IMG/VR virus record: IMGVR_UViG_3300046018_000110
Span: 1 to 60,874 of that record
DNA from: a virus
Taxonomy: Duplodnaviria; Caudoviricetes
Length of the DNA stretch: 60,874 nucleotides
Reading direction: 5' to 3' (one strand)
Both the position numbers and the translations under genes were made by a program. The notes under the pieces were generated by a model. The model was not told the DNA's origin. It searched no databases and was given only the letters and a program-made list of their open reading frames with translations. Every line of letters starts with the position of its first letter. Positions within the stretch are counted from its first letter, which is position 1. This document shows, piece by piece, positions 1 to 60,874 of the stretch.

Positions 1-127
1 GCGTCACCGCGTTCGACACGCCGGGGGTCGTCCGGTACCCCACGACGCAGGCCTTCGGCAACTTCCTCTGGGACCGTACGTCGCTGGAGATCGACTCGTT
101 CGTCAAGGGCAAGACGGTCCAGTGCTC
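1..127. repeat. Terminal overlap (identical to 60748-60874); the contig is a circularised genome
   Basis: Exact 127-bp identity between the window start and end; the reading frame of the 59448 gene continues across the junction. Confidence 0.97.
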
Positions 128-746
128 AGTGTTCTCGACGACCTACGGCAAGTACCGGGTCTTCTTCACCGACGGCACGGCCCTCAGCGGGTGGCCCAAC
201 ACCTCGATCACCGGCGTCGGCAACATGAAGGTCGACTTCGACTGGACCGTGCTCGACTACGGCACGGCCATGCTCCTGGCAGAGCACGACGAGATCGCCG
301 GCATCGGGCGCACCTTCTACGCCGACGCGAACGGGTGGGTCTACGAGGCCGACGTCGGCCGCAGCTTCGCCGGCGCGCAGATCACCGCCGGCATCGCGCT
401 GTGCCCCATGTCGCAGAACAGTCCCCTGGTGCTGAAGACCTACAAGGCGCTGCAGCTCGAGATCGCGGCGAGCAGCGCCTGCTCCCTGTACACGCGCGGG
501 GACTTCACGGACAGCGACACCTCGGAGACCGAGGTGCTCGCGCAGTACGGCAACGGCCTGCTGTGGGACTTGACGAACTGGGACCAGTCGTACTGGGGCG
601 TGCCTGACGCGTCGCGCAACCGCGTGGCCTTCGGCGGCAATGGCACCTCGGCGATCCTCTACATCACCTCGCAGTCCAACTCCGAGCTGCCCCACACGAT
701 CACGGCCACGACCCTCCTCTACATCCAGCGAAGGCTGATCCGATGA
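1..746 (+). CDS. C-terminal part of tail nozzle/DNA-stabilisation protein (gene starts at 59448 and spans the junction; about 681 aa in total)
   Basis: Frame continuous from ATG 59448 through the overlap to stop 746; position after the head-tail adaptor gene. Confidence 0.75.
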   Translation, partial: VTAFDTPGVVRYPTTQAFGNFLWDRTSLEIDSFVKGKTVQCSVFSTTYGKYRVFFTDGTALSGWPNTSITGVGNMKVDFDWTVLDYGTAMLLAEHDEIAGIGRTFYADANGWVYEADVGRSFAGAQITAGIALCPMSQNSPLVLKTYKALQLEIAASSACSLYTRGDFTDSDTSETEVLAQYGNGLLWDLTNWDQSYWGVPDASRNRVAFGGNGTSAILYITSQSNSELPHTITATTLLYIQRRLIR

Positions 747-1294
747 CCAACCGCTTCTACAGCAACACCTTCACCGCGGCGCTGGGCTCGCGCGCGTCCT
801 CGACGTCCGTCTACAACCAGCTGAAGGCGCTCGAGTCGGCGCTCACGCTCGTCCAGGCGGAGCTCGACGCCTCGGGCGGCAAGGCCGGCATCACCTCGCT
901 GCCGGGGTTCCCGGCCTCCTTCTCGGGCCTGGGCTACAAGCAGCTGCGAGTCAACGCCGCAGAGAGCTCGGTCGAGGCCTCGAACGGCATCCGGGTCATC
1001 AGCGTCCTGGCGAGCCGGGACATCGCGGCCAGTGACATCGGCGCGCTCCTGGTGTGCAACAGCGCGAGCCCGATAACGCTCACGATCCAGCCCGTCGGGA
1101 CGGTGGCGATCGACGTCGAGTCACCGTTCATGGTCATGCAGTTGGGCGCCGGCAAGGTCACGCTGGCCGCCGGCGCGGGGGTGTCGCTCTACTCCAGCGG
1201 GGGGCTGTACTCGACCAATGGGCTGTACGCGCAGATCACGGCCATGCAGATCGCTTCGAATGGCTGGGCCATCGGCGGGGACAGGGTCGCCTGA
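743..1294 (+). CDS. Virion/tail-associated protein (tail fibre adaptor-like)
   Basis: ATGA coupling; C-terminal beta domain ending WAIGGD of a type common in phage tail proteins. Confidence 0.55.
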   Translation: MTNRFYSNTFTAALGSRASSTSVYNQLKALESALTLVQAELDASGGKAGITSLPGFPASFSGLGYKQLRVNAAESSVEASNGIRVISVLASRDIAASDIGALLVCNSASPITLTIQPVGTVAIDVESPFMVMQLGAGKVTLAAGAGVSLYSSGGLYSTNGLYAQITAMQIASNGWAIGGDRVA

Positions 1295-3600
1295 TGTTCG
1301 GCGCCTACGCCAGCCGGCAGATGAAAGTCACGGCCGCGAACGGCGCCTCGGGGCAGGTCTGTGTACCCGACCCCTACTGGGCCAACGTAACAGTACAGTT
1401 GCACTGCGACGGCACGAACCTCAGTACAACAGTCCCCGACACATGCTTGGTCCCGAACACCTTCACGTGCAACGGCAACGCCAAGCTCAGCACGACGCAG
1501 GCCAAGTTCGGCTCGACGTCGGCCCTCTTCGATGGCTCGGGCGACTTCTTGCGCGCCCCTCATGCGACCGGTCTGGATATCCCGACGGGGGACTTCTGTG
1601 TCGAGTGTTGGGTGTGGCTGTCCGCGCTGGCTGGCAGCGTCATCCTCACCAAGGCCACAGGCACGGGGGTGTACCCCTACCAGTTGTGGTACGACAATCT
1701 GAGCGGCAAGTTCGGGTTCCGCGCGTGTGACAACACCTCGGTGCTCGTCTCCATTCTCGGCACGACGACGGCGCTCACCGGGCGCTGGTACCACATCGCC
1801 GGGGTCCGCTCAGGCACGACGTACACGCTGTACGTCAGCGGGGTCGCTGAAGCCACAACGATCAACGCTACCACCCCCATGCGAAGCAACGCGTCGGACC
1901 CCCTGGTGATCGGGGCGTACACCGACGGCACCTTCTGCGTGAACGGCTTCATCGATGAGGTCCGCATCACCAAGGGGGCTGCGCGGTACACCACCAACTT
2001 CACCCCCGGGACCGTCGCCAACTGTGACGGCCTGAACGCGATCAACATCGTGGGCAGCCCGGTACCGCCCGGGCCCGGGCTGGCCTTCTCTGCCTCTGCT
2101 CGTGCGTCCCTGTTCGGCGTCACGGGCTCCGCAGTAGGCACGGTCACGCTGGCCACCATCACCTGTTCGGACGCGACCATGACGATCCGGACATCGGAGA
2201 CGGTTCCGGGCCTGACGTTCGCCTACGCGTCCAACGTGCTCACGATCTCGGGCACCCCGACGACGCCCACGGGCCTGCACCGCGTCACCGTCACCTACGT
2301 TGCATCGGATGGGGTCACCATCCGCGGCAGTACCACGCACGAGATCACGATCGTCAGCGCGACGGAAGTGCTGACCATCGGGTCCATGGCCGGCGCGTCG
2401 GGCAAGGTGGGCATCCCGATGAACGCGACGCTCGCGGTCCCCAGCGCGAACTTCGTACGCCAAGTCAACGCGGTGGTCAGCGGCAGCGTTCCCGGCGTCA
2501 CGGTCACCCTGGCGTGGCCTGCGACTCCCGCCGGCGCGAGCGCGCCGATCACCGGACCCTTGGTCTTGTCGGGCACCCCGACGCTCGACGGCACGTTCCC
2601 ACTGTCAGTGACCTACTACAGCAACGGGGTCAGCCTGGGCACCTCGACACACAGCGTCGTGATCGGCGCCGCGTACGTCGCGCCACCTCCGGCCCCCGCC
2701 CCGGCGCCGGGCCCCACGCCGCCGGCCCCCTCGCCCCCACCGGTGCCCTCGCCCGCACCGCAGCCCGGCTACGCGACAGACCCGTACTACTCGAGCGTCA
2801 AGGTGCTGATGCACTGCGACAACCAGAGAGGGCAGACCTACAACGCCAAGGACGGCAGTTCCTTCATCCCTACCGCGACCATCTATGGCGCGGCCGGGGC
2901 GGTTGCGGAGGGGCTCCGGCTGACCTACGACAACTTCTACCATCGTCCTCCGGGAGTCGGGGGGATCCTGGCAGCACCTTCGGGCCTGGACAGCGCGACG
3001 TTGACGGCCGAGTGCATGGTCGACATCGACGCGACCGCCTGGGCGGCGCTGACCGCGAGCGGGTCGGATACGAGGTTCTCTCCGGTGCTGTCCTGCTGGG
3101 ACCGGACGGGGGCGCTCCTGTGGACCCTCGGCTTCGGTAGCTGGATAGTCAGCGGCCCGACGCGTCTCGTAGGCCCCGTGTTCTACAACGGCACGGGCTA
3201 CGCCGGCTTTGGCCTGGGTTCAGTCCCGGGGCAGGCGATACCTTTCCGGCCGGGCCGGTTTATCCATCTGGCGGGCAGCCGCTCGCCGGCGAGTGCGGGC
3301 AATACCAACCTGACTTTGTGGGCTGACGGTCTCGGGGGCTCCACGTACACGGTGAGCACGAGCTCGCTCTTGACGAGCACCAACAACGGCGTCGTTGCCC
3401 CGGCGCAGTTCATCGTCGGGGGAGCACAGCCCTCGATGCCTGTCGGGCTCCCCGGCGGCGCGGTGACCTTCGTTCCCTTCTCGGGGGTGGTCGATGAAGT
3501 GCGCGTGACAGCGGCCTCCAGGTACCTCGCCTTCGTCAACTCCCCGACCTCCCTGACGCTGCCCGTCCAGAGTCGCGTCATCCCCTGGCCGGATGCGTAA
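1294..3600 (+). CDS. Tail fibre/receptor-binding protein with two LamG (ConA-like) domains, Ig-like repeats and a Pro-rich linker
   Basis: DPYWANV..LHCDG...GFIDEVRITKGAARY and DPYYSSV..MHCD...GVVDEVRVTAASRY motifs; SGTPT repeats; start ATG 1294 overlaps the upstream stop. Confidence 0.8.
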   Translation: MFGAYASRQMKVTAANGASGQVCVPDPYWANVTVQLHCDGTNLSTTVPDTCLVPNTFTCNGNAKLSTTQAKFGSTSALFDGSGDFLRAPHATGLDIPTGDFCVECWVWLSALAGSVILTKATGTGVYPYQLWYDNLSGKFGFRACDNTSVLVSILGTTTALTGRWYHIAGVRSGTTYTLYVSGVAEATTINATTPMRSNASDPLVIGAYTDGTFCVNGFIDEVRITKGAARYTTNFTPGTVANCDGLNAINIVGSPVPPGPGLAFSASARASLFGVTGSAVGTVTLATITCSDATMTIRTSETVPGLTFAYASNVLTISGTPTTPTGLHRVTVTYVASDGVTIRGSTTHEITIVSATEVLTIGSMAGASGKVGIPMNATLAVPSANFVRQVNAVVSGSVPGVTVTLAWPATPAGASAPITGPLVLSGTPTLDGTFPLSVTYYSNGVSLGTSTHSVVIGAAYVAPPPAPAPAPGPTPPAPSPPPVPSPAPQPGYATDPYYSSVKVLMHCDNQRGQTYNAKDGSSFIPTATIYGAAGAVAEGLRLTYDNFYHRPPGVGGILAAPSGLDSATLTAECMVDIDATAWAALTASGSDTRFSPVLSCWDRTGALLWTLGFGSWIVSGPTRLVGPVFYNGTGYAGFGLGSVPGQAIPFRPGRFIHLAGSRSPASAGNTNLTLWADGLGGSTYTVSTSSLLTSTNNGVVAPAQFIVGGAQPSMPVGLPGGAVTFVPFSGVVDEVRVTAASRYLAFVNSPTSLTLPVQSRVIPWPDA

Positions 3601-3606
3601 GTGGAA

Positions 3607-3623
3607 GTCAGTCGTGCTATCAT
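3607..3623 (+). promoter_or_regulatory. Extended -10 promoter (TGcTATCAT) overlapped by operator-like GTCAG-N5-CTATC
   Basis: Sequence motif in intergenic DNA upstream of a terminator and the holin genes. Confidence 0.5.
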
Positions 3624-3656
3624 CCCCCGCGGGGCAGTCCGTCCCGAAAATCCACC

Positions 3657-3681
3657 AAGGCCGCCTCTGAGCGGCCTTTTT
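3657..3681 (+). terminator. Intrinsic terminator
   Basis: AAGGCCGC-CTCTGA-GCGGCCTT followed by a T run. Confidence 0.8.
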
Positions 3682-3696
3682 CACAGGGGCTTGCCG

Positions 3697-3882
3697 ATGA
3701 CGTCTGAACCCGCCACCGACCTGCTCGCCTTGATGAGGCTCTTCGTGATCTGGGCCGGGACCATCTGGGGTCTCGTGACCCTCCAAGGTGTCGTTCTGAC
3801 CCTCACGGCCTTGTTCACTGCGCTCCAGATCTACGTGCTGGTGCGCGACAAGATCTGGAAGCCTCGGAAGGAGAAGTCCTGA
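3697..3882 (+). CDS. Small membrane protein, putative holin/antiholin
   Basis: 61 aa, hydrophobic segment(s), basic C-terminus. Confidence 0.55.
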   Translation: MTSEPATDLLALMRLFVIWAGTIWGLVTLQGVVLTLTALFTALQIYVLVRDKIWKPRKEKS

Positions 3883-4403
3883 TGGCTTGGCTCGACACAC
3901 TCAAGACCCTGGCGCCGACCGTCGCCACGGCGCTCGGCGGCCCGCTGGCGGGCGCGGCCGTGTCCGCGCTCGGATCGATCTTCGGCGTGTCGGATGCCTC
4001 GCAGGACACGGTGGCCAAGGTCATCGAAGACGGGCGCCTCACGCCCGACCATCTGGCCGAGATCCGCAAGCTCGAGCTGCAGTACCTGAACGACGAGAAG
4101 GAACGTGGCTTCAAGTACGCGGACCTCGCGTTCCAAGACCGTGACAGCGCCCGCAAGGCCAACGTGGCCGGCGGCACGCAGCGGTACCTCTTCTGGCTCT
4201 CGCTGCTGCTGCTGTGCGCGTGCCTGGGCTCCGAGATCGTGGTGCTGTTCAACGGGTACCCGAAGGCGGTCCCCGAGATCATCGTCGGCCGCGTCCTGGG
4301 CCTGCTGGACAGCGTGGCCCTCCTGGTGCTCGGCTACTGGTACGGGACCAGCGCGCCGCAGCCGGCGGCGACGCCCCACCTGATGCCCCCTCAGAAAGCC
4401 TGA
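3882..4403 (+). CDS. Holin-like membrane protein (3TM/GTA-holin-like)
   Basis: APTVATALGGPLAGAAV N-terminus, DRDSAR motif, C-terminal TM helices ending GYWYGTS. Confidence 0.7.
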   Translation: MAWLDTLKTLAPTVATALGGPLAGAAVSALGSIFGVSDASQDTVAKVIEDGRLTPDHLAEIRKLELQYLNDEKERGFKYADLAFQDRDSARKANVAGGTQRYLFWLSLLLLCACLGSEIVVLFNGYPKAVPEIIVGRVLGLLDSVALLVLGYWYGTSAPQPAATPHLMPPQKA

Positions 4404-4404
4404 C

Positions 4405-5697
4405 ATGGCCAACCCCCCAGAAAACGGACTGCCCGCGGCCGTCACTGACGCCCAGGCGCCGAAGACCGACGCCGGCCTGATCTCTGGCGCGATGGCCCCG
4501 GCGCCGACCGTGGCGACGGGCACCACGGCCAACAAGGTCGCCACGGTCGACCCGACGCAGTTCGACCCCTCGAAGACCTCGGCTGCCACCGCAGCCGCGG
4601 GGCAGGCCACGACCACCGCGGCCACTGCGGGGCAGGCGGGCACCACCACGGCAGCCACCAACCAGGGCTCGACCACGGCCTGGAACGTGGACCCGAACCA
4701 GACCGTCCAAGGTCAGGTGCAGGGCATCATCGCGGCCAACAGCCCGCTGCAGCAGCAGGCCGAGGCGCGCTCCCGCGCCCAGGCGAACAGCAAGGGGCTG
4801 CTGAACAGCAGCATGGCGGTGACCGCCGGCCAGTCCGCACTGTACGACGCGGCCATGCCGATCGCCACGGCCGACGCGGCCACCTACGGCAACGCCGCGC
4901 ACTTCAATGCTGACGCGAACAACCAGATGTCCCAGTTCAACACGGGGCAGGCCAATCAAGTCGGCGAGTTCAACGCCGGCGCTGCGAACGACACCTCGAA
5001 GTTCAACGCCAGCGCGAACACGGACGTCAGCAAGACGAACGCGGCAGCCGAGAACAACGCCTCGCAGTTCAACGTGGGCACGACCACCCAGGCGAACGAG
5101 TTCAATGCAGGCCAGAAGAACCAGCTGCAGGGCCAACTCTTGCAGCAGACCCAGCAGGCCCAGACCACCAACGCGGCCGCGCAGAACGAAGCGAACCGGT
5201 TCGACGCGCAGTCGGGGCTGCAGGCCTCCCTGGCGAACGCGGACAACGCGGTCAAGCAGAGCGCGCAGCAGTACGACGGCGCCGTCAAGGTGGCGATGCA
5301 GAACGCGGACGCGGCCGGCAAGCTGCAGCTGCAGCAGATCGACGCCTACACGCGCACGAATCTGGCCAACATCCAGGCCCAGTACAACGTGCAGATGCAG
5401 ACCAGTGCGTCGATGTCCAGCACCTACCAGAACATGGTCGACAACATCACCAAGGTGATGCAGGACACCTCCCTGGACCCCGCCGGCATGAAGGCCGCGG
5501 TGGAGAACTTGGTCGGCCTGTACAACGGCGCCCTCCAGGCGCAGTCCGCCATCACCGGCCTGAACCTCGGCAGCCTCTTGAGCTCCGACTCCATGCAGAA
5601 CGTCGCGGCGCCAGGAGGTGCTCCCGCGCCAGGAAGGACGCCCAACCCGACCCCCACCCCCGCGCAACCGGGGGGTGAAGCCGGCGCCGGCAACTGA
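4405..5697 (+). CDS. Internal virion/ejection protein with 11-residue Q/N-rich repeats
   Basis: xFNAxxxNQxS hendecad repeats; A/Q/N-rich helical sequence. Confidence 0.6.
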   Translation: MANPPENGLPAAVTDAQAPKTDAGLISGAMAPAPTVATGTTANKVATVDPTQFDPSKTSAATAAAGQATTTAATAGQAGTTTAATNQGSTTAWNVDPNQTVQGQVQGIIAANSPLQQQAEARSRAQANSKGLLNSSMAVTAGQSALYDAAMPIATADAATYGNAAHFNADANNQMSQFNTGQANQVGEFNAGAANDTSKFNASANTDVSKTNAAAENNASQFNVGTTTQANEFNAGQKNQLQGQLLQQTQQAQTTNAAAQNEANRFDAQSGLQASLANADNAVKQSAQQYDGAVKVAMQNADAAGKLQLQQIDAYTRTNLANIQAQYNVQMQTSASMSSTYQNMVDNITKVMQDTSLDPAGMKAAVENLVGLYNGALQAQSAITGLNLGSLLSSDSMQNVAAPGGAPAPGRTPNPTPTPAQPGGEAGAGN

Positions 5698-6059
5698 TGA
5701 CGCCGGCGACCATCGATGTGTTCGAGCAGTGGGCCGGCATGAGCCCCGGGCTGCTGCAGGGGTGGGAGCCCCACGGGGTCTACCGAGACGGCGAGCTCGC
5801 CGGCATCGGGGTGGTGCACGGCAAGGAGATCCACTTCGCGGCCGCCCCCGAGTGGCGCGGCCGGCTGATGCTGCGGGGCGTTGTGAGGAACTTCCTGGGT
5901 CGCCTGTTCGATGACCTGGGGTTCTTGACGACGCGGGTGCAGTGCTGCGACCAAGTCTCACAGAGGTTCGTGCAGCGCCTGGGCTTTGAGTTCACAGGCT
6001 CCGACGAGACCTTCCATTACTACATGCTGTCGGCGCTGCCGTACACCAGGGAGAACTGA
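5697..6059 (+). CDS. GNAT-fold acetyltransferase-like virion assembly protein
   Basis: EIHFAAAPEWRGR and RFVQRLGF motifs; position before ejection genes as in podoviruses. Confidence 0.7.
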   Translation: MTPATIDVFEQWAGMSPGLLQGWEPHGVYRDGELAGIGVVHGKEIHFAAAPEWRGRLMLRGVVRNFLGRLFDDLGFLTTRVQCCDQVSQRFVQRLGFEFTGSDETFHYYMLSALPYTREN

Positions 6060-6060
6060 C

Positions 6061-6951
6061 ATGCCGATGGCCGTCCCTCTTCTCGTCGCCGGGCTCGAAG
6101 TCGCCGGTGGCATCGAGGCCATCGGTGGCCTCGCCGCGATCGCCGCGGGTACCGCTGAGATGACCGTCGCGGGCGGGCTGATGCTCGCCGGCGGCGCCAT
6201 GTCGGCGATCGGAACACTCACGCACGACACGACCCTGACCAAGCTCGGCGCCATCGCCGGGCTGGCCGGCGGCGTCACGCAGCTGGTCAGCGGCGCTTCC
6301 GGCGCCGCGGGCTCGATGGGCGCCGGTGCGGACGCTGCCGACGCGGCCACCGCACCCCTGGCGCAGACAGGCACCAGCACGATCCCGATCGAGGACGCTG
6401 CCTCCGCGGCCCCGCAAGCGGCCCAGACCCCGACGGTCCCACAAGGGGGCCCGGGCGACGCGGCGGACCTCGCCTCAACCGGCAGCGCGGCGCCTCCCGG
6501 CGCCGCCAACGCGCCGATGTCCAACACCCCGGTGCAGGATCTGGTTCCGGGCGCCAACACAACCGGCAATACAACCGGCACCCCGCCGCCCCTCACCGGC
6601 AGCGACGCGCACTTCAACGACATGCCGGCGCTGAGCAACTCCGGCGCCTCCCCGCCGCCCAGCAGCGGCGGTCTGATCATGGACAAGCTGAACGCGGCAG
6701 GCAAGTGGGTCAAGGACAACAAGGAGCTCGCCCAGGTCGGCGGGTACATGGCCTCCGGCGCGATGAAGTCCGCCAGCGACCAAGACCTGCTGAAGACCAA
6801 GCTGCAGCTCGAGGAAGAGATAATCAACCGTCAGAAGGCCCGCCACGGCAGCGCTGTCGCCGGTACCCGCGGCGCGATGCCCAACTACGTGCCCGCCCCC
6901 GGCGGCGCCGGCGCGGTGCGCCCGCTGCCCCAACCCACCCCCGGAGGCTGA
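6061..6951 (+). CDS. Internal virion (ejection) protein with hydrophobic Gly/Ala N-terminus
   Basis: ATG 6061 after GGAG; composition and synteny. Confidence 0.55.
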   Translation: MPMAVPLLVAGLEVAGGIEAIGGLAAIAAGTAEMTVAGGLMLAGGAMSAIGTLTHDTTLTKLGAIAGLAGGVTQLVSGASGAAGSMGAGADAADAATAPLAQTGTSTIPIEDAASAAPQAAQTPTVPQGGPGDAADLASTGSAAPPGAANAPMSNTPVQDLVPGANTTGNTTGTPPPLTGSDAHFNDMPALSNSGASPPPSSGGLIMDKLNAAGKWVKDNKELAQVGGYMASGAMKSASDQDLLKTKLQLEEEIINRQKARHGSAVAGTRGAMPNYVPAPGGAGAVRPLPQPTPGG

Positions 6952-6954
6952 TCC

Positions 6955-7467
6955 ATGGCCGGTCTCGTCCAATCGCGGATGGCGAATAGCCCCGCTGTCC
7001 TGTCGCCCCAAGCGATGGAGGCGCAGATGAAGCTGAACCCGCAGCAGAAGCAGCAGGTCCAGCGCGTCGTCATCGCGGGCATGAAGGTGATGTTCTCGCC
7101 CCAGTCGCACCAGCTCGTGCTGAAGACCTTGCAGGGCCCGGGATCGATCGACCAAAAGCTCGGGCAGGGGATCGCTGGCCTGATGGGTCTCTTGCTGCAG
7201 GAAGCCAAGGGGAGCATCCCCGCGCCACTGGTGATCCCGGCCGCGCTGATCCTGCTGGCGCACGCGGTGGACTTCCTGAACAAGGCGGGTCAGCAAGTGC
7301 CGCCCCAGGCGATCGGCTCGGCGGTGAAGATCCTCATCAGCTTGATCCTGAAGGCCGGCAAGATGGATCCTGACAAGGTGATGGCCAACGCCCAGGCGCA
7401 CCCGGGCACCGGCGCGCCGGCTGCGCCCATGGCTCCCCCGCAGCCGCCGCAAGGGGTAATGCAATGA
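6955..7467 (+). CDS. Hypothetical virion-associated protein
   Basis: ORF in operon with genome-typical codon usage. Confidence 0.55.
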   Translation: MAGLVQSRMANSPAVLSPQAMEAQMKLNPQQKQQVQRVVIAGMKVMFSPQSHQLVLKTLQGPGSIDQKLGQGIAGLMGLLLQEAKGSIPAPLVIPAALILLAHAVDFLNKAGQQVPPQAIGSAVKILISLILKAGKMDPDKVMANAQAHPGTGAPAAPMAPPQPPQGVMQ

Positions 7468-8354
7468 GCATCGCCGGCATCGTCGCGGGCGGCCTCGGCG
7501 CTGCCGGGCAGGCCATCGGGGATCAGGCCGGCAAGGCGATCGAGGAAGAGCACAAGGGCGCCCTGGCCCAGCAGATGGCCGACATCGACCTCGCCAAGCA
7601 CAAGGCCGCCGAGGACTACAAGGTGCAGCTGGAGAACCAGCAGCGCACCGCGCAGGTCGGCCGCATCGACGAGGCGTCGAAGGGCATCATCGCCAGCCGC
7701 CAGAACGACAAGATCAACTCGCTGTACGGACCCGACAGCAAGCTGACTGCGGATGACATCTCCGACGAGGAGCGCGCCGCCATACCGCTGTCGGCCGGCG
7801 AGCGGCGCGACGCGCGCCTGGAGGCCGCGGAGCAGACGGGCGACATCGACCCGAAGACCATGGCCACGACCACGACCAAGCAGGACGTGGCGCAGAGGCA
7901 GATGGAAGGCCTGCTGCAGAAGATCCAGAGTGAGGCCGACTCTCGCAACATGCGCTCGGACATCATGCTGAAGATCGCGGAAATGAAGCAGGGCAACTCC
8001 GGCAACGACAAGGTGCTGGGGCACCTGATGCTGTCGCAGTTCGACCGCAAGATGTCGCTCAACGAGGCGGAGATCAAGAGCCTGCGCGCGAGCCGCTCCC
8101 AGATCCTGCCGACTGACAAAGCGGGGCTCACCGACGTCGACACCCAGATCTCCGCGCTCAAGGCTGCCAACGACCGCCTGCTGCACGGCCAGATCGCGTT
8201 TGCCAAGGGCCTGGGCATCGAGAACCTCGACAGCCTGGAGGCCCCCGACAAGCCGGCACCCGGCGCCCCGAAGCCGGGCGGCAACCAGACCATGCCGCTG
8301 CCAGGGCAGCCCAAGTCGGCGTCGGGTGTGGTTGACTGGTCGAGCCTCAAGTAA
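7464..8354 (+). CDS. Internal virion (ejection) protein, coiled-coil
   Basis: Gly-rich N-terminus, helical, coupled starts/stops. Confidence 0.55.
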   Translation: MSIAGIVAGGLGAAGQAIGDQAGKAIEEEHKGALAQQMADIDLAKHKAAEDYKVQLENQQRTAQVGRIDEASKGIIASRQNDKINSLYGPDSKLTADDISDEERAAIPLSAGERRDARLEAAEQTGDIDPKTMATTTTKQDVAQRQMEGLLQKIQSEADSRNMRSDIMLKIAEMKQGNSGNDKVLGHLMLSQFDRKMSLNEAEIKSLRASRSQILPTDKAGLTDVDTQISALKAANDRLLHGQIAFAKGLGIENLDSLEAPDKPAPGAPKPGGNQTMPLPGQPKSASGVVDWSSLK

Positions 8355-11300
8355 TGGACGTCCGTCTTCCAAGCGGGGTTGTCGTCCAGAACGTCCCCGA
8401 CGGGATCAGTCGCGCCGATCTGGCCGCCAAGCTGAAGTCGAACGGCATGGATGTGCCCGACGCGTGGATGTCGCCCGACGCGCGTGGCGCGCCCTCCATG
8501 ACCGAGGCGCCGCCCGAGGCGCCCTCGCTGCGCGACCGCCTGCACGACACAGTCTCCGGCTGGTTCGGCGGCAAGACAGCGGCCGAGGAGCGCACCGCCA
8601 TCCAGGGCGCACGGGCCAGCAACGCGGTCGCCATGGGCGCCGGCCGAGGCGAGGGTAGCCCGAGCTACGACGAGGCCCAGGAAACGGCGCGCAAGGCCGT
8701 CGGCGGCATGTCCCAGGTGCCCCAGGCAGCCGCCGAGGGCGCGATCGACTCTGCGACCCTGGGGCTCGTGCGCCCGACCGTGCCGATCGAGACACACTCG
8801 GCCCTGGCCGGCGTCGCGAAGGGCGCCGGCTCGCTGGCCGGCTTCATCGCCGGGCCCGCCAAGATCGCGGGCTGGCTGGGGGAGGCCACAGGCGTGGCGG
8901 GCAAGCTCGCCCCCACGGCCGCCGATGGGTTCGTCAAGGCACTGGCTTTGGACGCGGGCGGGCAGGCTTTGACCCTCGGCGTGGCCTCTGGGCTCCAGGC
9001 TGGCGGCACCGCCGCGCTGGACTCGCACTCGCTGGCCCAAGGTGCCAAGACCGTCGGGGAAGCGATCAAGGGCGGTGTGATCACCGGTGGTCTCTTCGGT
9101 ACCGCCGGCCGGCTGCTGCCGGGCCAGTTCAACCCCTCGGACCCCAAGCTCGCCGAGTTCGCCAAGTTCATGGCGCGCTTCGTCGGCGTGAGCACCGCCA
9201 ACGACCTGATCAACGGCACGCGCCCAGACGACAACCGGCCCGCGGAGCAGAAGGCGTTCGACTACCTGCAGAACCTCTGGTTCACCCGCGCCGGCGCGCA
9301 GAAGCCGGCCGCCGAGGTCAAGCCGCCTCCGGGCGCTCCGCAGGCGCCCGGCGCGCCGCCACCCGTGAGTTCGTTCGCCCCGGTCAACGAGCTCAACGCG
9401 GCCGCCGGCCGCGACGTGACGCCCGGCGCTCCGACTCCGGAGCCGCCCACAGCGCCTGCTGTCGAGGCCGCTGCGGCGACGGTCGACCCGGAGCAGCAGA
9501 AGGCCGCCGCCACCCAGGCGCTGGCCACTGCTCAAACCGTTGACCAGATGATCAAGGCGGCGACGGATCTCGCCACCCCGCCGGCGCGCCCCGAGCCGCC
9601 CGCGCGCCCCGCACTCGACACGCCCGACTACGCAGCGCACGACCAAGCGCGCCTGGAGAAGCTGCGGGAGGCGATCGACGCGCACGCGGAGGTGAACGCC
9701 GCCGACCTCGCCGCGAGTGGCCAGCCCCCGAAGATGGCGCCGAAGGCCGAGAAGGCCCCCGAACCACACTGGGTGGACACGACCCCCATCAAGGACGTGG
9801 ACGAGGCGCGAGACAACCTCGCGAAGCTGCGTGAGCGCGCGCCCGAGTTCGGCGTGAACCCGAACGACATGGTCCTGGCGTCGCACCCGACGGTCGACGG
9901 CGCCTGGGCGGTGCGGACGGTGCCGGGCCGTGAGCCGGCCACGATCCAGGGCCCCCAGGCCGCGCCAGTGCGCGACATGAAGGGACCGGCCAGCAAGACC
10001 ATCGGGGTTGACCGCTCGTTTGCCGATCGGCAGGCCGACCTCACGGGCCAGAGCAACACGGCCGGCACGGAGTTCGACCGGCAGAACGCCGCCACCCAGG
10101 CGCAGACAGGCCGGGATCTGCGGCCGCAGCGCACGGACTCGGCGTCACGCCTGTACCCCGATGGCCTGACGCCGCTGAACCCGCGCCAAGCGATGCAGCG
10201 CCTGTCGGTGCTGCGTGGGGAACGCGACGTAGTGCCCGGGCCCGATCCTGCGGCGCTCCAGGCGCAAGGCTTGAAGGCGCGCAGGGACGCGGTACGGGCC
10301 GACGCCGCGGGTGACCCCGCGCGCGCCCAGGTGCTGCGCGAGAACGCGCGCTACTTCGATGACCAAGCGGCCCTCGCAGCGAAGCAGAAGGCGACTGCGG
10401 GCCCTGTTGCTGAGCCCGGCCGCTACGTTGCGGTGCCCCACCCCACAGTGCCCGGCGCCTTCGTGATCCGCGACACCGGCGCCATGATCCGCGGTGAGCA
10501 CGTGCCCGAGGCGCCGGCGCCCGCCGGCCCGCTCGACCAGCAGCGCCTGGGTGAAGCGTCGGTGGCCGGAGACTTCCACCAGGGCCGCCAGGATCTGCCA
10601 GCACTCATGGAGCAGCAAGGCTTCAAGCGCGCGCAGCAGGCGGTCGAGCGGCGCGGCGGACTGGCGACGCGTGAGGAAGCGGCGATCCTCGACAAGGCCT
10701 CGCCGAAGGAGCGTCTGTACGACCGCATCGAGGGCGAAGCGACTCCCGTCGCTGAGACGCGGAGGGGTGCCCAGGCCGAAGGCATGGCCGATGCGAAGTC
10801 GCAGCTGATCGCCCGGCGCATGGGCCTGGACGACGGCAGCCCGACGCCGGGGACGAAAGCGATCGAGGTGCCCACGGGCTACCGCGCCCGCGACCCCGAG
10901 CGCCTGGAGAGGGTCCGCAACAGCGAAGAGCTCACCCCGACCCGGCCGTACACGCCGCTCAAGAGCGAGCTCGGCGCCGGAGGCCCGAAGCACGGGGAGC
11001 CGCTCGACGCCTCGGGACTGCATTCGGATGGCGGCCTGACGCTGCTGCCCACCACCGCGTACCACAAGCTCTACGAGCAGCACCACGCCGAGGCGCAGGC
11101 CGGCGAGCAGACCGCCGCCCAGGTCGCGCGCGAGGCGCCGCGCCGTGAGCCCGGCGCCGAAAAGCCTGCGCCCGAGCCAGTCAGCGAACGTCAGCCCGGC
11201 GTACCACGCGAGCCGCATCCCGACGAGTACAATGGCCGCGAGGTCAGCGTGCCTGTCCATGTCGAGGAGACGGGGGAGACCGCGCACCTCACGGTCGACG

Positions 11301-11374
11301 CCCGCAAGGCGTTGGACGATCTCGACAAACGCGCTGATGTGCTGGAAGAGACCCTGAACTGCGTCCTCAAATGA
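8354..11374 (+). CDS. Large internal virion (ejection) protein
   Basis: 1006 aa; N-terminal VRLPSGVVVQNVPDG motif seen in phage injected proteins; Ala/Pro-rich. Confidence 0.6.
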   Translation: MDVRLPSGVVVQNVPDGISRADLAAKLKSNGMDVPDAWMSPDARGAPSMTEAPPEAPSLRDRLHDTVSGWFGGKTAAEERTAIQGARASNAVAMGAGRGEGSPSYDEAQETARKAVGGMSQVPQAAAEGAIDSATLGLVRPTVPIETHSALAGVAKGAGSLAGFIAGPAKIAGWLGEATGVAGKLAPTAADGFVKALALDAGGQALTLGVASGLQAGGTAALDSHSLAQGAKTVGEAIKGGVITGGLFGTAGRLLPGQFNPSDPKLAEFAKFMARFVGVSTANDLINGTRPDDNRPAEQKAFDYLQNLWFTRAGAQKPAAEVKPPPGAPQAPGAPPPVSSFAPVNELNAAAGRDVTPGAPTPEPPTAPAVEAAAATVDPEQQKAAATQALATAQTVDQMIKAATDLATPPARPEPPARPALDTPDYAAHDQARLEKLREAIDAHAEVNAADLAASGQPPKMAPKAEKAPEPHWVDTTPIKDVDEARDNLAKLRERAPEFGVNPNDMVLASHPTVDGAWAVRTVPGREPATIQGPQAAPVRDMKGPASKTIGVDRSFADRQADLTGQSNTAGTEFDRQNAATQAQTGRDLRPQRTDSASRLYPDGLTPLNPRQAMQRLSVLRGERDVVPGPDPAALQAQGLKARRDAVRADAAGDPARAQVLRENARYFDDQAALAAKQKATAGPVAEPGRYVAVPHPTVPGAFVIRDTGAMIRGEHVPEAPAPAGPLDQQRLGEASVAGDFHQGRQDLPALMEQQGFKRAQQAVERRGGLATREEAAILDKASPKERLYDRIEGEATPVAETRRGAQAEGMADAKSQLIARRMGLDDGSPTPGTKAIEVPTGYRARDPERLERVRNSEELTPTRPYTPLKSELGAGGPKHGEPLDASGLHSDGGLTLLPTTAYHKLYEQHHAEAQAGEQTAAQVAREAPRREPGAEKPAPEPVSERQPGVPREPHPDEYNGREVSVPVHVEETGETAHLTVDARKALDDLDKRADVLEETLNCVLK

Positions 11375-11769
11375 AGACCGTCAAGACCCTCGCTGATCTC
11401 CACCGCGCCGCCCTCAACAGCGGCGCGAAGCTGTCTGTAGGGGGCACGCGATTCAACATGTCCGGAGAACGTGTACACGTTCCTCCGAAAAGTGAACACG
11501 TCGAGCCGGCCGCCGCGCCGGTGCCAGCCCCTGCGGAGGCGCCCGCCGCGCCCCCAGCGCCGGTCATCGACATGGCTCCCGTGGCGCAGGCCATGCTGCT
11601 GAGCAACGAGATGATCGTCCAGGCCCTGGCGCATCTGGCGTCCTTGATGCCCGCGCCGCAGGCCCCCTCGGCCGCCGCGCCGGCGCTGCAGCGCCCGGTG
11701 GCCTTCGACATCGAGCGAGACGAGGTCACGGGCTCCCCCACACGCATCGTCCCAATCTACAAGGACTGA
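11371..11769 (+). CDS. Hypothetical protein
   Basis: Coupled ORF, Pro/Ala-rich linker. Confidence 0.55.
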   Translation: MKTVKTLADLHRAALNSGAKLSVGGTRFNMSGERVHVPPKSEHVEPAAAPVPAPAEAPAAPPAPVIDMAPVAQAMLLSNEMIVQALAHLASLMPAPQAPSAAAPALQRPVAFDIERDEVTGSPTRIVPIYKD

Positions 11770-11770
11770 C

Positions 11771-14635
11771 ATGGCAGTCATCACCACAGGCGGCTCCGGC
11801 CTCTGGAGTTCGGTCACGGTCAATGCGCCGTGGTCGACCGGCGTGCCACCCGTAGAAGGCGACAGCGTGGTCATCGCGCTGGGCCACACGGTCACGGTCG
11901 ATGGCACCTACACGGCCGGCGACGATACGGTCACCGCGTTCGCCATCAATGGCACGCTCAAGGCCAGCCGCAGTGTCAACAGCAGTCTGACGGTAAAGGG
12001 GCAGATCTTCACGGCCGCCGCGACCACGGCGACGATTGACTGGGGCAAGACTGGTGACCCTATCCCAGCGGGCGTCAACGCCACGCTGGTCCTGAACAAG
12101 TCGGCCGCGATGCTCAACCACAAGTATGGGTTGTTTGTCGCCGACCTTTCTAATGGCACCTTCTGCGGCGCTACGAAGACCCGCAACACCACGCTGGTGA
12201 ACAGCGTGATCGCCACCGCGACCAGCTTCGACGTGGCCGACGGCACGGGCTGGAACGTCGGGGACAGGGTCATCCTGCCGGAGACGGACGGCAACGGGGT
12301 CCACTACGACAACATAGCCAGCATCACGTCGGTCACGCTGGTGAGTGGCACCCGCTACACCGTCGGATGCGCGCCACTAGCATTCGGTCACGCGGCGGGT
12401 TGCTCGGCCGGCAACTTCTCATCGAACGTCACGGTCAAAAACTTTGACACGACGACTTCGACCTTCATCTGCTTTCGGCACACGACCACGGCCAGCAATG
12501 GTCGTCGCGAGGTTTCGTACACCTCAATCGAACGTGTCGCAAGCAATGCCTCGCTGACTACTACGACCTGTTTCTCAGCGGGGGCCGCGGTCTACGCGGA
12601 CCCATTCACGGCGATTGCGCACAACTCGTTCTACGAGTGTCAATTCAGCAACGGGACGGTACTCAACGCATTGGACTCCTCAATCAGCGTCTCGGACAAC
12701 GCCTTCTGGGGGACCAGTGCTGGCAGCGGCAGCGGCACCTCGCTCTTGATGGCCTCCGGCACTACAGTAGGTGCGGACAGCAACGTGTTCTACACGTTCA
12801 CCTTCGGCATTGGCAGTCAAGTATCGCAAGGCGGGCAAGGCTGCGTCATCACCAACAACAAGTTCTGGAGTGGCACCAACCCGTTGGCGTTGAACGTGGG
12901 CAACGGTTGGTCGTTCTCGGGCAATCAGTACCACCTAGCTTCTTCGTCCATGTATATCACCGTGGGCGCAGGCAGCTTCAACTTCCTGAACGAGAGCTAC
13001 GGAAGCAGTGACTTGCCGGGGTCGCCAGGGGCGTTCTACATCGCGCAGACGGTTGTAGGAACCTGCGCCAACTTCGTATTCACGGACTGCCGGTTTATCA
13101 ACCCTTCTGTCTCGTTTTTCCTCAACCAAAGCAACACCAGCAGCCAGAGCACAGTCCGGATCGTCAACAAGAACCAAGATGCGACACTGCAGGAGTTGTG
13201 GACCCGGTACACGCAGTTCGCGCGCGATAACGCTACGTTCAAGCGCGGGCGTTCCAGTTTGGTTGCCAACACGCTCCTGAGCGGCCCAGGCTCCTTCACG
13301 ATCAGCGTGCCCGCCGACAGTGGCGTGCCGGTCACAATCGTCGGCTATCTGCGCAAGAACGCGAGCTACGGCGCGAGCACGCTGCCCAGCGTCACCCTGA
13401 GCGGATTGGGCATTACGCCGCAGGTCTTCACGATGTCGAACAGCACCGACACCTGGGAGCAGTTCACGCTGACCGCCACGCAGACTGCGGGCTATTCGAG
13501 CAATCTGACGCTGACCTTCACTGCGCAGTCCTCCAACGCGGCCGGCAAGGCATATCTCGATGGAGTTGCGAGCGTGCCGTTTGTGTCCTGGGTGCAGCAC
13601 TATGGCTACACCTACGACCCGACGAACCCGAAGCGCACCGTGGACCCCGTGGTGCAGTTGACCGAAGCCGCTGCCGCTGCCCTGGCGGGCATCAGCTACG
13701 CGGCCGGCACCCTCACGATCAGCGGCACGCGCTCGATCCGTGAGGTCTACGACTGGCTCAAGCAGTACGAAGCCGCGAACCAGCTGGCCCCGATCATCAC
13801 CTCGGTTGATGGCCTCAGCTTCACGCTGGGCGCCAATCTCGTGCTGAGCGGCGCGCTGACCGGCAGCGGCTCGCTGAACATGGCCGCCTACACGCTGACG
13901 GCCGGCGGCTCCTCGACCATTCCGATCACGCACAACGCCGGCGTCTTCACGACCGTCTCGGTGACCGGTATTCTGGCCGGTACACGCGTCAGGCTGTACA
14001 ACGCGAGTACAGCCACGGAGCTGTACAACGGCGTGCCCGGCACGGCCCTGACGCTGAATGCGGCCTGGACGACCGACCAGACCCTCCAACTGCGCGCGAC
14101 GCTGCTGGGGCGACTGCCCTACGCGTCCTCCGGCCTGCTGACCAGCGCGGGGGCCTCGTTCCAGCTGGCCCAGGCCACCGACGCGGTCTATGTGGCCAAC
14201 GCGGTCGACGGGAGCCTCGTCACCGAGTTCAGCGCGGACTACCCGCACGTCTACGTGGACGTGAGTGACCCCGACGGGGTGACGACGGTGCAGCGGCTGT
14301 ACGCGTGGCTGCAGTACATCCAGACCACGTCGACCGGCATCCAGAACTTCTTCAATGGCATCACCGCCAGTGACGCGGTGAACTACGTCATCAACACCGC
14401 GACGGTGAACCTGCTGCTGTTCAATCTCAGCGCGGCGCCGGTCAAGTTCACCGGCGCGTACCTGATCCGCGACGACTCGGCGACCATCATCGCGGCGACG
14501 TCAGGCTCGATCCAGATGGACCCGAGCCGCGCGTACTTCCCCGCGGGCAACGTGCGCGCTGATGTGCGCGCCGTGAACGGCACGACGATCAAGGGCGCAG
14601 GCGTGCTGAACAACCCCTGGGGCCCCGTGACGTGA
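11771..14635 (+). CDS. Large beta-rich virion protein, putative tailspike (G8-like N-terminus, beta-helix-like middle)
   Basis: SGLWSS..PWSTGVPPVEGDSVVIALGHTVTVDG start; Asn/Ser/Thr-rich repeats (DNAF, SNVF, NNKF, GNQY). Confidence 0.6.
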   Translation: MAVITTGGSGLWSSVTVNAPWSTGVPPVEGDSVVIALGHTVTVDGTYTAGDDTVTAFAINGTLKASRSVNSSLTVKGQIFTAAATTATIDWGKTGDPIPAGVNATLVLNKSAAMLNHKYGLFVADLSNGTFCGATKTRNTTLVNSVIATATSFDVADGTGWNVGDRVILPETDGNGVHYDNIASITSVTLVSGTRYTVGCAPLAFGHAAGCSAGNFSSNVTVKNFDTTTSTFICFRHTTTASNGRREVSYTSIERVASNASLTTTTCFSAGAAVYADPFTAIAHNSFYECQFSNGTVLNALDSSISVSDNAFWGTSAGSGSGTSLLMASGTTVGADSNVFYTFTFGIGSQVSQGGQGCVITNNKFWSGTNPLALNVGNGWSFSGNQYHLASSSMYITVGAGSFNFLNESYGSSDLPGSPGAFYIAQTVVGTCANFVFTDCRFINPSVSFFLNQSNTSSQSTVRIVNKNQDATLQELWTRYTQFARDNATFKRGRSSLVANTLLSGPGSFTISVPADSGVPVTIVGYLRKNASYGASTLPSVTLSGLGITPQVFTMSNSTDTWEQFTLTATQTAGYSSNLTLTFTAQSSNAAGKAYLDGVASVPFVSWVQHYGYTYDPTNPKRTVDPVVQLTEAAAAALAGISYAAGTLTISGTRSIREVYDWLKQYEAANQLAPIITSVDGLSFTLGANLVLSGALTGSGSLNMAAYTLTAGGSSTIPITHNAGVFTTVSVTGILAGTRVRLYNASTATELYNGVPGTALTLNAAWTTDQTLQLRATLLGRLPYASSGLLTSAGASFQLAQATDAVYVANAVDGSLVTEFSADYPHVYVDVSDPDGVTTVQRLYAWLQYIQTTSTGIQNFFNGITASDAVNYVINTATVNLLLFNLSAAPVKFTGAYLIRDDSATIIAATSGSIQMDPSRAYFPAGNVRADVRAVNGTTIKGAGVLNNPWGPVT

Positions 14636-14832
14636 ACGCCTGGGGCGTAGCGTGGGGCGTCTCCTGGGGTGACTCGTGGGGCTCCGACGCTGTCGAGGGC
14701 ACCACCGGCGGCCACAAGAAGTCCAGCCCCTCGTGGGCCGCGCTGCGGCGCGAGCGCGCGCGACAAGATGAAGAAGAGGTGCTCGCCATCGTCAGCGTGC
14801 TGATGGCCACCTTCTACCAAGGATCACCATGA
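14632..14832 (+). CDS. Small protein with WGxx repeats
   Basis: AWGVAWGVSWGDSWG; coupled to both neighbours. Confidence 0.55.
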   Translation: MNAWGVAWGVSWGDSWGSDAVEGTTGGHKKSSPSWAALRRERARQDEEEVLAIVSVLMATFYQGSP

Positions 14833-17800
14833 CTGTGAAACTGACCGGCTGCATGAACCTCGTGACCAAGATGCCCGAGGAGGACCAGGAGCGCCTGCTC
14901 AAGCGCCTGGACGACTACGAAGCCAAGGGCGTGCCGCGCGAGAAGGCGCAGGTCATGGCGACCAAGGACACGCTGGCCGAGGTGCGCGCGGAGCGCGAGG
15001 AGCTGCACGGGCACGTGCGGGAGCAGCACCCGGATCTGTTCAAGGGGCTGCCGCCTCTGCGGGTCTACCATGGCAGCCGGCATGGCCCTGTCGAAGGCGC
15101 CGCCCGGATGGAGCCGCACGACGAGACGGGACACCCTGGCTTCTCCGTGTCCCTCGGCGAGAAGACCGCGCGCCGGTACGCCCACGACGTGGACGAACGG
15201 CACGACGACCCACCGACGAACCCGACGGTCAACGCGTTCGACCTGCACGGGAAATTGATGGGCTGGCAAGAGCTCTTGCAGGCCACGAGGGAACGACTCA
15301 AGCTGGGCGACACCGCGCTCCCGACGAGGGAGCAGGTCAACGAGACCGCACGCAGCATGGGGGTCACCGCGGTCGACCACAGGCAAAACCTGGGGATCGA
15401 CGAGCTCTCGGTGATCCACCCGGATGCGCTGCGCCCCGTGAGCCAAGAGAACGCCCAGGTCGCCAAGGACCAGACCGAGACGCCCGCGTTCAAGGCGTGG
15501 TTCGGCGACAGCAAGGTGGTGGACGCCGAGGGCAAGCCGCTGGTGGTGTACCACGGCACCTCACGAGATTTCTCTACCTTCGACGATTCAAAGATGTCCC
15601 CCACCCGCGTCAAGTTCGGTGACGCCAAAGGCTACTACTTCAGCGCGGACAAAGGGTACTCTGAGGCCTACGGGTCCGGGCAAGGCCACAATGTCATGCC
15701 AGTGTTCTTGTCGATGAAGAACCCGAAGTACGTCCAGTCGACGGTGGGGACCGCGTACTTCAACCCCCGGATGATCGAGAAGCTCCGAGGCGAAGGCCAC
15801 GATGGCGTGGTGTACCGAGGGGACGACGCGCACGGCGGAGGCTCCGAATACGTGGTTTTCGAGCCCACACAGATCAAGTCCGCCATCGGCAACAACGGCG
15901 ACTTCGACCCGACCAAGGGCGACATCTCCAAGCACTTCGACCTCACCCGCGAGAACAGCAACTTCTTCGGCGACCCGCACGACGAGACCGCCCTGGCGCT
16001 GCAGTCGGCCATCGAAGGCAAGACGCTGCGGCAGGCCGTCGAGCACGTCGTCAGCAACTCCACGGACGCCAGCTACCGCGAGATCGGGCAGCGCGTGCTC
16101 GACCGTATGGCGGAACTGGAGAACCACGGGGTCCAGTTCGACCTGAAGATCGCGCACGTGGGCGACTCCGTCCCCCGCAGCCTCCTGGGTGCCCGGGGCC
16201 TCGCGCACTACGTGTATGGCAAGGAAGGGGAGACCCCCGCGTCGCACACCGTCTGGATCAACGGCCACGACGTCACGGGCAAGAGCGGCATGTCCGAAGA
16301 GACCCTCATGCATGAGGCGATCCACACGGTCACGCAGTCCGCGCTGCGCCTGGGCAACTACTCGAAGGCGGCGGGTACCGACGCGGCCACGCTCTCGCAC
16401 GAGATGTTCGCCTTGAGCAACGCGCTCGTCAAGCACTTCAACAAGCGCGCGGCGGAAGCGAAGGCCGGTGGAACACCACTCACGGAGTTCGAGCAGGCGA
16501 TCTTCGAGCGGCGCTCGAACTCCCTGCAGAGCCCCGACGAGGTGCTCTCCTGGGGGCTGACGAACAAGCCCATGCAGGAGTGGATGGAGACAGTACCCTT
16601 CGACTCCAAGCAGTCCCTGTGGGGCAAGTTCGTCGACAGCATCCGGGGCTTCCTGGGCCTGGAGCCGAAGGCCAACACCGCACTGTCCGAATTGCTGCGC
16701 TTGGCCGACCGCGCTTTCGATTCTCCGGTGCACGAGCTGAAGAAGCTGGCCAGCGAGCGCGGCGAAAGCCTCCAGGTCCAGACGCCCGCGGGGGAGCAGA
16801 ACAACACCCAGCAGAGGCCCCGCGAGGACAGGGAGGCGAGGACGACTCCTCCAGTGGTCCACGCCGACCGCGCCGTGACTCTCACCCAGCGCGCGGGGGA
16901 TACCTTGTCTCGGGCGTGGCACGACCTGACCGATGGCATCCTCCCCATGAGCTCGGGGTCCGAGATCGCCCAGGCTACGTTGAAGGACTACGCCAACGAA
17001 GAGCGCGCCGCGCGAGATCAATGGCTGCGGTTCGACCAGATCCTGATCAAGCACTTCAAGGAGGACGAGCTAGTGCGGATGAGCGACGCGGCCGAGGAGG
17101 AGAACCTGATCCGCGGCGGCGATATCCCCGCGTCACCTGACATGGGTCTGGCAAGTCTCACGCCGGTGCAGCGCGCGACTGTCGAGACCCTGCATGCCTA
17201 CGCCGACGAGCGATTCGAGGCCGCCAAAGCCGCGGGGATGTACGAGGGCCCCGGCGTGCCCTACTGGATGCCCCGTATCTCCGTTGTGATGGACGAAGAA
17301 GGCCGCGCCATGCGACCGCGCGACAGCACGACGGTGGGCCGCAACATCGTCACCACGGCGCCCTCGTTGAAGGGTCGGAAGTACAAGACGATCGACGAGA
17401 CCGAGCGGGCCATGAAGCAACTCTTCGGTGACGGCGCCGAGGTGGTGCGGAACATCCGCGCGATGCCGTTGGCCATGGCCCGCCTGGACCGCGCGATCGC
17501 CGGAAAGAACCTCGTCGACAAGATCCGCACCATGGGCATGACGGTCGGCCAGGAGTTCGTGCGGGACGGGGAAGCCCCCGGGTACGAGAAGATCGACCTG
17601 CCGGGGGTTCGAGGAGCAAATCTCTACGTCGCGCAAGAGTGGGCGGGCCCGGTTCGCTCCGTGATGTACGACCCCCCTGGCAAGTGGGAGGGCCGCTTCA
17701 TGGACGCCAAAGCGGAGTCCACGAGCCTGATCATGTACACCCCTTTCATGCACGGCACCACGGTGTTCGGCAAGGCGTTCCCCGCCAGTTGGTCGCTCTC

Positions 17801-19463
17801 GAAGCCGGGGGAGAAGGCCGCGTTCCTCGCAACCGGAGGCCTCAGCGGGGTAGTCCGAATGGTCGCGCTGGCTACCCGGGGGTATCAACTGCGCAAGATC
17901 GATGGCTTGAGCGCGGCGGAGCAGAAGGCTCGCTACGGGGAGATCAAAGAACTCATCCGCGCTGGTCTCGTGCCCTTCAGCGGGCGCGGCGCGCGCCAGG
18001 ACATCACGGGCATCGTCAATGACCCCCGGCTCACCCCCGGCCATGGGCTGAAGTCCCGCGCGATAGGCGGCGCTGTCGGCCTGCTGAACAAGCGTGCCGG
18101 TGAGGCGACAAAGCGGGGTCTAGACAAGTTCGGGGACGTCTGGCATGGCACGCTGCTGTGGAACCGTATCGCGGACTTCCAGGTAGGCCTCGCCGCCCAC
18201 GCGCGGGACTACTATGAAGAGCTCCACCTGAAGCAGGGGATGACCGCGGAGCAGGCCCGGTACGCAGCACTCCGTCAGGCAGCCCATACCGCCAACCGCT
18301 ACACCGGCGCGATCAGCTCCGAGGCGATGAGTCAAGGCACGCGCAAACTGCTCGGGTGGACGCTGTTCAGTCGTTCGTACAACGTGACGAACATCGGAGC
18401 ATTCAAGGACGCGGGCATGGGACTGCCCTCGGAGATCCAGGCGCAGCTCAAGATCAACCAAGGCCCCGATGTCGCCGACAAGGCCAACGTGGCGTACCGA
18501 AAGAAGGCTCGGTCTGCGCTGATGATGGACATCGGGGTGACGTACATCGCCAACTCAATCTTCCAAGACCTGCTCGACCATTTCAAGCGCGACAAGTCAT
18601 GGTCCGACATCGAGCAGGGCTACGTCGACCGGTTCCACGAGGCGATGACCAAAGCGTACAAAGACCCGATGGCGATCATGCCCTTCGTCGGGCACCCGTT
18701 CGAGTGGACCCACAGCTTCTTCAGCAACAGCGAGAACGAACCGGGCAAGCAGAACCGGATCAAGATCGACAAGATGTCCGACGGTACCTGGGTCTACGCA
18801 CGCTCCGCACTGGGCAAGATGGGCGAAGACTTGGAGGGGTGGTCAGGAGACTTCTTCAACACCTTGTGGAAGAAGACGGGGTCTCTGATCCGGCCCGCGA
18901 TCGAAGTAGCGATGGAGGCGAGGGATCCCGACAAGCCCATCGCGGCGCGGATCTGGACGCCTGACGACAACGCGCTGCAGGCCATCGGAAAAGCCGTGGT
19001 GCATATCCTCGGCGGCGCAGTGCCGGTGAACGACGCGATGACCCTCGGGGACCTGCTGTCGGGCACCTCCGCAAGCGCGGGCATGAGCCAGCAGGGCAAG
19101 GATCTCGCGGCTCAAGAGAAGGCCAAGCTGCTCGTTCCAATCGTCTCCGGGGTCACCCTCAGTCGGGGGTACCCCGGCGGCGCGGTCGCCGGCGAACTGG
19201 CGCACAACGAGACGATGCAGCGGCAACGGAAAGAAGCCCTGTTGCCGGAAGCGAACAAGTTACTGAAGACAGGTATCGAGGCCGACCGCGACAAGGCGAT
19301 CGGCATCATGCTGGACCTCAAGATGGCCCCTCCCGAGATCATCTCCCACATCAAGGGACAGATCGCCCCGGAGTCACGAGTCACCGCCAAGCGCGAGATC
19401 AAAGACGCCCGGTTCATGTCCGAGGACGAGATGGCGAAGCTGAAACGGGCCGGGGCTCAATGA
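14829..19463 (+). CDS. Large polyvalent virion protein: two ADP-ribosyltransferase (ART-PolyVal-like) domains, a zincin metallopeptidase and a helical C-terminal region
   Basis: RVYHGS...ARRYA...ELSVIHP; FKAWFGDSKVVDAEGKPLVVYHGT...GYYFS...HDGVVY...EYVVFEPTQIKSAIGNNGDF; HEAIH with a downstream E. Confidence 0.85.
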   Translation: MTVKLTGCMNLVTKMPEEDQERLLKRLDDYEAKGVPREKAQVMATKDTLAEVRAEREELHGHVREQHPDLFKGLPPLRVYHGSRHGPVEGAARMEPHDETGHPGFSVSLGEKTARRYAHDVDERHDDPPTNPTVNAFDLHGKLMGWQELLQATRERLKLGDTALPTREQVNETARSMGVTAVDHRQNLGIDELSVIHPDALRPVSQENAQVAKDQTETPAFKAWFGDSKVVDAEGKPLVVYHGTSRDFSTFDDSKMSPTRVKFGDAKGYYFSADKGYSEAYGSGQGHNVMPVFLSMKNPKYVQSTVGTAYFNPRMIEKLRGEGHDGVVYRGDDAHGGGSEYVVFEPTQIKSAIGNNGDFDPTKGDISKHFDLTRENSNFFGDPHDETALALQSAIEGKTLRQAVEHVVSNSTDASYREIGQRVLDRMAELENHGVQFDLKIAHVGDSVPRSLLGARGLAHYVYGKEGETPASHTVWINGHDVTGKSGMSEETLMHEAIHTVTQSALRLGNYSKAAGTDAATLSHEMFALSNALVKHFNKRAAEAKAGGTPLTEFEQAIFERRSNSLQSPDEVLSWGLTNKPMQEWMETVPFDSKQSLWGKFVDSIRGFLGLEPKANTALSELLRLADRAFDSPVHELKKLASERGESLQVQTPAGEQNNTQQRPREDREARTTPPVVHADRAVTLTQRAGDTLSRAWHDLTDGILPMSSGSEIAQATLKDYANEERAARDQWLRFDQILIKHFKEDELVRMSDAAEEENLIRGGDIPASPDMGLASLTPVQRATVETLHAYADERFEAAKAAGMYEGPGVPYWMPRISVVMDEEGRAMRPRDSTTVGRNIVTTAPSLKGRKYKTIDETERAMKQLFGDGAEVVRNIRAMPLAMARLDRAIAGKNLVDKIRTMGMTVGQEFVRDGEAPGYEKIDLPGVRGANLYVAQEWAGPVRSVMYDPPGKWEGRFMDAKAESTSLIMYTPFMHGTTVFGKAFPASWSLSKPGEKAAFLATGGLSGVVRMVALATRGYQLRKIDGLSAAEQKARYGEIKELIRAGLVPFSGRGARQDITGIVNDPRLTPGHGLKSRAIGGAVGLLNKRAGEATKRGLDKFGDVWHGTLLWNRIADFQVGLAAHARDYYEELHLKQGMTAEQARYAALRQAAHTANRYTGAISSEAMSQGTRKLLGWTLFSRSYNVTNIGAFKDAGMGLPSEIQAQLKINQGPDVADKANVAYRKKARSALMMDIGVTYIANSIFQDLLDHFKRDKSWSDIEQGYVDRFHEAMTKAYKDPMAIMPFVGHPFEWTHSFFSNSENEPGKQNRIKIDKMSDGTWVYARSALGKMGEDLEGWSGDFFNTLWKKTGSLIRPAIEVAMEARDPDKPIAARIWTPDDNALQAIGKAVVHILGGAVPVNDAMTLGDLLSGTSASAGMSQQGKDLAAQEKAKLLVPIVSGVTLSRGYPGGAVAGELAHNETMQRQRKEALLPEANKLLKTGIEADRDKAIGIMLDLKMAPPEIISHIKGQIAPESRVTAKREIKDARFMSEDEMAKLKRAGAQ

Positions 19464-19471
19464 GCATAGAA

Positions 19472-19487
19472 GGGGACAATCGTCCCC
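19472..19487 (-). terminator. Hairpin terminator downstream of tRNA-Val (possibly bidirectional)
   Basis: GGGGAC-AATC-GTCCCC between convergent units. Confidence 0.5.
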
Positions 19488-19503
19488 GTCTTGTGTACAT
19501 CTA

Positions 19504-19578
19504 TGGTGGGCGCCGACGGGATCGAACCGCCGACCCGCTGCGTGTAAGGCAGCCGCTCTACCACTGAGCTAGGCGCCC
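19504..19578 (-). tRNA. tRNA-Val(TAC)
   Basis: Full cloverleaf GGGCGCC TA GCTC AGTGGTA GAGC G GCTGC CTTACAC GCAGC GGGTC GGCGG TTCGATC CCGTC GGCGCCC A CCA. Confidence 0.96.
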
Positions 19579-19580
19579 TC

Positions 19581-19762
19581 GCTGCATTTTTGCTACATCA
19601 CCGTAGGCCCTGAAGGGTCTGCTTGTGTTGCGATTTGAGTCTAACTTGTTGATTTTCCTGGTGGGTATCGGCCGCTTCCCAGGGCCGGAACGCCTTGTAA
19701 GGGGTTGGTTCTAGCAAGTGTCCACGCGGGTTTCCGCTGGATCTGCTACATTCTCGCTGCAC
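19581..19762. other. Putative attP: arm-type repeats, IHF site and a core at a tRNA-Val anticodon-loop sequence
   Basis: GCTRCAY direct-repeat pairs at 19581/19592 and 19745/19756; IHF consensus at 19642-19654; core AACGCC-TTGTAA-GGGGTT at 19689-19706; adjacent to the integrase. Confidence 0.7.
19659..19706 (-). pseudogene. Decayed 3' half of a tRNA-Val(TAC)
   Basis: Minus strand CCCTTACAAGGCGT...ACCCACCA at near-tRNA spacing but with no T-loop. Confidence 0.6.
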
Positions 19763-19777
19763 CAAGCAGGAGAAACC

Positions 19778-20827
19778 ATGCCCATCTACAAGCGTCAGGG
19801 GAAGTTCCAAGTGGTGGTCCGTCGCAAAGGGTTCCCTCCGTACTTCGAGACGTGGCCAACCCGGCGCGAAGCAGACGCCGACGAGGCTCGCATCGAGGCC
19901 GAGATCCGCCTGGGCAACCGCGTCGACCACCGCGAGATCGCGGAGACCACGGTGCGCCAGCTCCTCACGAAGTACGACGAGGACGTCTGCGGGCGCGACG
20001 ACAAGAACGGGCGCAAGGACAGCAACCGCATCAACGCGTGGCTGGCGGAGCGCTGGACCCTCCTGGCGCTCAACCAGGACATCACCAGCGCCCTGCGCGA
20101 CTGGGGCGACCGCCGACTGCGCGAGGTCACCGCCGCCACCCACAACCGCGACCTGAACCTGCTCTCGTCGATCTTCAGCCACGCGATCAAGGTCTGGGGC
20201 ATCCGCTTCGTGCACCCCATCATGGGGCAGATGAAGCGCCCCGCCGGCGCGGCCGGCGAGCATCGGGAGGTGCTCTGGACCGACGAGCAATTGCAGGCCG
20301 TTCTGGGCCTGCGGGAGTTCGACCCTGCCCTACCCCCCACCTCGGCGCTGCAAACGCTGCCATGGACGATTCTGTGCCTTCGGCACACGGGTCTGCGCTT
20401 GGGCCAGTTGGTGGCGACGCGGATGGAGTGGCTGCACCTGGAGAACCCGGCGGCGCCCTGGATCGAGTTCCCGGCCGGTGTGGTCAAGAACCGCAAGCCC
20501 CACAAGCTGCCGCTGTCGACCCGCGGGCTGGCCTGGGTCTCGGCGCTGGCGGGGCACCGGCGCGGGGAAGATCGCCTGTTCCCCTTCCGCGAGGGGACTC
20601 TGGGGCAGGCCTGGAGGCGGGACACGCAGCCGCGCCTGCTGGAGACGCGGCCGGAGATGGGCGACCACACGCTGCACGATCTGCGCCACACCTGGACGAC
20701 GGAGATGGTCGACGTGCGGAAGGTGCCCCTGCTGCAGCTGATGAAGATCAGCGGCCGGGAGTCTGAACGGGAGCTGCGTCGATACTACAACCCGACCGCT
20801 GAGACTCTGGCGCCGTTGATGGGCTGA
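19778..20827 (+). CDS. int: Tyrosine integrase
   Basis: TGLRLGQL, VKN, HDLRHT and C-terminal RRYY; ATG 19778 after GGAG. Confidence 0.92.
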   Translation: MPIYKRQGKFQVVVRRKGFPPYFETWPTRREADADEARIEAEIRLGNRVDHREIAETTVRQLLTKYDEDVCGRDDKNGRKDSNRINAWLAERWTLLALNQDITSALRDWGDRRLREVTAATHNRDLNLLSSIFSHAIKVWGIRFVHPIMGQMKRPAGAAGEHREVLWTDEQLQAVLGLREFDPALPPTSALQTLPWTILCLRHTGLRLGQLVATRMEWLHLENPAAPWIEFPAGVVKNRKPHKLPLSTRGLAWVSALAGHRRGEDRLFPFREGTLGQAWRRDTQPRLLETRPEMGDHTLHDLRHTWTTEMVDVRKVPLLQLMKISGRESERELRRYYNPTAETLAPLMG

Positions 20828-20867
20828 TCGGCCCGGGCCGATATCCGAACGATATCGGCTGCGGGCG

Positions 20868-21029
20868 CTATTCCGGCAGCCCGCTACTGTTGCTGACGCA
20901 CTTCACCTTGGTGAGGTCCAGGCCCAGCGTGACGGCCGCGTTGTGGCAGGCCTGGGCGCTGTAGTACTCGCCCAGCTGAGTGACACGCGGCTGGCCGGCG
21001 AGGAGGGTGATGACGAAGAGGAGGTACAT
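20868..21029 (-). CDS. Small hypothetical protein
   Basis: Last ORF of the leftward operon; hydrophobic N-terminus. Confidence 0.4.
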   Translation of the reverse strand: MYLLFVITLLAGQPRVTQLGEYYSAQACHNAAVTLGLDLTKVKCVSNSSGLPE

Positions 21030-21039
21030 GCTGCGCAGT

Positions 21040-21279
21040 CTACGCTGGTTGGAGCGGCCGCTCGTGGCTGTAGGGGCTGTACTCCCACTCCCCGTAGCAT
21101 TCCTCACGCTGGTGCATCTCCAGGCACTCGGGATGCATCTTGCTGGTGGTCGCCGTGTCGTCGAAGGTGACCCAGCGGTGGTACTTCTCACTGACCTGTA
21201 TGGCCTCCCCGCAGCTGGTGCATCTGTGCTGCTTGCGGGCTGTGAGGATCTGGGGATCGGTGTTGAACATGGTCATCAC
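21040..21279 (-). CDS. Small Zn-binding hypothetical protein
   Basis: ARKQHRCTSCGEAI...HPEC. Confidence 0.65.
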   Translation of the reverse strand: MMTMFNTDPQILTARKQHRCTSCGEAIQVSEKYHRWVTFDDTATTSKMHPECLEMHQREECYGEWEYSPYSHERPLQPA

Positions 21280-21473
21280 CCCTTGTCGGGGTCGACCTCA
21301 AAGCGCCGGCACAGCTGGGTGGCGAAAGTCGACCCCAGGCCGAACGCGTCCATCACCGCCACCCAGGGCGGCGTGCGTTTCGGTCTGCGATTGCGCACCG
21401 CCGACAGCACGGCGCGCCGCACCAGATCCTCGTCGGGGATGACCGCGACGGTGCGCTCCACGGCCTCGGTCAC
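21276..21473 (-). CDS. Conserved small phage protein
   Basis: WVAVMDAFGLGSTFATQLCRRFEVDPD; GTG start overlapping the upstream stop. Confidence 0.6.
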   Translation of the reverse strand: MTEAVERTVAVIPDEDLVRRAVLSAVRNRRPKRTPPWVAVMDAFGLGSTFATQLCRRFEVDPDKG

Positions 21474-21871
21474 ACCAACCCCCGCGTCGACTGCCCCACC
21501 GGCTCGCCCGTGTTGGCGATGACCTGTACCGCTCGGTCGTCCCAGAGCTCGATCATCCCGTAGTCCTTGACGCACGTGACCTCGAGCGTTTCCCCCAGGT
21601 GCTGCCGGCACCACGCGCGGATCGCGCGGAGGGCTTCGACCGCCTCCCCGCGCCGGCGCATCACTTCAGAGTACTGTGGGGTCGTGACGGAAGGCAGCTC
21701 AGGGCAGTACGCCCTGGCCGTGAAGATCTTCACCTGATGGCCCTCTGCGCGCCAGCGCTTCACGCGCTCCCGCATCGGGCCCACGGGCTCGCCGAGGTGG
21801 CTCGCGCCCTTCCAGCCGTCGTAGACCGCCAGGGTGCCGTCGAAGTCGACGCCGATCCATCCGTTGCTCAT
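21470..21871 (-). CDS. Capless HAD-superfamily phosphatase
   Basis: VDFDGTL (motif I), IFTAR (II), K (III), WDDRA (IV). Confidence 0.8.
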   Translation of the reverse strand: MSNGWIGVDFDGTLAVYDGWKGASHLGEPVGPMRERVKRWRAEGHQVKIFTARAYCPELPSVTTPQYSEVMRRRGEAVEALRAIRAWCRQHLGETLEVTCVKDYGMIELWDDRAVQVIANTGEPVGQSTRGLV

Positions 21872-22146
21872 GCCGGTTCCTTGTTGTCGAATGCGCCCAT
21901 CAAGAGCAGCCTGATCTCGTCCATCTTCAGGCAGTCGTCGAGGTCGCTGAACGATCTGTACGCCAGCTTGCCGTACGCCCAGGCCAGGAGAGCGATCAGT
22001 TCCTCTTGGCTCATCGCGGCGCCGCAGAAGATGCAGCGCTCGGGCGCGGGGCCATCCTCGGCGGCGACGCGCGCCACGTAGTCGGCGAGCGTGCGGATCT
22101 GCCCTGGTGGGGTGCTGGTGGCCTTGTGGGCGGGGGTGCGCATCAT
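21868..22146 (-). CDS. Hypothetical protein
   Basis: Coupled ORF with CxxC. Confidence 0.5.
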   Translation of the reverse strand: MMRTPAHKATSTPPGQIRTLADYVARVAAEDGPAPERCIFCGAAMSQEELIALLAWAYGKLAYRSFSDLDDCLKMDEIRLLLMGAFDNKEPA

Positions 22147-22319
22147 TTCTTGGCCGCCCCGAGCAGCGTGCGGATAGCGATGAAGAGCGCGGCGCTCCAG
22201 AACGCCCAGGCGTAGCTCTCGGTCACGACGGCGTAGACGAACGTGACGCCGGGCAGCGCGAAGGTGGTGAAGATCCAGTGCGTCTGGAACAACGCGACGA
22301 GGAGTTGGTCAGCTGTCAT
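22143..22319 (-). CDS. Small membrane protein
   Basis: Two hydrophobic segments; coupled. Confidence 0.5.
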   Translation of the reverse strand: MTADQLLVALFQTHWIFTTFALPGVTFVYAVVTESYAWAFWSAALFIAIRTLLGAAKK

Positions 22320-22594
22320 TTCGTGGTCTGCTTTCCGACGTTGTAGCCACTCTGGCCTTTGCGCCAACCGCGGTTGGCCTTCTGGCTGGTGACCATGAGA
22401 TTGGCGTCCTTGGAGGTGCCCCCGTCTTGCAGGGCGGTGATGTGGGCCACGTCCTTGCCGTCGCCGACGTGGACCTTGCCCTCCTTGATCAGGTGCTGGC
22501 GCGCGAGGTTGTTGGCCTCCCGCTTCTTCACGTTGGCCGGCAGGGCGTTGTAGGCCTTCTGCGCGGCCAGCTTGGTCGGGCTGCTCTTGGTCAT
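22316..22594 (-). CDS. Small HNH-like nuclease
   Basis: GDGKDVAH...GG...NL.....ANR. Confidence 0.65.
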   Translation of the reverse strand: MTKSSPTKLAAQKAYNALPANVKKREANNLARQHLIKEGKVHVGDGKDVAHITALQDGGTSKDANLMVTSQKANRGWRKGQSGYNVGKQTTK

Positions 22595-22878
22595 GCGTTT
22601 CTCCATCGTTGAACCGAGCGCAGTGGCACGCCCAGGTGGCTGGCCACCGCGATGGCCTTCCAGCCCTGTCCCATCAAGGCCCTGGCGGTCTGCCGGGCGT
22701 TCTCCCGGCTCCGCTCACGGTCGAAGGCAGCCGCGCGGTCGCTGCCCCTGCCCTGCTTGTTGATGCCGTTCCAGACGGACAGGGGGATCTCGATCGTGGT
22801 GTACCGGGTGCCCTCCTCGCCGGCGTAGCGGCGACGCTTGTAGCCCTCGGCCGTCGTGCGGGTCTCGAGTACTGTCAC
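22591..22878 (-). CDS. DNA-binding protein (NrdR-like N-terminal strand motif plus C-terminal HTH)
   Basis: VLETR....KRRRY.....RYTTIE; IAVASHLGVPLRSVQRWR. Confidence 0.55.
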   Translation of the reverse strand: MTVLETRTTAEGYKRRRYAGEEGTRYTTIEIPLSVWNGINKQGRGSDRAAAFDRERSRENARQTARALMGQGWKAIAVASHLGVPLRSVQRWRNA

Positions 22879-22984
22879 AGCACCACCCACTGCGGCACTG
22901 GCAGCACGCGGTGCCACCGGCCCGAGGGTGTCTGCAGGAACCAGCCCCCGCGCTTCCAAAGACGGGGTGAGCGGTAGGCGAGCT

Positions 22985-23251
22985 TCACGGCTTGGCTCCT
23001 GCTGCGCGCCCAGTGATCCAAGCCTGCGCAGCCTTGGCTGCTTCGATGTAGGCTGGGCTGGGCGTGCCGTTGATCTCTTGGCCGGGTTTGTACGTCGACC
23101 AGATGCGAGCGCGAAGCCCGGCAGGCAACGCGAACCAGTGGCCTTTGCAGCCCCACATCGCGGGCGGCACCTGCTTGTCGCAGCCCGGCCAATGGCAGTG
23201 GTGATTGCGCGTCTGTCCTTGGCTGCGCACGTAGTCTGCTTTGGTGGTCAC
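22985..23251 (-). CDS. Conserved Cys/His phage protein
   Basis: HHCHWPGC...MWGCKGHWFALP; flanked by 22-bp direct repeats. Confidence 0.65.
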   Translation of the reverse strand: MTTKADYVRSQGQTRNHHCHWPGCDKQVPPAMWGCKGHWFALPAGLRARIWSTYKPGQEINGTPSPAYIEAAKAAQAWITGRAAGAKP

Positions 23252-23269
23252 GGCTTGGCTCCTGCTGCG
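22985..23269. repeat. 22-bp direct repeat TCACGGCTTGGCTCCTGCTGCG at 22985-23006 and 23248-23269
   Basis: Exact match seen in the sequence. Confidence 0.9.
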
Positions 23270-23622
23270 GCCAGGATGGCGCGGGCGATAGGGCGGAAGC
23301 CTTTGCCGTAGGTGCGCAGGTACGGCACATCGTTATCGTTCGAGCCGCAGAACCGCAGAAACACCGCGTCGATCTGCTCATCCGTCAGCGGCTGCGCCAC
23401 TGGAGCGGCGAGGATGGGCGATACGTGATGCCAGAGGAACATGCAGAAGTTCGCCACGTCTCGTGGGTCGCCCTTCTCGACGTGGTCGCGCAGCATTTCA
23501 GACAGCGACAGCGGGGAGCATGTCTGCCAGCCGCCCCGGCCTTTCTCGCGAGCGGCGGCCAGCTTAGCTTTCATCTGAAGCGCGAATTCGTCAACGGCTT
23601 CGTCGTCAGGGTGCTCGTTCAT
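23248..23622 (-). CDS. Conserved phage all-alpha protein
   Basis: AVDEFALQMKAKLAAAREKGRGGW...KGDPRDVANFCMFL. Confidence 0.65.
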   Translation of the reverse strand: MNEHPDDEAVDEFALQMKAKLAAAREKGRGGWQTCSPLSLSEMLRDHVEKGDPRDVANFCMFLWHHVSPILAAPVAQPLTDEQIDAVFLRFCGSNDNDVPYLRTYGKGFRPIARAILAAAGAKP

Positions 23623-23762
23623 GCCGGCGCCCCGTAGATCACGAGGCACACGACCGCCACCAGGGCGCAGAGCGTGGCCAGGGTGGAGAGGACGAACCCG
23701 CGCGTGACCAGACGGCACGCCTCGTTGAGCTCTTCGTCGTTGATCTGCCGCCAGGGCTTCAT
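23619..23762 (-). CDS. Small single-TM protein
   Basis: Coupled ORF with a C-terminal hydrophobic helix. Confidence 0.5.
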   Translation of the reverse strand: MKPWRQINDEELNEACRLVTRGFVLSTLATLCALVAVVCLVIYGAPA

Positions 23763-24100
23763 GACTTGGCCTTCTCGGTGGCCTCGGCGCCGCGGTGGCG
23801 CTCGCCCAGGTGGAAGGGGCGCGCGGTCTCGGTGGACTTGAATCCAACCTTCTTCGCGAAGGCCGCCGCCGCCACGCGCTTCTGGGCCATGATGTCGGCC
23901 AGGGCTTCCATCCAGGCGCGCACGTCGGCCACACGCCACGCCAGCTTGCGGGTGCCTGGGATCTGGAAGCGCGGGGGCAGCGTCTCGGGCCGGCGGCTGG
24001 AGTCGATCTTGACGCTCTTGGTCGAGCGTCCGATGAGCTTGCCGAGCTCCGCCGCGTCCATCAGGCGCTGGTCGTCGAGGGGTGCCGTGTTGCTGTTCAT
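23759..24100 (-). CDS. Excisionase/AlpA-like winged HTH protein
   Basis: LMDAAELGKLIGRSTKSV...LPPRFQIPGTRKLAWRVADVRAWM. Confidence 0.75.
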   Translation of the reverse strand: MNSNTAPLDDQRLMDAAELGKLIGRSTKSVKIDSSRRPETLPPRFQIPGTRKLAWRVADVRAWMEALADIMAQKRVAAAAFAKKVGFKSTETARPFHLGERHRGAEATEKAKS

Positions 24101-24107
24101 GCGGTGA

Positions 24108-24136
24108 ATGTTATCAGGGCTTACGTCGCCTTGCAA
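24108..24136 (-). promoter_or_regulatory. Sigma70 promoter for the xis-like gene (likely leaderless), with an operator-like site at 24110-24124
   Basis: TTGCAA-17 bp-TAACAT; ATG 7 nt downstream of the -10. Confidence 0.7.
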
Positions 24137-24518
24137 GCATTTCCGCAGTGAATTCCTCGCCGGTCAGGCTGAAGCTGCCCACCGTCGGGCAGTGGCAGCT
24201 GTAGTACCCCACCTTGCTGCAGACGGTGCACTCCGTGGGCCCCGGCGGTACCGGCACGGGAGGTAGGTCGATGTCCACCGGCGCGCCGGCCAGCTTCTGG
24301 CTCAGCCGGTGCAGGCGCGCGTTGAACCACCGGCGCAGCACGTACTGGCGCGCGATGCTGACGCCGGTGAACAGGAGACCGATCTGGATGTTCTGGGCGA
24401 TCGTGACGTGGAAGCCGAACAACGGCAGGATCAGCAGGTTGCCGAAGAAGTTGATGACGTAGCCGATGACGATGTTCGCCATGGCCTCGATGAAGCTACC
24501 GAGGCGGGTCTGGGTCAT
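24114..24518 (-). CDS. Conserved phage membrane protein with a Cys-rich tail
   Basis: QTRLGSFIEAMANIVIGY...SIARQYVLRRWFN. Confidence 0.7.
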   Translation of the reverse strand: MTQTRLGSFIEAMANIVIGYVINFFGNLLILPLFGFHVTIAQNIQIGLLFTGVSIARQYVLRRWFNARLHRLSQKLAGAPVDIDLPPVPVPPGPTECTVCSKVGYYSCHCPTVGSFSLTGEEFTAEMLARRRKP

Positions 24519-24889
24519 GCCAGTTCCTGAAGATCGTCGGAGGTGTACGGGAACGCGAGCACCACATCCGCCCGTGCGATATTGGCCGCATCGCTGCACC
24601 CGTCGGGGTAGCGCTTGTCGAGCTTGGCCTTGTTGTTGGCCGCGAGGTCTTCGAGCGTCCAGCCCTGCTTGATGCACAGCATCACGAGGTAGTGCAGCGT
24701 GTCACCGGCCTCTGTCTGCAGCTTGACGAGGTCGAGCTCCTTGCCAGAGACCCAGGTCTTCTTGACGAGGTCGAGTACCTCACCGCCCTCACCGGCCAGC
24801 CCGATGGCCGCGTGCAGCGTGCCCTCCAGGCCGTGGCGGCGCTTGACGAACAGACGGTCGACGTAGGGGAAGAATTCGGGGAGCTTCAT
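24515..24889 (-). CDS. mazG: MazG-like nucleotide pyrophosphohydrolase
   Basis: GLAGEGGEVLDLVKK...EAGDTLHY...NKAKLDKRYPDG. Confidence 0.88.
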   Translation of the reverse strand: MKLPEFFPYVDRLFVKRRHGLEGTLHAAIGLAGEGGEVLDLVKKTWVSGKELDLVKLQTEAGDTLHYLVMLCIKQGWTLEDLAANNKAKLDKRYPDGCSDAANIARADVVLAFPYTSDDLQELA

Positions 24890-25077
24890 GTCTGGATCCT
24901 CGGTGGTGTCAGCACGCCGACGATCGCGGCGAGCCAGGGGTCGTTGAAGGCGGGGCGGGGCACCCCTTGAAAACGGAACAGGAGGGGCACGCCGAGGTGC
25001 ACCGACATGGTCCGCAGGCGCTTGGCGACGTGTGGGTCGAGCAGGGTCTCAGGGTAGGCCTGCCGCTCGATCATCAT
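24886..25077 (-). CDS. Hypothetical protein
   Basis: Coupled ORF. Confidence 0.45.
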   Translation of the reverse strand: MMIERQAYPETLLDPHVAKRLRTMSVHLGVPLLFRFQGVPRPAFNDPWLAAIVGVLTPPRIQT

Positions 25078-25427
25078 GCGATGCCACCGAACGCGAGGCT
25101 GTAGTGGTTGCCGTCGCTGCCGCTGCGGAAGCGGCCGCCCCAGGTGCCGCCGATGCTTTCCCAGAACAGGCCCAGGGGCTTGTGATCCTCGGTCGCCGCG
25201 AGGTACTTGCCGTCCTTGTCGAACAGGTTCAGGTCGACGGCCAGCCGCTGCTTGTGCGCGCTGTTGGCCTCCCCATAGCCCTCGCGGACCCCCATGGCGC
25301 CGAAGACGCGCGGGTCGCGGTAGGCGTCTCCCCAGGTCACCAGATACCCCTTGGCGGCCGCTTCGATGAGCAGATGGGCCACCATCTGGGTATGCGCCGC
25401 CTGGGCTTTCAAGAGTTCGCTCATCAC
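25074..25427 (-). CDS. Peptidase M15 family endolysin
   Basis: AYR...SAHKQRLAVDLNL...WGGRF...DGNHYS (SxH-x6-D...H zinc ligands). Confidence 0.85.
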   Translation of the reverse strand: MMSELLKAQAAHTQMVAHLLIEAAAKGYLVTWGDAYRDPRVFGAMGVREGYGEANSAHKQRLAVDLNLFDKDGKYLAATEDHKPLGLFWESIGGTWGGRFRSGSDGNHYSLAFGGIA

Positions 25428-26026
25428 AGGGCTCCTTGTTCGTTGGCGATCACGTCGGCGATCGTGTAGTGGCGGGGGGACTTGTCAGCGTGTCTGTCGA
25501 TCGCTGACGCTGCAGCGGCGTTCAAGCGCGGGTAGAACGGCACGCTGCGCGGCGGCCGGTCGTCCGTGCACTTGCCCTGCATCTGGGCGTCGCGCCAGAC
25601 AGCGAGGCTCACCAGGGCCTTGGTCAGGTGCGGCACGCCGGTACCGGGGACCGGGTCGCCGTCCGCGTCGAGCTCGACGGTGTCAGGATCGAGATCCTCG
25701 CCCTCCCAGAACGCGATCATGTGGCGCATCGTGGCGTCGTAGTAGACGCTGCTGCGCACGCCGACGGCGCGGAAGTTGTGGCGCCCGTACTTCACTGCGC
25801 CCTCCAGCATCGCGGTACCCATCTCGGCCACCACGTTCATGGGTAGGCACGACATTGGCGCCTTGCGCACGCCGACGCTGTCCTTCGGGTTCGATAACTT
25901 CACCCCGGCCTCGCGGGCGCACCACGAGCAATCCTCCACTGGGCAATACCCCCGCTCCATTCGATCAGGGTCATTGCACCGCAAACACGTGGCCCCGCTG
26001 GCGGACCTCTTCAGTTCTTCACTCAT
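25424..26026 (-). CDS. dATP/dGTP diphosphohydrolase-domain protein (DUF5664-like)
   Basis: NPKDSVG..KAPMSCLP...GAVKYGRHNFR...YYDATMRH...WEGEDLDPD...PHL; ATG overlaps the polymerase stop. Confidence 0.8.
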   Translation of the reverse strand: MSEELKRSASGATCLRCNDPDRMERGYCPVEDCSWCAREAGVKLSNPKDSVGVRKAPMSCLPMNVVAEMGTAMLEGAVKYGRHNFRAVGVRSSVYYDATMRHMIAFWEGEDLDPDTVELDADGDPVPGTGVPHLTKALVSLAVWRDAQMQGKCTDDRPPRSVPFYPRLNAAAASAIDRHADKSPRHYTIADVIANEQGAL

Positions 26027-28659
26027 TTCCTGAACCTCCGTGATTCCCAGGCCTCGTAGGCCACGGGCAAATCCTTGTACCAATCCGCCTGAATGCACAT
26101 CAGGCGGCCCATCTCGTCGGGCGAGCCGAAGCCCACCTTCACTTGCGCAGTCAGCTCGTCATGCGTCCGCATGACGACCGGGTAGCCGGCCTCTTCGATC
26201 GTGATCGAGCCGTGGATCAGCGCGTCGCGCGCGCTGGCCTGCACGCCGCTCTGGAAGATGCTCGACCCGATGAGCTTGTCGCGGCGCCACTGGGTCGTGA
26301 CCGCGTCGACCTGCATCACCGTGACGACGTCCTTCATCGCGCCCCAGGGGGTCTGCTTGTGCTCCACCAGCGGCGCAGCCCAGGTGATCTTGCGGCCGCT
26401 CGGCAGCTGCATGAACAGGAAGTTGTTGACGACGACGAGTCTCAGCTTCCCGAACGGCAGCGCGCAGTGCACGCGTCCCTTCCAGTCGGTGTACTCGCGG
26501 CGGCCCATGTCGAACACGACGCCCGGGTTCTGCACGGCCTGGATGGAGATGTCGCCCAAGCGGTACCACGCCGCCTGGACGCGGAAGTACTCCCGGCGGT
26601 ACACGTCGACTGCCTCCTGGGCCTCGGGCAAGGAGACCATCATGCCGAATCCCGCGGCGTAGTCGATATACCCCTGCGCGCCCAGGCCGAACATGCAGTT
26701 GTGGGCGATGATCGGCCCCGCGTCAGTGACGACCGTGAACCGGTTCCTGGGCCCGCAGTTGAGGATGTCGTAGGTACGGACCTCGGCAACGATCCTGCTG
26801 CGGACCGGCTCGCGGGTGAGGAACGGGCCCGAGATGTCGAAGCGGCTCGGGTCTCTCCCCGCCATCAAAGCGCCCTCAACCTCCACCGAATCGGCACGCT
26901 GCCAGCCCTCGTCGCTCAAGATTAGATGCTCAGGGGTTACTCGAAGGCCGATGAAGTTGATTACCGACTTGTATCCTTGGTCGACTACCCCGCCGTGTTG
27001 AACCCACTCTTGCCCGTCCCAGATCCGATCGGTGGGCATCACCTCGTCAATCCGTACGGGACCCCGCAGGGTACGCACCCGGGTGCCCGCCCCAAAGCAG
27101 CCCAGCACCGGTGGCTTCGCCCGCTTCCGCTGCTCCTTCGTGACTTCCTCGTAGGGGATCCCGAACAGGCGGGAGGCAAAAGTCTTGTACTCATCGAGCC
27201 CTGTGCGGAACAACTCCAGCTTGTCGTCCTGGCCCGCGATCCAGGCGCTGAAGCGGTTCTCGACGCTGCTGAAGTCGGCGTCGTAGAAGGTGTATCCCTC
27301 GGGGCACTTGATCACGCCGCGCACGAGGCTCACTGCTGCGTCCATCACCCCGTCGCCGTACATCATGTGGGCCAGGGAATGGTCCCCGGTGCCGAAGATC
27401 TCGAACGCTTCGAGGATCTGGTCGGGCGTCAGCGTCGGCGAGGCGAGGTTCTGCACGTTGACACCGCCGCGCGAGGCATCGCGGCCGGTGCTCGCGCCGT
27501 GATAGACATACATCCCCTTCAACGTCCCGTCGCTGGCGAGGCGAGCACTCATGCTTGCCAACTTGGCGGTCGACGTCTGCGCCACCGCGGCGCGGATCTC
27601 CAGGGCCCGCACGACCTGGGCGGGCAGCGTAGCGCGCGACAGCAGCGCACGCTCGATGGTTTCCTTCTGCGCGTCGGGCAGCAGGGGCTCGTAGGTTGTG
27701 TGCAGCCGCGCCGGCTCCCCGGCCTCTTCGTCACCGGGGATCTCGATGACCTTGGGCTGCGGGCCCGCCTGCTCGTTCACCCAGGCCAGGAACTGGTCCC
27801 GGGCCGCGCCCGACTCGACAGCGCCGCTGGTGACCAGGGCCATCTGTTCGTTGAGCCGCTCGACCTCGGCGGCCACGATGTCGGCGATGCGCTGCACCTC
27901 ACCGGCGTCGACCGGGATGCCGCGCATGTTGACGATGTGTGTCTGCACCCACACGCGCTGCTCGTACTTCGAGAGCGGCTTCATCTTGAGCGAGACCGCG
28001 ACCTCCGCCACGACGTCCTGGCGGCAGTAGTCGTAGAGCTCCTGCAGCAGCGCAGGGTCGTTGATCCAGCGGCCACCCTTCTCTTCCCAGTGCTTGTAGC
28101 GGGTCTGGGCGGACTTGTAGTCCCCCGGCCGCTTGTAGCGCTCGGGCGCGCGCACCTCGGGTGGCTCCTGAGGGCAGCACAGGAGCTTGATCAGCTCCTT
28201 CCCGCGCTTGCTCTTGAGCTTGTCCTCGCTGAGTTTCAGCGCGATCGCGCACTTGTCCAGGGACTGGGGAAGATTGAGCGCGGCGGCTTCGGCCATCGAG
28301 TCCACGCACTGCTCCAGCTTCAGCTCGGGCCAGCCGTACAGGGGCACACAGAACTGGTTCCAGACGCAGTACTCGAAGAATACGTTCCACCCCCGAATGC
28401 GTCCCCCATTGCGAACGTGTTCGAGCAAATCATGCAGAGTGAAACTGAGAAGCGTCGTGGGCGTCCACACCTCCGGCATCGCGTCGGGCGCCATGACGAA
28501 CGCCATGCACAGGACCGCCGCCTCCGGATCCGCGAAGTACCGCGCCAGCCCAAGCTTGATGTCGGTGCCAGAGCGGAACTCGAAGTCCACCGAGGGATCC
28601 AGGCGCCGGAGCTTCGGGACCGCCTCGGCGACCGGAGTGAGGACGGCCTCTTCGGTCAC
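26023..28659 (-). CDS. polA: Family A DNA polymerase with 3'-5' exonuclease, intein-containing
   Basis: DFEFRS exo I, YCRQDV exo III, HGASTGR, ADFSSVENR motif A, RxxxKxxxLG motif B, HDE motif C; GTG start coupled to the upstream gene. Confidence 0.93.
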   Translation of the reverse strand: MTEEAVLTPVAEAVPKLRRLDPSVDFEFRSGTDIKLGLARYFADPEAAVLCMAFVMAPDAMPEVWTPTTLLSFTLHDLLEHVRNGGRIRGWNVFFEYCVWNQFCVPLYGWPELKLEQCVDSMAEAAALNLPQSLDKCAIALKLSEDKLKSKRGKELIKLLCCPQEPPEVRAPERYKRPGDYKSAQTRYKHWEEKGGRWINDPALLQELYDYCRQDVVAEVAVSLKMKPLSKYEQRVWVQTHIVNMRGIPVDAGEVQRIADIVAAEVERLNEQMALVTSGAVESGAARDQFLAWVNEQAGPQPKVIEIPGDEEAGEPARLHTTYEPLLPDAQKETIERALLSRATLPAQVVRALEIRAAVAQTSTAKLASMSARLASDGTLKGMYVYHGASTGRDASRGGVNVQNLASPTLTPDQILEAFEIFGTGDHSLAHMMYGDGVMDAAVSLVRGVIKCPEGYTFYDADFSSVENRFSAWIAGQDDKLELFRTGLDEYKTFASRLFGIPYEEVTKEQRKRAKPPVLGCFGAGTRVRTLRGPVRIDEVMPTDRIWDGQEWVQHGGVVDQGYKSVINFIGLRVTPEHLILSDEGWQRADSVEVEGALMAGRDPSRFDISGPFLTREPVRSRIVAEVRTYDILNCGPRNRFTVVTDAGPIIAHNCMFGLGAQGYIDYAAGFGMMVSLPEAQEAVDVYRREYFRVQAAWYRLGDISIQAVQNPGVVFDMGRREYTDWKGRVHCALPFGKLRLVVVNNFLFMQLPSGRKITWAAPLVEHKQTPWGAMKDVVTVMQVDAVTTQWRRDKLIGSSIFQSGVQASARDALIHGSITIEEAGYPVVMRTHDELTAQVKVGFGSPDEMGRLMCIQADWYKDLPVAYEAWESRRFRK
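26698..27099 (-). mobile_element. Mini-intein (134 aa, no homing endonuclease) in PolA motif B
   Basis: C1 (CFGAGTRV), block B TPEH, block F TYDI, terminal HN followed by Cys+1. Confidence 0.92.
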
Positions 28660-29015
28660 GCCGCGAGGTCCGACTGCACCTGCAGCTTGATGCCGTAGTT
28701 CTGGCCCCGCTTCGTGAAACGCCACGTGCCGGTGACCTTGCCATCGCGGAGGGCCTTGACGACGTCTTCGAGGTCGCCCAGGAACATGACCACCGACTTG
28801 CCGTTGGACTCACGGGTCCACGTCATGTAGGCCGCGCTGCGACCACGGTGCGCGCCGCCCCAGGTCAGGGTGTCGTTGAACGGCACGTTGTCGCGCCACT
28901 CGGGGCCCCCCGGATGGCGCGCCGCGCCGGCGCCTTCCCACCCCCAGTTCGTGGGGAAGTGCTGCTGGTTCCCGTCCTTGTCGAACGGGATCTGGTAGTT
29001 GCCCACCTTGCTCAT
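28656..29015 (-). CDS. Conserved hypothetical phage protein
   Basis: GRSAAY...WRFTKRGQNYGI; coupled. Confidence 0.65.
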   Translation of the reverse strand: MSKVGNYQIPFDKDGNQQHFPTNWGWEGAGAARHPGGPEWRDNVPFNDTLTWGGAHRGRSAAYMTWTRESNGKSVVMFLGDLEDVVKALRDGKVTGTWRFTKRGQNYGIKLQVQSDLAA

Positions 29016-29116
29016 CGGTTTCTCCAGGGACAGTTGTGGCTTCGGTGACCCTCCCGCCCGCAGAACACGCAGATCTTCTCCGCGATGCTGTGGAGCAGGA
29101 GGGACAGTCGGTTCAC
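29012..29116 (-). CDS. 34-aa CCHC zinc-knuckle microprotein
   Basis: MNRLSLLLHSIAEKICVFCGREGHRSHNCPWRNR (C-x2-C-x4-H-x4-C); stop overlaps the next ATG. Confidence 0.65.
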   Translation of the reverse strand: MNRLSLLLHSIAEKICVFCGREGHRSHNCPWRNR

Positions 29117-29156
29117 TTCGCGCTCTTGGCGGCCGGCGGGAACAGCTGCGTCAGCG

Positions 29157-29261
29157 TCAGCGCGGGAACTGACCACAAATCACGACGAGAGCCAGGGCAG
29201 CCAGCGCGGCCCAGACGAGGCCGCGCAGTACGGCGTAGAGGGAGGAGACTTCACGTTGCAT
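29157..29261 (-). CDS. 34-aa hydrophobic peptide
   Basis: MQREVSSLYAVLRGLVWAALAALALVVICGQFPR after an AAGGA Shine-Dalgarno (SD) sequence. Confidence 0.5.
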   Translation of the reverse strand: MQREVSSLYAVLRGLVWAALAALALVVICGQFPR

Positions 29262-29287
29262 ATCGATCCTTCTGGAACAGTTGGTGA

Positions 29288-29375
29288 TGGTGGGGAGGGC
29301 TGGATTCAAACCAACACGGCTCTAGGCCGACCTCGGGGTTACAGCCCGGTGCCCTCTCGAATAGGCGTCCTCCCC
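29288..29375 (-). tRNA. Atypical tRNA-Tyr(GTA) with a long variable arm
   Basis: GGGGAGG/CCTCCCC-A-CCA acceptor, CTGTAAC loop, variable stem CGGC/GCCG, T-loop TTTGAAT. Confidence 0.8.
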
Positions 29376-29467
29376 GAGAAACTGGTGGACCGCATCCCAC
29401 GGCCCAGGCACCCCATTTCAGGCTGCTCTGTCCCGTCATCACAACGGGCGTATTTCCTCTGAAGCAA

Positions 29468-29503
29468 GTAAGCGACTCTAACCTTCGCTCACTCGCCTGT
29501 CAA
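29468..29503 (-). promoter_or_regulatory. Sigma70 promoter with perfect operator GTAAG-N5-CTAAC over the -10
   Basis: TTGACA (29503-29498)-17 bp-TAGAGT (29480-29475). Confidence 0.8.
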
Positions 29504-29509
29504 TGGGTT

Positions 29510-30145
29510 TCAGCCCATCATCGCGTCGTCATCGTCTTCTTCGTCCTCGAACGAGCCGAAGTCGTCCTCGGCCGACGAGACGTTGGCCAGCGGGTCACCG
29601 GCCTTCGTCTTCTGGACGCTGTTCAGGTACGCGCCGGCGCCGCCGGTGCCCTTGGTGTAGGCGCCCATGTTGATGGACACGCGACCCCAGTCACCGGACT
29701 TCACCTCGCGCCGGGTGAGCGCGACGCGGCGGCCGCGCTCGTCCTTCTGGGTGCCGATGACCTCCGGCGGATCCTTCGGGTTGCCTTCCTCGTCCTCGGC
29801 GCCGGTCTTGCAGTTCAACACGTAGCACCCTTTGGCCGCTTCGCCCAGGCTGTCGCCGTTTTGCTTGGTGTCGGTGTCACCGTCGCGCAACGGGTACCAG
29901 AACTTCGGCGGCAGCGGCTTCTTCTTGGACAGCCACATGTCTTGCTGCAGATCCTTGATCGCGGCCTTGATTGCGGCCACGTCTTCGGTGTTGGTCTTGG
30001 GGATCAGCACCGCCACAGAGAAATCGTACTTCCCGCTCTCGGTGTTCAGCTTGGCCTTGAACACGTTGAGGTAGGAGAACCGGACGGGCTTGCCTTTGGT
30101 GGCGCCCAGGATCAACTTCACTCGCAGACTCTTCTCTTCAGCCAT
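29510..30145 (-). CDS. Single-stranded DNA-binding protein (DUF2815/Enc34-like)
   Basis: VRFSYLNVF, LIPK, PLRDGD, LNSVQK motifs and an acidic C-terminal tail. Confidence 0.88.
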   Translation of the reverse strand: MAEEKSLRVKLILGATKGKPVRFSYLNVFKAKLNTESGKYDFSVAVLIPKTNTEDVAAIKAAIKDLQQDMWLSKKKPLPPKFWYPLRDGDTDTKQNGDSLGEAAKGCYVLNCKTGAEDEEGNPKDPPEVIGTQKDERGRRVALTRREVKSGDWGRVSINMGAYTKGTGGAGAYLNSVQKTKAGDPLANVSSAEDDFGSFEDEEDDDDAMMG

Positions 30146-30392
30146 TTCTCATTCACTCCAGCTAACGTCCGCAAACCCCGGCGGACACGGTGGTCCCCGT
30201 CTCTCCGGGGTGTCACGCTTCAGTTCCTCTGCCTTGCGTAGCAGCAGCGCGATTTCAAGGTGGGTGCTCCTGCTTACGACAGCAGTTCATTAGCTGGTCC
30301 CACTTCAGGCTAAACCCCGCACCAGGGCTTTCGCATCTTCCAGAGGCTTCGCGGCTTGCGGCGCTAAGCTTGTGGTACTCCGACAAATCGAT
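30146..30392 (-). ncRNA. Candidate structured RNA/leader upstream of ssb
   Basis: Nested stems TCGCGC/GCGTGA and CTGC/GCAG; hairpins CCCCG-GAGAGA-CGGGG and GTCCGC/GCGGAC. Confidence 0.45.
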
Positions 30393-30593
30393 TCAGTTCG
30401 TCTCGGCCTCGGCCGGCTTCTCCAGGTTGTCGAAGAGCCACTTCTGCAGCTCGTTGTACGACCGGAACACGTAGATGTCATCGGGCGGATCACCCTCGAT
30501 CGTCACGGTGTACCCATTCACGCCGACGGAGATCCCGATCCAGGTCAGGCCCAGGTCGGTCGTCACGACCACGGGCTTCTTGGCAGCACTCAT
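30393..30593 (-). CDS. Hypothetical protein
   Basis: Coupled ORF; NGYTV...YVF motif. Confidence 0.55.
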   Translation of the reverse strand: MSAAKKPVVVTTDLGLTWIGISVGVNGYTVTIEGDPPDDIYVFRSYNELQKWLFDNLEKPAEAETN

Positions 30594-31513
30594 TCGTCAT
30601 CATCCTCGGGGTAATCATCGTCAGCCCCATCGATGCCCAGGCTCTTGCGATGCCAGCGGGACAGGGGCAGTTCGACCACGCCAGCGTAGCCGGGGTCGGG
30701 CCAGTGGTTCATCATCTTGCAGTCCGCGATGCGCTGCAGGTTCGACATGGCGACGCGGTGAGCGCCGCGGATCACTTCGCGAGGTAGGCTGTACAGGCCC
30801 ACCTGATGCGGCGGCTCGCTGTCGACCGCCAGGAAGCACCAGTCCTCCAGCATCTCGCCCTGCGTGGCCAGCGAGTAGACGTGCCGATAGAACGCCTCCT
30901 GCACGTCGTAGCGGTAGTCCTCGATGGACCGGGTGAACTTGTGCGGCCGCGCGTCGCGGGTGGTCTTCAAGTCCACCGCGCGCCCGACCTTCGCGGCGAG
31001 GTAGTCGAAGCGGCACTTCACCAGCAGGCCCGTCGCCGGGTCCACTGCGTAGTACGACTGCTCCGCCAGCGCTCCGGCGCGACGCATGTCTCCGAGCAGC
31101 TTGCTGGCTTCCGGGTGCGCGTAGACAGTGTCGCGCATGGCGCTGGCGAGCTCGTAGTGCTTCTCGCTCAGCAGGGTCTGGCCGCGCGCCGCGCAGTCCG
31201 CGAGCAGTTGAGCCTTGTCGGCCTTGCCCTGCTTCGTGCGCAGGTTGAACTCCGGCGCCACGATGTAGTCGGTGCCGAACAGGTCGGGCTCGAGGATCGC
31301 GCTGTGCGTGGCGCTGCCCAGATCCCAGGCTTCCTTATGCTCGCGCGGCGGCCGCTTGGGGTTGATGTAGTTGTTCCAGTAGACGCGCGGCCCCTCCGCC
31401 ATCGCGTCCAGGCGCGACTTCGACTCACCTGGGCCGCCGTGGTACTGCTCGTTGGTGCAGTCGACCAGCCCGAGCAGTTGCTCGGGCTCGGCGGGGAGCG
31501 CGCGCTTGGTCAC
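30590..31513 (-). CDS. RecE/exonuclease VIII-like PD-(D/E)XK nuclease (DUF3799-like)
   Basis: NEQYH, GSATHSAILEP, KCRFD, VDLKTT, YDVQEAFY. Confidence 0.88.
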   Translation of the reverse strand: MTKRALPAEPEQLLGLVDCTNEQYHGGPGESKSRLDAMAEGPRVYWNNYINPKRPPREHKEAWDLGSATHSAILEPDLFGTDYIVAPEFNLRTKQGKADKAQLLADCAARGQTLLSEKHYELASAMRDTVYAHPEASKLLGDMRRAGALAEQSYYAVDPATGLLVKCRFDYLAAKVGRAVDLKTTRDARPHKFTRSIEDYRYDVQEAFYRHVYSLATQGEMLEDWCFLAVDSEPPHQVGLYSLPREVIRGAHRVAMSNLQRIADCKMMNHWPDPGYAGVVELPLSRWHRKSLGIDGADDDYPEDDDE

Positions 31514-31782
31514 TCGCTCTTCTCGGTGGCCGCGTACACACCGGTGCCGTCGGCCTTCAGCAGCTGCAGCGGCGCCGGCTCGATGGGCTTCGGGTTGGCC
31601 TCGGCCGTGGCCTGGGTCAGCTCCAGGGAGGCGCTGGTGCACAGCACCTCCCAGTACTTGCCCAGGAAGGCGGCCATGATGTTGGACTGCGACGTCTTGT
31701 CGTTGACGTTGCTCGTTGTGATCTGACACTCCATCGCGGTGTTGTCCGCGTTGTCGGTCAGCAGGATCTGGACTTGGGTCAT
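31510..31782 (-). CDS. Hypothetical protein
   Basis: ORF with GAGG SD, coupled to the next gene. Confidence 0.55.
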   Translation of the reverse strand: MTQVQILLTDNADNTAMECQITTSNVNDKTSQSNIMAAFLGKYWEVLCTSASLELTQATAEANPKPIEPAPLQLLKADGTGVYAATEKSE

Positions 31783-31862
31783 CGGGGTTCCTCAGTGGTG
31801 TTGGGTGGGGCGGCGCTGATGTCTGTCACCGAGCTTTGAAGGACTGTGCCAACCCCCGTTGA

Positions 31863-32288
31863 TCAGACGGCGTGCGTGCCCTCGACGCCGCGCCGCATGC
31901 GCTCCAGCGTGCGCTGCTGCAGCCAGTGCTGGGCTTCTTCGATGTGGGACAGCGCGCACGCGTTGGCCTTGGTCTTGAACGGCCCGTTCTGGAACGAGCG
32001 CAGGCGGTCGGCCACGATGGCCAAGAGCGCCTCGTGCGTCACGCCGTTCACACCGACGTCGGCGATCGGCCCGTTCTGGAACAGGACAGCGATGCCCGAC
32101 GCGCCGATGCCGGCTTCGTTCAACTGGTCGTTCAACTTCTCCAGGCTCTCCACGCCAGGGTGCTCCGCGGGGTCGAAGCCCGTGACGACGTAGACGTGGT
32201 TGGCCCCGCCGCTGCCCGGCTCGTCGAGGACATGGATGTCCAGGGTGTCATTGGCGGGGTTGACCTTGTGCTCTTGCAGGGTTCGCAT
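31863..32288 (-). CDS. tad1: Tad1-like anti-Thoeris/anti-CBASS sponge protein
   Basis: FQNGPI..VGVNGV..EALL....DRL..FQ..PF...NA.A...IEEA..WL..RT..R..RGVEGT matches the Tad1 family pattern. Confidence 0.82.
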   Translation of the reverse strand: MRTLQEHKVNPANDTLDIHVLDEPGSGGANHVYVVTGFDPAEHPGVESLEKLNDQLNEAGIGASGIAVLFQNGPIADVGVNGVTHEALLAIVADRLRSFQNGPFKTKANACALSHIEEAQHWLQQRTLERMRRGVEGTHAV

Positions 32289-32289
32289 C

Positions 32290-33150
32290 TCAAACTCCTC
32301 GTTCGTTGGTGTAGTTCTTGCAGCCGCGCAGGCCGCGTTGGTAGATCTCGGCCGCGACCTCGTCGAAGCGGGCGTGCGTGATGAGCGCGCAGCCCCCACC
32401 CTGGGCGCAGGCCTCCTGCTCGTCGACCGAGAGCTCGATCGCAGCGGCGGGCAGCGTGAGCAGCGCGCCGGCTGCGAGCAGCATGACGTAGGCCCTCACA
32501 GCTTGATCCCCTTCCCCGGCCCGGTGTTCATCCAATCGGCGCGATCCTTCGCGTCGACTTCGAGCGACCAGATGCTCGCGTCGGAGTAGCTGACGCTGTC
32601 GAAGACGCGCCAGCAGCCGTTGTTCCACTTGACGATGAATCTCATTTTTCCTCCGGTAGGTAGATGGTGTTCTGGGTCTCGATGCGGCCCGTGACCTCGT
32701 CCCAGCTGAGCACCTTGGTGGTCATGACCATCTTGGTGTTCGAGATGTAGGCCGACGGGTGGTCGATCGGCTGCAGCCATGCAGTCCCCGAGACCATCAG
32801 TGGCCGGGCGGTGCCGCGGTAGCGGACGACGGGTTTGTCCATCACTTCGCCCCCGCGTACAGCTCGGTGAGGCACTGCTTCACCAGCTTATCGGCCGCCT
32901 CGGAGTCGTAGTCCTCCAGGTACCCGTCGGGGTCTGTCGAGCCGGCGAGGTGGCCCGACTCCACCCAGGCTCTGTAGACCTCGTGCTCCCAGCAACTGTT
33001 GCCGAAGGGGCGCTTGCCGCTGAAGCCCTCGCCCTCGGCCCAGAGCTCCTCCAGCAGCGCGATGAAGTAGCCGCGCACCGACTTCTTGCCGGAGTCGTTC
33101 TTCACCATCTTGACGTCGAGCGGCGACGTCGTCGGTTTGGTCTTGCTCAT
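32290..33150 (-). CDS. Run of four small coupled hypothetical genes (32290-32499, 32496-32645, 32642-32842, 32842-33150)
   Basis: Overlapping start/stop codons and SD motifs. Confidence 0.55.
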
Positions 33151-33299
33151 TCGCGGCTCCCCTTCGGTTTCTCGTCCTTCTCGCACGTCACCTTGAACAC
33201 CTCACCGATCGAGATCTGAGCGTTCGTGCCGTCGATCTTCTCGGTGACCGCGCACTCGCGGTTCAGACGCGGGGTCTTGTCGAAGGGGGTGAACTCCAT
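33147..33299 (-). pseudogene. Internally deleted RNA ligase (50 aa)
   Basis: MEFTPFDKTPRLNRECAVTEKIDGTNAQISIG (motif I, KxDGxN) fused in frame to GEVFKVTCEKDEKPK (C-terminal motif V-like). Confidence 0.7.
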
Positions 33300-33757
33300 C
33301 ACAGTACCCTCGTGAAGTTGCCGGCGTGGGTGAATGAGTCGACCTCGGCCTTGGTCAACACACCGTCAGTCCAGGTGCAGAACAGCCGTGCCGTGAGGAG
33401 CAGGCGGGGGTTCTCCACTTCTGTCAGCGTGTGGCACACCACCGGCTCGGGCTTGACGCGGTAGCGCTCGGGGCCATGGAGGAACTTGCGGTCGGGGTTG
33501 ACTACTGAGATCTCGCTCCACTCGCCGTCGAACTGGCTCTGGTACTCGATCTTCTTGCCCTCACGCAGCGCCTGCCGCAGCTCGGCGTACGGATCCGGCG
33601 CAGGCTTGACGCGGAACTCGTAGCTCGGCTCAAACTTCGGGGGGACACTGGTTGCCTGCCACCGACCGCCGGGATAGAACACGTTGAAGACTTCGATCTC
33701 CGCGCCGTCCGCCCAGGCCTTGATCACCTCGGCGTGGATGTGGGGTTTTCTGCTCAT
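33299..33757 (-). CDS. Hypothetical protein with a duplicated small domain
   Basis: AWADGAEIE...FRVKP repeated as ALREGKKIE...YRVKP. Confidence 0.65.
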   Translation of the reverse strand: MSRKPHIHAEVIKAWADGAEIEVFNVFYPGGRWQATSVPPKFEPSYEFRVKPAPDPYAELRQALREGKKIEYQSQFDGEWSEISVVNPDRKFLHGPERYRVKPEPVVCHTLTEVENPRLLLTARLFCTWTDGVLTKAEVDSFTHAGNFTRVL

Positions 33758-33981
33758 GGCTTGCTGCCCTTCTCGCTGTATTGCTTGATCTCGAAGTCAC
33801 TGGGCCCGGCCAGCTTCTCGAAGGTGCCCCGCGTGCGGAGCTCGTGACTGCTGGCGGTCGAGCCGCCGGGGATCGCCCAGATCATCTGGCCCTGCGACAC
33901 GGAGTCGCGGTGCCCGATGAGGCCGACACCGTTGAACAGCGCGCGGCCCAGCAGCACGCGCGTCGGGAGGTCGAGGTTCAT
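33754..33981 (-). CDS. Hypothetical protein
   Basis: Coupled ORF. Confidence 0.5.
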   Translation of the reverse strand: MNLDLPTRVLLGRALFNGVGLIGHRDSVSQGQMIWAIPGGSTASSHELRTRGTFEKLAGPSDFEIKQYSEKGSKP

Positions 33982-34412
33982 GACGCAGATCCCAGAGCTT
34001 CGAGCTGCGCGGCGAAGCCGGCGCGCGCCGGGCCGGGCACATCACTGATCGCCTGCACCTTGAGCCCGACCAGCAGCGCCTGGATGGCGGCGCGGTGCTT
34101 GCCCAGCAGCGGGCGCGCCAGCTTGCGCAGGTCGTCGTCGGTGGGCACCACCGCGCCCGTCTCCGGGTTGTCGGCCGGGTCGATGACGGGCGGGCTTACC
34201 TCCGCTAACGTCTCAGTCGACGGCGAAGCCGGTGCAGCGGCCGGCTGCTCCTCCTGGGGCTCGGGCGACGGGACGAAGGCTTTCGCCCCCTCCAGGCCGG
34301 TGAGCGAGATGTCCGGCACCCAGCCGGCGGGCACCTCGAAGGACTGCGCGGCGCCCAGCGCCTGGGCGACGGTCTCGTAGTGCTGATACAGCGTGATCTT
34401 GACGGTGATCAA
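33978..34412 (-). CDS. Conserved replication-module protein
   Basis: TTG start after AGGAG; Pro/Ala linker plus small helical C-terminal domain, as usually found upstream of exonuclease-SSB-PolA modules. Confidence 0.55.
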   Translation of the reverse strand: MITVKITLYQHYETVAQALGAAQSFEVPAGWVPDISLTGLEGAKAFVPSPEPQEEQPAAAPASPSTETLAEVSPPVIDPADNPETGAVVPTDDDLRKLARPLLGKHRAAIQALLVGLKVQAISDVPGPARAGFAAQLEALGSAS

Positions 34413-34428
34413 AGTGGTTTCTCCTGGG

Positions 34429-34620
34429 TCAGGCGAGCTGTTCGGCCACCCGAGCGATGCACGCGGCACGCGCCGATTCGGGAAGGGCGTCGATCACCGC
34501 CTGGAGCACGTCGCAGACCGCGTTGATCTGATCGGACAAGCTGGTCGGGTGACGAGCGATGATGAGTTCGGACAGGTCCGATGTGAATTCGGACCCATCC
34601 TCGGTGCGTTGTTTGAACAT
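34429..34620 (-). CDS. Hypothetical protein, first gene of the leftward operon
   Basis: ORF directly downstream of the promoter. Confidence 0.45.
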   Translation of the reverse strand: MFKQRTEDGSEFTSDLSELIIARHPTSLSDQINAVCDVLQAVIDALPESARAACIARVAEQLA

Positions 34621-34653
34621 GGGCTACAGCGGAATTCGGTTTGGAAGGTTCGA

Positions 34654-34682
34654 ACTCTAATGTAAGCCCGGCTGACATGCAA
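34654..34682 (-). promoter_or_regulatory. PL-like sigma70 promoter with a 17-bp palindromic operator TGTAAGCCCGGCTGACA in the spacer
   Basis: TTGCAT-17 bp-TAGAGT. Confidence 0.8.
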
Positions 34683-34735
34683 CACCTTTTGCGAATTTAT
34701 TTCTGTGCGCTAACCCACACAGGGCTAACTCAGCA

Positions 34736-35413
34736 TTACAACTTCACAATGGCCCGCGCTGCATCTGCTACGTCATTGAACGAACGCAAGTCGATCTCGA
34801 AGATCGGGTCTAGGCGCGGCTCCGTCACGGTCAGGGCGGGCGACCAGCGGAACAGCCTCTTGCGGTACGGGTGCCCGGCCGCGCGCTCGAGCACCAGGAG
34901 ATGTCCCACCTCTCGGCTCAGGCCCTCGTTGCTCACGCCCGGCATGCCGAACACGATCAGATCCTGGCCGTGCAGGAACGACACCGTCAACGTCACGCCG
35001 GCCACGGTGAGGGGGACGTCGAAGGCGTCGTCCAGCTCCGGCCGCTCGGAGACCACGGCAAACTTCACTGCGGACCAGAACGCTTTGCTGGTGCGCCCGA
35101 GCTTGTCGACTTCTGACAACACTGCGGGAGGTGAGCGGATCGCGTCGACAGTGCCGTACGTGTAGACGTCGTCAGGGGAGACCGAGTCATCTAGTAGGAA
35201 TTGCGGGCTCACTCCACAGAGCTTCGCGATTTCGACGAGATGGGGGGTCGTTGGCACTGCCCTATTGGAGGGCATCTTCGACTCCCACAGAGAGACGGCG
35301 GGGCGCGTCACCCCACAGGCTTTCGCCACTTGATCCGCAGTCTTCTTCCCGTAGGCCCGAGCTGCTCTGATGCGCTGCCACAACTCGGAGCGCTTGGTGG
35401 TGATGGTCGTCAT
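34736..35413 (-). CDS. XRE-family HTH repressor (CI-like) without an S24 peptidase domain
   Basis: RIRAAR...TADQVAKACGVTRPAVSLWE...IAKLCGVSPQFLL. Confidence 0.85.
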   Translation of the reverse strand: MTTITTKRSELWQRIRAARAYGKKTADQVAKACGVTRPAVSLWESKMPSNRAVPTTPHLVEIAKLCGVSPQFLLDDSVSPDDVYTYGTVDAIRSPPAVLSEVDKLGRTSKAFWSAVKFAVVSERPELDDAFDVPLTVAGVTLTVSFLHGQDLIVFGMPGVSNEGLSREVGHLLVLERAAGHPYRKRLFRWSPALTVTEPRLDPIFEIDLRSFNDVADAARAIVKL

Positions 35414-35494
35414 GTCTATCTCTCGTATTACTCGGATTGGTAGCCCGTATTGTGAGCTACCCCCAGAAAAAATGCTTCCCCAATGTTGGGGGAC

Positions 35495-35568
35495 GTTAGG
35501 GTTGTTAACTTACAACAGTCTTTCGTGAAATAGACCTCAAGGTTCGAATAGGTAAGGTGTGCTAACCT
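35495..35568 (+). promoter_or_regulatory. Immunity region: operators at 35495-35509 and 35552-35566, extended -10 TGcTAACCT
   Basis: GTTAG-N5-TTAAC and GTAAG-N5-CTAAC in the AT-rich gap between divergent genes. Confidence 0.7.
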
Positions 35569-35607
35569 CGCTGCCCCACTCTCCTCACGCGCGAGGCCCC
35601 CGCACCG

Positions 35608-36219
35608 ATGTCAGAAGCACAGATCCCTTCCATCTACCTCGGGTGCCCTCCCGATCTGACCCCGACCACCCCAAAGCTGGACCTGACCGGGATGAGGTTC
35701 GGGAGACTGACCGCCGAGGTTCTTCTGGGGGCCCGGCACCGCAAGTCACTCTACGGTTGCTTGTGTGAGTGTGGTCAACGCAAGGCCGTGTACTACGGGC
35801 ATCTCCGATCAGGCAAAACCCGTAGTTGTGGATGCCTCTGCCTGGAGCTCCGGCGGAGGATCCGTCCCACCAAGCGTGACCCTCTCGCAGGGTTGAATTC
35901 GCTGGAATCCGAATATCGAAGAGGCGCCTTTACCCGGGGGTTGGACTGGGCGCTGTCTTCTGACGTATTCCGGGGCCTCGCAGAGGGCTCCTGCTGGTAC
36001 TGCGGGGCGCCCCCACAGCCGAGGAAGCAAGAGCCGAAAAAGGCTCACTGGAACCTCGTTTGCAACGGGGTCGACCGGGTAGACAGCGCACGCGGGTACA
36101 CGGAAGACAACGTGGTGTCCTGCTGCAGTCCCTGCAATATGGCGAAGCGGGCGCTCACTCAACGCGACTTCATCGACCTCTGCACGCGCGTCGCCGTTAG
36201 GCGTGGATCGCTGCACTGA
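35608..36219 (+). CDS. HNH homing endonuclease
   Basis: DLTGMRFGRL...CLCECG...SCGC; CWYCG...GVDRVDS..GY...NVVSCC..CN..K. Confidence 0.85.
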   Translation: MSEAQIPSIYLGCPPDLTPTTPKLDLTGMRFGRLTAEVLLGARHRKSLYGCLCECGQRKAVYYGHLRSGKTRSCGCLCLELRRRIRPTKRDPLAGLNSLESEYRRGAFTRGLDWALSSDVFRGLAEGSCWYCGAPPQPRKQEPKKAHWNLVCNGVDRVDSARGYTEDNVVSCCSPCNMAKRALTQRDFIDLCTRVAVRRGSLH

Positions 36220-36231
36220 CCAGAAAAAACC

Positions 36232-38904
36232 ATGCAAAAAGTCACCGTCCTCAGAACCCTGGGCCCTCTCCTGGCGAAACGCTGGCTGGCCGACGGAACC
36301 ATCGCGGCCTACGACAACGCCAAGCAATTCACGTTCGCCCAGCATCCTGTCGTGAACCTGTCGGGGCTACACCAACTGCTGCGCAAGATCCAGTTGGAAC
36401 CAGAGTGCTGCATCATCCGCGGCGCCCCGAACAAGGAGATCCGCAGCCCCACGCCGCGCGACCTCGACCACTTCCACGACGCCCCCAGCCACTTGATGAT
36501 GCTGGACGTCGACAACTGGGCGGGCACCGTCGAGGAGTTCGTGGCGGGGCTCCCCGAGTGCTTCCATGACGTGAGCTACGTTCGGCAGTGGAGCGGCAGC
36601 CACGGTCACCCGAGCAAAGTGGGGGTGCGGGCGCATCTCTGGTTCTGGCTCAAGTCACCACTCACATGCCAAGACGCAGAAGCCTGGGCGAAAAAGTGGA
36701 TCCCCCAGGCGGACGCCACGGTACATCGGGTGGTGCAGGTCAACTACACCGCGGTGCCTGTGCATGTCGGACGCCGCGACGCGCCCCTCCCCCCGGGCTG
36801 CCCCAGCGTTGCCGAACGCCTACTGCTCGTGCGTGGCGTAATGGGCGATGAGGTCGAGATACCGGACAGCATGCCCACCCCCGCCGGTGGGGTACGTGCT
36901 ACTGGGCACGCCAAGCGAAAGACCTTGGTGGACCCCCGCAACAAGAGCGGCGTGGTCGGCGCTGTGGCGCGCGCGTTCTCGCCGGAGCGCATCGTTGATC
37001 TGTTCCCCGACCAGTTCGCCGAGGGCAGCAAACCCGAACGGCTCACGTGGCTGGGCGGCGGCGGAGCGGCCGACGGGGTGAGGGTCACCGACAGCTCAAC
37101 CCACCTGTTCAACTCCCACAGCACAGCCCCCGTCAGTCACGCGGCGCCCCTCTTCGACTTCGTCCGCCACCACATTTACGGCCACCTCGATGACGACATC
37201 GATGAGGATGCCCGCGACCTCGACGTGGCCGCCCTCCCCAGCTACAAGGCCACCGTGGCCTGGGCGCTGGCGCAGCCGGAAGTGCAGGCGGAGCTCGACG
37301 AGCGCACGCCCGCAGGGCGAGAGCGCGCAGTCGACCGCAAGGAAGCCCACGCCGACGCCAAGGCCGAGAAGGCCCTGGCCGCCACCGAGCCCCCTGAAGA
37401 CGACCCCGACGCGGTGCCCGACAAGGCGCGCCTGATGACCAACCTCCTGGCGCTCATCGCCAAGTGCCCCGACCGCGAGAAGCTGCAGCACGACCTCGGC
37501 CGGCGCATCGCCAAGGCCAAGTCACTCGACGAGGCCGACCGCGCCGTGATCGCCCAGCACATCTGGGAGAAGAGCAAGGAGCTCACCGGCACGGGCAAGC
37601 CGCTCCCGAAGCCCGTCATCGCCAAGTGGCTCAAGCCCGCGGCAGCGGACGTCTCCGTTGCCTTCCCAGACCTGGGACCGGACGGCGAGGTGCTGGGCAC
37701 CATCCAGAACCTGGAGGCGCTCTGCGCCCAGAACAGCGTGACCCTGCGCTACAACGAGATCACCAAGGACCAGGAAATCCAAGGCCTGCCCGAGAGCGAC
37801 CTCGACCCCGAGAACCGGGCGAACGCCACCTTTGCCGGGCTCATCAGTCTCGCAGCGCGCGCTCGGATGCCGCACAACCCAGGTCAGATCAAGGGCTACG
37901 TCACCTCGATCGCTGGGCGCAACACCTACAACCCGGTGCAGGAGTGGATCACCAGCGCCGAGTGGGACGGCGCCAGCCGCCTCGATGCGCTGTTGGCAAC
38001 GCTGACTCTGGCCCCCGAGTCCAAGGTTGCGGTGGCGCGGATGATGCTCCGGAAGTGGCTGATCCAGGCCGTGGCCGCCGCCTGCTCCCGCCGGCCGATT
38101 CAGACCCGCGGGGTGTTGGTCTTCCAGGGCCCGCAGTACATGGGCAAATCCAGGTGGTTCGAGCGTCTGTGCAAAGGGCACGACGAGTTCGTGATCATGG
38201 GGCGCCCGTTGGATCCGCACAACAAGGACAGCATCACCGCCTGCATCACGCACTGGATCGCTGAGCTGGGGGAGCTGGACAACACGCTGAGCAAGAACCA
38301 CATCGGCGCGCTGAAGGCGTTCATCGCCGACCGGGAGGACACCCTGCGGCTGCCCTATGCCGCCGCGAACTCCAAGTTCCAGCGTCGCACCGTGTGGACA
38401 GCGTCCGTCAACAACGAGGAGTACCTCGTCGACAACACAGGGAATACCCGGTTCTGGAGTCTGTCCCTGACGGCCGTGAACCCCGACCACGACGTCGACA
38501 TGCAGCAGCTCTGGGCCGAGATGTACACGGCCTGGGAGGGCGGCGAGGCGCACTGGCTGGAGCAGGACGAGATGGCCCAGGTCGAGGCCGTCAACGAGAA
38601 GCACCGGGTCGTCAGTCCGGTCGAGCAGGCCCTGATCGACAGGTTCCCGTGGGACCGCGCGGCGGCCGGCGACAGCGCCGTGACGTGGGTGAAACGCTCA
38701 TCCCAGCAGATCGCGGCCTTGATCGGAGTCAAGTTGACGGCCAGCGACAGCCTCTCGATGGGGCACGCGATCACCCGGATCAGCGGCATGAAGCCGGTCC
38801 AGAAGTGGGGCCTGGGCAAGCTGCGACTGGTGCCGATGCTGCGCCAGGAGCTGGAGCTCGATGAGCTCGACGACGACGACACCGGCAAGCAAACCGTTGG
38901 TTGA
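36232..38904 (+). CDS. Primase-helicase (primase/primpol N-terminus, VirE/VapE P-loop C-terminus)
   Basis: LDVD and RAHLWFWL primase motifs; GPQYMGKS Walker A, ELGELD, DNTGNTRFW. Confidence 0.88.
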   Translation: MQKVTVLRTLGPLLAKRWLADGTIAAYDNAKQFTFAQHPVVNLSGLHQLLRKIQLEPECCIIRGAPNKEIRSPTPRDLDHFHDAPSHLMMLDVDNWAGTVEEFVAGLPECFHDVSYVRQWSGSHGHPSKVGVRAHLWFWLKSPLTCQDAEAWAKKWIPQADATVHRVVQVNYTAVPVHVGRRDAPLPPGCPSVAERLLLVRGVMGDEVEIPDSMPTPAGGVRATGHAKRKTLVDPRNKSGVVGAVARAFSPERIVDLFPDQFAEGSKPERLTWLGGGGAADGVRVTDSSTHLFNSHSTAPVSHAAPLFDFVRHHIYGHLDDDIDEDARDLDVAALPSYKATVAWALAQPEVQAELDERTPAGRERAVDRKEAHADAKAEKALAATEPPEDDPDAVPDKARLMTNLLALIAKCPDREKLQHDLGRRIAKAKSLDEADRAVIAQHIWEKSKELTGTGKPLPKPVIAKWLKPAAADVSVAFPDLGPDGEVLGTIQNLEALCAQNSVTLRYNEITKDQEIQGLPESDLDPENRANATFAGLISLAARARMPHNPGQIKGYVTSIAGRNTYNPVQEWITSAEWDGASRLDALLATLTLAPESKVAVARMMLRKWLIQAVAAACSRRPIQTRGVLVFQGPQYMGKSRWFERLCKGHDEFVIMGRPLDPHNKDSITACITHWIAELGELDNTLSKNHIGALKAFIADREDTLRLPYAAANSKFQRRTVWTASVNNEEYLVDNTGNTRFWSLSLTAVNPDHDVDMQQLWAEMYTAWEGGEAHWLEQDEMAQVEAVNEKHRVVSPVEQALIDRFPWDRAAAGDSAVTWVKRSSQQIAALIGVKLTASDSLSMGHAITRISGMKPVQKWGLGKLRLVPMLRQELELDELDDDDTGKQTVG

Positions 38905-38929
38905 GGGGTGAGGAGGAGGTGACGGCTAT

Positions 38930-39110
38930 GCCTAACCCGTTGATTTCATTCATCTATATCTATCATAACCATCATAACCATGTTTATTCATGTATATGGG
39001 AGGTAGGTATATTGTATATATGTAAGTACATGTAACTACGAGAGAAGGGGGTATATAGAGTTGGCAATCCATCTTTGACCGGTATAGATAGGTAGACCGA
39101 TATGGATCAG
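38930..39110. other. Putative replication origin
   Basis: Strikingly AT-rich tract in a GC-rich genome; tandem ATCATAACC x2; IHF consensus at 38933-38945; directly after the primase-helicase. Confidence 0.7.
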
Positions 39111-39124
39111 GAGTGATCAGAGAG

Positions 39125-39397
39125 ATGAAAGAACTGACAGTCGAGGGGTTCTTGCAGGAACGGGCCGGCGCAGCAGGCGGGGTCTGCGAGAAGTGGGGGA
39201 TCCACGGGTGGCCGGATCGCATGGTGCTGCTGCCGGATCGAAGGATCGGGTTCCTCGAACTCAAGCGCCCAGGCAAAGAGCCGACGCCGCTTCAGCACTC
39301 ACGCATCAGGGCGCTGTCAGGGTTGGGCTTCCTGGCCGACTGGACCGACGACCTGCAAGGCGTGGCGGATTTCATGAGGAGATTGCGTGTCCACTGA
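39125..39397 (+). CDS. VRR-NUC domain nuclease (resolvase-like)
   Basis: GWPDR...FLELKRPG...PLQ. Confidence 0.85.
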   Translation: MKELTVEGFLQERAGAAGGVCEKWGIHGWPDRMVLLPDRRIGFLELKRPGKEPTPLQHSRIRALSGLGFLADWTDDLQGVADFMRRLRVH

Positions 39398-39456
39398 GTT
39401 AGCAGAGGTGTGCTACACTTACCTTTAACTCGACAGTCATCTCGAAAGGAAAGTCA

Positions 39457-40056
39457 ATGGGTAATCGCCCTGGTCCCCGGGAAACAACGATGACAGGATC
39501 GCGGTTCGGCCGGCTGGTGGTCTTGTCGTTGGATGACACGAGGCACGGCCACGGGGCTTTCTGGGAGTGCCTGTGTGAGTGTGGAAAGACGAAGTCGGTG
39601 CGCGGTGACAATCTTCGTCGTGGCGTGACCATCTCCTGCGGTTGTCGAGGGCAAGAGACCCTAGTGCAGGGGAGAGAGTCCCACGGGTGGTCGCGCACCA
39701 AGCTGTACAAGACCTGGGCGTCGATGAAAGATCGGTGCGGCAACCCACGCGCGAAAGCATGGAAGGACTACGGAGGGAGGGGCATCACCGTCTGCCCCGA
39801 GTGGCTGGAGTTCGACGCGTTCCTGCGAGACATGCTGCCTACGTGGGCTCCGGGGCTGACTTTGGAACGAACTGACAACGACCTCGGCTATGGCCCTAGC
39901 AACGTCGTGTGGGCGACCCGTGCGGACCAGATGAAGAACACCCGCAGGAGCGTGTTTGTCGATACCCCCTTGGGTCCCATGGCGTTGTGGCGCGCGAAAG
40001 AGCTGTGGTCTCGCCCCCAGGCGGAAAAGTTCACCAGGGTGTCGTCGGGTGGCTGA
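39457..40056 (+). CDS. HNH homing endonuclease
   Basis: RFGRLVV...CLCECG; WASMKDRC...YGGRGITVCPEW...LERTDNDLGYGPSNVVWAT. Confidence 0.88.
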   Translation: MGNRPGPRETTMTGSRFGRLVVLSLDDTRHGHGAFWECLCECGKTKSVRGDNLRRGVTISCGCRGQETLVQGRESHGWSRTKLYKTWASMKDRCGNPRAKAWKDYGGRGITVCPEWLEFDAFLRDMLPTWAPGLTLERTDNDLGYGPSNVVWATRADQMKNTRRSVFVDTPLGPMALWRAKELWSRPQAEKFTRVSSGG

Positions 40057-41545
40057 GCTAATCCTCCGGCCCTACCAAGACGGCATGCGCGCGTTCGCCC
40101 ATGAGCACCCGAACTGCCTGTTGGCAGCTGACATGGGAACGGGAAAAACTCCCACGGCTTCTGTGGTACTGATGGAGAGCCTCTACGACCGGCTGGACAC
40201 CGAACGCTGGCTGATCGTCGCCCCCCGGCTGGTCGCCGCCGACGTCTGGCCGCGCTGCTTCAAGCACTTCCGGCAGTTCGCCGGCCTGTCCTGGCGCCAC
40301 GTCGGAGCCAAAGACTTCAACCTCAAGGCGGAGACCAAAGTCGTAGAGCTCGACGATGGCGAGATCGTCAACCGCAAGGTCGGCCTCACCTTCGGAGGCC
40401 GCGAGGACAAGGCCGAGGTCAAGCGGGCGCTCAAGGGCATGCCAGAGACCGTGCACATCGTGTCCTGGGACTTCCTGCCCTGGCTGGTGCGCGCCTGGGG
40501 CGCCAACTGGCCCTACGATGGCATGATCCTCGACGAGAGCCTGTTCGCCCAGTCCTCCACGTCCGAGCGGCACAAGGCCGTCTTCCAGGTGGCGCACCGG
40601 CTGAAGCGCGTCAACCGCATCATCGAGCTGAGCGGCATGCCCAGGCCCAACGGCGTCGAGCAGCTCCACGGCCAGATGCGTCTGCTCGATGGCGGCCGGC
40701 GCCTGGGCGACTCCAAGACCGAGTTCTACGAGCGCTTCTGCGTCCCCGGCAAGCGCGGACCCAACGGCGCCGTCTGGAAGTGGAATCTCGCACCCGGTGC
40801 GGCGGACCTGATCACGACCCTGGTCGGCGAACTCTGCGTGTCCCTCAAGTCCGAGGACTACCTGCAGCTGCCCCCGCTCCTGGTCAACCCGGTGCGCGTG
40901 ACCCTGCCCCCGGCAGCGCGAGAGTTGTACGACACCCTGGAACGCGATCTGGTGGCCCAAATCGGCGACGCAGAGATCCTGGCGCCCAGTCAGGGCGTGG
41001 CGGTCGGAAAACTGCGCCAAATCGCCAATGGTGCGGTCTACGACGGGTCCAAGAAGGTCCGGGTGGTACACGACGCCAAGCTGCTGCGGCTGCACGAGAT
41101 CCGCGAGTCGGTCGACGGGCCAATCCTCCTGGCCTACAACTTCCAGCACGACTGGGAGCGCATCAAGTCGCGCTTCAAGGGCGCGGTGCACGTCAACGAC
41201 CCCGGCGCCCTGGATCGCTTCCGGCGCGGCGAGGTCAGCCTACTGTGCATGCACCCCGAGAACGCGGAAGGGCTGGACGGGCTGCAGCAGGTCAGCAGCA
41301 CGGCCGTCTGGTACGGGGCGACGTACAACGCCCGGCACTGGGGGCAGTTCAACAAGCGGCTGCACCGCGATGGCAGCACGGCTGACCGTGTGACCCTGCA
41401 CCAGATCCTGGCGGAGGACACCATCGAGGAGTACGTGGCTGGCAAGGTGCTGCCCGACAAGGTGGAGGAGCAGGAGGTGCTGCTCGATGCGATCAAGCTG
41501 CGGGCGCCTGGGTTAGCGCGTGTTAGCATGCCTGCCCATGGATGA
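40049..41545 (+). CDS. SNF2-family (SF2) helicase
   Basis: LRPYQ, DMGTGKT, ILDES, LSGMP, QFNKRLHRDG. Confidence 0.88.
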   Translation: MAELILRPYQDGMRAFAHEHPNCLLAADMGTGKTPTASVVLMESLYDRLDTERWLIVAPRLVAADVWPRCFKHFRQFAGLSWRHVGAKDFNLKAETKVVELDDGEIVNRKVGLTFGGREDKAEVKRALKGMPETVHIVSWDFLPWLVRAWGANWPYDGMILDESLFAQSSTSERHKAVFQVAHRLKRVNRIIELSGMPRPNGVEQLHGQMRLLDGGRRLGDSKTEFYERFCVPGKRGPNGAVWKWNLAPGAADLITTLVGELCVSLKSEDYLQLPPLLVNPVRVTLPPAARELYDTLERDLVAQIGDAEILAPSQGVAVGKLRQIANGAVYDGSKKVRVVHDAKLLRLHEIRESVDGPILLAYNFQHDWERIKSRFKGAVHVNDPGALDRFRRGEVSLLCMHPENAEGLDGLQQVSSTAVWYGATYNARHWGQFNKRLHRDGSTADRVTLHQILAEDTIEEYVAGKVLPDKVEEQEVLLDAIKLRAPGLARVSMPAHG

Positions 41546-41750
41546 AGCAGATCAAGCTGGCGACCACGAGGAGCGATTCCTCGGCTATGCCATTCGCAAC
41601 GCGACGCGACCACTCATGCTGCCGACGGGCGTCTGTCTCAACTGCGACGAGGCGATCGAGCCGCCGGCCAAGCGCTTCTGCGACGAGGACTGCAGCGCCG
41701 ACTGGCATGCGCGCCGCGACTCAGCGCGCCGGCGCGGGGAGACCACCTGA
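41538..41750 (+). CDS. TraR/DksA-like C4 zinc-finger protein
   Basis: MDEADQA N-terminus; CLNC...RFCDEDC. Confidence 0.65.
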   Translation: MDEADQAGDHEERFLGYAIRNATRPLMLPTGVCLNCDEAIEPPAKRFCDEDCSADWHARRDSARRRGETT

Positions 41751-42214
41751 TGCAGAGCTTGCTGTTGGCTGAGCAGAGCAGCGACCTGAGTGAGGCGCAC
41801 GAGGGCATGGCTGACGTCGACTGGCTGCGCGCCTGTGGCATGGCGGGCCAGCGCTACGGTGTGGCCCTGGCGGTCTGGCGCTATGTCGAACTGTCCGACC
41901 GCACGTCAGGCAAGACCGCCTTCGATGGCTGCGTCGCGCGCCTGCTGTGGCGGGGCTTCACCTCCGACCCGCTGCACGTGGCCGCCGAGGTGCTGACCTG
42001 GATGCACAGCCCCATCTGCCCTACCTGCCATGGCCAGATGTTCGAACACATCGCCGGCACACCCACGCTGAGCGACCGGCCCTGCCCCGCCTGCCACGGC
42101 ACGGGCAAGAAGCCCAAGGCGTGGGGCCCTGCCGCGCACGACCTGCACGAGTGGCTGCAGGAGCAGCAACGCGAGGCCGCGCGCGAGATCTCGAAGAAAC
42201 TCAGGCAGGGGTAG
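41750..42214 (+). CDS. Q-like late antiterminator
   Basis: CPTCHG...CPACHGTG zinc motif; last gene of the rightward early operon. Confidence 0.6.
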   Translation: MQSLLLAEQSSDLSEAHEGMADVDWLRACGMAGQRYGVALAVWRYVELSDRTSGKTAFDGCVARLLWRGFTSDPLHVAAEVLTWMHSPICPTCHGQMFEHIAGTPTLSDRPCPACHGTGKKPKAWGPAAHDLHEWLQEQQREAAREISKKLRQG

Positions 42215-44309
42215 GCCGGTACACCCAGCGGGAGAAGTTCTTGCGGGCGTAGGTGAGGGTCGCCCGGCACTGCTCGCAGGTCACATGCTGACCTGCCTCG
42301 GCGAAGACAACGGGGCGATCCCAGTCCCCCGATTCGTACGCGTCGGGGGCCAGCCCACATAGGCTGTGCTCCTGTACCCCTGGGGCGCAGATGGGCGCTT
42401 GCTCAGTCTTCATCGGGAGCCCTCCGGGCACGGTAGTGGATCGGACCATCGTGCCTGTCGTAGCCACGGTCGCGCATCTCGGTACGCGCGAGCCGCAACG
42501 CCTCATTCGCGTCGCGTGCGTAGACGCGCAGCGGGGGGCCGCCGCGATCTCCGCCGGCAGGGCGGACGAACGTCACCTCGACGTCGCAGGCCTTGATCGA
42601 CCGGGCCGGCTTGGGGATGAGGGTCATGCCGCTGCTCCTTGCCCCGCCAGCGCCCGCAGTTCCCGGCGCAGCGCGGAAGTGGACCCCTTCACGCACTGCA
42701 GCGGAACGCCGCTGGCCTTGAGCGGAATGAAGCGTTTGTGGTCGATGTACTCGACCATGGCTAGCACCCGTTCGCACCCGGCAAGGCTGCGCATCGCGTG
42801 CATGGGTGTGTCGTCCTGGGCACTGAAGCGCAGGTCGAATACATTGTCGAACTCACGCTTCACATCCGCGTGCTGGCGTTGCGTCAAACCGACGATCAAG
42901 ATGCGGGTCATTTGAAACCCCCCGCCTTTGCGTAGTGGGACGCGATGACCAGGGCTTCCTCCCAGTCCTGCGCGTAGTGGTCTCCCTCGAAGGGGTCGGT
43001 CACCGTGCCTGGGTGGGGCTGGCCGCGCGAGTCTGCTTTCGGCGGCCACACGTTCCAGCCTCCGCCGCACTTTTCGATGTCGCAGCCGACCAGGGCAGCG
43101 AGGCGCTTTGTCTCCTCGCGCGCCTTGCGCTGCGTATCGGGCTTGCGTGCAGCGGGAGGGCGGAAGGTCTCCGCCAACATTCGTCCGAGCTTGGTAGCCA
43201 TGCTCACTTCCCCTTACCCTTGCGGGCAGCCTTGCGTTGGGCCTTCTCCATGGCCATCCTCGACTTGAGGGCCATGCCGTAGATGGCGCTGATGTCCATC
43301 GTCTCGCGCGACCTGAGACCCTTGCAGCGGATCTCGACGTAGCTGTCGACGACGGTGATGATGAGTTGACGCAGCCCCTTGTCGCGCACGAAGGCGGACG
43401 ACAGGCGAGTCACAGGTCTGGTGCTTGGGGTCATGTGATGCTCCTCACGCTGTAGTAGCCCAGGCGCAGCAGCGCTTCGACTGCCGCCTGCCAGCTGTTG
43501 GCCGTGATGGTCACACTCTCGGTGCCGCCCCTCTGGGGCACGACACAGGCCACGTACTCGCGCTGCTGTCCCCAGATGCGCTCGTTCCAGTTGTCCTGGG
43601 CGGCCTGCAGCGCAGCGCGCCGCCGGCTCTCGGTGATGGTGTCGGCCATGGCTCAGCCCCCTTCCACTTCGGTCTCGGAGTCGAACGTGTAGGTGTACTT
43701 GAGGCAGCCGGCGGGGCAATCGCCGGTGCGCTCTTCGTTCCAGATCTCGGCCATCGCGATGGCTTGCGCCTCGTCGTCGGCGTCGATGACCCAGGTGCGG
43801 GCTTCGACCTGGGTGATGGTGATGCTGTACTTCATGACAGGTTCTCCTGCGTCAGTTCAATCGCGTGCTGGTGCAGGACGCTGCCCGCATCGGCCAAGCG
43901 CTTCACGAAGGCCAGGGCATCGTCGTCGTTGGCGAAGATGTTCAGCTCGTCGTCGCGCTGCAGCTCGGTGCCGTTGAAGATGCCCCAGCCCTCGTGCTGC
44001 GCGAACACGTTGATCGCCTCGGTGAGGTCTTCGTCACCCAGGTCGGTCTCAAAGGAGCCTTGTCGTTCGGTGGTCATTTCAGATCTCCTCGCAGATGTCG
44101 CCATCCGCAGCGATGCCCAGGTAGCGGGCGTTGATGGTGTGGAAGTCCATGTCGCACTCGTCATTGGCGGCTGCGACAACCAGTTCTTCGGCCTTCTCGA
44201 TGCACCCAGACTCGGCGCTGATCAGCATCGACTTGACCCCGTCCTGCACGAGGAACAGGTGCCAGTCACGGTCGTTCGGGGCGGCCAGGATTCGTCTGTT
44301 GCGTGCCAT
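42201..44309 (-). CDS. Run of nine small coupled accessory genes (42201-42413, 42403-42627, 42624-42911 DUF2325-like, 42908-43207, 43204-43434, 43431-43649, 43653-43835, 43832-44077, 44079-44309)
   Basis: Overlapping start/stop codons and GGAG SD motifs. Confidence 0.6.
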
Positions 44310-44310
44310 G

Positions 44311-45069
44311 TCAGCCGCCGGTCGAAACGTGTATGCGCCCGTTGGCGCGCGCGATACCCAGGATCAGTTCCTTGTGGGCGCGCCAGAAGCGCAGCGCCTC
44401 GCGACCGTCCATCGCAGCGATGGCGGCGTCGTCGAAGGCTTCCCACTCGATGAGCGAATGGTCCTGGCATCCGATGGACATCTGGGTGTCGGTGATCGTC
44501 ACGCCCCAGGTCAGGCCGCCGATGAAGATCGGCGTTTGCGATGCGTTGCCGTAGACCCGGGCGTCGCCGTAGACCTGGGCGTCGCCGTAGACCTGGGCGT
44601 CGCCGTAGACCTGGGCGTTGTCGTAGACCCAGGCGTTGCCGTCGACCCGGGCGTTGCCGACCCGGGCGTTGTCGTAGACCTGGGCGTTGCCGTAGACCTG
44701 GGCGTTGTCGTCGACCCGGGCGTCGCCGTAGACCTGGGCGTCGCCGTAGACCTGGGCGTCGCCGTAGACCTGGGCGTCGCCGTAGACCTGGGCGTTGTCG
44801 TAGACCCAGGCGTTGCCGTAGACCTGGGCGTTGTCGTAGACCTGGGCGTCGCCGTAGACCTGGGCGTCGCCGTAGACCTGGGCGTTGTCGTAGACCCAGG
44901 CGTTGTCGTAGACCGACAGGCTGGCCTCAGCCTCGACGTAGCCGCCCAGATCTCCGACCGAGACGCCGAAGGCAGCGATGGCGACGAGGGCTCGGATGCG
45001 CTTGACCGTGCGACCCGGCGCGATGGTGATTTCGTCGCCGGGCACGAATTCGTACTTGGTGTTGCCCAT
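44311..45069 (-). CDS. Hexapeptide-repeat (left-handed beta-helix-like) protein
   Basis: About 20 VY(G/D)(N/D)A(Q/W/R) repeats; GDLGGYVEAE and IGCQ motifs. Confidence 0.85.
   Translation of the reverse strand: MGNTKYEFVPGDEITIAPGRTVKRIRALVAIAAFGVSVGDLGGYVEAEASLSVYDNAWVYDNAQVYGDAQVYGDAQVYDNAQVYGNAWVYDNAQVYGDAQVYGDAQVYGDAQVYGDARVDDNAQVYGNAQVYDNARVGNARVDGNAWVYDNAQVYGDAQVYGDAQVYGDARVYGNASQTPIFIGGLTWGVTITDTQMSIGCQDHSLIEWEAFDDAAIAAMDGREALRFWRAHKELILGIARANGRIHVSTGG
44545..44915. repeat. 18-bp coding tandem repeat
   Basis: GTAGACCTGGGCGTCGCC-type units. Confidence 0.92.
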
Positions 45070-45123
45070 GTCATTCTCCAGTGAGTTGCACTGCCCCCCG
45101 CTTACGCGAGGGGCGGACGTTGA

Positions 45124-46209
45124 TCAGGCCAGTTCGAGGATGTTGCCGGCCAGGGTTTCCAGCTCGATGCGCTCGGCCTGGAAGGGGATGCTGCGGGCGT
45201 GCGCCGTGACAGCGGTCACGACGTCCCACAGGGTCTCGGCGGGGCGACCCTCGTCGGCCATGTGAGCGGCCTGGATCTTCGGCGCCATGCGCGTGCCGAA
45301 CCGGGTGGCCAGGAACTCGGCCATTTTGTCGACCTTGGCAGCCTGGGCGCGTTCGATGACCGACACCACCTTGCCCGACGACGCGTTCGCGTAATCGTCC
45401 AGCACAGGGGTGATCTGTTCGAGGAACTTGTCGGGCGCCGACGCGGTGTGGCGGATGCGGATCTCGCCCAGATCTTGCGCGCCCCACACGATGCGGTTGC
45501 AGCACGCGTAGTCGAAGAGGAACGTCTTGATGCCGAAGGTCTTGTCACCGACCTCGCTGTTCCACATGAAGAAGCCGCGCGCCAGGGTGCCGCTCTTGCC
45601 GTCGCGACGGTTCGGGATGCTGATGCGGTTCTTCTCGTCGGCCAGGAAGACGAACATGTCACGATCAGACGCGAACAGGGTGGTGTTCTTCTTCGTCACG
45701 ACGACGTCCTGGCCGAATTCACCGGGGACCTTCCAGTCACCATCGACACCGTCGCCGAACCGGCGCATCAGGGCATCGACCACGTCGGAGTTCCAGATGC
45801 GACCATAGTTCGGGCCGGTGGCAGCGCGCAGCTCTTGCGTGCCGTTCGCGTACAGCAGCACGCCGATGTCCTCGGGCCCACGCTCGACCTGCAGACCCAG
45901 GTTCAGGCAGTCCGCAGCCAGGGGCGACGGCAGACGGCGCAGGTAGGCGGCGGGCGCCTGGACGAGGGAGGCGAGCTGCCCGAAGCTGTAGTGGGTGGGG
46001 GCGAACGGGTTGCCCGCCTTGCCCTCCAGCACCAGACCGCGCGCGTCGTCGGTCGGCATCACGCGGATGGAACGCGACGAGACGACGGTGGCGCGGGAGT
46101 GGTCGCGTTCGAACTTCATTTTCTGGAACATCGCGGGCAGCGACGTGAAGCGCTGCTCGTCCGGACGTGTGGCCCATTGGGTTGAGGCTTGCATGAGGGT
46201 CGTGGTCAT
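45124..46209 (-). CDS. DUF932-like phage protein
   Basis: ASTQWATRPDEQRF, ASDRDMFVFL, WNSEVG, CCNRIVWG, RIRH. Confidence 0.75.
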   Translation of the reverse strand: MTTTLMQASTQWATRPDEQRFTSLPAMFQKMKFERDHSRATVVSSRSIRVMPTDDARGLVLEGKAGNPFAPTHYSFGQLASLVQAPAAYLRRLPSPLAADCLNLGLQVERGPEDIGVLLYANGTQELRAATGPNYGRIWNSDVVDALMRRFGDGVDGDWKVPGEFGQDVVVTKKNTTLFASDRDMFVFLADEKNRISIPNRRDGKSGTLARGFFMWNSEVGDKTFGIKTFLFDYACCNRIVWGAQDLGEIRIRHTASAPDKFLEQITPVLDDYANASSGKVVSVIERAQAAKVDKMAEFLATRFGTRMAPKIQAAHMADEGRPAETLWDVVTAVTAHARSIPFQAERIELETLAGNILELA

Positions 46210-46293
46210 TTCAGAATCTCCAGGTTTCAGGTGGTGGGGGGAACAGGATGAAGGTTAGCCGCGCTGTCTGCGGCTCACCGTAGGGACAAACCC

Positions 46294-46554
46294 TTAGATG
46301 TAGCCGGATGCCCAGGCGACACTGACGACATCGGACACACGGAACGTGACCCAGTGCCGGCTGCCCACTTGCAGGAGGGTCGCGGTCTCATTGGGGTTGA
46401 TCTCCTCCAGGGTACCCAGGAAGCAGACACCGTTCGTCAAGGTCACGGACACCAGCAGTTCGTTGCCCTCGATGGGCTCGTAATCGGGCAGGAACGTCGC
46501 GAGGTTGAGGGGATCCGGGGCAGGCTTTGCGGGCCCAAGGCGGCGGCATTTCAT
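46294..46554 (-). CDS. Small protein with an Sm/LSm-like motif
   Basis: VSVTLTNGVCFLGTLEEIN...FRVSDVVSV. Confidence 0.5.
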   Translation of the reverse strand: MKCRRLGPAKPAPDPLNLATFLPDYEPIEGNELLVSVTLTNGVCFLGTLEEINPNETATLLQVGSRHWVTFRVSDVVSVAWASGYI

Positions 46555-46653
46555 GGTCAAAATCTCCAGGTTCAGCGGCAGCGGGATTGCTGGCGCTCTT
46601 GCATGGCGCAGGCCATGCAGCAGCGGACAGGCGCCCTTACGGGCGCTCACCCT

Positions 46654-47319
46654 TCAATGCATGCTGTAGCTCACGGTCCCGCTGCGCTGCCAGCATGCAC
46701 GGCAGTCGCGACATTCGCCCTTTTGGCTCGGAGCCATGCAGGGCTCACCGACGGGGCCCGAGTGCTGGTGCACGTTAGACGCGGCGATGCCTGCCACGCC
46801 CTGCAGGCTCAAGGGGATGACAACAGGCTTGTCGGGGTACATGGCCGACAGCCGAACGACAAGGTTCGAGGGCAGCGCGCCGAACTGCGTGACGTAGTCC
46901 TTGACCATGCTGTATTCCCGCGTGGGGAGCCAATGGGCACAGTTCGGCGTTGCTTCGCACACCAGTGCGATAAGGCGGAGATGGTCGACCGACTGCAGGT
47001 CTCCGGAGTCATGCCAGCGAAAGTGAGAATCGGCGCCAATGCTGGCCACCATGGCGGAGACCCATGCGGGATCTTCCAGGCTCACAAGTCGCGCATGTTG
47101 CGCGGGTTCGATGTTGTTCGCATACTTGCGATAGTTGCCCTTGTCTGCGTAGCAGACACTGCAGATTGAGCCCTCAATCTGCGCCATGCGGGCGCCGGTC
47201 TGGCATGCGGCCGTGGGCAGACTGTAGCTCTTGCATGGCATTTTCGTTGTCTGTGTCAGTCCGCCATGGACAACGGCCGCGACGGCCTTCGACATCGGGA
47301 TAAGGGGGATGACTCGCAT
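46654..47319 (-). CDS. GP88-family Cys-rich (radical-SAM-like) protein
   Basis: KMPCKSYSLP..C...ICSVCYA..G.Y; FRWHDSGD; C-terminal CRDCRACW. Confidence 0.78.
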   Translation of the reverse strand: MRVIPLIPMSKAVAAVVHGGLTQTTKMPCKSYSLPTAACQTGARMAQIEGSICSVCYADKGNYRKYANNIEPAQHARLVSLEDPAWVSAMVASIGADSHFRWHDSGDLQSVDHLRLIALVCEATPNCAHWLPTREYSMVKDYVTQFGALPSNLVVRLSAMYPDKPVVIPLSLQGVAGIAASNVHQHSGPVGEPCMAPSQKGECRDCRACWQRSGTVSYSMH

Positions 47320-47554
47320 CTAGGTATCTCCGGGTTAGCGCCGCAAACGTCGCGGCATGACTGGAGTATCGGCGGGTAAGCCGGGCCTACCGTAGGGACA
47401 AACCCTAATCGATTGTCGTCCGATGGCCGATCTCGCGACAATCGGACCCTTCGAACCCGTCAAGGACGCTTGAACCTGTCGCGAACCTGTCAATCGGCGG
47501 TTCGGCGCCATGCGCCCCCCATGCGTCGACGGGTTGACCAGATGCGCCGCGCGA

Positions 47555-47603
47555 CAGGCGCGCCATGTGATCCCATCCAGGCGCGCCATGTGATCCCATC
47601 CAG
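47555..47603. repeat. 23-bp tandem duplication CAGGCGCGCCATGTGATCCCATC x2
   Basis: Exact repeat. Confidence 0.9.
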
Positions 47604-47888
47604 ACGCGTGATGCGCGCGAGCGCGCGACTCGAGCGCCGCGGGATGTAGCGGCATCGTCGCATGCATGCGCAACCCGTTGTTCTGTATGGCGCAAGTGTC
47701 GCCTAGTCTAGGCGTCGCTCAGCACTTGCGCGCGTTGTTGCGCCTGGGCGCGACACACGCGTTGACGCGCGCGTTTGGCCAGGTTTTTGGGGCCTGTTTC
47801 AGAGGGGGACGGCGCGAACCCAGGGGGGCATCCCAGGAGCGCGCGTGCAGGCGCAGCTGAATTCAACGACAGACCGCGCGCTCATGGA

Positions 47889-47971
47889 CCTGTTCCTGAG
47901 GGGTCAGGAATAGGCCGATGGCAGACTGCGCGCTCCTAGGTTTGTTCCTGGGAAGTCAGGAATAGGTCGAT
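47889..47971. repeat. Two palindromic direct repeats, 52-bp period
   Basis: TGTTCCTGRGRRGTCAGGAATAGGYCGAT at 47891 and 47943 (25/29 identical). Confidence 0.85.
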
Positions 47972-48169
47972 TTCTGTAGCCGTTTCGGCTGCCTGTGTTA
48001 GACCCCCCGGCCCCGCTTTTGGACAGCCGCAGTAAGTGGCACCCCATCTCTGTGGAAAAAAAGCCACAACTTTTCGCCACTTTGCCCCCCTGCAGAGGGG
48101 CAGTGTGGCTTACACTCTGGGTCGGGTTACTCCGTTCTCGGAGGACCGAGATCTCCAATCAAGCCTTCG

Positions 48170-48198
48170 GGGCGCCGCTCACACCGGCGCCCTTTTTT
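48170..48198 (+). terminator. Intrinsic terminator in the late leader (tR'-like)
   Basis: GGGCGCCG-loop-CGGCGCCC-TTTTTT. Confidence 0.85.
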
Positions 48199-48211
48199 CT
48201 GGACTCACCAC

Positions 48212-48550
48212 ATGGCCAACGAATCGCTGCTCATCACGATGCTGCCCGACGGCACCTTCCACGTGAAGGAGACCGAGCCCGCGGGCGAAGCCGGCAGCAC
48301 CGACCCGGCGATCGACCAGTCGGTGAGCAGCGCCGACGAAGTCACGCAGCTGGTGCAGCAGTGGCTGTCCTCGGAAGCCGACGAAGGTGAAGACGCCGCA
48401 GATGGTGGCGCCGACGAAGCCAGCGAAGGCGAAGCGCCCCCCGATGCAAACGCGAACGGTGCTCCGGCGCCGGCCCAAGACCCCCAGGCCATGAAGTCGG
48501 CCTGGAACCAGGAAGCTGCGACGCGCGATGCGTCGGGCTACCGCAAGTAG
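48212..48550 (+). CDS. Acidic hypothetical protein
   Basis: First ORF of the late operon. Confidence 0.6.
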   Translation: MANESLLITMLPDGTFHVKETEPAGEAGSTDPAIDQSVSSADEVTQLVQQWLSSEADEGEDAADGGADEASEGEAPPDANANGAPAPAQDPQAMKSAWNQEAATRDASGYRK

Positions 48551-48558
48551 GAGAACCC

Positions 48559-48795
48559 ATGTCGAAAACCTTGTCCTCGAAAGTCAGCGTTGGCTCCGGC
48601 CACTCGGCCCCGACCGCGCCCAGCACCGGCACGGGCCCGTCGAACACCGACACATCCGTGAAGGGCTTCGGCTCCGGCAAGGCGCACGGCTCGACCATCA
48701 ACGCCGTCGGCGGCCAACTGGACAAGGCGCTACCGGCCCCCGGCGCGTCCGTCCGCGGCTTCTCCGGCAGCGGCGCGCTGAAGGGCAAGATCTGA
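48559..48795 (+). CDS. Small Gly/Ser-rich hypothetical protein
   Basis: AGGAG SD. Confidence 0.55.
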   Translation: MSKTLSSKVSVGSGHSAPTAPSTGTGPSNTDTSVKGFGSGKAHGSTINAVGGQLDKALPAPGASVRGFSGSGALKGKI

Positions 48796-48796
48796 G

Positions 48797-49201
48797 ATGA
48801 GCCGGGTACCCGGTTCGCCTCCGAGCACCATGGCTGCGATCGCAAGCCAGCGGGCGGAGCCTGAGAAGCCGCGTATCCCGCGCAACCGCACGTCCCGCAA
48901 GCCGGGGCGCATCAACCTCAAGGCGGTGTCCGAGGTGCTCGCTGAGCGAGGCCTGGACCCCACCGAGGCGATCATCGACATCCTCTGCCCCGTCGATGAC
49001 GAGGGCCAGCCGATGGACTCGATGCTGGACGCGGACACGCGCGCCAGGGTGCTCAGCGACCTGCTGCAGTACACGCAGCCGAAGCTGAAGTCGATCGAGG
49101 TCAAGGCCAAGGTCGCCGTGGGCACATTCGATGTGACCAACGAGCAGGCTCGGAAGATCGCCGAAGAGTTCCTGCTGCTGAGCCAAGGGGAGGCCAAGTG
49201 A
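48797..49201 (+). CDS. Putative terminase small subunit
   Basis: GLDP...LLQYTQPKLKSIEV; upstream of TerL. Confidence 0.6.
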   Translation: MSRVPGSPPSTMAAIASQRAEPEKPRIPRNRTSRKPGRINLKAVSEVLAERGLDPTEAIIDILCPVDDEGQPMDSMLDADTRARVLSDLLQYTQPKLKSIEVKAKVAVGTFDVTNEQARKIAEEFLLLSQGEAK

Positions 49202-49479
49202 TCAACGCGCAGGCCCATGTGTCGCAGCCGGTGTTCGATGGCTACCTGCCGGGCCAGACGCCCCAGCAGACCCCCTCGGCTCCGACGCTCCTCGAGCTCC
49301 TGGCGCGCATCAACGCGGCGGAGCAGCGGATCTCCGAGCTCGAGCGCAGCCAGGGCTGGTACCGCGCGCCACGGCAGACGCCGCCGCGTTGGGTGCGCCC
49401 GAGCGGCCCGGGCGAAGACTTCAATCCGCCCTACACGCTGACCTGCGGCGACGGTACAGCGTCCGACCTGGGCTACTGA
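49198..49479 (+). CDS. Hypothetical protein
   Basis: Coupled ORF. Confidence 0.5.
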   Translation: MINAQAHVSQPVFDGYLPGQTPQQTPSAPTLLELLARINAAEQRISELERSQGWYRAPRQTPPRWVRPSGPGEDFNPPYTLTCGDGTASDLGY

Positions 49480-50921
49480 TGGACAAGCGGGAACTCATCC
49501 CGCTGTGCTGCAAGTCCCTCATCGCGTACGCGCTCGCCATGTGCCCGGGCTACCGGCCGGGCTGGCATCACCGCAAGCTGGCCGATGCGCTGCAGCGGGT
49601 GGCGAACGGTACGTGCAAGCGGCTGATCATCACGATGCCGCCCAGGCACGGCAAGAGCATGCTGGCCTCGGAGTTCTTCCCCGCTTGGTACCTGGGCCAG
49701 CACCCGTCCAGGCAGATCATCCACGCGAGCTACTCGCAAGACCTCGTTGACGGGTTCGGCCGGAAGGTCCGGAACCAGCTGAAGGACGAGCTCTACAACG
49801 TCCTCTTCCCCGGCGCCGTCCTGTCCGACGACAGTCAGGCCGTCGACAAGTTCACGACCACCGCGGAGGGGGTCTACATCGCCGCGGGTATCGGCGGCTC
49901 GGTGACCGGCAAGGGCGGCCACCTCGTGCTGATCGATGACCCCATCAAGGACCGAGAGGCGGCGGACTCCGACGCCATCCGGCAGAAGCTGAAGGACTGG
50001 TACACCAGCGTCGCCTACACCCGCCTTATGGGCGAGGGCGCGATCGTGATCATCCAGACGCGCTGGCACGAGGATGACCTCGCCGGCTGGGTGCTGAAGG
50101 AGCACACGCACGAAGGCTGGGAGACGCTGGACCTGCCGGCGATCCAAGACGAGGAGTCGGAGAATCCGTCGGCCCTGTGGCCCGAGGACTTCCCGTACGA
50201 GCGGCTCCTGAAGATCAAGGCGACCCTACCCCCGCGGGACTGGGAAGCGCTGTACATGCAGCGGCCGCGCGCCGGCACTGGCGCCGAGTTCAAGCGGCAG
50301 TGGCTGAACTACTACTCATCCGTGAACCACCAGGGCATGTTCCGGGTGATGCTGGTTGACCCGTCCTCGGGCAAGCGCAAGAACAAGCAGAACGACTTCA
50401 CCTCGATATGGGTGCTGGGCCTGGGCACCGACGAGAACTACTACGTGCTCGACATCGTGCGCGACCGGCTCAACCTGACCGAGCGCACCGAGGCGGTCTT
50501 CAGGCTGCACCGGAAGTGGAAGCCGGGCCAAGTGCGGTACGAGCAGTACGGCATGCAGGCGGACATCGAGCACATCAAGGCGGAAATGGACAAGCGGTCG
50601 TACCGCTTCAGCATCACCGAGGTCGGCGGGGCAGTCTCGAAAGAGGACCGCATCCGCCGACTGATCCCGCTGTTCCAGACCGGCCGCATCTGGCTGCCGC
50701 ATGAGCACCAGTACACGGACCACTCGGGGAAGCCGCGCGATCTGGTGCAGCACTTCATCGAAGAAGAGTTCCTGGCCTTCCCGGTGGGCAGGCACGACGA
50801 CATGCTGGACGCCCTGGCGCGGATCTCCGAGCCGAAGCTCGACACGCCCTGGCCCAGCAAGCAGCAGAACGTGGGGCCTGTCCTCTCGTTCGGCGTTCTC
50901 GACGAGACGATCGGCTACTGA
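49479..50921 (+). CDS. terL: Terminase large subunit
   Basis: MPPRHGKS, LIDDPIKD, TRWHEDDL, VDP, HDDMLDA. Confidence 0.95.
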   Translation: MDKRELIPLCCKSLIAYALAMCPGYRPGWHHRKLADALQRVANGTCKRLIITMPPRHGKSMLASEFFPAWYLGQHPSRQIIHASYSQDLVDGFGRKVRNQLKDELYNVLFPGAVLSDDSQAVDKFTTTAEGVYIAAGIGGSVTGKGGHLVLIDDPIKDREAADSDAIRQKLKDWYTSVAYTRLMGEGAIVIIQTRWHEDDLAGWVLKEHTHEGWETLDLPAIQDEESENPSALWPEDFPYERLLKIKATLPPRDWEALYMQRPRAGTGAEFKRQWLNYYSSVNHQGMFRVMLVDPSSGKRKNKQNDFTSIWVLGLGTDENYYVLDIVRDRLNLTERTEAVFRLHRKWKPGQVRYEQYGMQADIEHIKAEMDKRSYRFSITEVGGAVSKEDRIRRLIPLFQTGRIWLPHEHQYTDHSGKPRDLVQHFIEEEFLAFPVGRHDDMLDALARISEPKLDTPWPSKQQNVGPVLSFGVLDETIGY

Positions 50922-50997
50922 GGTGGCCGCTTTCCTTCACCGGCTGCTGTCCTGGGCGACCCCCTGGCGCGGCCTTCACAACCAAATGGGACACATC

Positions 50998-51195
50998 ATG
51001 GCCGCACTCACCGACGTCACCTCCGCTCTCTCCGCCCTCTCCGATCAAGTCTCCGCTGCCGGCGCTGCGATCGACACGCTGAAGGCCGCGCACGCGACCA
51101 GCGCTGCGACCGCCACCGACCTCGACGCGGTGGTCTCCGGCATCAAGGCGGCGACCGACACCCTGGCCGCCGCGGTGGTCCGCGCTGCCGCCTAA
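50998..51195 (+). CDS. Small Ala-rich coiled-coil protein
   Basis: 65-aa helical ORF. Confidence 0.55.
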   Translation: MAALTDVTSALSALSDQVSAAGAAIDTLKAAHATSAATATDLDAVVSGIKAATDTLAAAVVRAAA

Positions 51196-51349
51196 CTCGA
51201 ACACGCGCGGCTGATCCCCGCGCTCCAGGCCTCCTGGCGAGCGGTCCCGAGCTCGTGGTGCAGTCGCCGCCGGGCGGCTGAAAGAGGGACTCCCGGCACC
51301 TACAACCCCGCGTACGCCCAGCGGGGCGTCCGCCGATGGAGAGCGGATG
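51196..51349 (+). ncRNA. Candidate structured RNA upstream of the HNH gene
   Basis: Six adjacent hairpins and a potential pseudoknot. Confidence 0.4.
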
Positions 51350-51847
51350 GCGCAAACCCTGGAAGAACGGAGGGCCGCGGAGAGGGCTCGCTACGCAAAA
51401 GATAGGGAAAGACGGATAGCCAAAGTCAGGAAGTGGCAATCGGCCAACCCGGGGAAGGTCAAGGCGGCCTCGAAAAAGTACTACGAGTCTCACCTTGAAG
51501 GACGCAAGGCGGCGGTTCGGCAGTGGTACCACGCGACGCGCGGCGAGAGGCACAAGACGCAGGCGGTGTACCGAGAGGCGAACGTAGACAAGAGGCGAGA
51601 GGCAGAAGTTCAACGTCGTCGTGCGCAGCGGATCGTTCTTTCTTGGGCGGACAAACCGTTGATGCGTGACTTCTACAGCCTCGCACGCATCTACCGCGAC
51701 GCCGGCATCGACTGCCACGTCGATCACATCGTCCCCCTGCGCAGCAAGCTCGTCTGCGGCTTGCACGTGCAGGACAACCTGACCGTTCTCCTGGCCAGCG
51801 ACAACATGGCCAAGGGCAACCGCCACTGGCCGAGCATGCCTGACTGA
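51347..51847 (+). CDS. HNH endonuclease with a basic helical N-terminus
   Basis: HVDHIVPL...VCGLHV..NL......NMAKGN. Confidence 0.88.
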   Translation: MAQTLEERRAAERARYAKDRERRIAKVRKWQSANPGKVKAASKKYYESHLEGRKAAVRQWYHATRGERHKTQAVYREANVDKRREAEVQRRRAQRIVLSWADKPLMRDFYSLARIYRDAGIDCHVDHIVPLRSKLVCGLHVQDNLTVLLASDNMAKGNRHWPSMPD

Positions 51848-51873
51848 GTTAGCGCACGAAAGCACACCTACCC

Positions 51874-54324
51874 ATGGCCAAGAAAAGCAGCGACTTCCCC
51901 TCTCCGGCAGCGATCCTCGAACCGACTGATGGGAACCCGAGTCCGGAGCAAGACCTGGACCCCGGCGAAGCCGGGGGCGAGGCCGCTGCGCTGGACAAGC
52001 TGCAGATCATCAGCGCCGCGCTGGCCAGCCAACGAGACGAATGGATCACCGCGCGCGCCGCGCAGGGCCACGACGCCCGCTGGGCCGAGGACGTTGACCA
52101 ATTCAATGGGAAGGACGCGGCCAACAAGCTCGGCGCGGCCATGATGGACAGCGTCCAGCAGGGCTACCCGATCACGAAACACGGCGCGGCCACCACCCGC
52201 TCGACGGTCTTCGTCCAGGTCACCCGGCAGAAGACCAACGCGATGGCCGCGCGTGTCTGTGACGTCGCGCTGCCGACCGACGAACCGAATTTCAGCGTCG
52301 GGCCCAGCCCGCTGCCGCGCCTCCCCAACTTCGTCCAGGCGCCGCCCTCCCCGTTCGACGCGAACCAGGGCGCCGCAGCGCCCGCGCAGCCGGGAGCCCA
52401 GCCCACCGGCGCCCCAGGAGGCGCGGACATGGCTGGCGCCGGCGCGATGTCAGCCGGCCCGGGCGCTCCAGCGGGCCCGCAGGCTGCCGCGCAGCCCCCG
52501 GCGCAGCTCAAGCCCATCGATGCGGCCACGCAGAAGCTGATGTCGGAGTACGCCGAGGCGCGCAAGCGCGGCGACGCGATGCAAAAGGAGATCGAAGACT
52601 GCCTCTCCGAGTGCGACTACAACGCGGAGGCCCGGAAGGTCATTTTCGACCAAGCTTTGCTCGGTACGGGGGTCATCAAGGGCCCCGTCGTCGTGAATCG
52701 CGTGCGACGCGCCTGGAATTGCGTCACCGACACCTCCGGAAGGCAGATCTGGAGCCTCGAAATCCAGGCGGAACTGAAGCCTGCCTCGTTCCGGATAGAT
52801 CCCCGCTGCTTTTTCCCCGACCCGTTGTGTGGTGAGCACGTGCAAAACGGCCGCGGGGCCTACGAATACGACAAGATCACCTCGAAACAGGTCCGAGACC
52901 TGCTCAAGCAGCCCGGCTACATCAAGAGCCAGATCGCCCGCGTGCTGAACGAGGGTCCGCAGGTCGGAAAAGCGCAGGTTCACCTGGGCGAACTCGAGGA
53001 TCGAGACCTCGTGCCGGGTCAGGTCTACGAGCACTGGATCTACTGGGGCGAAATCCAGTCTGATGTGCTCGAAGCGGCCAAAATCGACATCCCGGGCGAC
53101 CCCGCGGAGACCGAGCAGCCCGCGGAAGACACCGGCGGCGACGAGACGAAGCTCCCGAAGGTCATTTCGGCCTGCGTGGAGATGATCAACAGCACGATCG
53201 TCCGCGCGTACCTCAATCCGCTGCCCGACGATGCCCTGCCGTACGACATGGCGCCCTTGGAGCGCGTCCCCGGCAGCGTCTGGGGCTACGGCGTGCCGAT
53301 GCTCATGCGTGCGCAGCAGCGGGTCATCAACGCGGCGTGGCGGATGATCCTCGACAACGCCGGCGTGAGCTCTGGCCCGCAGATCGTGGTCAAGGCGAAC
53401 GCGATCCAGCCGGCGGACAAGCAGTGGACCCTGACCAGCCGCAAGATCTGGTACGCCTCGGACGACGTCGAGGACGTGAACAAGGCCTTCGGGGTCTTCG
53501 AGTTCCCCTCGCGACAGGCGGAGCTCGAGAACATCATCAACATGGCCGACAAGCTCTCCGACCAGGAGACGGCCGTGCCCATGATCGCCCAGGCGCAGCA
53601 GGGCTCCGCGCCGGAGACGGTCGGCGGCATGCAGTTGCTGATGAATAGCGCGAACACGATGCTCAAGCGCATCGTGAAGGTCTTCGATGACCTGATCACG
53701 AAACCCCACATGAGGCGGTACTACAACTACCTCATGGAGTACTCGGACAAGTCCGAGATCAAGGGTGACTTCGATGTCGTGGCGCTCGGTTCCAGCGCCC
53801 TGGTGATACGCGACATCCAGAACCAGTCGCTCACTAACATGCTGGCCCTGGCGTCGAACCCGACGTTCGCGCCACTGATCAACGCCAAGAAGCTCTACGA
53901 GCGGGTGCTGAAGACGCAGCACCTGGACCCCGTGGACATCATGAACACGGACGACGAGATCCGTCAGGCGCTCGAGGCCGCACAAGCGAACCAGCAGCCC
54001 GACCCGCGCGTCCAGGCCGCCCAGGCGCGCGCCAAGGCCGACGAGGACCGCACCCAGGCGCAGGTCGAGATGAACCGCGAGGTGCTGTCCAGCAAGCGCG
54101 ACGTCGCGATGGCCGACCTGCAGTTCCGCCGCGAGAACCTGCAGATCGAGCGGGAGATCGAGATGCTCAAGCTGAGCCAGAAGGAGAACATCAGCTTGGA
54201 GCAGATCCGCGCCTCACTGGCGGCGGTGTCCATCCAGACGCGGGCGAAGCAAGACATGCACGCCCTCGACAAGCACTTCGAGACCGCCGCCGGCGGCGAT
54301 CCAACCAACCCTTCCGGAGAGTAA
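51874..54324 (+). CDS. Portal protein
   Basis: 816 aa after TerL; LLGTGVIKGP, WGYGVP, ETVGGMQLLM, IKGDFDVVALGS motifs. Confidence 0.85.
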   Translation: MAKKSSDFPSPAAILEPTDGNPSPEQDLDPGEAGGEAAALDKLQIISAALASQRDEWITARAAQGHDARWAEDVDQFNGKDAANKLGAAMMDSVQQGYPITKHGAATTRSTVFVQVTRQKTNAMAARVCDVALPTDEPNFSVGPSPLPRLPNFVQAPPSPFDANQGAAAPAQPGAQPTGAPGGADMAGAGAMSAGPGAPAGPQAAAQPPAQLKPIDAATQKLMSEYAEARKRGDAMQKEIEDCLSECDYNAEARKVIFDQALLGTGVIKGPVVVNRVRRAWNCVTDTSGRQIWSLEIQAELKPASFRIDPRCFFPDPLCGEHVQNGRGAYEYDKITSKQVRDLLKQPGYIKSQIARVLNEGPQVGKAQVHLGELEDRDLVPGQVYEHWIYWGEIQSDVLEAAKIDIPGDPAETEQPAEDTGGDETKLPKVISACVEMINSTIVRAYLNPLPDDALPYDMAPLERVPGSVWGYGVPMLMRAQQRVINAAWRMILDNAGVSSGPQIVVKANAIQPADKQWTLTSRKIWYASDDVEDVNKAFGVFEFPSRQAELENIINMADKLSDQETAVPMIAQAQQGSAPETVGGMQLLMNSANTMLKRIVKVFDDLITKPHMRRYYNYLMEYSDKSEIKGDFDVVALGSSALVIRDIQNQSLTNMLALASNPTFAPLINAKKLYERVLKTQHLDPVDIMNTDDEIRQALEAAQANQQPDPRVQAAQARAKADEDRTQAQVEMNREVLSSKRDVAMADLQFRRENLQIEREIEMLKLSQKENISLEQIRASLAAVSIQTRAKQDMHALDKHFETAAGGDPTNPSGE

Positions 54325-54327
54325 TCC

Positions 54328-54705
54328 ATGGCCAGCATCAACCCCACCATCAGCCGCGACGTCAGCGCCTCCGGCTCCGTCATCGTCGTCACCTGGGTGC
54401 TGCCCACCACCGGTGACGTCGGCGTGCCCTTCCGCCTGGACCGCTTCAGCCTGAGCTCGTTCAACGTCTTCGGCACCGCGGTCACCTCGCTGGGCCTGCA
54501 AGGGTGCAACGACCCGGACACCCCGAGCGGCACCAGTTGGAACGCACTGCGCGACTGGGGCGGCGCCTCCCTGGCCGCGGTGGCGGCCGCCGGCATCTAC
54601 ACGCCGCGCGATCTGCCGATCTGGATCCGGCCCGCGCTGACCACCGGCACGGCCGTCACGATCCAGATGGCACTGCACCGCGCTGACATCGGGGTTACGG
54701 GTTGA
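54328..54705 (+). CDS. Hypothetical virion protein
   Basis: Beta-rich ORF with LQGCND and WIRP motifs. Confidence 0.6.
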   Translation: MASINPTISRDVSASGSVIVVTWVLPTTGDVGVPFRLDRFSLSSFNVFGTAVTSLGLQGCNDPDTPSGTSWNALRDWGGASLAAVAAAGIYTPRDLPIWIRPALTTGTAVTIQMALHRADIGVTG

Positions 54706-54716
54706 AGTGAGCGCTC

Positions 54717-54733
54717 GCAAGTTGTGCTAACAT
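54717..54733 (+). promoter_or_regulatory. Extended -10 (TGcTAACAT) with operator-like GCAAG-N5-CTAAC upstream of tRNA-Met
   Basis: Motif in intergenic DNA. Confidence 0.55.
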
Positions 54734-54759
54734 TCGCGCCGGGTCATTGCGACCTCAAT

Positions 54760-54836
54760 TGCGGGGTAGCTCAGTAGGTCAGAGCAGCGGCTTCATACGC
54801 CGACGGTCACCGGTTCAAATCCAGTCCCCGCAACCA
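54760..54836 (+). tRNA. tRNA with CAT anticodon (Met; Ile2 not excluded)
   Basis: TGCGGGG TA GCTC AGTAGGTCA GAGC A GCGGC TTCATAC GCCGA CGGTC ACCGG TTCAAAT CCAGT CCCCGCA A CCA. Confidence 0.92.
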
Positions 54837-54847
54837 TCATCACGGAG

Positions 54848-54871
54848 AAGCCGCCATCGAGCGGCTTTTTT
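54848..54871 (+). terminator. Intrinsic terminator
   Basis: AAGCCGC-CATCGA-GCGGCTT followed by a T run. Confidence 0.85.
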
Positions 54872-54872
54872 C

Positions 54873-55127
54873 ATGGCCATTGACTTCTCGAGCTCCTCCT
54901 GGCGCGACATCGAAGCCTGGGCGAACAAGCAGTTGCTGAGCGCCCGTGTGCGCAACGACGCAACGACGCTCAGCGAGGCCGAGACGCAAGCCAACCGAGG
55001 CGAGATCCGCTTCATCAAGAAATTGCTTGGCCTGCCTGCAGAGGCAGCCCGGGCACAGCAAGGAGGGTCGGCGCCAGCCCACCCGAGCGATAGGGGCCCC
55101 ACCGGCCCCGAAACAGTCGAGTACTAG
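54873..55127 (+). CDS. Small head-assembly-region protein
   Basis: SSSW..IE...RND...TQANRGEIRFIKKLL; between portal and scaffold. Confidence 0.65.
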   Translation: MAIDFSSSSWRDIEAWANKQLLSARVRNDATTLSEAETQANRGEIRFIKKLLGLPAEAARAQQGGSAPAHPSDRGPTGPETVEY

Positions 55128-55138
55128 GAGGTACGAGA

Positions 55139-56047
55139 GTGGCAGGAGAAGCAGGTACAGCTGAAGGCAATCCGCAAGCCGTTTGGGACGAAGTGCAGCA
55201 GGAACGCGAGGCCGGTGACAAGCCGCCCTCGGAGACCACGCCGGCACCCGAACCCGAGGTCAAGGAGACCCCCGCCCCGGAGCCCACCCCGGCCCCGGCG
55301 ACCGATCCATTCGCATCGCTGAGCCCCGAGCTCAAGGCGCGCCTGGAGAAGGTCGACCAGTTGGAAAGCGCGATCGCTGTCCTCCCGATGCTCCAGCAGA
55401 GCTTGAAGACCGCCGAAGGGCGAGTCGCGGCGATGCAACGTGAACTCGATGTGGCGAAGAACGCGGCCAAGGCCGTGCAGGACGCCCCGTCGAGCGCGCA
55501 GATCAACGCGGCGAAGGGCAACACCCAGAAATGGGACGCCCTGAAGAAGGAGTTCCCCGACTGGGCGGACGCAACGGAGGAATTCGTTCGCGCGTCCATC
55601 GCGGGGGTCACGCCGGCGCAAGTGCCGGGCCTCGCCCCTGAAGAGGTGGAGAGGATCGCGCAGAAGTATGCCGGTGTGAGCCCCGAGGCGCTGACCAAGG
55701 CGGTCGAGGAAGCGAAGGTCGAAGGAAAGCACGAGAACTGGTTGGAGGACATCAACTCCCCCGACTTCGTGAAGTGGCTGCCGATGCAAACGCCGGAGCT
55801 CCAAGCTCTCGCGCACAGCACCAAGGGCCGCGACGCGATCAAGTTGCTCGATGCCTACAAGGCCGTCCAGAAGGCTCCCGCCGACGACGTACAGAAGGCC
55901 CGCACCGACAAGCTCGCGGCGGCAGTGACGACCCGGCCGGGTGGCTCGGCGCCGACGGGAAAGACCGTCGACACGATGACACCGGCCGAACTCTGGGAAT
56001 ACGAGCGCAAGCGTGCCACCAAGCGTGGCGCCGGCCTCACCTACTGA
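55139..56047 (+). CDS. Capsid scaffolding protein
   Basis: Acidic/coiled-coil, immediately upstream of the major capsid gene; AGGAGG SD. Confidence 0.7.
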   Translation: MAGEAGTAEGNPQAVWDEVQQEREAGDKPPSETTPAPEPEVKETPAPEPTPAPATDPFASLSPELKARLEKVDQLESAIAVLPMLQQSLKTAEGRVAAMQRELDVAKNAAKAVQDAPSSAQINAAKGNTQKWDALKKEFPDWADATEEFVRASIAGVTPAQVPGLAPEEVERIAQKYAGVSPEALTKAVEEAKVEGKHENWLEDINSPDFVKWLPMQTPELQALAHSTKGRDAIKLLDAYKAVQKAPADDVQKARTDKLAAAVTTRPGGSAPTGKTVDTMTPAELWEYERKRATKRGAGLTY

Positions 56048-56062
56048 ACAAGGAAGAAGACC

Positions 56063-57148
56063 ATGTCTCTCCAAGGCTACAGCACCGCGGCGTCGCGGAA
56101 CCTCATCCGTGCCGCGCAAGACATGCTCGCGCATGCCCAGCCGATCACCGTCCTCGGTGACTTTGGCGTCCAGCGCGAAATGCCCCAGAACCAGACAGAC
56201 ACCCTGGTGTTCCGGCGCACGCTGCCGATCCTGGCCAGCACGACCGGCGCCACGATCGAAGGTTCGACCCGCTACGTCGGCACCCCCGGTGGCGCCTCGG
56301 CCACGGCCGCCTCGGGCCTGACCGCTGCCAACTACCTGCTGGGCGAAGGTGCCACGCCGACGGCCAACACGCTGGCGTTCCAGGACATCACCGTGCAGCT
56401 GCAGCAGTACGGCATCCTCTTCAAGTTCTCGAGCAAGGTCGAGCTGCTCTACGAAGATGACATCCCCGCCGAGATGACGAAGATCACCGGCGAGACGATG
56501 GCCGAAATCCTGGAGCTCGTGCGCTACGGCATCCTGAAGGCGGGCAGCACCGTGATCTACGGCAACAGCACGACCCGCGGCAACGTGAACACCGTGATCT
56601 CGCTGAACGCGCTGCGCAAGGCCGCGCGTACGCTGGAGTCGAACCGTGCGAAGCGCGTGACCTCGCGCATCGCCCCGGGCGTGAACTTCGGCACCCGCGC
56701 GATCCAGCCGGCGTTCATCGTGTTCATGCACACGGACGCGGTGTCGGACGTGCGCAACCTGCCGGGCTTCACCAAGGTCGAGGAGTACGGCAACTTCAAG
56801 CCGATCCATGACCTGGAGATCGGCGCCTGCGAGGACTTCCGGTTCGTCAAGAGCCCCCTCCTGGTTCCGTTCACCAACGCCGGCTCGGCCACGCAGAACG
56901 GCTGCCTGTCGATCAACGCCGCCAACGTGGACGTCTACCCGTTCCTGGTGATCGGTGAAGACGCCTGGGGTCAGGTCGCGCTGAAGGGCATGAATGCCCT
57001 GAAGCCGACGAAGATCTCCAGCCAGACCCAGAACCACGCCAACCCGCTGGGCCAGTTCGGCTTCGTCGGGGCCAGCACGTGGTTCAACGCGGTGCGGCTG
57101 AACGAAGCCTGGATGGCGCGCATCGAAGTCGGCGTCTCGGCGCTCTGA
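56063..57148 (+). CDS. Major capsid protein (N4-gp56 family)
   Basis: LGEGATP, LQQYG, EIGACEDFRFV, DVYP, NPLGQFG, LNEAWMARIE. Confidence 0.92.
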   Translation: MSLQGYSTAASRNLIRAAQDMLAHAQPITVLGDFGVQREMPQNQTDTLVFRRTLPILASTTGATIEGSTRYVGTPGGASATAASGLTAANYLLGEGATPTANTLAFQDITVQLQQYGILFKFSSKVELLYEDDIPAEMTKITGETMAEILELVRYGILKAGSTVIYGNSTTRGNVNTVISLNALRKAARTLESNRAKRVTSRIAPGVNFGTRAIQPAFIVFMHTDAVSDVRNLPGFTKVEEYGNFKPIHDLEIGACEDFRFVKSPLLVPFTNAGSATQNGCLSINAANVDVYPFLVIGEDAWGQVALKGMNALKPTKISSQTQNHANPLGQFGFVGASTWFNAVRLNEAWMARIEVGVSAL

Positions 57149-57195
57149 AGTTAGCGGGGGGCAGCCCTGCTGCCTTCCACTACACAAGGACCAAC

Positions 57196-57687
57196 ATGGA
57201 AAAGATCAAGCAGTTCATCGTGAACGCGGGGTATCAGATGAACCCCGAGACCGTTCTGCGGGCGTTCAACTCCCTGTTCGCGCGGCAGATCATCGCTGCG
57301 GGTTCGTTCACGATCCCCGCGGGTATCACCCCGGCGACGGCCGCCACGGTCACCGTGGCGCTCATCGACGGCAAGGTAGTGACCGTGGCGGCCAGTGCCG
57401 CGACACCCGCCTGGACGACCGCGATGAACGCGGCGGCCAACACGTTCCTCGTCGTCCTGACGACTGTGAACCTCGCGGGCACGCTCACGAACTACGTGTC
57501 GAACAACCCCGCGCTGGCGTCTGGTCTGGTCTTCCCGATCATCCCGGCCAACGAGGTCGTGATCGGGGGCATCTTCCTCGCCCCGACGGCGACCTTCACG
57601 GGTGGCACCACGCTCCTGAATGCGGTCAACGTCAACGCCGTCGCGATCAGCGCGGTCGGCCCGACGCACCCCACGAACCTCTTCTGA
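57196..57687 (+). CDS. Putative capsid decoration/minor virion protein
   Basis: Beta-rich, directly after the major capsid gene; FTGGTTLL motif. Confidence 0.55.
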   Translation: MEKIKQFIVNAGYQMNPETVLRAFNSLFARQIIAAGSFTIPAGITPATAATVTVALIDGKVVTVAASAATPAWTTAMNAAANTFLVVLTTVNLAGTLTNYVSNNPALASGLVFPIIPANEVVIGGIFLAPTATFTGGTTLLNAVNVNAVAISAVGPTHPTNLF

Positions 57688-57700
57688 ACAAGGAAACGAC

Positions 57701-58207
57701 ATGAGCTTCAATCTCGAACAGTCGAGCGGCCTGACCGCCAACTTCGGCAACGCCGTCTACGCCAACAGCGCGGGCGCCAACGCCCAGGTGTCGACCACGA
57801 CCGCCACCACGATCTCGACCGCCGGTGTGATCAGCAACTTCGCGATCCGCGCTGCGGCCGTCTTCGCATCGCTGAACGATGCCAACACCGGCGCGCTGCC
57901 GGTGGCCCTGGTCCCCGGCAAGGCCGCGGTGGTCGTGGCCGGTGTCCTGGCCGGCGCGCTGGCCTTCGTGCAGGGCCCGGTCGTGCCGTACCCGGTGACC
58001 GGCGTGGGCAACGCGATCTGCCCGCTGCCGTCGATCCCGGTCGGCTTCGTGCCGATCGCGTATCAGGTGGTGAAGAACCCCACCGGCTCGGCCACCCCGT
58101 CGTTCCAGTACGGCACCTCGAACTTCAACGCCACCGGCGTCACGTTCGATGTGGCGGTGCAGGTCTGCCAGTTGCCGAACTTCGGCATCACCAACGTCCT
58201 GGCCTGA
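57701..58207 (+). CDS. Putative capsid decoration/minor virion protein
   Basis: Beta-rich; similar in style to the preceding gene. Confidence 0.55.
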   Translation: MSFNLEQSSGLTANFGNAVYANSAGANAQVSTTTATTISTAGVISNFAIRAAAVFASLNDANTGALPVALVPGKAAVVVAGVLAGALAFVQGPVVPYPVTGVGNAICPLPSIPVGFVPIAYQVVKNPTGSATPSFQYGTSNFNATGVTFDVAVQVCQLPNFGITNVLA

Positions 58208-58226
58208 TCGGCCTGGATAGACCCGG

Positions 58227-58255
58227 GCAGGGCAGCTTACCAGCTGCCCTGCTTT
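58227..58255 (+). terminator. Hairpin terminator after the capsid genes
   Basis: GCAGGGCAGCT-TACC-AGCTGCCCTGC-TTT. Confidence 0.6.
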
Positions 58256-58274
58256 CCCACACCCCAGGAGCCCC

Positions 58275-58751
58275 ATGAGCAATCTCTCGAAGAACCGGTC
58301 TGCAGAAGACCTCGCCAAGCTCGGCATCAAGGTGGAAGTCCCCGTGATCGAAGTGGCGGACGACGCCCCCTCGGTCGACCTCATCACCGAGACCGACCTG
58401 CGCGAGTTGTCGCGCAGCGAGAAGTTCATGCAGGACGTGCTGCTGGTCCGCATCGCCACGACCACCGACCGCAACGCGCCGCCCTTCGCGACGCTGACGG
58501 TGAACGACGTCAACGGCCGGGTGCAGATCCCCCGCGGCCGCCCGCTGCCGGTTCGGCGCTACCACGTCGAGGTGCTGGCACGCATGCGTGAGACCAACTA
58601 CACACAGCCCGACCAGAACCTCTCCAACCCCGAGATCAGCAACCAGCTGATCCCGCAGCACTCGTGGGCGTACCCGTTCGAGGTGCTGCGCGACCCCCAC
58701 CCGCACGGCCGCGCGTGGCTGGAAACGATCCTGGCTGAGCCGACGTACTGA
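58275..58751 (+). CDS. Conserved virion-module protein
   Basis: VNG...IPRG...V.R..VEVLAR...YPF.V..DP.P.GRAWL. Confidence 0.65.
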   Translation: MSNLSKNRSAEDLAKLGIKVEVPVIEVADDAPSVDLITETDLRELSRSEKFMQDVLLVRIATTTDRNAPPFATLTVNDVNGRVQIPRGRPLPVRRYHVEVLARMRETNYTQPDQNLSNPEISNQLIPQHSWAYPFEVLRDPHPHGRAWLETILAEPTY

Positions 58752-58758
58752 GGCGCTG

Positions 58759-59448
58759 ATGAACTTCCTCGGCATCGTCAACCGGCTGCGTCGTGAATGC
58801 GGCGTCACCAGTGCGGATCTTGCGACGCTGGCGGGCACGCTGACGAGGGAGAACACGCTCTTCAAGGAGTGGGCCAACGATGCTTGGCTGGAGGTGCAGA
58901 TCGCGCACCCCGACTGGAAGTGGATGCGCTCGTCGTTCACCTATGCGGCCGCCTCCGGCGCGCAGCAATTGGGGACGATGGGCCTGACCGACGTGAGCGA
59001 CTGGAAGCGCGACAGCTTCCGGTCCTACTCGACGGCCACGGGCACGAACGACGAGCAGATCCTGCCGTACATGGAGTTCGACACGTGGCGCAACGTCTAC
59101 GCGTTCGGGTCCATGCGCTCGGCCACCGGCCGCCCGGCCGTGCTGACCGTGAACCCCGACCGGACCGTGGCCTGCGGCCCCGTCCTGGTGGACGCCTACA
59201 CGATCGCAGGGGAGTACTACCACGTCCCCACGGACCTGCTGCTCGACACCGACGACCCCTCGGCGACCGGCAACGGCCTGCCCGATCGCTACCACATGCT
59301 CATCGTCTACATGGCGATGCGCAAGTACGCCGCGTACTACGTGGCCCCTGAAGTCGAGAGTCGTGGCGCCACGGGTGAGCGCAAGTTCATGCGCCGCCTG
59401 GAGTTCGACTACCTCCCGACGTTGATCTCCGGACCCCCGCTGGCGTAA
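58759..59448 (+). CDS. Head-tail adaptor (tail tubular A-like)
   Basis: MNFLGIVNRL, WANDAW, LPDRYHMLIVYMA; synteny. Confidence 0.7.
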   Translation: MNFLGIVNRLRRECGVTSADLATLAGTLTRENTLFKEWANDAWLEVQIAHPDWKWMRSSFTYAAASGAQQLGTMGLTDVSDWKRDSFRSYSTATGTNDEQILPYMEFDTWRNVYAFGSMRSATGRPAVLTVNPDRTVACGPVLVDAYTIAGEYYHVPTDLLLDTDDPSATGNGLPDRYHMLIVYMAMRKYAAYYVAPEVESRGATGERKFMRRLEFDYLPTLISGPPLA

Positions 59449-60874
59449 TGGCTACCCCGAAGGTTGAGTCCTCGTGGGCGAAGCTGGGCGGGGGGATGAA
59501 CACGTCCATCTCGCCCCTCTTCGCGAAAGCGGGCACGCCCAGGCTAGCCCTGAATTACGAGCCCTCCGTGAGCGGGGGGCTCTCTCGCGTTGGTGGGTTC
59601 GAGCCCTTCGACGGCCAGCCGGCGCCCAGCGCGGCGGCGTACCAACTGCTGGACTGCCCCGCCGGCGTGAACTCGACCTACGCGATCGTGGGCGCCACGC
59701 TGACTGGCGCCACGTCCACGGCGACGGGGACCATCATCTACGTCACCGCCACCCAGGTCGCTGTGACCAAGGTGACAGGCACGTTCGCCCTCGAGACTGT
59801 CAAGGTCGGGGTGAACAACGTCGGTGTGGTGACCAACCTGACCCCCACGGTCGACGGGTTCCTCGACAACACCCTGACGAAGTCCGCTGCCGACGTCTAC
59901 CAGTCCCTCATCGGTCAGGTGCCGGGCAGTGGTCAGGTGCGCGGGCTGATGATCTACAAAGACCTCGTCTACGCGTGGCGCAACAACGTGGGCGGCACCG
60001 CGCTGGCGATCTACAAGTCGTCCTCCTCTGGCTGGGTCAACGTGCCCCTCTACTACACAGTGAGCTTCACCCTGGGGACCGGGATCTATGCCGATGGCGG
60101 CACGCTGACGCAGGGCGCGGTCTCTGCGGTCATCAAGCGTGTCGTGCTGGAGAGTGGCGCCTGGGGCTCCAACGCGGCGGGGCGGATGATCATCGCGGCG
60201 CCCACCGGCGGCACGACCCACTTCGCTGCGGGGGTGGCTGCGGGTTCGGGCGCTTGCACGCTGTCTGGCGTCGAGGCGGCTTTGACCTTGTCGCCACTGA
60301 GTGGCACACAACGGGTCCGTTTGGACAAGTTCAACTTCACCGGGCTGGCCAACAACAAGCGCCTGTACGGCTGCGACGGAGTCAACCCAGAGTTCGAGTT
60401 CGACGGTGACATCTACGTGCCCATCACCACGGGCATGTCCCCGCGCCGCGCGTCGTGCGTGCGTGTGCACAAGTTCCAGCTGTTCTACTCCTACGAGGGC
60501 TCGCTGCAGCACAGCGCCACGGGCCTGCCGTACCAGTGGAGCGCGGTCGTGGGCGCAGGCGAGCTCGGCACCGGGGACACGATCACCAACCTCGTCAGCA
60601 TCGGCGGCAACCAGTCGGGCTCGGCGCTCATGGTGCTGTGCTCCAACTCGTTGTTCGTGCTCTACGGGGACAACTCGGGCAACTGGAACCTCGTGCCGCT
60701 GAGCCGCATCTCGGGCGCCCAGGCAGACTCGGCGCAGGACATCGGCGGCGTCACCGCGTTCGACACGCCGGGGGTCGTCCGGTACCCCACGACGCAGGCC
60801 TTCGGCAACTTCCTCTGGGACCGTACGTCGCTGGAGATCGACTCGTTCGTCAAGGGCAAGACGGTCCAGTGCTC
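59448..60874 (+). CDS. N-terminal part of tail nozzle/DNA-stabilisation protein (continues at 1-746)
   Basis: MATPKVESSWAKLGGGMN...NYEPSVSGGLSRVGGFEPFDG; open to the window end. Confidence 0.75.
   Translation, partial: MATPKVESSWAKLGGGMNTSISPLFAKAGTPRLALNYEPSVSGGLSRVGGFEPFDGQPAPSAAAYQLLDCPAGVNSTYAIVGATLTGATSTATGTIIYVTATQVAVTKVTGTFALETVKVGVNNVGVVTNLTPTVDGFLDNTLTKSAADVYQSLIGQVPGSGQVRGLMIYKDLVYAWRNNVGGTALAIYKSSSSGWVNVPLYYTVSFTLGTGIYADGGTLTQGAVSAVIKRVVLESGAWGSNAAGRMIIAAPTGGTTHFAAGVAAGSGACTLSGVEAALTLSPLSGTQRVRLDKFNFTGLANNKRLYGCDGVNPEFEFDGDIYVPITTGMSPRRASCVRVHKFQLFYSYEGSLQHSATGLPYQWSAVVGAGELGTGDTITNLVSIGGNQSGSALMVLCSNSLFVLYGDNSGNWNLVPLSRISGAQADSAQDIGGVTAFDTPGVVRYPTTQAFGNFLWDRTSLEIDSFVKGKTVQC

Follow-up and report, generated by a model that had tools for sequence, protein, structure and literature searches.

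Between its integrase gene and an intact tRNA-Val(UAC) gene, a wetland phage carries a noncoding spacer with traces of a second, decayed tRNA-Val. This arrangement raises the question of where the phage would integrate and, should a host tRNA-Val gene be its target, of what the intact phage tRNA is for. A first-pass annotation of this DNA had proposed that integration destroys the host gene and that the lysogen could come to depend on the phage tRNA. Having followed up this proposal computationally, we give about an even chance to the reading that the spacer, at 19579-19777, is an attP with tRNA-dependent lysogeny, judging from the features described below.

The integrase locus and its attP-like spacer

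The window, i.e. the whole stretch of DNA that was analysed (60,874 bases), is an entire virus record with direct terminal repeats and is rated complete. It encodes a large terminase, a portal, a major head protein and a family A DNA polymerase, and has a GC content of ~62-72%. The head protein belongs to the N4-gp56 family, as judged from how its many metagenomic relatives, 73-87% identical to it, are named. No near DNA match to the phage was found in a collection of phage isolates, and its integrase and terminase have only distant matches among isolated phages. Along the + strand, the locus consists of the gene for a 1544-aa protein, a hairpin, tRNA-Val(UAC) on the - strand, the 199-bp spacer and the integrase gene. 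The integrase and tRNA-Val genes are therefore divergent, with the attP-like spacer in between, and noncoding DNA elsewhere beside int amounts to only ~40 bp. The features discussed in this work are the following:

14829-19463 (+), gene for a 1544-aa protein with an ART-PolyVal domain, stop at 19463
19472-19487 (no strand assigned), GC-rich hairpin that separates the stop of the 1544-aa gene from the 3' end of tRNA-Val and resembles a terminator on the + strand
19504-19578 (-), intact phage tRNA-Val(UAC), 75 nt, CCA encoded (ARAGORN; Rfam tRNA, 67.2 bits)
19579-19777, attP-like spacer of 199 bp between tRNA-Val and the integrase gene
19581-19598 (+), distal GCTRCAY pair, 11-bp spacing, same orientation as the proximal pair
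19654-19642 (-), predicted IHF-consensus-like site AATCAACAAGTTA, between the core/dyad and the distal repeats
19659-19689 (-), 3' part of tRNA-Val in decayed form, with a CGGCC/GGCCG hairpin (9-nt loop) in place of the T arm and ACCCACCA still present at the end
19706-19689 (minus-strand reading), imperfect dyad AACCCC-TTACAA-GGCGTT around the anticodon triplet, 5/6 arm positions complementary
19690-19703 (-), putative common core, 14 bp that also make up positions 30-43 of Burkholderiales tRNA-Val(UAC), in its anticodon stem and loop
19708-19720 (-), D-arm-like stretch, in register with the core and identical at 10/13 positions to nucleotides 12-24 of host tRNA-Val
19745-19762 (+), integrase-proximal GCTRCAY pair (GCTACAT, GCTGCAC), 11-bp spacing, candidate arm-type Int sites
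19778-20827 (+), tyrosine integrase, 349 aa (Pfam PF00589)
29291-29375 (-), third tRNA, 85 nt, Tyr-like
54760-54836 (+), tRNA with a CAT anticodon, between the portal and head genes

The integrase matches PF00589 with E=2e-08 and, in an alignment of ten sequences, its catalytic residues R207, H300, R303 and Y336 show no variation and K237 almost none. Its nearest homologue among the 5.8 billion proteins searched is 41% identical. Among the genes beside int (20868-24677), PHROGs recognised neither an excisionase nor a repressor. On the other side of the spacer, residues 232-359 of the 1544-aa protein match ART-PolyVal (the ADP-ribosyltransferase domain of polyvalent proteins) with E=9.8e-29, and this protein may be an injected virion protein.

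In a lambda-type attP, the core lies between repeated arm-type sites, an IHF consensus is found between the core and one arm, and the whole spans ~200 bp beside int. The spacer of this phage has the same layout, with a repeat motif that is new, whose copies are candidate Int sites and all point one way. Four copies of GCTRCAY start at 19581, 19592, 19745 and 19756 on the + strand, forming two pairs that are each spaced 11 bp start to start. As the motif occurs 47 times in the whole window on both strands, only ~0.14 copies would be expected in the 182-bp span where four are seen, on one strand only. Between the two pairs sits the dyad, and at 19654-19642 AATCAACAAGTTA fits WATCAANNNNTTR, the IHF consensus. 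Read directly from the letters, the dyad, the end of the remnant, the IHF-like site, the intact tRNA-Val and the repeats all lie where the first-pass annotation had placed them, and its observation that the repeats (19581/19592 and 19745/19756) flank the dyad rather than the intact tRNA was also borne out. That the pairs flank the 14-bp core, and not the intact tRNA-Val, counts for the attP reading.

The core (minus-strand letters CCCTTACAAGGCGT) comprises, in the host tRNA-Val(UAC), two anticodon-stem pairs, the loop and the 3' strand of the stem. Beyond it the remnant runs TCCGGCCC..., where the host gene has AGGTC..., and in the 31 nt that follow the 14-bp identity only the last 8 (ACCCACCA, ending at 19659) match as a block, with a spacing that is 2 nt short: the distance from CCTTACAAGG to CCCACCA is 27 nt in the remnant and 29 nt in a real tRNA. 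An ordinary attP that rebuilds the tRNA needs ~45 bp of identity, from the crossover to the 3' end, and no such identity is present here. The description of this element as a T-loop-less remnant holds in so far as the T loop is gone and the ACCCACCA end is there, although the T arm has been replaced rather than deleted, the stretch being just 2 nt shorter. Likewise, the element had been called a tRNA-Val half, which fits the 3' part with its ACCCACCA but not the D-arm-like stretch that is also found left of the core, whose 10/13 match would arise by chance in ~1% of cases (binomial estimate).

In order to assess the similarity, the stretch 19579-19777 was compared with a Burkholderiales tRNA-Val(UAC) gene (L044). 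The local score of 19 was reached by none of 2000 shuffles (mean 9.8, maximum 16), nor did any of the 2000 reach the 14-nt exact match. Real tRNAs aside, every other 199-nt tile of the window scores lower against the host tRNA-Val. Rfam detected no tRNA in the remnant at E<=10, and the comparison of the remnant with the phage's own intact tRNA was not significant (54/500 shuffles reached its score). The signal appears only against the host-type tRNA. Taken together, these comparisons support the view that the remnant is derived from tRNA-Val and located where an attP would be expected. Two considerations weigh against the attP reading. In a tRNA pseudogene that decays uniformly, at ~62% overall identity, an unbroken match of 14 nt has a probability of ~0.06 by a rough estimate, which is not very rare, and the D-arm-like stretch fits a decayed whole tRNA equally well. 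The same stretch hints that an attP, if this is one, was derived from a whole captured tRNA gene.

The predicted host target and other elements at the same site

The first-pass annotation required a host tRNA that matches the core of the dyad, and such a tRNA was found. A scan for the 14-mer in one genome per prokaryotic species (bacteria and archaea) gave at least 121 matches. Among the matches listed, the 14 bp of 19690-19703 lie, without a mismatch, inside ARAGORN-called tRNA-Val(tac) genes in 89 of 121, and 85 of those 89 have Burkholderiales-type flanks on both sides. Among the 80 match titles listed, most are of Burkholderiales (for example Rubrivivax, Roseateles, Hydrogenophaga, Variovorax, Acidovorax and Paraburkholderia), with fewer other gammaproteobacteria. 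The match to this tRNA, the GC content and the names of a few relatives all point to a host that is probably a Burkholderiales bacterium; the names in question are those of an Aquabacterium MAG and Noviherbaspirillum among integrase relatives and of a Burkholderiales MAG among capsid relatives.

In most of these genomes the target is present once. The 14-mer was found in 96 of the 121 genomes of a family sample taken around a Rubrivivax MAG (single in 91, two copies in 5) and in 26 of the 201 genomes of an order sample (single in 24, two copies in 2). All five genomes that were checked have one full-length tRNA-Val(UAC) match each; in three of them the next-best matches were also retrieved and are tRNA-Thr, -Lys, -Gly and -Val(CAC). 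By the established decoding rules, neither tRNA-Val(CAC) nor tRNA-Val(GAC) reads GUA, and the target tRNA-Val(UAC) should therefore be needed. In some genomes with two copies of the 14-mer (G226, G263 and G267), the second copy is within 50 bases of a contig end; such copies may be att repeats of elements at tRNA-Val(UAC) and not second genes. One genome (G059) has tandem tRNA-Val(UAC) genes, with copies 96 bp apart.

The same boundary is used by other elements. A scan of viral contigs for the 14-mer gave at least 116 matches, and at least 13 contigs carry att-type sites that consist of the 3' half only, all 13 of which begin their identity at the same 14-mer (C30). Furthermore, a 109.6-kb viral record (G605; L245, L210, L383, L384) has a full tRNA-Val(UAC) and an integrase at one end and, at the other end, a tRNA repeat running from the same boundary to the 3' end, which constitutes a mapped attL/attR pair. 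Judging from this pair, G605 is a large element integrated at the anticodon loop of tRNA-Val(UAC); its integrase is 27% identical to that of the phage. Because the 13 att sites and G605 have the same boundary, the anticodon loop of tRNA-Val(UAC) is a well-used crossover site. The phage core has the left boundary common to those elements and lacks their long 3' identity.

Ordinary elements at tRNA-Val(UAC) thus resemble the phage in where identity starts, at C30, and differ from it in keeping the whole 3' half (~47 bp), so that the tRNA is rebuilt. They have no tRNA-Val of their own in the DNA fetched, whereas the phage has one. In L195, L204 and G605 the integrase lies downstream of the 3' half and in the same direction, while that of the phage lies upstream and in the opposite direction; this inversion of the core relative to int counts against the attP reading. 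Their integrases mostly belong to a more distant subfamily than that of the phage, and the bit scores against its family profile, 107-122 for most integrases beside tRNA-Val(UAC) as opposed to 250-446 for family members, count in the same sense, the integrase of G605 alone reaching 244 bits. As a side observation, the ordinary att sites of other phages show no tRNA similarity left of the core, unlike what is seen at 19708-19720.

The relatives of the integrase itself are of little help in locating its site. A single-protein search of viral contigs yielded no close relative, and an alignment search of the same contigs yielded 33 loci with best-segment identities of 22-41%; the first 13 of these 33 loci were scanned for tRNAs, and the top 10 had none. 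Matches at E<=1e-20 were found in 17 of the 401 genomes of a family sample, at 19 loci. Relatives with 28-35% identity adjoin tRNAs for Pro, Thr, Leu, Val-GAC and Val-CAC, or no tRNA within 1.5 kb. Since the sites are so varied, homology does not predict the integration site, which again counts against the attP reading.

None of the five complete relatives of the phage (capsid 68-79% identical) carries a tRNA, and this counts for tRNA-dependent lysogeny. Two of them, G600 (L381) and G604 (L382), have capsids 79% identical to that of the phage and an integrase that is only 31% identical; it is located 3' of a + strand gene, as in this phage, with no adjoining tRNA. The ~300-bp spacer upstream of their integrase contains no tRNA and has no match to five Burkholderiales genomes, and the attP of G600 gave a significant match in none of five host genomes. 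The other three complete relatives are without an integrase of this family. In this phage lineage the tRNA-Val accompanies this particular int-attP module. When the C-terminal part of the 1544-aa protein was used as a synteny anchor, two distant contigs were retrieved, with no tRNA in the DNA fetched, and in the one whose downstream genes were listed the gene order differs from that of the phage.

Predicted junctions and the phage tRNA-Val

In order to predict the outcome of integration at the core, attB and attL sequences were built in silico from seven host genes and analysed with ARAGORN. The host tRNA was found in all seven attB sequences, and a tRNA at the position of the hybrid in none of the seven predicted attL sequences, where the sole call was the phage tRNA-Val, 154 nt after the start of the host tRNA. 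The predicted hybrid would be a dead tRNA because the phage sequence 3' of the core encodes no T arm. The proposed destruction of the host tRNA-Val by integration thus agrees with the predicted junctions, in all seven cases, but no integrated copy was found. A 25-mer across the core and remnant had no match in genomes, metagenome contigs or viral contigs, and a 28-mer beside the core had none in metagenome contigs. The integrated relatives from which attL and attR of this phage were to be mapped did not turn up in genomes, in metagenome or viral contigs or in the contigs of three wetland runs.

These three runs, from three studies, contain the phage. One of them, which may be its source, yielded a 17,972-nt contig within 16000-24000 that bridges the attP region with zero differences, and the other two yielded just short, low-depth pieces over 16000-24000. 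Among the contig joints and loose ends listed for the three runs, none is at the core. Such contigs have no bearing on whether integration occurs.

The intact phage tRNA-Val starts 80 nt downstream of the 3' end of the remnant and is co-oriented with it. Its anticodon arm, GCTGC-CTTACAC-GCAGC, does differ from the core, as had been noted, with only 8 of 14 positions identical, and the whole tRNA is ~80% identical to the host tRNA-Val(UAC), and likewise to the host tRNA-Val(CAC). The same arm occurs in tRNA-Val genes of seven other viral contigs, with no related integrase nearby. In these unrelated, mostly large viral contigs (L303, L307-L309, L311-L313), the D-arm and anticodon-arm core is as in the phage and the acceptor stems differ, and this pattern suggests a tRNA lineage circulating among phages. 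A sample of 301 genomes of the phylum gave no bacterial match above 91% identity, a value reached in G081, whose tRNA-Val(UAC) has the similar arm TCTGC-CTTACAC-GCAGA. Because the arm is common to the seven viral contigs and the best bacterial match is 91%, the phage tRNA-Val is a natural tRNA that was borrowed, and not the recoded one that the first-pass annotation had proposed.

The phage itself seems to have little translational need for tRNA-Val(UAC), since GTA accounts for only 34 of the 657 valine codons in 12 phage genes. Its carriage of tRNAs is not tied to the attP alone, given two further tRNAs elsewhere, which counts against the proposal. The one at 54760-54836, called by ARAGORN and Rfam, could be Met (elongator or initiator) or Ile2, and the one at 29291-29375 was missed by ARAGORN and found by Rfam (42.9 bits), with a GTA anticodon and a long variable arm by eye.

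As regards expression, a simple scan of 19300-19900 and 19750-21300 found no sigma-70-like promoter, in keeping with the earlier remark that the phage tRNA-Val has no clear promoter, and inspection by eye shows no more than a weak TTCAGG-17-AAAAAT upstream of it. The scan found no terminator-like site on the tRNA strand from the core to tRNA-Val, which counts for the proposal, and none from the leftward gene ending at 20868 to tRNA-Val. Transcription from a host promoter could, after integration, pass the hybrid and continue into the phage tRNA-Val. An equally possible route in the free phage starts from the leftward operon, with transcripts antisense to int that run on into the tRNA.

Competing explanations and known systems

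If the spacer is an attP with 19690-19703 as its crossover core, Int would occupy both GCTRCAY pairs as well as the core, IHF would bend the arm in between, and strand exchange would take place in or beside the anticodon loop of a Burkholderiaceae-type host tRNA-Val(UAC). The host 5' half, joined to phage DNA that lacks a T arm 3' of the core, would be a dead tRNA. Decoding would be taken over by the cognate tRNA-Val(UAC) of the phage, which lies 80 nt downstream in the same orientation. The differing anticodon arm probably keeps the phage tRNA-Val from being a target of its own integrase. The host, the integration event, the route of expression and the dependence are what we infer from these data. 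An extended version, which we consider unlikely in its entirety, involves capture of the host promoter, an idea prompted by the fact that the tRNA lies close by and co-oriented. Integration would cut the only tRNA-Val(UAC) gene of the host, whose promoter would then transcribe the promoterless phage copy in second place in a small tRNA operon; the phage tRNA would be made from the host promoter only when integrated, the cell would need the prophage copy as long as the prophage remained, and the attP would go back to the capture of an entire tRNA-Val gene, both flanks of its core having decayed once it was redundant.

It is also conceivable, if somewhat doubtful, that the remnant is a dead pseudogene that is no longer used, having once been an attP or else the upstream one of two captured tandem genes, that the integrase has another core or is idle, and that the intact tRNA serves lytic translation or counters a tRNA-cutting host defence. 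The D-arm-like similarity left of the core suggests just such a decayed whole tRNA, and tandem tRNA-Val(UAC) genes do occur (96 bp apart in G059); nevertheless, the perfect block starts exactly at the boundary of 13 other att sites and G605, the paired repeats and the IHF-like site are arranged around it, and other noncoding DNA beside int is merely ~40 bp. An ordinary phage tRNA would fit the two other tRNAs elsewhere and an anticodon arm of common phage type, but GTA codons are rare in the phage and none of the five complete relatives has a tRNA. That no junctions were found in genome, metagenome or viral contigs or in the wetland runs is what an unused core would predict.

Integration might instead be of the ordinary reconstituting kind and take place in the intact tRNA. 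The 3' portion of a host tRNA-Val, beginning at the anticodon loop, would then be identical to that of the phage copy, a crossover at 19543-19549 would rebuild the gene, and the remnant would be irrelevant. We regard this as highly improbable, since nothing above 91% was found in 301 sampled genomes, even though some genomes have the similar arm TCTGC-CTTACAC-GCAGA (91% identity, G081), and in wetland-run contigs the tRNA matches from other organisms have 6-7 differences. The distal repeat pair does abut tRNA-Val, but all four repeats would then fall on one side, and the host-identical 14-mer and its common boundary would be left unexplained. Finally, integration could occur at the core with no dependence, if the host has a second tRNA-Val(UAC) or tolerates the loss and the phage tRNA is a bonus. 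Two 14-mer copies are indeed present in 5/96 family and 2/26 order genomes, some second copies being at contig ends, where they may be att repeats, and the target is single-copy in 91/96 and 24/26. A tRNA-Val(CAC) is present in all three genomes whose other matches were fetched, but neither Val(CAC) nor Val(GAC) reads GUA by the established decoding rules, and a lysogen free of dependence appears distinctly improbable to us.

The preferred reading, tRNA-dependent lysogeny, has precedents, and as a mechanism it is already published, so that the idea is not new. In actinobacteriophages, Fionnbharth, LeBron and Gaia among them, it has been proven for phages of mycobacteria and Gordonia that have cognate tRNAs and cores of 8-17 bp (Guerrero-Bustamante & Hatfull, mBio 2024; PMC10865867). 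In those systems attB lies across a host tRNA gene that is essential as the only one for its anticodon, a tRNA mutant gives clear plaques, close relatives rebuild the tRNA or use another site, and the authors predicted that the mechanism exists elsewhere too (PMC10865867). The features of these systems that we find here are a short core with no tRNA rebuilt at the junction (in silico, 7/7), a cognate tRNA-Val(tac) of 67.2 bits carried by the phage, and a tyrosine integrase with adjacent candidate repeats, dyad and IHF-like site. The differences are several: junction sequencing and phage mutants as opposed to a prediction from sequence, Actinobacteria as opposed to a probable Burkholderiales host, and tRNAs for Lys, Ile2 and Leu as opposed to Val(UAC). 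Fionnbharth has its tRNA at a separate place in the genome, under a demonstrated promoter of its own, whereas here the tRNA is 80 nt downstream of the core and co-oriented, with no promoter-like site by scan. Decayed tRNA traces on both sides of the core also set this predicted attP apart from the actinobacteriophage cases.

A closer setting is that of Sinorhizobium meliloti prophages resembling Mesorhizobium phage vB_MloP_Lo5R7ANS, in which tRNA-Leu(UAG) is inactivated by central integration and the prophages carry a tRNA with the same anticodon that resembles genes of other species (PMC11476347); PMC12429752 refers back to this case. Those are integrated prophages of two strains of Alphaproteobacteria, with Leu, as opposed to a free genome with Val. 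In the titles and the opening lines of abstracts of the literature on tRNA-dependent lysogeny, we found no case in a Burkholderiales phage or with tRNA-Val. Possibly new here are the proteobacterial setting and the place where the phage tRNA lies, namely 80 nt downstream in the same orientation.

If true, the proposal would add a new phage group, with an N4-gp56-type capsid and probable Burkholderiales hosts, to the range of tRNA-dependent lysogeny, which is proven in actinobacteriophages and has been recognised from sequence in two rhizobial prophages. The locus would then be an evolutionary intermediate, an attP with the recognisable wreckage of a once-rebuilt tRNA beside the replacement gene. 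The pairing of a short core with a cognate tRNA can be used to predict attB sites and hosts for uncultured temperate phages, and such int-attP-tRNA modules could become integration vectors with their own selection.

Elsewhere in the window, contig depth rises 3- to 10-fold over 23209-23475 in all three wetland runs. The long contigs break at 23334/23381, and short high-depth pieces and variants are found at 23278 and 23304. This region looks like a stretch common to other genomes, or a variable spot within the ORF at 23248-23934 (-).
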